Shown here: positions 1 to 36,219 of the stretch, piece by piece
Position numbering within the stretch: the stretch's first letter is position 1
Layout of the letters: every line of letters starts with the position of its first letter
Source of the DNA: Thermoproteota archaeon
GTDB lineage: Archaea > Asgardarchaeota > Jordiarchaeia > Jordiarchaeales > Freyrarchaeaceae
Length of the DNA stretch: 36,219 nt
NCBI GenBank assembly: GCA_029258835.1
Contig: JAPDJY010000009.1
Span: 1 to 36,219 of the forward strand
Direction of reading: 5' to 3'
Translations under genes and position numbers: made by a program
The notes under the pieces: model-generated
What the model saw: the letters and a program-made list of their open reading frames with translations, nothing else
Databases searched by the model: none
Told to the model about the DNA's origin: nothing

Positions 1-795
1 GAACACGTGAAGGACTGGAGGAAATGGGGCTACTATAGGAAGCCTGACGTTGAGCGTGCAAGAGAAGAACACGAAATGTTCATGGAGACCTTAAGGTGTG
101 AAGGCGTCCAAGTCTTCCTTGTAGAAGACAGCTGTAAGGAGCGCTTGGACGCCGTGTTCACCAGCGACACGGCTACAGTGACTGATAAGGGGGCCGTAAT
201 CCTCAGGATGGGTAAGGAGCTAAGGAGGGGGGAGGAAGAGGAGGTGAGGAGGAGGCTGGTGGAGATCGGCGTCCCCATACTTGGAGAGATCCACGGGGAT
301 GCAACGCTTGAAGGAGGAGACATACTATGGTTAGACTAGAGAACGGTGGTTGTAGGCCGATCATACCGGTCAAACAGCCTAGGGTTCAACCAGTTCAAAC
401 ACCTCGTTGAAGGATTCGTTGAAGTGGTGGAGCAGGTGGATCTGCCACACTGGCATGACCCGGGAAAATGCCTCCACCTCCTCTCCCTGATAAGCATGGT
501 AGACGAGGACTTAGCCGTAGCCTACCCTGAGCTAATCCCGATCCCCCTCGCCGAGAAACTCAGGCTCAGAGGCGTCAAACTGACAACAGTTCCACCCAGC
601 GAGTTCAAGACGCAAGGTTGCAACGTATTAACCCTAAAGCCTAGGAAGTGCGTGATGGTTGCTGGAAACACGGAAACTAGGAGGGCGCTGGAGAGGGAAG
701 GGGCGGAAGTGATAGAGTTTGAAGGGGAGGAAATATGCATTAACAGGGAGGGTGGGCCAACCTGCATGGTATGCTCGATCCTAAGAGAATACTAA
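1..795 (+). CDS. Amidinotransferase / dimethylarginine dimethylaminohydrolase (arginine deiminase superfamily), 5'-truncated by the window edge, with an in-frame TAG at 337-339
   Basis: ORFs 7..339 and 346..795 are in the same frame: ...EGGDILWLD*RTVVVGRSYRSN. Superfamily motifs DAVFTSD, RRGEE, LEGGD, CLHLLS and C-terminal GGPTC (catalytic Cys). Confidence 0.85.
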
Positions 796-849
796 AGCAA
801 GATTCAACATGGGAACGAAGGAGAAAAAATGGGTTTAGAGGCGGCAAAA

Positions 850-2238
850 TTACTTGGCAGCCACCCACGGGTACATTTCCTTAAGCTGGGCTATGGCTTC
901 CTTCACCTTCTCCGTTGGGTACTCGTAGGCTTGCAGCTGGCCATTGTTGTATGCATCGTACGCCTGCAGGTCGAAGAACCCGTGGCCGCAGAGCGGGAAG
1001 AATATCGTCTTCTCCTCGCCTGTCTCCCTACACCTGATAGCCTCGTCTACCACGGCCTTGATCGCGTGTGCGGGCTCCGGAGCCGTAAGCAACCCCTCAC
1101 TCTTAACGAAGAGTGTTGCAGCATCGAAGACCTCAACTTGATTGTAAGCCACAGCCTTCACGTGTCCCTCCACGTTGAGCAAGCACAGGGTTGGAGCCAT
1201 CCCATGGTAGCGTAAGCCTCCAGCGTGGATGGGTGGAGGTATGAACATGTGCCCGAGCGTGTGCATCTTCAGGAGCGGGGTTAGCCGTGCTGTGTCCCCG
1301 TGATCGTACATGTAGTAGCCCTTCGTCACCGTCGGGCATGCCTTAGGCTCAACAGCGACGAACTCGACGTCCTTAGGCGCCCTCCCTGAAACCTTATCAT
1401 AGTAGAACGGCCAGAACGTCCCCGAGAAGCTGCTGCCTCCTCCTATGCACCCTACGACCACGTCTGGGTAGTCGTCGACGAGCTCAAACTGCCTCTTAGC
1501 CTCCAACCCTATCACGGTTTGGTGAATTAGAACGTGGTTAAGCACGCTTCCGAGAGTGTACTTAGTGTTCTCACTGCTTAAAGCGTCCTCGATGGCTTCA
1601 CTTATCGCAACGCCTAGGCTTCCCGGGTTATCAGGGTCGCTTCTCAAGATGCGCCTGCCAAACTCCGTCCTCTCACTTGGACTCGGCAGCACCTCAGCCC
1701 CCCAGCACTCCATGAGGATCCTCCTATACGGCTTCTGCTGATAACTCACCTTAACCATGTAAACGGTCGCATCCATGCCGAACATCGCGCAGCCAAAGGC
1801 TAGGGCGGATCCCCACTGCCCGGCTCCGGTCTCGGTGGTGAGCCGCTCAACACCCTCCTTCATGTTGTAGTACGCCTGAGCCACGGCCGTGTTTGGCTTG
1901 TGGCTTCCCGGGGGGCTAACCCCCTCATACTTGAAGTATATTTTCGCCGGCGTCTTCAGGGCTCTCTCAAGGTTCACAGCCCTGTAAAGGGGGGTTGGCC
2001 TCCATATCCTGTACACCTCCCTCACTTCATCAGGTATCTTTATCCATCTCTCCTGGCTGACCTCCTGCCTCACAAGCTCCTTTGCGAATATCTGCTCCAG
2101 CGTACTTGGGTTTATAGGCTCCCCGTCGGGGCCTAAGGGTGGCGGAAGCGGCTTCGGCAAGTCGGGGAGTACGTTATACCATTGCTTGGGTATTTCCTCC
2201 TCTTCAAGCAAGATCTTCCTTTGTTGCACGTTTTCCAC
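850..2238 (-). CDS. trpB2: Tryptophan synthase beta-2 type (TrpB2) PLP enzyme
   Basis: Motifs [21 protein letters not shown] (PLP Lys), [26 protein letters not shown]; 462 aa. Confidence 0.95.
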
Positions 2239-2291
2239 CTTTCCCGCTGTGCATTCATCACGGCTTTTACGGACACAAGTATCTGTAAAGG

Positions 2292-2325
2292 TTAAATTTA
2301 AATCTTACGTGTACATAAATGTACA
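2292..2325. promoter_or_regulatory. Divergent trpB2/trpY promoter: AT box TTAAATTTAA (2292-2301) plus tandem TRP boxes TGTACA-TAAA-TGTACA (2310-2325)
   Basis: Read directly from the sequence. TGTACA is the TRP-box consensus of Methanothermobacter TrpY. Confidence 0.75.
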
Positions 2326-2336
2326 TGGTGGTGGGG

Positions 2337-2840
2337 ATGTGGAGTAGGATAGCAAGCTACTTCAAGGAGCACCCGAAAAGGTTAGCTGTAGCTAAAGTTC
2401 TCGTCGAGAACGGTCTAAGCATCAGAAACGGGAAGATTTATTGTAACGAGATCGAGATACCGCCGGTGAGGGTGGCTAGGGTTGCAGGGGTCGACCGGAG
2501 GACGGTGGTGGAAACGATCAAGATGATAGAGAGGGATAAGGAGCTGAGGACGATATTCACACTAATAAAGAACGCTGGAATGTCCCTTAAGGAGGTTGCA
2601 CGCCCACTCAACCTCGGGGTGGTCGAGATCACGCCCGATGACCCGAGAACCGTAGGAATAGTTGCAGGGGTGACCTCGATCATAGCCCGAGAAGGTATAA
2701 GCATCAGGCAAGCTCTAACAGATGACCCCGAGCTGAGCCCCGACCCAAAGCTAACAGTGATAGCAGACCGCAAAATCCCAGGGGAACTAATTCCGAAACT
2801 ACTAAAGGTGAAGGGAGTAGCTAAAGTTTCAATCTATTAA
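2337..2840 (+). CDS. trpY: TrpY-like regulator of amino acid metabolism (N-terminal HTH, C-terminal ACT; COG2150-like)
   Basis: VARVAGVDRRTV HTH and GISIRQA ACT domain. Divergent from trpB2 with TRP boxes. Start probably ATG 2337 after GGTGGTGGGG (ORF track gives 2319). Confidence 0.8.
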   Translation: MWSRIASYFKEHPKRLAVAKVLVENGLSIRNGKIYCNEIEIPPVRVARVAGVDRRTVVETIKMIERDKELRTIFTLIKNAGMSLKEVARPLNLGVVEITPDDPRTVGIVAGVTSIIAREGISIRQALTDDPELSPDPKLTVIADRKIPGELIPKLLKVKGVAKVSIY

Positions 2841-3089
2841 CGGGTAAGCGTAGGCTAGAAGAATTCTTAACAGGAGGCGTCTAGTGGAATTCCTGCCGGC
2901 ATTAAACCTGGGGTTGGGCTCCGGGAGGGAACTGGTTTCTTCCTTACTTACAGTGTTTACTCCTGCGGGGTGTTTTCATCCTCGACTTCGCATCTTCCTA
3001 TGGTGTGTGCTTCCCTCTCACCGTTCAAATGCCGCTTGCTCCCAGAAGCCTTATCTATTCTTTTCACCTAGTTAGTTTGGGGAGCTATT

Positions 3090-3605
3090 ATGGTGGGAGG
3101 GTTAAGCTGCCTGGCGGAGCCCTATAGAAGCGTGGTGAGAAGGGTTCTGGACCGCCTCCTCAGCTCCTTCGGCGACAGGCTTGTCAGCCTTGTCGTTTTC
3201 GGCTCGGTTGCCAGGGGGGACGCCAAGAGGGACAGCGACCTGGACCTCCTCGTGGTCATAGATGGGCTCCCAAGGTCTAGGTTTAAAAGGTTCGACGTTT
3301 TCATGGAGGCTTTGGGGGGAGAGTTCGAAGACTACCTTGACGAGCTGGTGGACAAGGGCTTCTACGTGAGCATATCCCCCGTGATAAAGGAGCCTGAGGA
3401 GGCCTCCAAGCCCTCCATCCTGTACTTGGACATGGTCGAGGACTCCGTGGTGGTTTATGATAGATGCGGCTTTTTCACGGGTGTGCTTGACAGGCTTAGG
3501 AGGAGGCTGGATGAGCTGGGGGCCGAAAGGGTCTGGGTGGGGAAGAAATGGTATTGGAGGCTGAAAAAAGGCTACAGGTTCGGCGAGGTCATCACGCTTG
3601 AATAA
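3090..3605 (+). CDS. Minimal nucleotidyltransferase (MNT) antitoxin
   Basis: FGSVARGD...DSDLDL motif; overlaps the HEPN gene by 8 nt. Confidence 0.9.
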   Translation: MVGGLSCLAEPYRSVVRRVLDRLLSSFGDRLVSLVVFGSVARGDAKRDSDLDLLVVIDGLPRSRFKRFDVFMEALGGEFEDYLDELVDKGFYVSISPVIKEPEEASKPSILYLDMVEDSVVVYDRCGFFTGVLDRLRRRLDELGAERVWVGKKWYWRLKKGYRFGEVITLE

Positions 3606-4041
3606 CCTGAAGCTGGCTGAGTCGAACATCAGGCAAGCCGAGGAAAGGCTGAAGCATGCAGGGGAAGCCCTCACCTCAGGCAACTACCCCTACACGGTGA
3701 GGCAGTGCCAAGAGGCGGTGGAGCTACTGTTAAAAGCGGCGTTGAGGATCGCCGGCATAGAGCCACCGAAGTGGCACGATGTTGGACCAATAATAAGGAG
3801 GGAGCTCGACAGGTTCCCGCAGCGCTTCCGCGACGAAGTAGACTTCATAGTGTCCGCTTCGAGGAGGCTGAGAAATGAGCGGGAAAGATCAATGTACGGC
3901 GATGAGGAAACAGGCTTGCCACCAGAAGAACTATACACTAGGCTCGACGCCGAACAAGCACTAAGCGACGCTTTAAAAATAAGAAGACTGGTTCTGGAAC
4001 TGCTCGGCGAAGCCGCCGGGGGGAGGAATGAATCCTCTTAG
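3598..4041 (+). CDS. HEPN-domain protein (MNT-HEPN toxin-antitoxin pair)
   Basis: CQEAVELLLKA, PPKWHD and RERSMYG motifs typical of archaeal HEPN. Confidence 0.9.
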   Translation: MNNLKLAESNIRQAEERLKHAGEALTSGNYPYTVRQCQEAVELLLKAALRIAGIEPPKWHDVGPIIRRELDRFPQRFRDEVDFIVSASRRLRNERERSMYGDEETGLPPEELYTRLDAEQALSDALKIRRLVLELLGEAAGGRNESS

Positions 4042-4086
4042 CGGTGCCAGCCGAGCAGTGAAATATGTAATCCTTGGAGGGGGTCG

Positions 4087-5739
4087 CTAGCTTAGGATTG
4101 CACCCGAGCTCGCCGACGACACTGCCTTCAAGTACCTTTTAAGGTATCCCCTCTTGGCGTGTTCAGGCGGATTCCAGCTCCATCTTCTCCTCCTATCCTC
4201 CAGCTCCTCCCCGGAGACGAGGAGGTCGATCCTTCTCCGTGGCAGGTCTATCCTCACCGTGTCGCCGTCCCTCGCCAGCGCTATGGGTCCGCCTTCAGCC
4301 GCCTCCGGGGATATGTGCCCAATGCATATCCCTCTTGTTGCGCCCGAGAAGCGTCCATCGGTGAGGAGAGCCACCTTTTCACCCATCCCCATACCAGACA
4401 CGGCCGCGGTGACGGCCAGCATCTCCCTCATCCCAGGTCCGCCACGCGGCCCCTCATACCTTATCACCAGTATGTCCCCCTCCTCAACCTTCCCTTCCAT
4501 GACTGCTTTCATGCACTCCTCCTCTCTGTCAAACACCTTGGCTGTCCCCTCCATCACCACGTCTTCATCCTTCAACCCTGAAAGCTTTATTACGCTTCCC
4601 TCAGGTGCAAGGCTACCCTTAAGTATCGCTATTGAACCATGCCCTCTAACCGGGCTGCTAGCCGGTCTTATTACGTCACGTCTCAGAACCTTCGCCCTCG
4701 CAGCGGAGTCCCTCAGCCTCCCATACACCGTCCTCGCGTCCAGGTCGAGGCGCTCGGATAGCTCGGAGAGGAGAGCTGGGACGCCTCCCGCCTCCTCCAA
4801 GTCCTCCATGGTGTGGCTTCCCCCGGGAGCCAGCGTGCAGAGCTGGGGTGTCGACCTGCTTACCTCCTCGAATACGTCGAGGCTCAGGCTTATCCCCGCC
4901 TCCGCAGCTATAGCCGGCAGGTGGAGGACTGTGTTGGTTGACCCGCCGAGGGCTACATCCACCGTTATGGCGTTCCTGAAGGCCTCCTCCCCCATCACCT
5001 CCCGCGGCTTAAGGTCCTCCTCCACGAGCTTGACAGCCACTCTACCGGTTTCTACGGCTATACGCTCCTTCTTGGCGGAGCATGCGTGTGCAGTAGCGCA
5101 TCCGGGAAGGGACATCCCCAGCGCCTCGGTCAGGCACGCCATGGTGTTAGCCGTGAACATGCCGTTACACGAGCCAGCCCCGGGGCAAGCCACGTCCTCC
5201 ATCTCCGCCAGCTCTTCTATGGTTAACTCGCCCTTCTCGCACCGCCCGACCGCCTCGAACATGCTTGCCACGCCCACCCTCTGACCCCTGTAAACCCCTG
5301 AGGGCATTGGCCCCCCCGTCAGGACAATCGATGGAATGTTCACCCTCGCCGCGGCCATCAGCATTCCAGGAGTTATCTTGTCGCAGTTGGTTATGAGGAC
5401 CATTCCGTCAAACCTGTGGGCTTCAACCACGAGCTCCACAGAGTCAGCTATCACATCCCTTGACGGGAGGGAGTAGCGCATCCCAGCGTGCCCCATCGCT
5501 ATCCCGTCACATATTGCTATGGTGTTGACCTCGAATGGAACCCCGCCCGCGCCGCTAACACCCATCTTGACGAGCTCGGCAAGCCTCCTCAAATGGACGT
5601 GCCCCGGGACGATCTCACTGTAGCTGTTAACCACCGCTATGAACGGCCTGTCAAATTCTTCATTAGTGACTCCAACTGCCTTAAGCAACGCCCTATGGGG
5701 CGCCCTCTCAACACCCCTCTTAACCTCATCACTCCTCAA
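4087..5739 (-). CDS. ilvD: Dihydroxy-acid dehydratase
   Basis: [42 protein letters not shown]. Likely TTG start at 5739 (MRSDEVK) rather than 5793. Confidence 0.96.
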
Positions 5740-5815
5740 ACAAACACCCCAGAGAAAAAACAAATGAATTAACACTAAATCAACAGGCGACATTAAATTA
5801 ATAAAAATAAAAAGT

Positions 5816-6802
5816 TTATCTTTCTATTCCAGCTAGCTTTCTTAGTTCTCTGCCTACTGTTTCGATCTGGTGGCTGGCCATTTTGTCCATTAGCTCTTTA
5901 AGCTTCCTCTGTCCTCCCCTGTATTCTTCAACCCACTCCTTGGTGAAGGAGCCATCCTTCACCTTTTTAGCGGCCTCCTTCATGTTCCTCTTAACGTTCT
6001 CGTCTAGTACTCTTGGCCCAACCGTTAATCCCCCGTACTTCGCCGTGTCGCTGACCGCCTTAAGCATGCCTGTGATCCCTCCCCTATAGATCATGTCCAT
6101 TATTAGCTTCGCCTCGTTAAGCACCTCGAAGTATGCCACCTCAGGCTGGTATCCTTCCTCCACCAGAACCTCGAAACCCTTCTTTATCAGCTCCATCAAC
6201 CCGCCTACTAGGACGCACTGCTCCCCTATCAAGTCCGTTTCAACCTCCTCCCTGAACGTAGTCTCTATCGCCCCAGCCCTAGTGGCCCCTATCGCCTTAG
6301 CGATGGCTAATGCAATCTTCATGGCCTGCCCCGTGTAGTCTTGGTGTACCGCCACCAAGGCTGGCGCCCCAAACCCTTCCAAGTATAGCTCCCTAACCAT
6401 GGCTCCCGGGCTTTTAGGGGCCACCATGAACACGTCCACTGTTTCAGGGGGCTTTATGAGTTCATAGTGGATGTTGAAGGCGTGTGCGAACCCTAAAGCC
6501 GCCCCATCCTTAAGGTTTGGCTCCACCTGCGCCTCGTAAACTTCTGGCTGAACCATGTCCGGGATGAGCATCAGGATCACGTCAGCCTTGCTGACTGCTT
6601 CGGGAACCTCGAAGACTTGGAACCCGTCTGTCGAGGCTGCATCCCACGACTTCCCCCGTCTTAACCCTAGGATCACGTTCACCCCGCTGTCCCTTAGGTT
6701 TAACGCTTGAGCCTTGCCTTGGCTTCCGTAGCCTATCACCGCAACAGTCTTCCCGTTGAGGATCGAGGAGTCAACATCGGCGTCCTTATAAATCTTAGCC
6801 AT
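5816..6802 (-). CDS. ilvC: Ketol-acid reductoisomerase
   Basis: [30 protein letters not shown]. Confidence 0.96.
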
Positions 6803-7322
6803 TTATACCTACCTCCTTCACGGTCGGCTCGGCTCCCCTTACGACTGCCGTTATCCCCGTCCTAGCTATCTCGACTATGTTTATCTTCCCTACTTCCTCT
6901 ATAAACTTATTTATCCTGTCTGGGGTGTCGACAAGCTCCACAGTGACCGTCCTAGGGGTCATGTCCACGATGTGCCCCCTGTACCTGTTAACCTTCTCTA
7001 TGACCTCCGACTGGAGGCCGTTGTTTGGCATGCTCACCTTTATCAGGGCGAGCTCCCTCACGATCATGTCTTCCGGCTTAAAGACCACTATGCTTACAAC
7101 CTCAACCAGTTTATCAAGCTGGTAGACCACCTGGCTCAGCTCCCTCTCCTCGCCGTAGATTGTGAACGTCATACGTGATATGCCCTCATACTCGGTTGAG
7201 CCAACGGTTATCGTTGCAATGTTGAAGTTCCGCCTCCTTATCAGGCTTGTAACCCTGAATAGCACCCCGGGCCTATCCTCGACAAGCGTAACTATCACGT
7301 GCATCCCGTCACTTCTACTCAT
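6795..7322 (-). CDS. ilvN: Acetolactate synthase small (regulatory) subunit
   Basis: [11 protein letters not shown]...RRNFNI ACT domain, [14 protein letters not shown]; lies between ilvB and ilvC. Confidence 0.93.
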
Positions 7323-8997
7323 GGGTAATGACCTCCCTTAAGCTTCTCCCCGGCGGAACGAACGGGAACACCTTTTCGTCAGGCGATATTCTGACGTCTA
7401 TTATCGTGGTTACCTCGCTCTTAACTCCCGCCTTAACGGCCTCCTCGAAGTCTCCGTAGGACTGCACCGTGAAACCCTGAGCTCCATGTATCTCAGCGAA
7501 CTTTGCCAGGTCAGGGTTCCCGCTGAGGTCTGTTGCCATGTACCTTTTACCGTAGAAGAGGGTTTGCCACTGCCTAACCATTCCAAGCCACCCATTGTTG
7601 AGTATCACAGCTATCACCGGCAAGTTTTCAGCCATGGACGTCACAAGCTCCTGGCTTGTCATCATAAAGCTTCCATCCCCGTCGACGTCTACGACCAGCC
7701 TTCCGGGGGCTGCCGCCTTCGCCCCGACAGCAGCTGGAAAGCCGAAGCCCATGGCTCCTAGCCCACCTGAAGTGATGAACGTTCGTGGACGGTAAACGTC
7801 GAAGAACAGTGCTGCCCACATCTGGTTCTGGCCAACCCCCGTGGTTACAATGGTGTCTTCTGGGACTGTCTTCCTAAGCATTCTCATCAGGACTCCCGGC
7901 TTAAGGTCGCCTTTAAGGTCGTAAACGGACTTTGCCTCCTCCTTCAACTCTTCGACCCTTTTAGCCCACAGCGTCTTAGCCCTCTTCCTAGCCCTCCTCT
8001 TAGCTTCCTCGAATATGCTCGCCAGCCCCCTCTTAGCGTCGCACACTACGGGTATGTGGGCTGGAATGTTCTTTGATATCTCAGCTGGGTCTATGTCCAC
8101 GTGTATTACCTTCGCGTCTTGGGCGAACTCATCAAACCTCCCAGTGGACCTATCCGAGAACCTTGTCCCAACAGCTAGGATAAGGTCCGCCTCCCCCACT
8201 GCGAGGTTTGCCTCGTAGCGTCCATGCATGCCGATCATGCCCAGGCAGAGGGGGTGGTTTTCAGGCATCGCCCCTTTACCCATAAGCGTGGTCACAACGG
8301 GTATCATGAACGTTTCAGCCAGCATCCGAAGCTCATGGCTTGCATTGGCTATTATCACGCCCCCGCCAGCCATTATTATGGGTCTTTCAGCGTTTAGCAG
8401 CGCCTCCACGGCACGTTTAACCTGGAGTGGGTCTGGCTCGGCTCTAACCCTATACCCTAGTAGCTTAACCTTTTCCGGGAATTCTATGTCGTCCTCACCT
8501 GTCTGAACGTCCTTTGGCAGGTCTATGAGTACGGGTCCAGGCCTACCAGTCGACGCTATGTGGAACGCGGCCTTCACCACTCCCGGTATCTCCCTTGCAC
8601 GCCTAGGCTGGAAGGTCTCCTTCGTTATGGGGGTTACTATACCAACTATGTCTGCTTCTTGGAACGCGTCGCTTCCAATCATGGACGTTGGAACCTGCCC
8701 CGTTATGGTTACCACCGGGGAGCTGTCCATGTACGCCACTGTTATGCCTGTAACAGTGTTTGTCGCTCCGGGCCCTGAGGTAACCATGCATACGCCCACC
8801 CTGCCGCTCACCCTTGCGTAGGCGTCAGCCATGTGGGCTGCACCCTGCTCATGCCTCGCAAGCACATGCCTTATCTCTCCATTATCGTAGAGTGCATCGT
8901 AGACGGGGAGGATTGCCCCCCCTGGAATCCCAAATATCAGGTTTACTTTCTCACGTTTAAGGGCTTCTATCAGTGCTTCAGCTCCACTCATCCTCAT
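7315..8997 (-). CDS. ilvB: Acetolactate synthase large subunit
   Basis: FGIPGGA, RHEQGA, TSGPGATN, GRPGPV, GDGSFMM (TPP motif). Confidence 0.96.
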   Translation of the reverse strand: MRMSGAEALIEALKREKVNLIFGIPGGAILPVYDALYDNGEIRHVLARHEQGAAHMADAYARVSGRVGVCMVTSGPGATNTVTGITVAYMDSSPVVTITGQVPTSMIGSDAFQEADIVGIVTPITKETFQPRRAREIPGVVKAAFHIASTGRPGPVLIDLPKDVQTGEDDIEFPEKVKLLGYRVRAEPDPLQVKRAVEALLNAERPIIMAGGGVIIANASHELRMLAETFMIPVVTTLMGKGAMPENHPLCLGMIGMHGRYEANLAVGEADLILAVGTRFSDRSTGRFDEFAQDAKVIHVDIDPAEISKNIPAHIPVVCDAKRGLASIFEEAKRRARKRAKTLWAKRVEELKEEAKSVYDLKGDLKPGVLMRMLRKTVPEDTIVTTGVGQNQMWAALFFDVYRPRTFITSGGLGAMGFGFPAAVGAKAAAPGRLVVDVDGDGSFMMTSQELVTSMAENLPVIAVILNNGWLGMVRQWQTLFYGKRYMATDLSGNPDLAKFAEIHGAQGFTVQSYGDFEEAVKAGVKSEVTTIIDVRISPDEKVFPFVPPGRSLREVITHE

Positions 8998-10631
8998 TTA
9001 GTTATTCCTCCCTAAACTGTTAAGGCGAACCTTGTGGATGTAGTAGGAGTACCCGTCTATGAGGGCCTCCTTAGTTGCCTTCAAAATGTTCGGGGAAACG
9101 CCGACGGTGGACCAGGTTTCAACCCCGTCGCTGAACTCTATGTACACGCGTACGGTAGCCCCCGTTCCTGTTCTGTCCTCCACACCCGACGGGACGTCGA
9201 CCGTTGTAACCTTGTAGTTGATGAGCTTCACACGTTCTATTTCAGGGTATGACTCTCTAAGCGCCTTCCTTATCGCCATATCTTGAGCGTGGACGGGGCC
9301 GTCCCCCTCGGATATCTCGTGGAAAACCCTGTCTCCAATGGCGAGCCTAACGGTGCTCTCCGAGACAACTTCACCGTTCTTAGCCTCCACCAGCGTCCTC
9401 CAGGAGAGGACTTCAAAATCCTTCATTCTCCGTCCAAGCACGTCCAGCATCACCATGTAGAGCGTCCCGTTCACGTTTTCAAGCTGGTAACCCATGTTCT
9501 CAAGCTGCTTAATTCTCTCGAGAACCTTCAAGGCTTCCTCGCTGTTCCTGTCAAGCTCCAAGCCAAACTCCCTTGCCTTAGCCGCCACCGCGGCCCTCCC
9601 GGCGACCTCGGAGAGAGCTATTACCCTGACGTTCCCCACCGCCGCGGGGTCCACGTGCTCGTAGCTCCTCTCAACCTTAAGCACCGCGTCTATGTGCACT
9701 CCTCCCTTATGGGCGAAGGCGTACTTTCCAACGTACGGCTGGTATGGGTTGGGTTTAAGGTTGGTTACCTCATACACGTAGTTTGAGACCTCAGCCAGCC
9801 TCCTCAGGGAGCCGGCGATGGCTTCAACCCCCATCTTCAACTCTAGGGAAGGTATCACCTGGCAAAGGTCAGCGTTCCCGCATCGCTCCCCTATCCCGTT
9901 AACGGTCCCCTGAACGTGGAAGGCTCCCTCGGCGACCGCTGAGAGGCTGTTCGCCACCGCCACACCCGAGTCATTGTGGCAGTGCACCCCTATCGGCGTC
10001 ACAAACCTTCTGCAGACCTCCCGGGTTATCCGGGTGAACTCCCACGGGAGAGTGCCGCCGTTGGTGTCGCACAGCACCAGCCGTGAGGCGCCAGCCTCGG
10101 CCGCAGCGCTGAGCACTCGGAGCGCGTACTCCCTGTTAGCCTTGAATCCATCGTAGAAGTGCTCCGCGTCAAATATCACGTTCAACCCATGCTCCCTGAG
10201 GTACTCTATGGAGTCACTCACCATTTCAAGGTTCTCGCTGAGGGTTGCCCCCAGCACTTGTGTCACGTGCATGTCCCAAGCCTTGCCGAAGATCGTTGCC
10301 CACTCAACGTCGGACTCAACTATGGACTGAAGGTTTTCATCCTTGGACGCCGTGACGCTCTTCTTCCTAGTGCTCCCGAAGGCGACCACCTTAGAGTAGC
10401 TTAGACTATAGTCCCTTATGGCCTTGAAGTACTCCTTGTCTTTCGGGTTAGAATTAGGCCATCCGCCTTCAATGAAGGGGACACCAAGCTCGTCAAGCTT
10501 TAACGTTATTCTCACTTTGTCCTGGAGAGAGAACCCGACCTCACACGCCTGCGCCCCTTCACGGAGCGTGGCGTCGTAGATCTCGACCCTCCTGCCGGAT
10601 TTGGTGATCCCTCACTTCTAACACCCTTCAA
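8998..10631 (-). CDS. cimA: Citramalate synthase (DRE-TIM plus LeuA-type regulatory domain); N-terminus extends beyond the ORF call and appears frameshifted near 10600
   Basis: IEGGWPNSNPKD, FDAEHFYDG, HCHNDSG, GIGERCGN, FAHKGGVH. In-frame VEIYDATLREGAQ lies upstream of 10515 with no start codon. One extra A in CCAAA[A]TCC joins it to TTG 10631. Confidence 0.85.
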
Positions 10632-10657
10632 ACCATTACCATCACCAAATAGACGGA

Positions 10658-10674
10658 ATGCTTATAAGTCTTTC
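10658..10674 (-). promoter_or_regulatory. Putative BRE/TATA promoter of the cimA-ilv operon (AAAGACTTATAAGC on the minus strand)
   Basis: Purine-rich BRE followed by TTATAA about 30 nt upstream of the inferred start. Confidence 0.5.
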
Positions 10675-11102
10675 GTGTCCGCCCGCCGGAAAACCCCAAA
10701 TGTTAAACATGAACATGTTAATTATCATCCGCTGGAAACCCTGATCCTTAAAAGGCAAATGGCGAAAGAACCGTCACAACCAAATTTTCCACCGGAAACG
10801 TTGAAGCTTCCCTCCCTTCCTCGTGGCCTCCGAACACCAACCCCTCTGGAAGCTAAAACGTCCCCTTTCCATTCCAGCCGCAACGCTAAAGGATGGTTCA
10901 AGGTGTTACCCGGTATCCCGCTCGCTAAACCCCTCTAGCCTAGCTTTAGAATTCTTCTCGGGAGGGATCCCCTCCACTCGGAGATGCCATGGACTTCTAA
11001 TGCAGGAAGCCGCCTAAACGGCGTAAACGCAAGACGAAACCCTTATTAAATGACGGATCCACTTCATTTAGATTTAAGAGCCCGGATTGGAGGGGAGGCG
11101 CA

Positions 11103-12403
11103 ATGAAGTATCTTGACCTTGACGAGCTAAGCGAGGAAGATGAGCTTCTCAAGGAAGAGGTTCATAGGTTCGTGGAGGAGGTTATAAGACCTGCATCTGT
11201 TAAACTTGACAGGATGCCCCCGGAGGAGAGGGTGAATCCAGGCTCCCATACTTTAAAGCGATTAAAGAGATGAAGAAACTTGGATACCATAAGCTTCACA
11301 TATCCCCTGATGTTGGGGGCCCAAACCTGACTCCAATACAAAGGTATATCATCATGGAGGAGCTCGGGTGGGGTAGCCTAGGGCTGGCGACGGCTATAGG
11401 GGTTGACTCCATACCCTCCGTGGTAGCCGCTCTATCAGGATCTCAGGAGCTGCAGTCCTTGGTATCTGAGTGGCTGGAGGACACCGGGTGCAAGTATCAT
11501 GGGTGCTGGGGTGTGACCGAGCCAGACCATGGGAGCGACCACCTCCCGGCCATCCGAGACGAAGACGCCCTTAAGTTTGGGAAGGGAAACGTTACGGCTA
11601 GGAAGGACGGGAGCGAGTGGGTTATAAATGGGCAAAAGTCTGCTTGGGTTTCATCCGCTCCCGTGGCAACCCACTGCGCCCTCCACGTGCAGGTGGAAGG
11701 AGGAAGGGGCCTCGTGGATGGCATGCTCTGCGTGGTTCCGCTTGACGCTGATGGGGTCGAGAGAGGGAAGCCCGTCGACATGCTGGGCATGAGGGACTGC
11801 CCTCAAGGCGAACTCTTCTTTAACGACGTGAGGATCCCTGAAAGCTACGTTGCCGTGGCTTCAGGCCCGCTTTACGGCGTATTCGCCGATCAGCTCCTCT
11901 GCTTAACTAGCTGCGCCATGGGGGCCTACTCCGTTGGACTTGCCAGGGCAGCCTTCGAGGAAGCCCTTAACTATGCCAGGCAGAGAGTTCAGGGAGGAGT
12001 CCCCATAGTTAAACATAAAAACATAAAGTTAAGCATTTACAGGATGTTCGAGAAGGTTGAAACAGCACGCTACTACGTCAGGAAGGCGATGGAGTACACT
12101 CACAGAAGGGTGTTCGAGTTAAGGACGTTTGACGCTTCGCCAAGGCATGCTAGGATGGCGCAGGTGTACGCGAAGAGGATAGCCTACGAGGTCGCCAATG
12201 AGGCACTTCAGATCTTCGGGGCTTACGGGCTGAGCAAGGAAGTTATAGTAGAGAAGCTCTTTAGGGATGCTAGAGCCCTTCAAATAGAAGATGGAACCGT
12301 GGAGGTTCTCAGCATCGAAGCAGCAGAGGACGTGATTTCAAGCTACGAGAAGACGTATTACGATGCAACCCTCATAACCAAAAGGTATGAGTCCTCAGCT
12401 TAA
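11103..12403 (+). CDS. Acyl-CoA dehydrogenase; one-base frameshift at about 11245-11247
   Basis: ATG 11103 after GGAGG reads MKYLDLDELSEEDELLKEEVHRF. Adding one C (TCCC[C]ATAC) joins it to ORF 11270..12403 (TEPDHGSD, INGQKSAW, QIFGAYG, IEDGT). Confidence 0.88.
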
Positions 12404-12483
12404 AGGAATGCAAGCTGGAGGATCCTCCTCTTAACTTGGAGGAGGGTGGTGGAGGGAGACGTCATTCACGTCTTGGTGGGAGC

Positions 12484-13674
12484 ATGCTTCTCGACATGAT
12501 TCTAACCGAGGAACAGAAGGCAGTAAGGGAGGCTGCCCGGGAGTTCGCTGAGAAGGAGTTTCCAAGGTATGCTGAGGAGTGCGACAGGGAGGAGAAGTTC
12601 CCCTTCGAACTCTGGAGGAAGGCTGCTAAGCTGGGATTCGTGGGAGCGCACATCCCCGAGGAGTATGGCGGACAGGGGATGGGGATCCTCGGGCACTGCC
12701 TCATCGTCGAGGAGTTCTGGCGTGTCGACGGGGGGCTTGGAATGATCCTTTCAACTACTTTCGGCTCTGAAATGATCATGATGTTCGGAAGCGAGGAGCA
12801 GAAGGAGAAGTACTTGCCCCCCCTTGCGAAGGGTGAGAAGATCTGCTGCTCCTGCTTCACCGAGCCGCAGGTGGGCAGCGACGTAGCCGGAGTCATGACG
12901 AGGGCTGAGAAGAAGGAAGGTTACTACCTCCTGAACGGGGTGAAGACGTTCATAACGAACGGCTCCATAGCAGACTACTACGTTGTCCTCGCTAGAACAA
13001 GCCAGAACCCCTCTAAGAGGCATGAGGGACTGAGCGTTTTCATCGTCGAGAGGGGGTCACCTGGGCTGGAGGCTAGGAAGCTCGCCAACAAGCTCGGCAT
13101 AAGAGCCAGCGACACAGCTGAGGTCTCCTTCAGGGACGTGGAGGTTCCGCAAGACAGGCTTGTGGGAAGGGAGGGGGAAGGCTTCCGTCAGGCCATGGAG
13201 TTCTTCAACTTAACCCGGATCCACACGGCGTTCCAAGCTGTTGGGATAGCTCAGGGGGCGTTTGAGCTAGCACTAGATTACGCGAAGAACAGGGAGGCGT
13301 TTGAGAGGAGGCTCGTGGACTTCCAAGCGATCCGGGAGAAGCTTGCGGTTATGCGTACCAAAATCGAGGCGGCTAGGCTGCTCGCCCTCCAGGCAGGCTT
13401 AGCCGCAGAGAAGGATAGAGCTGACCCCGGCCTGACCGCTATGGCCAAGTACTTTGCCGCAAGGGTGGCTCAGGAGGTTGTGAACGAGTCCCTTCAGATT
13501 CATGGCGGATACGGGTTCATGGGCGACCAGGCGGTGTCGAGGATGTACAGGGACGTGAGGGTTCTGGAGATATACGAGGGGACAAGGGAGATCGAGGTTG
13601 AGGTTGTTGCGAGGGCGCTTCTCGGCGGCCTACCGTCAAGGATCGGAGTGGTCAGGAGGCACCCGTTAAGGTGA
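12484..13674 (+). CDS. Acyl-CoA dehydrogenase
   Basis: FTEPQVGSD, LNGVKTFITNG, QIHGGYG, IYEGT. Likely ATG start at 12484. Confidence 0.93.
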   Translation: MLLDMILTEEQKAVREAAREFAEKEFPRYAEECDREEKFPFELWRKAAKLGFVGAHIPEEYGGQGMGILGHCLIVEEFWRVDGGLGMILSTTFGSEMIMMFGSEEQKEKYLPPLAKGEKICCSCFTEPQVGSDVAGVMTRAEKKEGYYLLNGVKTFITNGSIADYYVVLARTSQNPSKRHEGLSVFIVERGSPGLEARKLANKLGIRASDTAEVSFRDVEVPQDRLVGREGEGFRQAMEFFNLTRIHTAFQAVGIAQGAFELALDYAKNREAFERRLVDFQAIREKLAVMRTKIEAARLLALQAGLAAEKDRADPGLTAMAKYFAARVAQEVVNESLQIHGGYGFMGDQAVSRMYRDVRVLEIYEGTREIEVEVVARALLGGLPSRIGVVRRHPLR

Positions 13675-13677
13675 GAG

Positions 13678-14433
13678 GTGGTTGAGGTGAGGGTTGTCGT
13701 GCTGGTTAAGCATGCTCCGTCATCGGACTCCGAGGTGCGTGTAGGAGCTGATGGGAGAAGCGTTGACCAGCGCTGCTTGACGTATGAGGTGAACGAGTGG
13801 GATAAGTACGCGGTGGAGGAGGCTGTGAGGCTGAAGGAGGCTTATGGGGGAGAAGTCGTCGCCGTCAGTGTAGGTGTCGATTGCGATTCCACGCTGAGGC
13901 GTTGCCTTGCCACGGGGGTGGACAGGGCGTTGAAGGTCCCCCTGGAGACGGGGATGGACGCCTACCGGACTGCTGACGCCATAAGGGAAGCGTTAAAGGA
14001 CGTGGATTTCGACCTCGTGCTTGCGGGCTTCATGAGCCAAGACTTGAACAACGCTTTGGTGGGTGTTTTGCTGGCTGCCATGCTGGGTCTCCCATTCGCA
14101 ACGGCTGTCACCTCGGTTAGAATAGAGGATTCACTGGTTAGAGCTGTCAGGGAGCTGGAGGGGGGATACTATGAGGAGGTCGTTCTTCCACTCCCATGCC
14201 TCCTCACCGTCCAGAGCGGCATAAACGAGCCAAGGTACGTTTCGATAATGGGGATAAAGGCTGCCAGAGCCAAGGAGTTGAGGGAGGTTCACGTGCAGAC
14301 GGTCAACCCAACACTGGAGGTTGAAAAGGTATACTACCCTCTCGTTAAGAGGGCGGAGCTCATCGAGGGCCCCCCATCCGAGGTGGCGGAGAAGATCGCC
14401 GTCCTCCTCAGAGATAGGGGAGTGATAGGGTGA
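13678..14433 (+). CDS. etfB: Electron transfer flavoprotein beta subunit
   Basis: VNEWDKYAVEEA, DLVLAG, INEPRY. Confidence 0.92.
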   Translation: MVEVRVVVLVKHAPSSDSEVRVGADGRSVDQRCLTYEVNEWDKYAVEEAVRLKEAYGGEVVAVSVGVDCDSTLRRCLATGVDRALKVPLETGMDAYRTADAIREALKDVDFDLVLAGFMSQDLNNALVGVLLAAMLGLPFATAVTSVRIEDSLVRAVRELEGGYYEEVVLPLPCLLTVQSGINEPRYVSIMGIKAARAKELREVHVQTVNPTLEVEKVYYPLVKRAELIEGPPSEVAEKIAVLLRDRGVIG

Positions 14434-15383
14434 GGGTGTTCGCAGTCGCCGAGCACAGGTTTGGAAGGATTAACCCTATAAGCTTCGAGCTGCTGAACTT
14501 GGCGAACATGGTTAAGGGCGACGGGACCAGCGAGGCCGTCGTCCTCGCAGGAGACGCGTCAGCCTTCTCCCGGGAGCTCGCTAGGTACGCTGACAGGGTC
14601 TGGGCTATCAGCTGCGACCAGCTAGAGAGGTATAACCCTGAAGCGTATGTTGACGTCCTTCTCCAGGTCTTTAGAAGGGAGAAGCCAGATCTGGTTTTGC
14701 TTGGCAATACCATCCAAGGCGGAGAGGTTGCTCCGTGCCTAGCCGTTAGTCTTCAAGCCCCCATAGCCACAGACGTGGTCGGCTTAAGGCTTGATGACGG
14801 AGAGGTCGTCGCCTCACGCTACGCCTACCAGGGGAAGATTATGGTGGACTTAAGGTTGAAGCGGCTCCCAAGCGTATTGACTGTGAGGCAGGGCGTCTTT
14901 AAAGATGGAAGGGAAGTGGACGGAGAGGTGGTCGAGTTGAACCTTAAGCCGTCTAGGGAGCCTAAGAGGCGCTTCGTCAAATACATGGAGCCTGAGACGG
15001 GGGATGTTGACATCTCTCAAGCGGACGTTATAGTGGCTGTTGGTAGAGGCATAGGAGGAGAGTCAAACCTTAAGCTAGCTGAGAAGCTAGCTCGGCTTCT
15101 GGGGGTTGTGGCCGGGAGCAGGCCTGTTGTTGACGCCGGTCTGCTGCCAAAGGACAGGCAGGTTGGAATATCAGGGAAGACCGTGAAGCCAAAGGTTTAC
15201 TTGGCGTTCGGGATTAGTGGAGCCTTTCAGCATGTTATGGGGATGAAGGACAGCGAGCTAATAATAGCGGTGAACAGGGACTCTGAGGCCCCGATATTCG
15301 GTGTCGCCCACTACGGAGCCGTGGCAGACCTTCTAGATGTCCCACCAGCCCTCATCAGCAAATTAGAGGAACTTAAAGCTTAG
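14430..15383 (+). CDS. etfA: Electron transfer flavoprotein alpha subunit
   Basis: GSRPVVDAG, QVGISGKTVKP, GISGAFQH; overlaps etfB by 4 nt. Confidence 0.93.
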   Translation: MRVFAVAEHRFGRINPISFELLNLANMVKGDGTSEAVVLAGDASAFSRELARYADRVWAISCDQLERYNPEAYVDVLLQVFRREKPDLVLLGNTIQGGEVAPCLAVSLQAPIATDVVGLRLDDGEVVASRYAYQGKIMVDLRLKRLPSVLTVRQGVFKDGREVDGEVVELNLKPSREPKRRFVKYMEPETGDVDISQADVIVAVGRGIGGESNLKLAEKLARLLGVVAGSRPVVDAGLLPKDRQVGISGKTVKPKVYLAFGISGAFQHVMGMKDSELIIAVNRDSEAPIFGVAHYGAVADLLDVPPALISKLEELKA

Positions 15384-15472
15384 CCTGCAGCGTTGGGGGC
15401 GTCTGCCGGTTAGGTGGGCTTTTAACGCAGACGGCTACCTTGACTTCAGGGAAGGTGACCGAGGCTTAGGTG

Positions 15473-15937
15473 TTAAAGGGGCTGATTGGTGCCGCATTTT
15501 TCAGACAGCTCCTCCAGCACCATCATAGACCAGTAGAACTTCTCCTTTAATATAGGGTAGTACCTCTTGATGAACTTGTCGACGGCTTCCCGTAGTTTGG
15601 AGCCGAGTTCGTCTGCTTCGCTGAGTAGCTTGGCTATGTAAAGCTCTATGTTTTGAACGACTGTTTCAACGTAGAATGATTTGAGAGCTTCCACACGCCG
15701 ACTGCTGGAAAGCATGTACCTCCCGTCCTTCACCTCAACCAAACCTACGCTTAAAAGAGAGTTTAAAATTTGCTCGGCTGACCTCCTCCCGACGGACACC
15801 TTCTCAGAAACCTCTTTAACGGTGAGCTTTCCCCATACAGATAAGACTTCAAGGATTCTCTGAGCGTCGAAGCTGCCAAGAACCCTAAGGGTTACATCAC
15901 ATAAATCCACGGCAACCACCACCAAGCAACCCGGCAC
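15473..15937 (-). CDS. Winged helix-turn-helix putative transcriptional regulator
   Basis: ILEVLSVWGKLTVKEVSEKVSVGRRSAEQILNSLLSVGLVEVKDGRY matches a wHTH pattern; start uncertain. Confidence 0.7.
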   Translation of the reverse strand: MPGCLVVVAVDLCDVTLRVLGSFDAQRILEVLSVWGKLTVKEVSEKVSVGRRSAEQILNSLLSVGLVEVKDGRYMLSSSRRVEALKSFYVETVVQNIELYIAKLLSEADELGSKLREAVDKFIKRYYPILKEKFYWSMMVLEELSEKCGTNQPL

Positions 15938-16086
15938 GCGGTTTTAACGCTTCACGTACGCAATCACAACCAAATCGATCAACACGAAAATAGAAAAATG
16001 TGAATGAAAACTGGGAAAAATAAACCATGCAGGAAGGAAAATAAGAATAAGATTTTGGTTCTTTTCACATTAAGTTAGGTCGGTGT

Positions 16087-17100
16087 TTAAACTACGTATT
16101 TGCTTAGACCTTTTATGATCGACTCTGCTTCCCTTACTATGCCCTCTATGACTTCCTTCACCGTTGGCAAGTTGTTTATGTTTCCACATGATTGTCCGCA
16201 TAGGACCGGGCCATTCTCTATGTCTCCCTTGTAAACCAGCTCGTACTTTTTCATGTCCTCAGCTATTTCCTCCGGCGTCAACGATGCCTCTCTAGCCTTC
16301 ATCTCCTCCTTCGTCATGATGTGCGGGTGCTCCGCCGCGTACTTGTTCTTCAGCAGCCTTATTGGCCCGAAGGCTCCAGTTGTTACAACGGTGTCTCTGT
16401 CAGCCGAGCGCAGCACGAAGTCCTTGTAGTCTGGGTGAAACTCGCACTCCTGCGTTGCAATGAACCTTGTCCCCATTTGCACACCGATTGCACCCATCGC
16501 CAGGGCTGCGGCAAGACCTTTACCGTCGCTGAAGCCGCCGCATGCCACGACGGGCTTACTGCAGTTGTTGACAACCTCCGGTATGAGGACGAGGGTCGTT
16601 ACACCCTCATAGCTCTGGTGTCCTCCCCCCTCATACCCTGTAGCTATAATTCCGTCGCAGAGCTTATCAACCTTCATAGCGTGGTACAGCGTCGGAGCAA
16701 CGTGGAAGTGTAATAGGTCAGGGTCCTTATCCTTAAGGAACTTTGCTGGAGGCTCAGGGTTCCCCGCGGACGTAATCACCAGCTTAAGCCTTTCTTTTAA
16801 CTCGGGGTCTTTAGCGCGTAGCTCAACTATCTTCTCTAAGAGTGCGGGCGCGTCGACCTGAATTCTTGCAACTCTCACGTTGACGCCGAACGGGCCATCA
16901 CAGTTCTCCTTGACCTCAAGGATGTTCTTCTCCATGTCTTTTACCGGGTCTACGCCGAACAGGTTTGTGTGGGAGATTATTCCCAGAGCGCCTGCATTGG
17001 TTACCGCTGACGCTAGCTTCGTTGTGTAAAACGGCCCCATCGGAGCCTGAATTATGGGGTATTTTATGCCCAGCATTTCACACAAAGGAGTTTTAATCAA
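16087..17100 (-). CDS. Nitronate monooxygenase / FabK-like FMN oxidoreductase
   Basis: KYPIIQAPMG, GYEGGGH, VACGGFSDG, VQMGTRF. Confidence 0.88.
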   Translation of the reverse strand: MIKTPLCEMLGIKYPIIQAPMGPFYTTKLASAVTNAGALGIISHTNLFGVDPVKDMEKNILEVKENCDGPFGVNVRVARIQVDAPALLEKIVELRAKDPELKERLKLVITSAGNPEPPAKFLKDKDPDLLHFHVAPTLYHAMKVDKLCDGIIATGYEGGGHQSYEGVTTLVLIPEVVNNCSKPVVACGGFSDGKGLAAALAMGAIGVQMGTRFIATQECEFHPDYKDFVLRSADRDTVVTTGAFGPIRLLKNKYAAEHPHIMTKEEMKAREASLTPEEIAEDMKKYELVYKGDIENGPVLCGQSCGNINNLPTVKEVIEGIVREAESIIKGLSKYVV

Positions 17101-17818
17101 AATGTTCCCTCCTCGATTAGTTCACTAAGCTTAAAAATCCTACTCCTTAAAAAGATTTCCTTTTCTAAATCACCCTCCACAGGAGACCTTTAAGGGGAAC
17201 AGCAATTTCTCATGGAGAAAATTGGAGTATGCGTCTTAACATGACTTCCCTAAATTTGTTATTGTTTGAATTTGTCTGGTTTGCTTTTTAACTTCTTTAG
17301 GGTAAAAAATAGCGTGCTCCTTGTAGTATGTGCATGACTCCGTGTTCTTCTTGATTTCGGTTTCAGCATCACCATACACTTGGTCATCCGGTTTTTTACG
17401 TGTAAGGGTGCAGAAAGAGAAATTCTTGTAGATGAAGTCCGTCCTCGTTAGGGAACCATGAAAAACTGAAGGTCACCGGGTTTGGGTTGAGAAGAGCGCC
17501 TCAGAAAACCCGTGAAAGAAGAAAAATCAGCGAAGCTCCTATGCGAGGACACGATAATGTTAGTGGCTAATCCCTCACTGGCCGAACAAAAAAGTACGTT
17601 TGGCACGCTTGCAAGTCACTCTCTCCCCACTACAAGCTCGTCTTCATTTAGGGTGCTCTCGCCAGTTCAAGAATATAAATGCACAAATAAGGCGGAAATC
17701 GGGACAATAGTTGTAGGGTTTGACCTTAACAAAGGAGAAGAACGATGAAAACGGCTGCGATGGGAGCTGGGGTCAGAGGTGCCGCATCGATCTATAGGAA
17801 AAAGGGGGAGAGGAGAAT

Positions 17819-19054
17819 CTAATACTTGTAGAATCCCTTTCCTGACTTCTTTCCGAGTTCGCCTTTCTCCACCATCTGCTTTAGCAGCGGGTGCGGTGTC
17901 AGCAGGTTCTTTAGGTTGTCTATGTGGCCGAACTTGTTTGCTAGCTCCTCTAGCTGCTGGACTACGGTGTCTATTCCGAAGTTGTCCGCTAGCTCGAGCA
18001 TTCCGAAGGGCATGTTGAACCCTAGCTTAACAGCCTTGTCTATGTCTTCTATTGTTGCCACGTTTTCTGCTATGAGCTCCGCCGCTATGTTTATCGACAG
18101 GTAGGCACCCCAGAATGGGCCGAACTTCTGCTCTACTGCCTTGGCTGTCTCCTCGTTCCATGAGGATGGAACCTGCCACTTCTTCTCAGGATACTCGTAG
18201 AAGCCCTTCCCGGTTTTAACCCCTAGCTCGCCCTTCTTAAACTTCTCTTCAACGACCGGGGGAACCTTAAACTTTTCAGGCTCCCTCTCCTCAAAGAACT
18301 TCATCACGTGATAGTTAGTGTCTATTCCAGTGTAATCCATAAGGCCGAGCGCGCCCATCGGCTGCCCAGCTCTGAGATGCAAAACGGAGTCTATTTCCTC
18401 AGGCTTAAAGATCCCCTCGCTTATCAGCCACGCGAAGAAGATTCCTGGAGGCATCATAACCCTGTTGGCTATGAAGCCGGCGACGTCCTTCCTGCAGTAA
18501 ACGGGATCTTTACCCAGCTTCTTAGCTAACTCGTAGGTCACTTGGGCAGTCTCATCGCTGGTCTTCTCCCCGTATATTACCTCAACGAGCCTCATGATCT
18601 GTGGAGGATTAAAGAAGTGCATGCCGACAACCTTATCCGGCCTGTTGGTTGGCTTCGCGATCTCCGTTATCGGCAGAGCACTAGTGTTCGACGCTAGGAT
18701 GGTTTCGGAAGGGCAGATGCTATCCAGCTCTTTGAATGTTTCCTGTTTGAGGTCAAGCCTCTCCGGGATGGCCTCTATGACGAAGTCCGCGTTCTCAGCT
18801 GCCTCTTTAAGGTCGAGGGTCGTTGATATTCTTTCAAGGGCTGCGTTAGCGTCTGCCTCAGAGATCTTCTGCTTCTGGACAAGTTTGCTGAGGCTCCACT
18901 TGATCTTCTCCATTCCAGAGTCGATGAACTCCTGCTTTATGTCCCGGAGCCACACCTTATAGCCTGCCATGGAGCAGAGCTGGGCGATGCCGTGCCCCAT
19001 CAACCCGGCTCCAAGAACCGTAACAGTTTTCACATCCTCAATCTTCACTTCCAT
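17819..19054 (-). CDS. 3-hydroxyacyl-CoA dehydrogenase (two C-terminal domains)
   Basis: VLGAGLMGHGIA, ASNTS, GMHFFNP, two GxKxGKGFY motifs. Likely ATG start at 19054. Confidence 0.93.
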   Translation of the reverse strand: MEVKIEDVKTVTVLGAGLMGHGIAQLCSMAGYKVWLRDIKQEFIDSGMEKIKWSLSKLVQKQKISEADANAALERISTTLDLKEAAENADFVIEAIPERLDLKQETFKELDSICPSETILASNTSALPITEIAKPTNRPDKVVGMHFFNPPQIMRLVEVIYGEKTSDETAQVTYELAKKLGKDPVYCRKDVAGFIANRVMMPPGIFFAWLISEGIFKPEEIDSVLHLRAGQPMGALGLMDYTGIDTNYHVMKFFEEREPEKFKVPPVVEEKFKKGELGVKTGKGFYEYPEKKWQVPSSWNEETAKAVEQKFGPFWGAYLSINIAAELIAENVATIEDIDKAVKLGFNMPFGMLELADNFGIDTVVQQLEELANKFGHIDNLKNLLTPHPLLKQMVEKGELGKKSGKGFYKY

Positions 19055-19389
19055 CCCTCCATTCCACACTAGGGAGCGTCGAGGACTTAGGATTAAAAGT
19101 AATTATTAAGTCTTTCCGTTTTTAACCAGCCGGCACTAATCCCGCACATTATATGGGAACAGCTGCCGCCTTCTTACAGTATCCTCAAGGTTCATCGTTT
19201 TAGGAACATAAAAATGAGCAGTTAAACGGTGAACGTTTAGTGGGGGCTCCCGTGTTTCCAGTTTTATCCGTCTACTCGGTTTACCTTCAGAATCCGCATT
19301 CCAGCATCCGTTCACTACCTGTTTTGGATGCCTTGCAACCTCGGCCACTTCTTTAGGTAAGAGGTGGTTCGAGGGGCTCTACGTTTTGC

Positions 19390-20439
19390 TTAGGCAAATG
19401 ATGGTGCTATCTTCTCTATGTACGTTTTCAGCACATACTTAGGGTCTGGCCCGATGTTTATCAGCATTAAGTGTTTTACGCCAGCCTTCCTGAACTCCTC
19501 TATCTTGTCCATGCAGTCTCGAGGTGTTCCAACTATGAAGAAGTCTGTTAGGATTTCGTCTGTCACCTGCTCCGAGAGTTTAACCATTTCCATGAGCATT
19601 TCATCTTCCAAGAGGAGGTCCTCGAAGTAGTACTTCTTGGAGAATCCCTCCGGCAGCTCGAGGCTGTACCCTGCCTGCTCGACTTTGTCAACGGAGGAGA
19701 CCATCATTCCCTTGTAGAGGCGCGCCCTTTCAACAGCCTTCTCGTAGTTTTCGTCCATAGCCGTGTATATTTGAAGCGCGGTGTCGATTTCGTTGATGCT
19801 TCTGCCAGCTTTCTCAGCCCCTCTCTTAACGTCTTCAAGGTTTTCCCTGTATGTTTTCGGTGTTTCCGTTATGGGCATCCATCCCTCACAGGCTGCTCCG
19901 GCAAGCTCCCTTGTCCTAGGCCCGTTCGCTCCAAGATATATTGGAATCGTTTTCCTGGTTGGTGTGATGTGAAGAAACGCTTCTCTAAACTTAAAGTATT
20001 CCCCATTGTAAGAGAACTTCTCACCCGTCCACAGTCTTCTAAGAACCTCTATTCCCTCTTTAAGCCTCGTGTAGGGGCGACCCCACTCTATGCCGAACGG
20101 CTTAATGTTCATGGCTTCCCCGGCTCCTAACCCGAGGAACACGCGTCCACCGGAAAGATGGTCAGCTGTAGCGAAGACCTGGGCTAGGATGGAAGGGTGA
20201 TACCTCACCACGTCGGAGACGCCAGTTCCTATCTGCACGTTTCTAGTCATAACCGAAAGCGCTGATAGTAGGCTTAAGGCGTTCGGCGTAAAACCCGGCG
20301 GAACCATTAACGTGTGGTCAGGCACGATAAGAGAATAGTATCCCGCCTCATCTATCATACTCGCAATCTTGAGAATCTTATCCATGGGAGGAAGCGGAGG
20401 AGGCAAAAGCATCCCGAACCTTAACTCTGCCATCGCCAT
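19390..20439 (-). CDS. LLM-class (luciferase-like, probably F420-dependent) oxidoreductase
   Basis: VPDH, LSGGRVFLGLGAGE, IPIYLGANGP. Confidence 0.88.
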   Translation of the reverse strand: MAMAELRFGMLLPPPLPPMDKILKIASMIDEAGYYSLIVPDHTLMVPPGFTPNALSLLSALSVMTRNVQIGTGVSDVVRYHPSILAQVFATADHLSGGRVFLGLGAGEAMNIKPFGIEWGRPYTRLKEGIEVLRRLWTGEKFSYNGEYFKFREAFLHITPTRKTIPIYLGANGPRTRELAGAACEGWMPITETPKTYRENLEDVKRGAEKAGRSINEIDTALQIYTAMDENYEKAVERARLYKGMMVSSVDKVEQAGYSLELPEGFSKKYYFEDLLLEDEMLMEMVKLSEQVTDEILTDFFIVGTPRDCMDKIEEFRKAGVKHLMLINIGPDPKYVLKTYIEKIAPSFA

Positions 20440-20589
20440 TAACCCCCAAAGTTAAAAATACACAACTTTCACTAGGTTAAAAGCTTTTTTACTCTTAGTA
20501 GAAAGCAGCCTCTTAAAAGGAAACAAGGGATGCAAGATAAGTGGAATATCTTAGGGAAAGAATGGGATAATTTCAGAGTTTTCACGATT

Positions 20590-20988
20590 TCATACGACCT
20601 CCACATTGACCCCTATTTTTCCTGCTATTTCACCCTGCCTCCTATCGCTTGTCACTAGAAGCTCGTGCTTTACTGCCTGCGCCAGGTAGAGAGCATCGTA
20701 GACAGGGATTTCTTCCTTAAGGGCTATTTCAATAGCATCTTGTAAATGTTTTTCTATTGGCTCAAAGTCGACGACGTCCTTCATTTTTTCCAGTGTATTA
20801 AACATGATTTCCGCTTCCTTCCTTGATATTCTCTTATAAAGAACATTGTGTTTCCAGATTGCATTTGAAACTTCAGCTAACGCGAGCGTAAGCGAGCAAG
20901 CCTCATTAGACAAGTACCTCTTAACGCTTTCCCATCCTTCCTCCCTTAAAACATACTTTGCCAGCGAAGACGCGTCAATTACTATCAC
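20590..20988 (-). CDS. vapC: VapC PIN-domain toxin
   Basis: IVIDASS, AEVSNA, YDALYL, LVTSD. Confidence 0.92.
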   Translation of the reverse strand: MIVIDASSLAKYVLREEGWESVKRYLSNEACSLTLALAEVSNAIWKHNVLYKRISRKEAEIMFNTLEKMKDVVDFEPIEKHLQDAIEIALKEEIPVYDALYLAQAVKHELLVTSDRRQGEIAGKIGVNVEVV

Positions 20989-21241
20989 GGTCCTCCCTCA
21001 CGTAACTCTCAGCGGTTCCCCTCTTAGCTGGAGGTAAACTACTAAGCATGGTTTCTATTTCATCCAAAGCCTTTTTCCGCATATACTCTTTAACTTTGCG
21101 CTCGATGAACCCTCTCACCTCCTCACTCCAGTTAACGTCTACTTCCTTCATTTTTTCTTTCAGCTTTTTAGGAACCCTGAAGCTTACAGTCTCCACGTTA
21201 ACCACCAATTCACTCTCTCGTATTACAGATATATAAACCAT
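20975..21241 (-). CDS. vapB: VapB-type ribbon-helix-helix antitoxin
   Basis: VSFRVPKKLKEKM..VNWSEEVR...VREDRD; overlaps vapC. The true start is probably downstream of 21241. Confidence 0.85.
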   Translation of the reverse strand: MVYISVIRESELVVNVETVSFRVPKKLKEKMKEVDVNWSEEVRGFIERKVKEYMRKKALDEIETMLSSLPPAKRGTAESYVREDRDSN

Positions 21242-21383
21242 TTCGTCATACTAACGGCGAGGAAAAACCGCAACCTGGAAAGAGGAAAGAGAAGCGCACC
21301 CTAGTGCCTTCAACCGCTTCAACCAACAAAATCCTTAAAATTTCGCTTTCAGGAAAGTTACACTTGGAAAGGAGAGTGGTGTA

Positions 21384-22628
21384 ATGTTCGATTTTGTAAT
21401 GAGCGAGGAGGAAATAAGAATTAGAGATGAAGTTCGAAGCTTCGTCAGGAATGAGGTTAGCAGCGAGTATCTTCAGATGCTTGACAGGGATGAAGTCGAC
21501 TTCCCCATCGAAGTTTACAGGAAGCTTGCCGAGAAAAACCTTCTGGGTGTGAGGTTCCCTAAGGAGTATGGTGGTAGAGGTAGCACGTGGGTTGCCGAGT
21601 GCGCCGCCGTAGAGGAGATCGGCGTCCTCGGCTCCGCTATAGGGTGCGTTTACGCTATGCCAAGCATAGTAGGCGAAGCCATTTACATGTTCGGCACAGA
21701 GGAGCAGAAAAAGAAGTATCTGGTTCCCATGCTTAAGGGGAAGCTTGTCTCCGCCGAGGCGTTAACAGAGCCTCGAGGTGGGGGAGGATCAGACTTCTTC
21801 GGGACAACGACCACCGCCCGGAAGGAGGGAGAATACTATATTCTCAACGGGGAGAAGAGGTTCATTGCAGGCGGGAAGTCAGCCGACTTCATACTCGTCT
21901 ACGCCAGGACGAACCCTGACCCAAGCGTTCCCGGCCACAAGGCTATAAGCGCCTTCATAGTTGAAAGAGACATGGGAGTGGAGGTAGCCTACACATACAA
22001 CCTTTTGGGCTTCCGCGGCATGGGAACCTCAAGACTGGTTTTCAAGGACGTTCAGGTTCCAGCCGAGAACCTTGTAGGCGAAGAAAATGGAGGTGCAGTC
22101 ATATTTAACAGGATGATGATCCCTGAGAGGCTTACCTCCGCCGCTGGGGCCATAGGTGGTGGCAGAGCAGCCTTAGATGTGGCGGTAAAGTATAGTATGA
22201 TGAGGAAGGCGTTCGGCCAGCCGATCAGGGCGTTTCAGGGGGTAAGCTTCAAGATCGCCGACAGCGTGATGAAGCTCGACGCTGCGAGGGCACTAACCTA
22301 CATGGCTGCGAAAATGGTTGACAAGGGGCTCAACGCCAGGAGGATGGTATCCGAGGCGAAGGCGTTAGCGACGGAGGCAGCGTGGGAAGCCGTAAACAAC
22401 GCGATGCAAGTGCTGGGGGGAATAGGTTATACCACGGTGTATCCGGTGGAGAGAGCCCTGAGGGATGCACGTTTAGGGCTCATATGGACAGGGTCAAACG
22501 AGGTCATGAGAATGATAATACAGCACGAAATATACAAGGAGTATTCGAGAGGGGAGATGCCGCCGGTAAGGGACGTAGAGGAGGACGCCGCAGACGCCGA
22601 CAAGACCGAGGAGAAAATATACGATTAG
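21384..22628 (+). CDS. Acyl-CoA dehydrogenase
   Basis: LTEPRGGGGSD, LNGEKRF, QVLGGIG, IWTGS. Confidence 0.93.
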   Translation: MFDFVMSEEEIRIRDEVRSFVRNEVSSEYLQMLDRDEVDFPIEVYRKLAEKNLLGVRFPKEYGGRGSTWVAECAAVEEIGVLGSAIGCVYAMPSIVGEAIYMFGTEEQKKKYLVPMLKGKLVSAEALTEPRGGGGSDFFGTTTTARKEGEYYILNGEKRFIAGGKSADFILVYARTNPDPSVPGHKAISAFIVERDMGVEVAYTYNLLGFRGMGTSRLVFKDVQVPAENLVGEENGGAVIFNRMMIPERLTSAAGAIGGGRAALDVAVKYSMMRKAFGQPIRAFQGVSFKIADSVMKLDAARALTYMAAKMVDKGLNARRMVSEAKALATEAAWEAVNNAMQVLGGIGYTTVYPVERALRDARLGLIWTGSNEVMRMIIQHEIYKEYSRGEMPPVRDVEEDAADADKTEEKIYD

Positions 22629-22744
22629 CATTTAACGGTGGACGCCTAAAACCTCCACCTTCCTTTCCACACTTTTACACTTCCCGCGGACAACCTTTCC
22701 AAAGAGGTGTGCTTCGCCGCCATAGGCTAGCTATGCCTTGATGC

Positions 22745-23431
22745 CTACACTTCGAATATCCTAAAGGTGCAGTTTGGAGGGTTATACTCTATTTTCTCCA
22801 GGTCAAGGGTCTTCCCTGTGAGTGCTTCCGCTATCCCGGCGAAGGCAAGGAGGCGTGCACATGGTGTACTGCCAAAGAAGGTGAAGATTCCATCCTCCTC
22901 CATTTTCACGCATGCTTTAATGTATGGGCAGTCACCGCTAACAGAGACGAGCACTCCCTCCTTCTCCTCGGCTATGAATACGTCTTCTTCTTTAATGAAG
23001 CCTATGCTTACCAGCAACTCTTTATACTTTTGAAGGGCTTCATAGACGCTTTCAGCCCTGCCGAGCGACCTTAATAAACCTAAGCTCTCGGCGAGAGACT
23101 TCGTAGCCTCCTTCCCTATTCTTTTCGAAATAGCCCCTTCTGTTGCCCCCATGAGCTCGCTTTCAGCCTTACCGATCCCGTAAACTAGTGCTTGATGAGG
23201 GTTCTCAACCCTGTTAAAGCCTCTCAGAATGAGCTCTTCAAGCTCTTCTAGCGTTTTCACCTCTCCTTCCACCCCCATCTTCCTTAAGAATTCAGACGCA
23301 TATTTGACGATGAGGGTGATCATGGCGGGTGTGACTAAGGGCTCCCTTCTTATCCCTGAAATTATCGCTTTAGCAACAAGCTTTTTACCTTCAGACACAC
23401 CAACCACCTCGCCTCCCGGCGTAGCAGGCAT
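22745..23431 (-). CDS. Hypothetical protein with Cys-containing V4R/4VR-like C-terminal domain
   Basis: Host-like codon usage. C-terminal CPYIKAC...PC...NCTFRI pattern; the fold call is inference. Confidence 0.55.
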   Translation of the reverse strand: MPATPGGEVVGVSEGKKLVAKAIISGIRREPLVTPAMITLIVKYASEFLRKMGVEGEVKTLEELEELILRGFNRVENPHQALVYGIGKAESELMGATEGAISKRIGKEATKSLAESLGLLRSLGRAESVYEALQKYKELLVSIGFIKEEDVFIAEEKEGVLVSVSGDCPYIKACVKMEEDGIFTFFGSTPCARLLAFAGIAEALTGKTLDLEKIEYNPPNCTFRIFEV

Positions 23432-23519
23432 AGTGAAGACGAGAATTAAACAGCTTATAGTTTTAATATCAACCCATATTTTAACTTTGCTACGCCAAAT
23501 GATTGATAGCTAAGGAAAA

Positions 23520-24800
23520 GGGGTAATAGAGGAGAGTTATTTGGGGAGTTGGAGTTCTTCCTGTCCAGCCTTTACCGATCTTGAAGACGTGCACGTTGTA
23601 TGGTACGGGTTTAGCGTCCTTTATTCCTGATGGGGTGATTGGTCGGCCGAGCGTGTTTTCCATGGTGTTCGTCACCCCGACCTCCACCTCGTTTTCTCCT
23701 GGGACGAGGAGGTTTGCCACGTCGACCCTGAACGGGTGCCATAGCCTCTTACCCTCATACTTTCCGTTCACCCATACCTCACGGTGCCCATGCCTCCGAG
23801 AACTCCAAGAACATTTTCTTATCCAGGTACTCCTCACCTACCATCGCCTTCTGCCTTAACGTTGCCTCCCCACTATGATAGGGGAAGCCAGACTTGCCTA
23901 GGCGGCCATCCGAAACTCTCACCTCTCTAAGTACCGCTCCACTACATGTGGCGAACCGCCCGGTTAACACCACCGGGTTCTTATTCCGTGGATGCTGGGT
24001 GGAATGTTAGGGGAGGATGAAAACCTGCCCTCCACCATGACGCTGTTCACGCTTCTCCTAACGTGCTTTGACGCGGGAGCGACCCGGTAGTTGGCAGGCT
24101 CATCGGTGAGTACGCCCTTAACTGGCCTGCTGAACCCTCCACTAAACCCCCTTAGAGTACTCATGCGTGTACCTTATGAAGCAAGCTACTGCCTCCTCGC
24201 TTAAAAGGTCTAGGTAGCCTTTCTCCCCCTTCGTTCACGGGGCGCAGCACATTGAGAAAAGCCCGTCATCGTTCACCCTCTCGACGAAGACGACATCCCA
24301 TGTTCCCTCCGGCGGGGTCCACTTCAGCACGGACTCGGAAACCTCACTCGAAAAGTCTACAACTTTCCCATCGTTCCTCCTAACCCCCTACAGCGGCAAC
24401 AAGGGCGCCTTTAACAGCCACTTCAACCATCTTCCCCTCCTTAACCGTGGTAATAGTGTAGTCAAGGTAGTGCTGCATGAACTCGACTGCTCCCTCAGAA
24501 GCTTACCGCCTACAACCCCGCTAGGCCAGTTATACTCGTCGTGAAGCCAAACGTAACCCCTCTCCTTTGGCGGCTTCAACCATAAACTCCATTTCCTCCA
24601 GAAATCATCCGACAGGTATTCCCGCTCCATCCCCGTCCTGGAATGAAGGAGGATGAAGGAAAACGCCGGCAACATGCATATCTCTGAGCCCCAGGAAACT
24701 CCACCTAAGCTTCTCTGAAAGCTCATCGTTCAGGAAGAAGAACGGTACAGGGCCAAAGCTTCGAGGAGACTGCGAAAACCGTCAGACGGTCAATCCACCA
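23520..24800 (-). pseudogene. Degraded glycoside hydrolase (GH106 alpha-L-rhamnosidase-like N-terminus, GH2-type sugar-binding C-terminus)
   Basis: Fragments in different frames: GPVPFFFLNDEL, HxRTGMEREYLSDDFW, WLHDEYNWPSGVVGG, EVWVNGK...WHPFRVDV..LVPGENEVEVGVTNT. Several frameshifts and a large internal deletion. Confidence 0.75.
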
Positions 24801-24975
24801 ACCTCCAGCCACCATTAAAACTAGAGAACAGCACCTCCCCTTTTTAAATTAATTCTACAACTTCTACAGCCTCTATAAGCTGTTTGAAGGGTTGGCTCAC
24901 CGTAACCACCTTAAGGTCGACGGATTTAACTGTGCTATGGCTTCTAGCATTCCTCCCGGTGGCACCGTTAGGATG

Positions 24976-25395
24976 CTACGCTGTGCTCCTTCTCACCGGC
25001 TTAAACTTTGGAAGGGTTAGCTCCTCTGTTACGTCGTCGAACACCACCTCCACTTCCATGTCAACTTTTAACTCCTCCGGCTTGCAGTCGACGACGTTGG
25101 CTATCATGTTCACTCCTTCTCTAAGCCTCACGAGCCCTAGGACGAACGGCAAGTCATCGTTAAACTCCGGGTAGCTGGTGCTATATAGGATGGTGAAGCT
25201 GAGCAGCCTTCCCTTTCCCTCGGACTCCACCCACTCCAAGTTGTTTGACAGGCATTTAGGGCAGAACATTCTAGGGTAGAAAACGCTGCTGCCGCAGTTC
25301 ATGCACTTTTGAATAAGCAGCCTGTGCTCCCTTAAGGCCTCCCAGTACCTTCTCGTGACGGGTGTTGGAGCTGGAAGAGGTTTCCTATACTCCAA
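24976..25395 (-). CDS. DUF35 (Zn-ribbon plus OB-fold) acyl-CoA-binding protein
   Basis: QKCMNCG..FYPRMFCPKC followed by an OB fold; directly downstream of the thiolase-like gene. Confidence 0.92.
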   Translation of the reverse strand: MEYRKPLPAPTPVTRRYWEALREHRLLIQKCMNCGSSVFYPRMFCPKCLSNNLEWVESEGKGRLLSFTILYSTSYPEFNDDLPFVLGLVRLREGVNMIANVVDCKPEELKVDMEVEVVFDDVTEELTLPKFKPVRRSTA

Positions 25396-25405
25396 CCATA
25401 ACCAC

Positions 25406-26566
25406 CTACCCGACGCTCAATATCATGGTTGCGTAGTGCTCCATCATCCCTCCATGCAGCTGAATGAACGCTCTCTCCGCGTCCTTAACCTGCCTCTCTC
25501 CTGCCTCGCCCGTCAACTGGCGTACAGCTTCTATCACGTGGTGAACTAGCGGGTTAACCCCGGAGTGAACACCACACAGCAGTCCTCCATGCGTGTTCAC
25601 AGGCAAGTCTCCTCCAGGCTCACCACGCCCCTCCTCGAAGAACCTTCCTCCCTCCCCCTTCCTCACGAAGCCACAATCCTCAACGTGCTCTATCGGCAGG
25701 AAGGCGAATGGGTCGGTGAACATCGCCAGGTCTATGTCGCCGTGCTTAAGCCGGGCCATTTTAAACGCGTTTTCAGCGGTTACCCTGCTACCCAGCTCGG
25801 TGAGGCTGGGCATAGACGTAACCCACCCATGGGTGTGATACTCGTCGACGCCAACAATCCACACGGCCCTATCAGTTAACTCCTTGGCTTTCTCCGCGGA
25901 CGCCACGAGGATCGCTCCAGCCCCGTCTGCAGGGCGAGAGCACATGAGCAACGTGTAAGGGTAGACGACCATGGGCGACCTTAAAACGTCGTCGACGGTG
26001 ACTTGCTCGCGGAAAAGCGCGTTAGGGTTCATTGAAGCCCACCTCCTCTGCGTTACAACCACACTTGCCAACTGCTCCATTGTCGTTCCGAACTCGTGCA
26101 TGTGCCTGACCGCTGGCAAAGCATAGAAGGAAATGATGTCGGCGCCGTAAGGAAGCTCAAACTCGGGGTGCGCGACGAACCTGACGTGTGGCCCCCTCCT
26201 AAATTTCCCCCCGCCAACGCACAGTACGCAGTCAACGTACCCCGAGGCGACGGCGAAAACCGCAAACATGAGCTGATTATATATCGTAACTCCTCCAGAG
26301 GTCATCGTGGTTGAAAGTCTAGGCTTCATGCCTAAGTAGTCGCTGATCTTTGTAGCAGTCTTCACCATGAAGTCCGGACCAAACTCGGCCAGGTATGAAG
26401 GACTCGCAAGCAAACCGTCAACCTCATCCTTCTCAATGTTAACCTTCCTGATAGCATTCACACAAGCCTCAGCGCAAAGCTCAACAATAGACCTCTGCGA
26501 CCTCCTCTCAAACTTCGCCTCACCAAAACCAACAATGGCAGCTTTCCTCAACACCTCACGCATCAT
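25406..26566 (-). CDS. Thiolase-superfamily (SCP-x/Ltp2-like) protein lacking the nucleophilic Cys
   Basis: AAIVGFGE, CSRPADGAGA, LPVNTHGGLL, EAVRQLTGEAGERQV. Start probably at MMREVL (about 26566). Confidence 0.85.
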   Translation of the reverse strand: MMREVLRKAAIVGFGEAKFERRSQRSIVELCAEACVNAIRKVNIEKDEVDGLLASPSYLAEFGPDFMVKTATKISDYLGMKPRLSTTMTSGGVTIYNQLMFAVFAVASGYVDCVLCVGGGKFRRGPHVRFVAHPEFELPYGADIISFYALPAVRHMHEFGTTMEQLASVVVTQRRWASMNPNALFREQVTVDDVLRSPMVVYPYTLLMCSRPADGAGAILVASAEKAKELTDRAVWIVGVDEYHTHGWVTSMPSLTELGSRVTAENAFKMARLKHGDIDLAMFTDPFAFLPIEHVEDCGFVRKGEGGRFFEEGRGEPGGDLPVNTHGGLLCGVHSGVNPLVHHVIEAVRQLTGEAGERQVKDAERAFIQLHGGMMEHYATMILSVG

Positions 26567-26612
26567 AATTTTAACTTTAAATTTTCGCATATTAAAAATC
26601 AATCTTCAATCT

Positions 26613-27527
26613 TTAACTTCGGTTTTTCTTTGACGCTGATCGCTGATTTTTTATTTTCTCTGAAAGATATGTTCTCAGCTTTTTCACCTCTTTTTCTTTA
26701 ACCTGAATTATTATTTGATCGTTTTCTATAAGTCTTGCATTATAGTACCCTATTTTTTCTAGGATTACATCTTTTAGTTCTATATCTATTTCATATCCGA
26801 TGCTATTCCTCTCAAGCTGCCTAGCAACTTTTATAGTTGTTCCGCTTCCCAAGAAAGGGTCTAAAACTACTTCTCCCTTTAAAGTAAAAAGAGTTATGAT
26901 CCTTCGTGGAATTTCTTCTGGAAATGCCGCTATTCCTTGCTCCAGCCTTCCTTCTAAGGGAAGTACATTGGTTATTTCCCAAACTGAAAGATACCATTTC
27001 TCTGTTTGATACTTTTTTACATCTATTTTTGATCTTTCAAGTGTATCAGGGTTGGTTTTCTTAAAAAGTTTGTAGTCGAATTTTCCTTTTTGGAAAATGA
27101 GTATTTCTTCAAAGATATTGTCAGGGTAATAGTACATTGGGTAAGGATGTTGAAGCATAACGCCTGACCGTCTACTTATTCTTATATATCCCTCTGGTTT
27201 TTTCCAGATTATTTTATCTCTATATCTAAACCCTACTTCTCTCATTATTTTTGTTATGTCGGATGTTATGGGGTATAACTCGCCTTTTATTCTCACATCC
27301 TGCACTACAAAACATGCTATTCTACCTTCTGCCAAAACATCAATAAGCGCACTACCAACCGTTGAAATAAGGTCTAAGTATTCTTCATAACTGCTAAAAA
27401 GGCCGGGATAATCGAATGGCGCATTAAAGTAAGGGGGAGATGTAATCATTAATTGTACTGACTCTTTTTTTAGGTCATGCAACATGTTTCTGCAATCACC
27501 AAAAATGATCTTATGCCAAGTTGCCAT
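26613..27527 (-). CDS. Site-specific DNA methyltransferase, N4/N6 family, beta class (SPPY, probably m4C)
   Basis: ITSPPY (motif IV) precedes VLDPFLGSGTT (motif I); AT-rich. Confidence 0.92.
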   Translation of the reverse strand: MATWHKIIFGDCRNMLHDLKKESVQLMITSPPYFNAPFDYPGLFSSYEEYLDLISTVGSALIDVLAEGRIACFVVQDVRIKGELYPITSDITKIMREVGFRYRDKIIWKKPEGYIRISRRSGVMLQHPYPMYYYPDNIFEEILIFQKGKFDYKLFKKTNPDTLERSKIDVKKYQTEKWYLSVWEITNVLPLEGRLEQGIAAFPEEIPRRIITLFTLKGEVVLDPFLGSGTTIKVARQLERNSIGYEIDIELKDVILEKIGYYNARLIENDQIIIQVKEKEVKKLRTYLSEKIKNQRSASKKNRS

Positions 27528-27634
27528 CGTGCTCTCTCCATATTTTTCATTCAGTTTTAAATTTAAGAGAGAACCTATATAAACAAAACATCGCTCATCA
27601 ATATTTAATTTGCTAGGATCAAGAAAGTACGTGG

Positions 27635-28555
27635 GTGATAAGTTTGAGAGAAAAACAAGAAGGGCTTAGCGAGCAAGATAAAGCTTCGGCTTTAATGGTC
27701 CTTAAGGATTACGGGGAAAAACGGTGGTCTGAAAAATGGATGAGTCACATTTCTTTCCCGTCAACGATAGATGTCCTTAATGATAAGGAGGACGTATTAC
27801 GGTATATGCTTTTACGTGCTTTGATAAATCAGCAGGCTAAGGTCGAAAAGGCGAGGCAACTTCCTAAGAGGTTATATGAAGAATTTACTGAGACATTGCT
27901 TTATTCTCCGTGGGAAATTGATCCATACAGGCTTTTTGACATTTTAGTGGATGTTGCAGGAGAGAAAGGGTCAGACCTCTATAAAGTCGGTGCTCTTGGA
28001 GGAATAAAGCCGACGTCTCTTTTTCTTTATCGTTTTTACTCATTTACGCTTTACATAAAGACCTTAGGTAACATAAAGTTGTACAATATAATAAAGAACT
28101 TTAGTTCACCATATGGAATACACATGTACTTTAAAAATAACACATTTCTATCGGCTGGCTGAGTTGGAAATGACCCCAAAGCATGCAGGATGCTCGCAGA
28201 TTGGATAACATTCCTTTTCGAAGAAGTATGGAAGGAAAATGTAAAGTTTAAACTAAAAGACTCCTTAATGATAGTTGACGGTCATGTAGGAAAAGTTTTC
28301 TCTAGAAGTGGGCTAATAGAAAACGTTTACTACGAAAAGAAAAGACCTTATATAATTCAAGCAGCAAAAATGCGTAGTGAAATAGAAAGATTAGTTAAAC
28401 AATATAATTTCACGCCTTTTTATGTGGACAATGGCGCATTTTATCTTTTTGAAGACGGGTATTGCAACGAGTTAAACCCAAAATGTAACGAATGCCCCCT
28501 CACGATTTATTGTAAGAAGTATGTTAAATGGACAGCATATCAACAATTAAAATAA
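27635..28555 (+). CDS. Divergent HhH-GPD/Endonuclease III-superfamily DNA glycosylase with [4Fe-4S] motif, interrupted by an in-frame TGA at 28160-28162
   Basis: ORFs 27635..28162 and 28190..28555 are in the same frame (FLSAG*VGNDPKACRM). Motifs ALINQQA, G*VGNDPKA (HhH-like), IVDGHV and C-x6-C-x2-C-x5-C. Confidence 0.75.
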
Positions 28556-28719
28556 ATATTATATATGAAGTACAGGTTAAAGAGATTACTTTGGGTGCAG
28601 AGAAAGATGGTCTAATTAACTAAAAGCAGTATTAAGGAAATTTTTGAAAAAGTTGGCTATGGGAAAGTTCGACATAATGGTCTTGTGAACATTTATTTAA
28701 ATCTTTTTATCAATTTAAA

Positions 28720-28988
28720 CGTTATTTTCCTTAAACTAACGCCCTTAAAGTAAGGATCGAGTTAAAGTAATTATTCTAGGATCATATTTTAATAACTTCA
28801 GAAAATCGCCATTGTTTACAAATCTCCTATTTGCAGTTCTTACACTTGTAAACTTGCTTCTTTCCACTCTTGCCATACTTGATAATATTTGGTGAACCAC
28901 AGAACTTGCAAACTATAGGCTCAGTCTCTTCTATCTCTTTTATTGCTCTCTTATTTTCGGGTTTTCCTAAGAGTGGTACAACTTCCAT
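28720..28988 (-). pseudogene. 5' remnant of an archaeal IS6-family (Zn-ribbon/HTH/DDE) transposase
   Basis: Manual translation from ATG 28988: ...CKFCGSPNIIKYGKSGKKQVYKCKNC / NRRFVNNGDFLKLLKYDPRIITL / LDPYFKGVSLRKIT. Two frameshifts; the DDE domain is missing. Confidence 0.7.
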
Positions 28989-28998
28989 GCCCAATATC

Positions 28999-29106
28999 TT
29001 ACCTAATGTTTTACCTATAATTAGGTATAGTTTACCTATTTAAAATTTTCGGTAAAAATTTACACCAAAAATTTTATAAATAATTTTACCTATATTTATG
29101 ATAGGT
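28999..29106. promoter_or_regulatory. Cluster of TTACCTA/TAGGT direct and inverted repeats, probable AbrB operator in a divergent promoter
   Basis: TTACCTA at 28999, 29011, 29032 and 29086; TAGGTA at 29022; ATAGGT at 29101. Confidence 0.6.
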
Positions 29107-29114
29107 GATTGAGA

Positions 29115-29297
29115 ATGGGTGAAATTACTGTGCTTACTAAAGCGACTTCAAGAAGTAAATCTTTAAGAACAACTATCCCTATGGGTATCGTAAAACAGTT
29201 CAACCTTTCAGAAGGGGATAAACTCAATTGGGAAATTAAAGCTGAAGGTGGAGAACTTATAATTGTGGTAAGACCATTAAAGAGGAGTGAAAAATAA
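29115..29297 (+). CDS. AbrB/MazE/SpoVT-family DNA-binding protein
   Basis: SKSLRTTIPMGIVKQFNLSEGDKLNW; GGTGA RBS before ATG 29115; stop overlaps the methyltransferase start (TAATG). Confidence 0.85.
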   Translation: MGEITVLTKATSRSKSLRTTIPMGIVKQFNLSEGDKLNWEIKAEGGELIIVVRPLKRSEK

Positions 29298-30208
29298 TGG
29301 TAAAAAGAACACGAACAAGTAGTTTTGGTGTTTCAGGGAGAATAAGCCACGACTCTACTCCTTTCTATTCGAGAAAGTTATATAGAAATAATAGACTTCC
29401 AAAAACAAAGCCAGAAGATCTTATCGAAAATAAAGTTCCAGCTGAATTTCTAGATAAGATAACATTGGGAGATGCACGTGATGTTCTTAAAAAGCTTCCG
29501 AGTAACTGTGTTCATCTGATGATTACTTCTCCACCGTATAATGTAGGAAAGGAATATGATGAAGATTTAACGCTTGGAGAATATCTTGATTTCATTGAAG
29601 AAGTTATGAGAGAAGTTTATAGAATGTTAGTTTGGGGAGGACGTGTCTGTTTTAATGTGGCTAATTTGGGTAGGAAACCGTACATACCTCTTCACGCGTA
29701 TCTTATAGAGAGATTCGAAAAAATAGGTTTTCTTTTTAGGGGAGAAATTATATGGGACAAGGGGGATGCTGTTGGTGGAGCATCAACAGCATGGGGAACA
29801 TGGAACTCTGCTGTAAACCCGGTTCTAAGAGATCAACATGAATATATTATCGTTCTATCTAAAGGTAGCTTTAAAAGAGAGAAAAAGGACAAAGTGGATA
29901 CTATCACGAGAGAGGAGTTCCTAGAATTCACAAAGAGTGTTTGGAGGTTTCCACCAGAATCAGCGAAAAAGATTGATCATCCAGCACCTTTCCCAGAAGA
30001 GCTACCATATAGATGCATACAACTATACACATTTAAAGGAGATGTGGTTCTAGATCCATTCGTAGGTTCTGGTACGACGTGTGTTGTCGCATTGAAGACG
30101 GGAAGACATTTCATAGGTATAGATATAGAAGAAAAATATGTGAAGATTGCTAGACAGAGAATAAAACAGATACTAGGCACAAAAAAACTTACAGAATATT
30201 TCCCTTAG
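29297..30208 (+). CDS. Site-specific DNA methyltransferase, beta class (SPPY, probably m4C), partner of the ThaI-like endonuclease
   Basis: ITSPPYNVG, HPAPFPEELP, VLDPFVGSGTT. Confidence 0.93.
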   Translation: MVKRTRTSSFGVSGRISHDSTPFYSRKLYRNNRLPKTKPEDLIENKVPAEFLDKITLGDARDVLKKLPSNCVHLMITSPPYNVGKEYDEDLTLGEYLDFIEEVMREVYRMLVWGGRVCFNVANLGRKPYIPLHAYLIERFEKIGFLFRGEIIWDKGDAVGGASTAWGTWNSAVNPVLRDQHEYIIVLSKGSFKREKKDKVDTITREEFLEFTKSVWRFPPESAKKIDHPAPFPEELPYRCIQLYTFKGDVVLDPFVGSGTTCVVALKTGRHFIGIDIEEKYVKIARQRIKQILGTKKLTEYFP

Positions 30209-30840
30209 CCTTCTAAAGCTAGCTTTTTCAACATGTTGTACCACATCTTCCAGTATTTTTCTCTGATAGCATTTATGTTGACATGTTGGTAGTTTATTGT
30301 TATAAAATTGCCTTTCTTTTCAGCTTTTTCTATTAAAGTCTTGATAGCAGTAGTATTAATCCCAAATCCCCTCGGATTAGTTTCACTTTTTGGTATCCAC
30401 CACATATCATCACCCATCTCCATTTTTAATTCTTCTAGATCATTTACCTCAAAAACATAAAGTGAGATCTTCATTTCCTTCCTATTTCCAGTCACATAGA
30501 GTATTGGATATTTAAACTTAAATTTTCGTGCTCTTTCTATTGATGGAAAACCATTCCATGCCACTTTTACAGTAGTAATGGTTTCTGTCGTCTTAAGACT
30601 ATACTTCTTTTCCTGTTCTCCGATCATTACAGAAAAGTCCCATTCTCGCTCCATAGGTGGTGCGGGCTTAACTTTTAACTTAAATTCTTCTTCTAACATA
30701 ACACGTATAACATGCTCTCTTCTTTTTCCAATATCTGGTGTACTTCCCTCAATATATAGTACTTCCCATATTCGTCCTAGTAAATCAAGAACCATTGGTT
30801 TCTTTTTCAGAAGTTGTATCAAGGGATCTATCTCCGTCAT
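30205..30840 (-). CDS. ThaI-family type II restriction endonuclease
   Basis: PDIGKRRE...EREWDF...YSLKT...VKVAW, a PD-(D/E)xK variant resembling ThaI; convergent with the methyltransferase (4 nt overlap). Confidence 0.72.
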   Translation of the reverse strand: MTEIDPLIQLLKKKPMVLDLLGRIWEVLYIEGSTPDIGKRREHVIRVMLEEEFKLKVKPAPPMEREWDFSVMIGEQEKKYSLKTTETITTVKVAWNGFPSIERARKFKFKYPILYVTGNRKEMKISLYVFEVNDLEELKMEMGDDMWWIPKSETNPRGFGINTTAIKTLIEKAEKKGNFITINYQHVNINAIREKYWKMWYNMLKKLALEG

Positions 30841-30901
30841 CGTAACACCTTACTAAATAAATTTGTTTTAATTGTTTTTTGAAACTTTCTACCACCATAC
30901 T

Positions 30902-31015
30902 TGCAACACCACAAATACAACACCCGAAAAGGCAACGGAACCATAAAAATCAACCTTAATTTTATCACTCTAAATGCAACACCCTACTTCCAACACCTAA
31001 CATTTCAACAGAACC
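30902..31015 (-). repeat. Two direct-repeat IS6-like ends, each GGTTCYGTTG-N8-GGTGTTG-N7-GGTGTTGCA (30942->30902 and 31015->30975)
   Basis: Read directly: identical box spacing in both copies, 73 bp apart, with unrelated spacer sequences. Confidence 0.75.
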
Positions 31016-31112
31016 ATTGATAGTAAAGGATAAAGAATAAAAAATTTAAGGTAAAGCTTAGTGAGTTTGAGGGTTAACGTCCATGTAGTACGGTTAGAGG
31101 AGGTGTTTCCTC

Positions 31113-31877
31113 TTGTGTGACCTGCTTGGTTTATGCTTTTCAAGGTTTTACATGGCATCGAGGTCTTTACCCTTGTTCGCCGGTGCCGGTATGCGTAGAG
31201 GGGATATGGATGGGTGGGGTATCGGGTTCTACTTTCCTGATGGAAGCGCCCATGTTGAAAAGTGCGCTGAGGAGGCTTGGACCAGTGAGAAGTACCATGT
31301 GCTCGCCCGCGTAGTTAAGAGCAACGTTTTCATAGCTCACCTGAGACTTGCCTCTAGAGGAAGCGTGTGCGACGAGTTCTGCCACCCATTTAAGCTGCAT
31401 TTCCGAGGAAGAGACTGGCTCTTCGCCCATAACGGGGATTGCTCCGCGATAGTCAACTATAGAACTTCAGGTGAGAGAATACCTGGCGTTGAGGGGCAGG
31501 ACTCTCCCAGGATCTTCGAATTCCTCAGAGACCATATTTTAAGGTACTTGCAGCGGAATCGTAGGGGAAGCCTCATTGGAGCCGTCAAATGGGCTACGGA
31601 GAAACTATTCGAAGAATACCCTAATGGAACGTTTAACTTCCTGCTCACCAATGGAGACGTGCTATTCGCCCATGTAGACCGGAGGCACCCGTTAAACAAT
31701 AACTTATATGTCCTTAGAAGGGAGAAAGAGGATGAACTGGCGATTTTAGTAACCACCATAAACGGTTTAACAAGGGAAGCATGGACGAAATTCTTTCCGA
31801 TAAGAGGAAGAGGGAAACTGTTGGTGATGTCTGAGGGGGAACTGCTCTACAATATAGAGACGCAAACCTTTAGCTAA
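31113..31877 (+). CDS. Class II glutamine amidotransferase (YafJ/EgtC-like Ntn hydrolase)
   Basis: N-terminal MC, DGWGIG, IAHLRLAS, CHPF, FAHNG; GAGGAGGTG RBS. Confidence 0.88.
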   Translation: MCDLLGLCFSRFYMASRSLPLFAGAGMRRGDMDGWGIGFYFPDGSAHVEKCAEEAWTSEKYHVLARVVKSNVFIAHLRLASRGSVCDEFCHPFKLHFRGRDWLFAHNGDCSAIVNYRTSGERIPGVEGQDSPRIFEFLRDHILRYLQRNRRGSLIGAVKWATEKLFEEYPNGTFNFLLTNGDVLFAHVDRRHPLNNNLYVLRREKEDELAILVTTINGLTREAWTKFFPIRGRGKLLVMSEGELLYNIETQTFS

Positions 31878-32648
31878 TCCCTTTACCTCTCGTATTACTC
31901 CACTGTTTTCTGACCACGCTTTTAACTTCATCCAGTAGGGATAAAAGCTCGTTAAATGTCCCTTTGCCTCCAAGCTTCTCCCACATTTCCTCGCCTACGA
32001 GAACTTCCTCGTCGAAGTCAAATATTTGAAAGACAAAGGGATGAGCGTACTTTTGCCTGAAAACAAACGGGTTGTATGGGAATCCAATGAAAGCTTGGGC
32101 CTTTTCCCCCTCAAAGAATGCTCTAAAGTATAACATTTTCTTTTTTGTTTCAGCACAAACGTCTAAGTTTGGCCTAGGAGACTTAATTTCCATGAACAGA
32201 GGGCCTTCTTCATGATCTTCTATGAAGACATCAGCTATTATCGTCCTTTCAATCTCTTTTCCTCCCTTAACACTTTCTATCTCGCTAAGTTCCCTTTTAA
32301 TATTCGGCCTCCGCATACCCTGCCTCAGCTCGGTTACAATTTTCTCGATCATGTTGGCTTTCTCCTCGAGAATAACACCTTTTATTTCATAGTTAATGTG
32401 AACTTTACTGTAGCGGTCACATGCTATGATCTTAGCGACCTTGGGGTAGAGTTGCATGCCTAACCTTGTAACTATGCTCCTTTGCAACTTAAACGCAAAC
32501 AATGCATCGTCCGAAAAGAAAAGTGAATGAAATGGGAATGCCTTTGTAAATCATTAAGAGAGTACTCTACCTTCTTTTCACTTATTACCCTAGCAAAGTC
32601 GAGTATTTCTGCAATTATCGCCTTTTTTGTTTCCTCTTTCAAAACCAT
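31870..32648 (-). CDS. TdeIII-family type II restriction endonuclease, frameshifted at about 32543-32545
   Basis: ATG 32648 reads MVLKEETKKAII. One extra A gives DLQKAFPFHSLFFSDDALFAFKLQRSIVTRLG. Also IADVFI..EIKSPRPNLD and FPYNPF. Confidence 0.8.
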
Positions 32649-35105
32649 TCCTCCTCGAGAAAAGCAAAAGCTTCCGGTACATGTCCTTCGTTAAGTATTA
32701 CATTTTTACCTTTAATGGCAATCCTTCCTCTCTCTTTTAGCCTATACATTGATGTTCCATAGAAGTCGCATATTCTTTTTGCCAAATTTAAGCTTAGCTT
32801 TCTAAACGTCTTGGAGGCAACTTTCAGCAGCAACATTACTTTCTCATTCTTCTCCATTTTACTGATTTCTTCGATGGGATCTTTTTTATTTCTCTTTTTT
32901 GCCTCTATTCTTAAGAATGAAAGCAATCCTAGCACTATTCCTTTAGGTATTATTTCTCTTTCAAACACCGTTTCCTTGTTGTTAGCGTTTACGACCGTCA
33001 TTCTAGCTGTTGCGGCAACGGTAAGTGTTAGAGCCCTCTCAGAGTAGCTTATTTTTTCGGATGGAAAAATCTTCGCATTATTTAAAAACCTATAGACTCT
33101 TGAGCAAAAAGCGAAAATGTCCTTACTGAGGTCTCTTACCGGCTCTACATGCTTAGCGGCTACAAGGACGATCGTTCTGTTAAGCTTTGGCTCTCCATGC
33201 ATTGTTACACTTCGAGTAGGATGTTCCGATACGAAAGGGTAAGTCCAATAACTTTAAAGTTAGAGACATATACTGCATGTAGTATTGCTTCCCAAGCACT
33301 CCAAGATTTATGGGTAAACCATAATACAAGTTTACCATCTCTTTTTAAGGCAGAATAAGTATTACTAAGAAAAACCGTGAGGTTTCTCCTATATTTTTCG
33401 ATTTCCTTTTTTCCTCCTCCACGTCTAACTATCAACTCCTCGCTTCTTGGTACATAAGGTAGCGCTGGATTCCATCCAAGATGCTTCCACCCTTCGATTC
33501 CTCCGACTTTCTCTGTGAAAAGATACCTTCCAAAGTTGTTTTTTAGGCACCTCCTTAAGGTAACCCAGAAAAATTCGCTGAAATCACTGTAGATATGTTG
33601 ATCAAAGTATGGTGGGTCAACATTTACTACGTCTATAAACTCCGACCCTAACATATGTATTTTTTTAGCATCAAACTGGAAAACGTTCACTTCAGTTTTG
33701 ACTGCTCTCATCTGCTTACATAATTCATGTAATATGGGGCATATCCCTCCTCCAGTACTCTTCTCTTCCACACCCGGCTCAAACGCCCATAAAAGGTTCT
33801 TATAAGGGACCACCGCTTCACAGTAGCTAATATTTACTCCAACTTTACGGGACCTTGCATATTGACCGATTGTATCTCTTATACTTTTATTTGAAAAATT
33901 CCACGTAGTAAGTATCGTATTAAAATCCACCATTTTGCTTAAACCAAACCCTAAGTAAGTGTGATGGCTGCGCCAAGCTCTCCTTCCCTTAAGATAAGCT
34001 CTTCTCCTCGCTCTGCAACGTATCTAGTTAAAAATCCGAGAGCCAACAATTGTCGTGGGTTAAAAATATGATGCCACAACTTTAACCCGCAAGATGTTAT
34101 AGGACAGAAAACATCATTCATCAACGGTATTTCGTCTAATGGAAGGAATTCTTTTAACTCTGATGAATGCCCTGCCAAGGCAGAGCACGCCCTTATGAAA
34201 AGCTTTTCGTCTTTTCTTTCTGCAGGTTGGTATGAACCATCATCCTTCTTTAACGCTAAAATCGGATGTACATCTAAAAGATGTTCTGGGCTTACTTCGC
34301 CTCCTGAAAGGAGAGCTGAGAGAAGTTCAACATGCCTTTTACCCCATTCTGATAAGAGTTTACGCTCATCCACCATAAATTTAACACCGCAACGGCTGCA
34401 CAAGACCTTAATTGTTCCCTTCTCTTTTTTAACGATCACCGCTAAGTCCCCTAGAAAGCTGAAGTCTACAGGCGAGAGAGATAACCTTCTACCACACGTT
34501 GGGCAGGTTACATGTTTGGTAAATATGTAAGCGTCATCACCTATCCCATAAAAGTTTCCCAATATGTTTTGGGCATATTTTATAAGTTTTCTTGCCTCTT
34601 CTTCAACCATTTCTCCCAACTTTTCCTTAAATTTTAAAGGGTAGTCAATGGCTCCTTTTAAAATCAGGTAGGCAACTGGATTATAGTCGAAAGCTATTGT
34701 CTTTAAACCTAAAAGAGTACTTTCTAAGGGAATAGATCCTCCTCCAGCCATTGGGTCACATAAGACAGCGTCTAAACCTAGTTGTTTAGGGTTCATGAAC
34801 GACATTAAAGGAGGATAGCCTTTACTAGGCAGTGTACGCAGTTCATTCACGTCAAAGAGGCTTACTACTTCTGACGGGGAAATAATGTTATTAAATGCTA
34901 GCAATATGCTAAGTCTGGATGCTGACCTGGGGCGTCTTGCAATCCAAGGATGGAGACTCCTAAGTTTAGGGTCGTAAAACGTTTTTAGCGGCTCAACCGA
35001 TAGCTCTTTACATCTGACAATGTAAGACGACCTGGGCTTATAACTCATCTCTAAGGCAGCATCCCTGTTAACTTCATTGAAGATTCTAAGAATTTCTTCT
35101 TCCAT
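32639..35105 (-). CDS. DUF1156-family adenine DNA methyltransferase with Zn ribbon (about 820 aa), split by two one-base frameshifts (about 33957 and 33241)
   Basis: LHPWIARRP, DPMAGGGSIPLE, CPTCG/CSRCG, FNPRQLL, VDPPY. Adding one T at each junction gives GAAITLYLGFGLSKMVDFN and GLYPFVSEHPTRSVTMHGEPK. Confidence 0.82.
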
Positions 35106-35762
35106 TAACACCCCTCTCTGAGAGGAAACCCTATATGAAGTTAAGTTTAAAAACCCTTATATTATCCCCTATTCTGCAAGTAAACTAGCCTTTACACCCT
35201 TTTTAGGCTTTCTTTAATGTTCGGCCTTCACAAGATCTGCCCGACCACCATACTTTTTAAATTTCCCCTCATTGGTTCAGAGCAAGAGCAGAAGCAAGAT
35301 CAGCGGCCTATCACCTTACAGCTTCTCCATAGATTTTGGCCAGCCCTCCGCTTCTTATGACTGGAAATCTTTCATCCCAATTTAACTTGCATATCCATGT
35401 TTTCTACATTAATCTTGTGGCGTTCAAAATATGCTCCGGAAATCACGGTGCTGAATTGCTCTAATAGCCCGGATTTAGCCTTTGCTTACGTCGAAGCCGT
35501 CAACCTTAGAAGGCTCTGGTATACTGGCTGTCATCTCCTGAAGAAGGGGCTTTAAGGCTTTGGCAGTTGGCGTGGCTGAAGGATGCGCGCTTGGACATCG
35601 GTAAGTGCTGTGCCAGTTACACCCTCCTGTTTCATCCGGTGGAGTTGCTCTTCCCCTTTAAAGCACCGTATAAGGTAGATTACGGTGAAATGGTCTTAGC
35701 CATCCTAACTTAGGAGAAAGATTTTATTTTTTGCGTAGTAACTTTATATAGAGGTGTTAACG

Positions 35763-36219
35763 TTGAAAGTAGCCGTGCTTGGATGCGGAACTGTGGGGAG
35801 TACTGCTGTTAAGACTCTAGATGCAAGCAACTTCTTCGACGAAATAACTATAGGTGACGTTAACGTCAAGGCTGCGGAAAAAGTTGCCTCGACATGTAAG
35901 GGGAACGTTAAAACAGTTAGGGTTGACGCTGATAAGCCTAAAAGCCTTGGATCCGTCATGAAGGGATCAGACGTCGTACTGAACTGCATAGGCCCGTTCT
36001 ATAAGTATGGTCCGAAGATTCTGAGTGTAGCAATAAGTGAGGGGGTAAATTACGTTGATGTCTGCGACGATCTGGATGCAACTCAAGCACAGCTTGAGTT
36101 AAGCGGGGAGGCTGAAAGGGCGGGTGTTACAGCCCTGATAGGTATGGGTAGTTCCCCTGGGCTGGCTAACGTAATCGCCAAGTTCTGCGCTGAGAGCCTT
36201 CTTGACGTGGCCGAGTCCG
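35763..36219 (+). CDS. Saccharopine dehydrogenase-like NAD(P)-dependent oxidoreductase, 3'-truncated by the window edge
   Basis: TTG 35763 after GAGGTG. Reads KVAVLGCGTVG...VLNCIGPFYKYG...NYVDVCDD...GMGSSPGLAN. Confidence 0.88.
   Translation, partial: MKVAVLGCGTVGSTAVKTLDASNFFDEITIGDVNVKAAEKVASTCKGNVKTVRVDADKPKSLGSVMKGSDVVLNCIGPFYKYGPKILSVAISEGVNYVDVCDDLDATQAQLELSGEAERAGVTALIGMGSSPGLANVIAKFCAESLLDVAES

Follow-up and report, generated by a model that had tools for sequence, protein, structure and literature searches.

Can a base-excision glycosylase take the place of a restriction enzyme beside a DNA methyltransferase? The question is raised by two neighboring genes in a 36,219-nucleotide stretch of archaeal DNA, the whole of which we refer to as the window. 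One of the genes encodes an amino-methyltransferase (M), while the other (X) encodes a protein with features of the helix-hairpin-helix (HhH-GPD) DNA glycosylases, including the [4Fe-4S] loop of endonuclease III (EndoIII). A sequence-only reading of this locus had described an SPPY methyltransferase that lies head-to-head, across a 107-bp spacer, with a 306-codon partner gene, and we find both the coordinates and the anatomy to be as described (Table 1). M matches family PF01555 in Pfam (E = 3e-44) and MTase_II in PADLOC (E = 7e-74). The promoters of both genes presumably sit in the spacer. Most other genomes carry the two genes in the same orientation, the stop codon of one overlapping the start codon of the next. 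The pair had also been called AT-rich, and its GC content is indeed 33 to 37%, against 50 to 57% in the flanks. Likewise, the other methylases of this defense island do come with nucleases of their own: a second methylase (M2) has a restriction endonuclease (REase) as its partner, and another REase adjoins the fragments of a large methylase. At the borders of the island, we found no tRNA genes and no convincing terminal repeats.

Table 1. Features of the M-X locus and its neighbors, in positions of the window.
Feature	Position	Strand	Remark
M, 304-aa beta-class N4/N6 amino-DNA-methyltransferase	26613..27527	-	intact, motif IV SPPY
M-X divergent spacer, 107 bp	27528..27634	.	read from sequence
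X, 306-codon HhH-GPD/[4Fe-4S]-type gene, restriction-position partner of M	27635..28555	+	one nonsense codon
In-frame TGA, X codon 176 (invariant Trp position)	28160..28162	+	G-to-A at 28162
Helix-hairpin-helix region of X, residues ~172-198	28148..28228	+	hhalign vs own-genome Nth
K182 of X, within HhH region, on Nth lyase Lys	28178-28180	+	hhalign
D215 codon of X, motif IVDGHVGK, on catalytic Asp of Nth/MutY	28277..28279	+	hhalign
Cys-x6-Cys-x2-Cys-x5-Cys loop of X (C277, C284, C287, C293), EndoIII-type [4Fe-4S] motif	28463..28513	+	
Second methylase M2	29297-30208		in window
PADLOC REase_II, partner of M2	30205-30840		
TdeIII/HinfI-family REase, adjoins fragments of large methylase	31870-32502		

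By sequence, X is a remote member of the HhH-GPD group, and it takes the fold and a profile alignment to make its membership clear. Its scores fall below the cut-offs for PF00730 (17.5 bits against 26.2), PF10576 (14.9 bits against 20.5), and the NCBIfam model mutY (21.7 against 286.5). When the PDB was searched by sequence with the profile of the X family, the sole match was to the Fe-S loop, with E values of 0.2 to 2. Modeling followed by Foldseek comparison had been proposed as a check along with the sequence-only reading. The AF2 model of X (pLDDT 91) has a two-domain, all-helical fold that is superposable on EndoIII, and its best 50 Foldseek matches are all HhH-GPD glycosylases. Furthermore, hhalign comparison of the X family with the Nth protein of the window genome places K182 on the lyase Lys, D215 on the catalytic Asp, and the four cysteines on the Fe-S loop, a placement at the catalytic positions that comes from profile alignment and not from superposed coordinates. 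The EndoIII motif series that had been picked out in X is therefore real. Some details of that description need correction. No insertion in the HhH hairpin is required to place the Lys, and LYKVGALGGIKP, which had been named as an extra segment, aligns with the conserved GLYxxKAxxIK motif of Nth. Yet the underlying observation of a longer protein stands: X is about 100 residues longer than the Nth-type repair glycosylases, with four family-specific additions consisting of the N-terminal ~50 residues and the stretches at about 134-170, 199-209, and 236-245.

Most of these residues are strongly conserved. K182 is invariant, even in relatives of X that are only 27 to 32% identical, G216 is invariant throughout, and H217 occurs in every member of the core family and in 90% or more of the sequences in the wider set. 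Position 215 is Asp in at least 90% of X sequences. A few members carry Asn instead (P0121, P0137, L074, and L076), and all of these are still paired with M, which does not sit easily with a mechanism that strictly requires Asp. The four cysteines are invariant and, in alignments, fall on the Fe-S loops of EndoIII, MutY, ROS1, and Mig; a distant X subclade has a longer Cys-rich insert in this loop. In addition, there are invariant charged residues outside of the classical pocket, for example E52, R56, K125, R133, E234, R237, and D265. The sequence-only reading had seen no recognizable PD-(D/E)xK, HNH, or GIY-YIG motif in the partner gene, and the read-through X protein matches no nuclease family in Pfam or PADLOC. 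Our search for fused or longer forms of the stand-alone protein of ~313 residues returned none, which carries little weight.

In the window, X is interrupted by a stop codon at a position where tryptophan is invariant in 38 homologs. The TGA is the sole difference in X between the window copy and five other assemblies that are 99.8% identical to it over the M-X pair, all of which read TGG. Given a single G-to-A change and the TGG found in five near-identical assemblies, the window copy either became a pseudogene very recently or contains an error in the consensus sequence. Recoding of the TGA, as selenocysteine or otherwise, was rejected, since TGA terminates ordinary genes of the window and the five assemblies have TGG. 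No second, intact copy of X was found elsewhere in the genome. If the allele is a pseudogene, X would have been inactivated here by the W176 nonsense codon with M left intact. Loss of the restriction gene while the methylase stays is the usual fate of such genes.

Across genomes, the association between X and M is exceptionless wherever the data suffice. A family that occurs mostly without a methylase, which would speak against a restriction role, is not what we found: among 35 species loci, an orthologous M adjoins X in every one that has the upstream DNA. These M orthologs, 55 to 69% identical, adjoin X in all informative loci, and the adjacency extends to the distant X subclade and to relatives of the window genome. 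The SPPY motif is kept in all 21 of the M partners that were checked. Moreover, the pairing is seen in four different gene arrangements amid unrelated flanks. The two genes are also inherited together, as reflected in the correlation of their pairwise distances (r = 0.75, Mantel p = 2e-4). X evolves faster than M, with 31% identity compared to 60 to 64%, and faster divergence of the restriction gene than of the methylase is typical of restriction-modification (R-M) pairs. The remaining conserved clusters are antisense open reading frames within M or X, or genes common to three to six related genomes, so that no third gene is conserved across loci, and in particular no other endonuclease.

The distribution of the family points in the same direction. 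An HMMER scan of 1.84 billion representatives returned 50 matches to X, none of them a canonical Nth or Mig, and with PF00730 scoring below its cut-off, the concern that X might nest within housekeeping clades is not borne out. The window genome has four ordinary HhH-GPD genes outside of this locus. The X family is closed, without a bridge to the housekeeping clades, and differs further from Nth-type repair enzymes in that it is found only beside one methylase clade, in mobile AT-rich modules. Modules at ~50% identity occur in more than 10 bacterial and archaeal phyla, and among 40 relatives of the window genome the distribution is patchy. M and X thus form a mobile two-gene module. More distant relatives of X, at 29% identity, lie in TGT/DpdA clusters (L039-L042).

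Further evidence comes from the genes that replace X. We picked 80 metagenome loci by M alone and recorded the partner beside it. X was the partner in 25 loci, a REase_II family that we call Y in 20, and another REase_II family, Z, in 13; two loci had both X and Y. These partners interleave on the M tree. Specifically, M proteins that are 92%, 89%, and 89% identical carry Z or X, Z or X, and X or Y, respectively. Because the partner of near-identical methylases can be X in one locus and a classical Type II REase in another, we conclude that X holds the restriction-enzyme position. Y and Z loci lack X, and Y is also present in just 1 to 2 of 27 X loci. X is not always the sole candidate effector, however, since in one locus (L095) a single M lies beside an intact X and an intact Y, and in another (L094) a Y-M pair is flanked by remnants of X.

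Gene decay is asymmetric in a way that fits this position. In seven loci M is intact and X is disrupted, in several of them by deletions or multiple frameshifts. The reverse, with X intact and M frameshifted, was seen in a single locus, on a contig (L009) with 4x coverage. The numbers are small and come from MAG contigs, and their asymmetry points in the direction expected of a toxic restriction gene.

Partner exchange also yields a predicted recognition site. Family Z (PADLOC PDLC03572) matches Sulfolobus acidocaldarius alone among 14 control genomes, and the sole R-M system of that organism is SuaI/M.SuaI, which acts on GGCC with N4-methylcytosine (m4C) (PMC5809426). The link between Z and SuaI thus consists of a control-genome match plus a published account and not of a direct alignment. 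The window M is 60% identical to a Z-partnered M, and within this one methylase clade X- and Z-partnered M proteins are up to 92% identical. By analogy, we predict that M, like M.SuaI, methylates GGCC to give m4C. The SuaI-type Z modules and the X modules are alike in having two genes, in occurring in thermophiles, and in their probable site. They differ in the effector: Z, with ~353 residues and a candidate ExK motif noted by eye, falls among the Type II REases of PADLOC, whereas X is an HhH-GPD protein.

The composition of the genomes is consistent with this site. Among the 256 tetranucleotides, GGCC ranks first for avoidance in the window genome, with an observed-to-expected ratio of 0.60, and it does so again when the flanks of X-, Y-, and Z-partnered loci are each considered separately (0.54, 0.59, and 0.38, respectively). 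In the flanks of 15 intact genome loci, GGCC ranked third, with CTAG and ACGT being more depleted. GGCC avoidance is common in thermophiles. Given this trend and the stronger depletion of other 4-bp palindromes, avoidance alone can neither fix the site nor prove restriction by X.

Our preferred interpretation, to which we assign a probability of roughly 60%, is that X is a restriction glycosylase/AP-lyase that targets GGCC and is blocked by methylation. The module would be Type II-like, with a restriction enzyme that is a diverged EndoIII-fold HhH-GPD [4Fe-4S] enzyme and not a phosphodiesterase. M would protect its own site, GGCC, by forming N4-methylcytosine, as M.SuaI does. X would recognize the same site when unmethylated and flip a base into the HhH-GPD pocket, where the Asp215/Lys182 pair would cut the glycosidic bond. 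The abasic site would then be nicked, probably by beta-elimination through a Schiff base on Lys182, and action on both strands of the palindrome would break the DNA. A methyl group on the target base would block the reaction. The elements of this scheme have different footings. The sequence-only proposal that X acts as a restriction partner is supported by the linkage, the partner exchange, and the decay asymmetry. The glycosylase/lyase chemistry is predicted from the fold and the conserved residues, and the excised base, the block by methylation, and the GGCC specificity of X itself are likewise inferences. We know of no HhH-GPD repair enzyme that reads a 4-bp sequence. It is a more tentative proposition, and as a whole a doubtful one, that the EndoIII scaffold serves as an immunity effector more widely, with the core family being m4C-blocked GGCC restriction glycosylase/AP-lyases of a second, independent class and the relatives in the TGT/DpdA clusters acting on DNA without 7-deazaguanine.

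Alternatively, X could be a repair enzyme following the logic of Vsr and Mig. Just as vsr accompanies dcm, a non-toxic, non-restricting glycosylase might accompany an orphan methylase and mend lesions at the methylated site, such as the U:G mismatch left by deaminated m4C. We consider this unlikely. As had been argued from the sequence, the rationale for Mig does not fit this pair: M belongs to PF01555 and, with its SPPY motif, is an amino-methyltransferase, whereas Mig accompanies m5C enzymes, and deamination of m4C gives uracil, which is dealt with by general uracil glycosylases. Furthermore, Mig is added to an R-M pair, whereas X replaces the REase, and the infrequency of Y in X loci argues against an accessory role. 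The decay asymmetry is opposite to what would be predicted for a harmless repair gene, and GGCC avoidance in the hosts of X equals that in the hosts of REases. Finally, X has an invariant Lys at the HhH position where, according to the published account, Mig has Tyr126 (PMC9945173).

A different concern is that the X scaffold only finds or binds the site, either bringing some other cleavage chemistry to it or acting as a non-catalytic sensor or regulator, similar to iEndoIII or C proteins. There is precedent for such a role in the END nucleases, where a catalytically dead EndoIII domain serves as a sensor (PMC12191111), and both the replacement of Asp215 by Asn in some members and the many invariant charged residues outside of the classical pocket could be read this way. 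Yet the residues at both catalytic positions are kept, K182 without exception and D215 in 90% or more of the sequences; X has no fused nuclease domain, no conserved partner nuclease, and no match to a nuclease family; and a strongly constrained Fe-S protein of 313 residues is unlike the small C-protein regulators. This explanation, too, appears improbable. Less probable still, to the point of being remote, is that X is a Type IV-like antiviral glycosylase or a hydrolase resembling DUF2419/Qng1 whose link with M is incidental to the defense island. The sequence-only reading had offered an antiviral glycosylase acting on modified bases as a second option, which we do not favor. X is tied to one methylase clade rather than to islands in general, the two genes co-diverge, and they keep together in four gene orders amid unrelated flanks, often with overlapping stop and start codons. 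In addition, X retains the Fe-S DNA-binding loop that DUF2419 lacks, and the phage and plasmid collections that we searched yielded no copies or relatives of X.

To our knowledge, PabI, which has a fold of its own, represents the one family of characterized restriction enzymes that does not cut phosphodiester bonds. A restriction glycosylase/AP-lyase of the kind that we propose for X would resemble PabI, HpyAXII, and CcoLI, where a base is excised from an unmethylated palindrome, AP-lyase activity follows, and a cognate amino-methyltransferase blocks the reaction (PMC10273834, PMC4357717). PabI-type and X systems also share an occurrence in thermophilic archaea and mobility. Avoidance of the recognition site is seen with PabI-type systems (PMC10273834, PMC4357717) and may apply to X with its predicted site. 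They differ in that X does not have the fold of the HALFPIPE superfamily, to which PabI, HpyAXII, and CcoLI belong, and instead combines the HhH-GPD fold with a [4Fe-4S] loop, and in their sites, GTAC with m6A for PabI compared to a predicted GGCC with m4C for X. A 2023 review treats PabI as the only family of restriction glycosylases and never mentions HhH or EndoIII proteins, and the literature that we searched described no HhH-GPD restriction partner of a methylase. Other HhH-GPD or EndoIII-like proteins are encoded with methylases or in defense systems, including the Mig.MthI/Vsr and iEndoIII cases. In END nucleases, the iEndoIII domain has lost the catalytic residues and is joined to a PLD nuclease (PMC12191111). 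Unlike Mig and iEndoIII, X has an amino-methyltransferase as its partner, takes the place of the REase, keeps both Lys and Asp, and stands alone. Given its place in the restriction-enzyme position beside M, X is probably a second kind of base-removing restriction enzyme, unrelated to the first.

Because partner exchange yields a predicted site and modification (GGCC, m4C) and because natural intact alleles exist, among them P0002 and the Ca. Kryptobacter allele P0052, the proposed activity of X can be tested directly. If the interpretation is correct, the molecular toolbox would gain a thermostable, sequence-specific DNA glycosylase that is dependent on an Fe-S cluster and independent of metal ions. 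The module would also account for several hundred apparently orphan methylases in thermophile metagenomes. More generally, a glycosylase that recognizes damage would have become able to read a 4-bp sequence free of damage, and restriction by base excision would have evolved at least twice, in this case from endonuclease III, a universal enzyme of base-excision repair.

The open reading frames and coordinates confirm the arrangement described by the sequence-only reading, in which an SPPY amino-methyltransferase (M) is divided by a short spacer from an adjoining partner (X) whose frame carries a TGA. The reading frame of M is intact. That reading had also seen an AT-rich pair and no recognisable nuclease motif in X; the GC content of the M-X module is 33-37%, against ~49% for the genome and 50-57% for adjoining genes, and searches of Pfam, NCBIfam, and PADLOC gave no nuclease family match for X.

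Features of the M-X pair and of the neighbouring restriction-modification (R-M) modules
Feature	Coordinates	Strand	Remarks
M, N6/N4 amino-methyltransferase, 304 aa	26613-27527	minus	motif IV SPPY; PF01555 E 3e-44; PADLOC MTase_II E 7e-74
Spacer between M and X, 107 bp			divergent gene order
X frame, 306 codons	27635-28555	plus	one in-frame TGA
In-frame TGA within X	28160-28162	plus	codon 176
55-aa ORF, CxxC...CxxC zinc-ribbon pattern	28827-28994	minus	between first and second modules; 53-aa gene call in other assemblies
Second R-M module	29109-30840		AbrB/MazE-like gene, M2, and convergent REase
AbrB/MazE-like gene, 62 aa	29109-29297		
Methylase M2	29297-30208		PF01555 E 2e-50
REase convergent with M2	30205-30840		PADLOC REase_II E 2e-46; Pfam ThaI just at cut-off
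Class-II glutamine amidotransferase, EgtC-like	31113-31877		PF13230 E 3e-32; between two R-M modules
Third module	31870-35111		TdeIII/HinfI-family REase and methylase ORFs
TdeIII/HinfI-family REase	31870-32502		apparently without N-terminal ~45-65 residues
Three consecutive ORFs matching parts of large DUF1156/HmaB-type methylase	32639-33202, 33205-33933, 33951-35111		

Matches of X to Pfam and NCBIfam were all below threshold (HhH-GPD, E 0.005; EndoIII Fe-S domain, E 0.03; MutY, E 1e-4). With 38 homologs as input, AlphaFold models it confidently (pLDDT 91, pTM 0.90), and the best 50 Foldseek matches of this model in the PDB were all HhH-GPD glycosylases (50/50), the fold that had been anticipated. 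The proposed EndoIII motif series was likewise borne out: in a profile-profile alignment with the Nth of the same genome that covers 210 columns, K182 of X (numbered by codons of the read-through frame) aligns with the lyase lysine, D215 (IVDGHVGK) with the catalytic Asp, and four cysteines (Cx6Cx2Cx5C) with the Fe-S loop. LINQQA and LYKVGALGGIKP also align with conserved Nth motifs; the latter had been taken for an extra segment and is therefore not an insertion. Four stretches have been added in this family: roughly the first 50 residues, about 134-170, 199-209, and, near 229-245, a conserved hairpin. K182 is invariant, including in relatives at 27-32% identity, and D215 is nearly so, with Asn in a few members. 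Fold and active-site pattern place X among the remote members of the HhH-GPD superfamily, although its scores fall below Pfam thresholds. The family is closed: an HMMER search of 1.84 billion representatives matched 50 proteins, none of them a housekeeping Nth, MutY, or Mig. Four ordinary HhH-GPD genes lie elsewhere in this genome.

X is tightly linked to the methylase. With one genome taken per species, X was found at 35 loci from >10 bacterial and archaeal phyla, mostly in MAGs of thermophiles. At every one of these loci with sequence upstream of X, the immediate neighbour on that side is a co-directional ortholog of M (55-60% identity), with the M stop and X start overlapping. We looked for a third gene conserved across X loci and found none. 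A distant X subclade (31-35% identity) also adjoins the same methylase clade, in convergent or X-then-M order, and so does X in relatives of this genome; the divergent order occurs in the window and its near-identical assemblies. X-X and M-M distances are correlated (r 0.75, Mantel p 2e-4), and X diverges much faster (31% identity versus 60-64% for M). Restriction enzymes are known to diverge faster than their methylases.

The strongest evidence for X as a restriction partner comes from partner exchange. Metagenome contigs were scanned with the methylase alone, and the best 80 loci, 56-69% identical to M of the window, were kept. The neighbour was X in 25/80, family Y (~315 aa) in 20/80, family Z in 13/80, and none of these, or a contig too short, in 24/80; two contigs holding both X and Y (L094 and L095) were counted under both. 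PADLOC Type II REase models match Y (E 1e-11) and Z (E 1e-96). An ExK motif in Z (IEGKH), read by eye, is a candidate part of a PD-(D/E)xK site. The three partners interleave on the methylase tree, where well-supported branches (SH-aLRT >=95%) force at least seven changes for X, and swaps occur at high methylase identity (Z versus X at 92% and 89%, X versus Y at 89%). Such near-identical methylases with different partners argue that X holds an ordinary restriction-enzyme position, next to methylases that must share one specificity. There are two exceptions. REase Y, X, and M stand together in L095 (1117-4430), all apparently intact, and in L094 fragments of X flank both sides of a Y-M pair, beside a 414-aa ORF of unknown family. 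Both loci may have caught one restriction gene in the course of displacing another.

Decay of the pair is asymmetric. Both genes are intact at 18 species loci; X is disrupted beside an intact M at 7, window included; both are disrupted at 1; and M alone is disrupted at 1, a 4x-coverage contig. Lesions in X are stops, frameshifts, or internal deletions. Loss of X first is the pattern that would be predicted for a toxic R gene, and the opposite of that expected of a harmless repair accessory. Codon 176 is Trp in all aligned homologs (~185 in the family, ~313 aa each) and TGG in all five independent assemblies that are 99.8% identical across the M-X pair (L046-L050); the sole difference from them inside X is a G-to-A at 28162. 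Recoding was rejected, as TGA ends ordinary genes in the window, and a search of this genome found no second X copy. These observations point to a pseudogene made by a nonsense change of very recent date, or possibly to an error in the consensus, and thus to a copy of X that is, as read, inactivated beside an intact M. From M through the DNA just downstream of X (26613-29197), the window differs from the five assemblies at 3 positions in about 2.5 kb, while the thiolase-side flank and remaining island diverge by 1.3-1.7%, a pattern suggesting that the module recently swept through, or was passed between, closely related strains.

The SPPY motif is typical of N4-cytosine enzymes, and CGCG is the ThaI site. 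The PADLOC model for Z has a sole match among 14 control genomes, in Sulfolobus acidocaldarius, where a methylome study found SuaI/M.SuaI (GGCC, GGm4CC) to be the only R-M system (PMC5809426). Because of this match, the SuaI specificity, and SPPY, we predict GGCC as the site of M. GGCC is the most under-represented of 256 tetranucleotides in this genome (O/E 0.60), followed by CGCG (O/E 0.71), whose avoidance fits the ThaI-like module next door. In the flanks of genome loci GGCC ranks third, after CTAG and ACGT, in hosts that avoid many palindromes. Around the methylase-selected loci it again ranks first, with O/E 0.54 in X flanks, 0.59 in Y flanks, and 0.38 in Z flanks. The avoidance data, alike in X hosts and REase hosts, fit a GGCC system and stop short of proving the site. 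Three Fervidibacter/Armatimonadota loci (L019, L021, L024) avoid 4-bp palindromes to an extreme degree: in 10.9 kb (54-57% GC) there is not one GGCC, CTAG, ACGT, or GTAC, while GCCG is found 54-58 times.

Elsewhere in the island, the zinc-ribbon ORF may encode a regulator or be left over from a transposase, and the amidotransferase keeps its place in the near-identical assemblies. Two of these (L048, L049) have a single ORF of >=822 aa across the third-module methylase stretch, and by that comparison the methylase looks fragmented here. GACC, GGTC, and GGAC likewise rank with the most avoided tetramers, a hint of a GGWCC-type site.

X-like proteins 29% identical to X (296-399 aa; P0153/P0155) occur at four metagenome loci (L039-L042). 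They keep the Lys and a DG(H/T) motif and have a longer Cys-rich insert. The conserved order is a TGT-family gene, a 287-aa TGT-like gene, the X-like gene, and a 573-aa DpdA (PADLOC E 7e-82) fused to a DUF6884/DpdC-like domain, with BrxC/D-like ATPases and a PLD gene nearby. The cluster resembles a system for 7-deazaguanine modification of DNA that includes a component of HhH-GPD type.

Fold, residues, and genetics of X are observed here, and from the fold and residues we infer a chemistry for the pair, including the base removed and the block by methylation. M would methylate GGCC. X would bind unmethylated GGCC, flip a base into its HhH-GPD pocket, cleave the glycosidic bond via Asp215 and Lys182 and, as a Lys-bearing (bifunctional-type) member, carry out beta-elimination at the abasic site. 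Attack on both strands would leave a break with ends hard to religate, and the N4-methyl group would block the reaction.

X might instead accompany an orphan methylase as its repair partner, in the manner of Vsr or Mig. The locus in which Y, X, and M are all intact keeps this idea alive, yet M is not an m5C enzyme, X stands in place of an REase rather than being added to one, and the decay asymmetry points the opposite way, and we regard it as unlikely. It is possible that the scaffold serves a use other than glycosylase activity, as a sensor, a regulator, or in other chemistry, given the Asn variants at D215 and the END nucleases, which use a dead EndoIII domain (PMC12191111); against this, Lys and Asp are both retained in X, and no partner nuclease accompanies it. 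A role in hydrolysing modified bases or nucleosides is more improbable still, since it would not explain why X is tied so strictly to a single methylase clade.

Taken together, linkage, partner exchange, and decay asymmetry support the first interpretation, a methylase with a glycosylase-type restriction effector, as far as comparative genomics can take it. A literature search for an HhH-GPD protein paired with a methylase as restriction partner found no publication. PabI/HALFPIPE enzymes are the only described restriction glycosylases, and a 2023 review makes no mention of HhH or EndoIII (PMC10273834). The different fold of X places it outside that family, although the proposed working would be alike. 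The evidence thus supports M-X as a putative system in which base-excision restriction uses another fold, one derived from repair enzymes.
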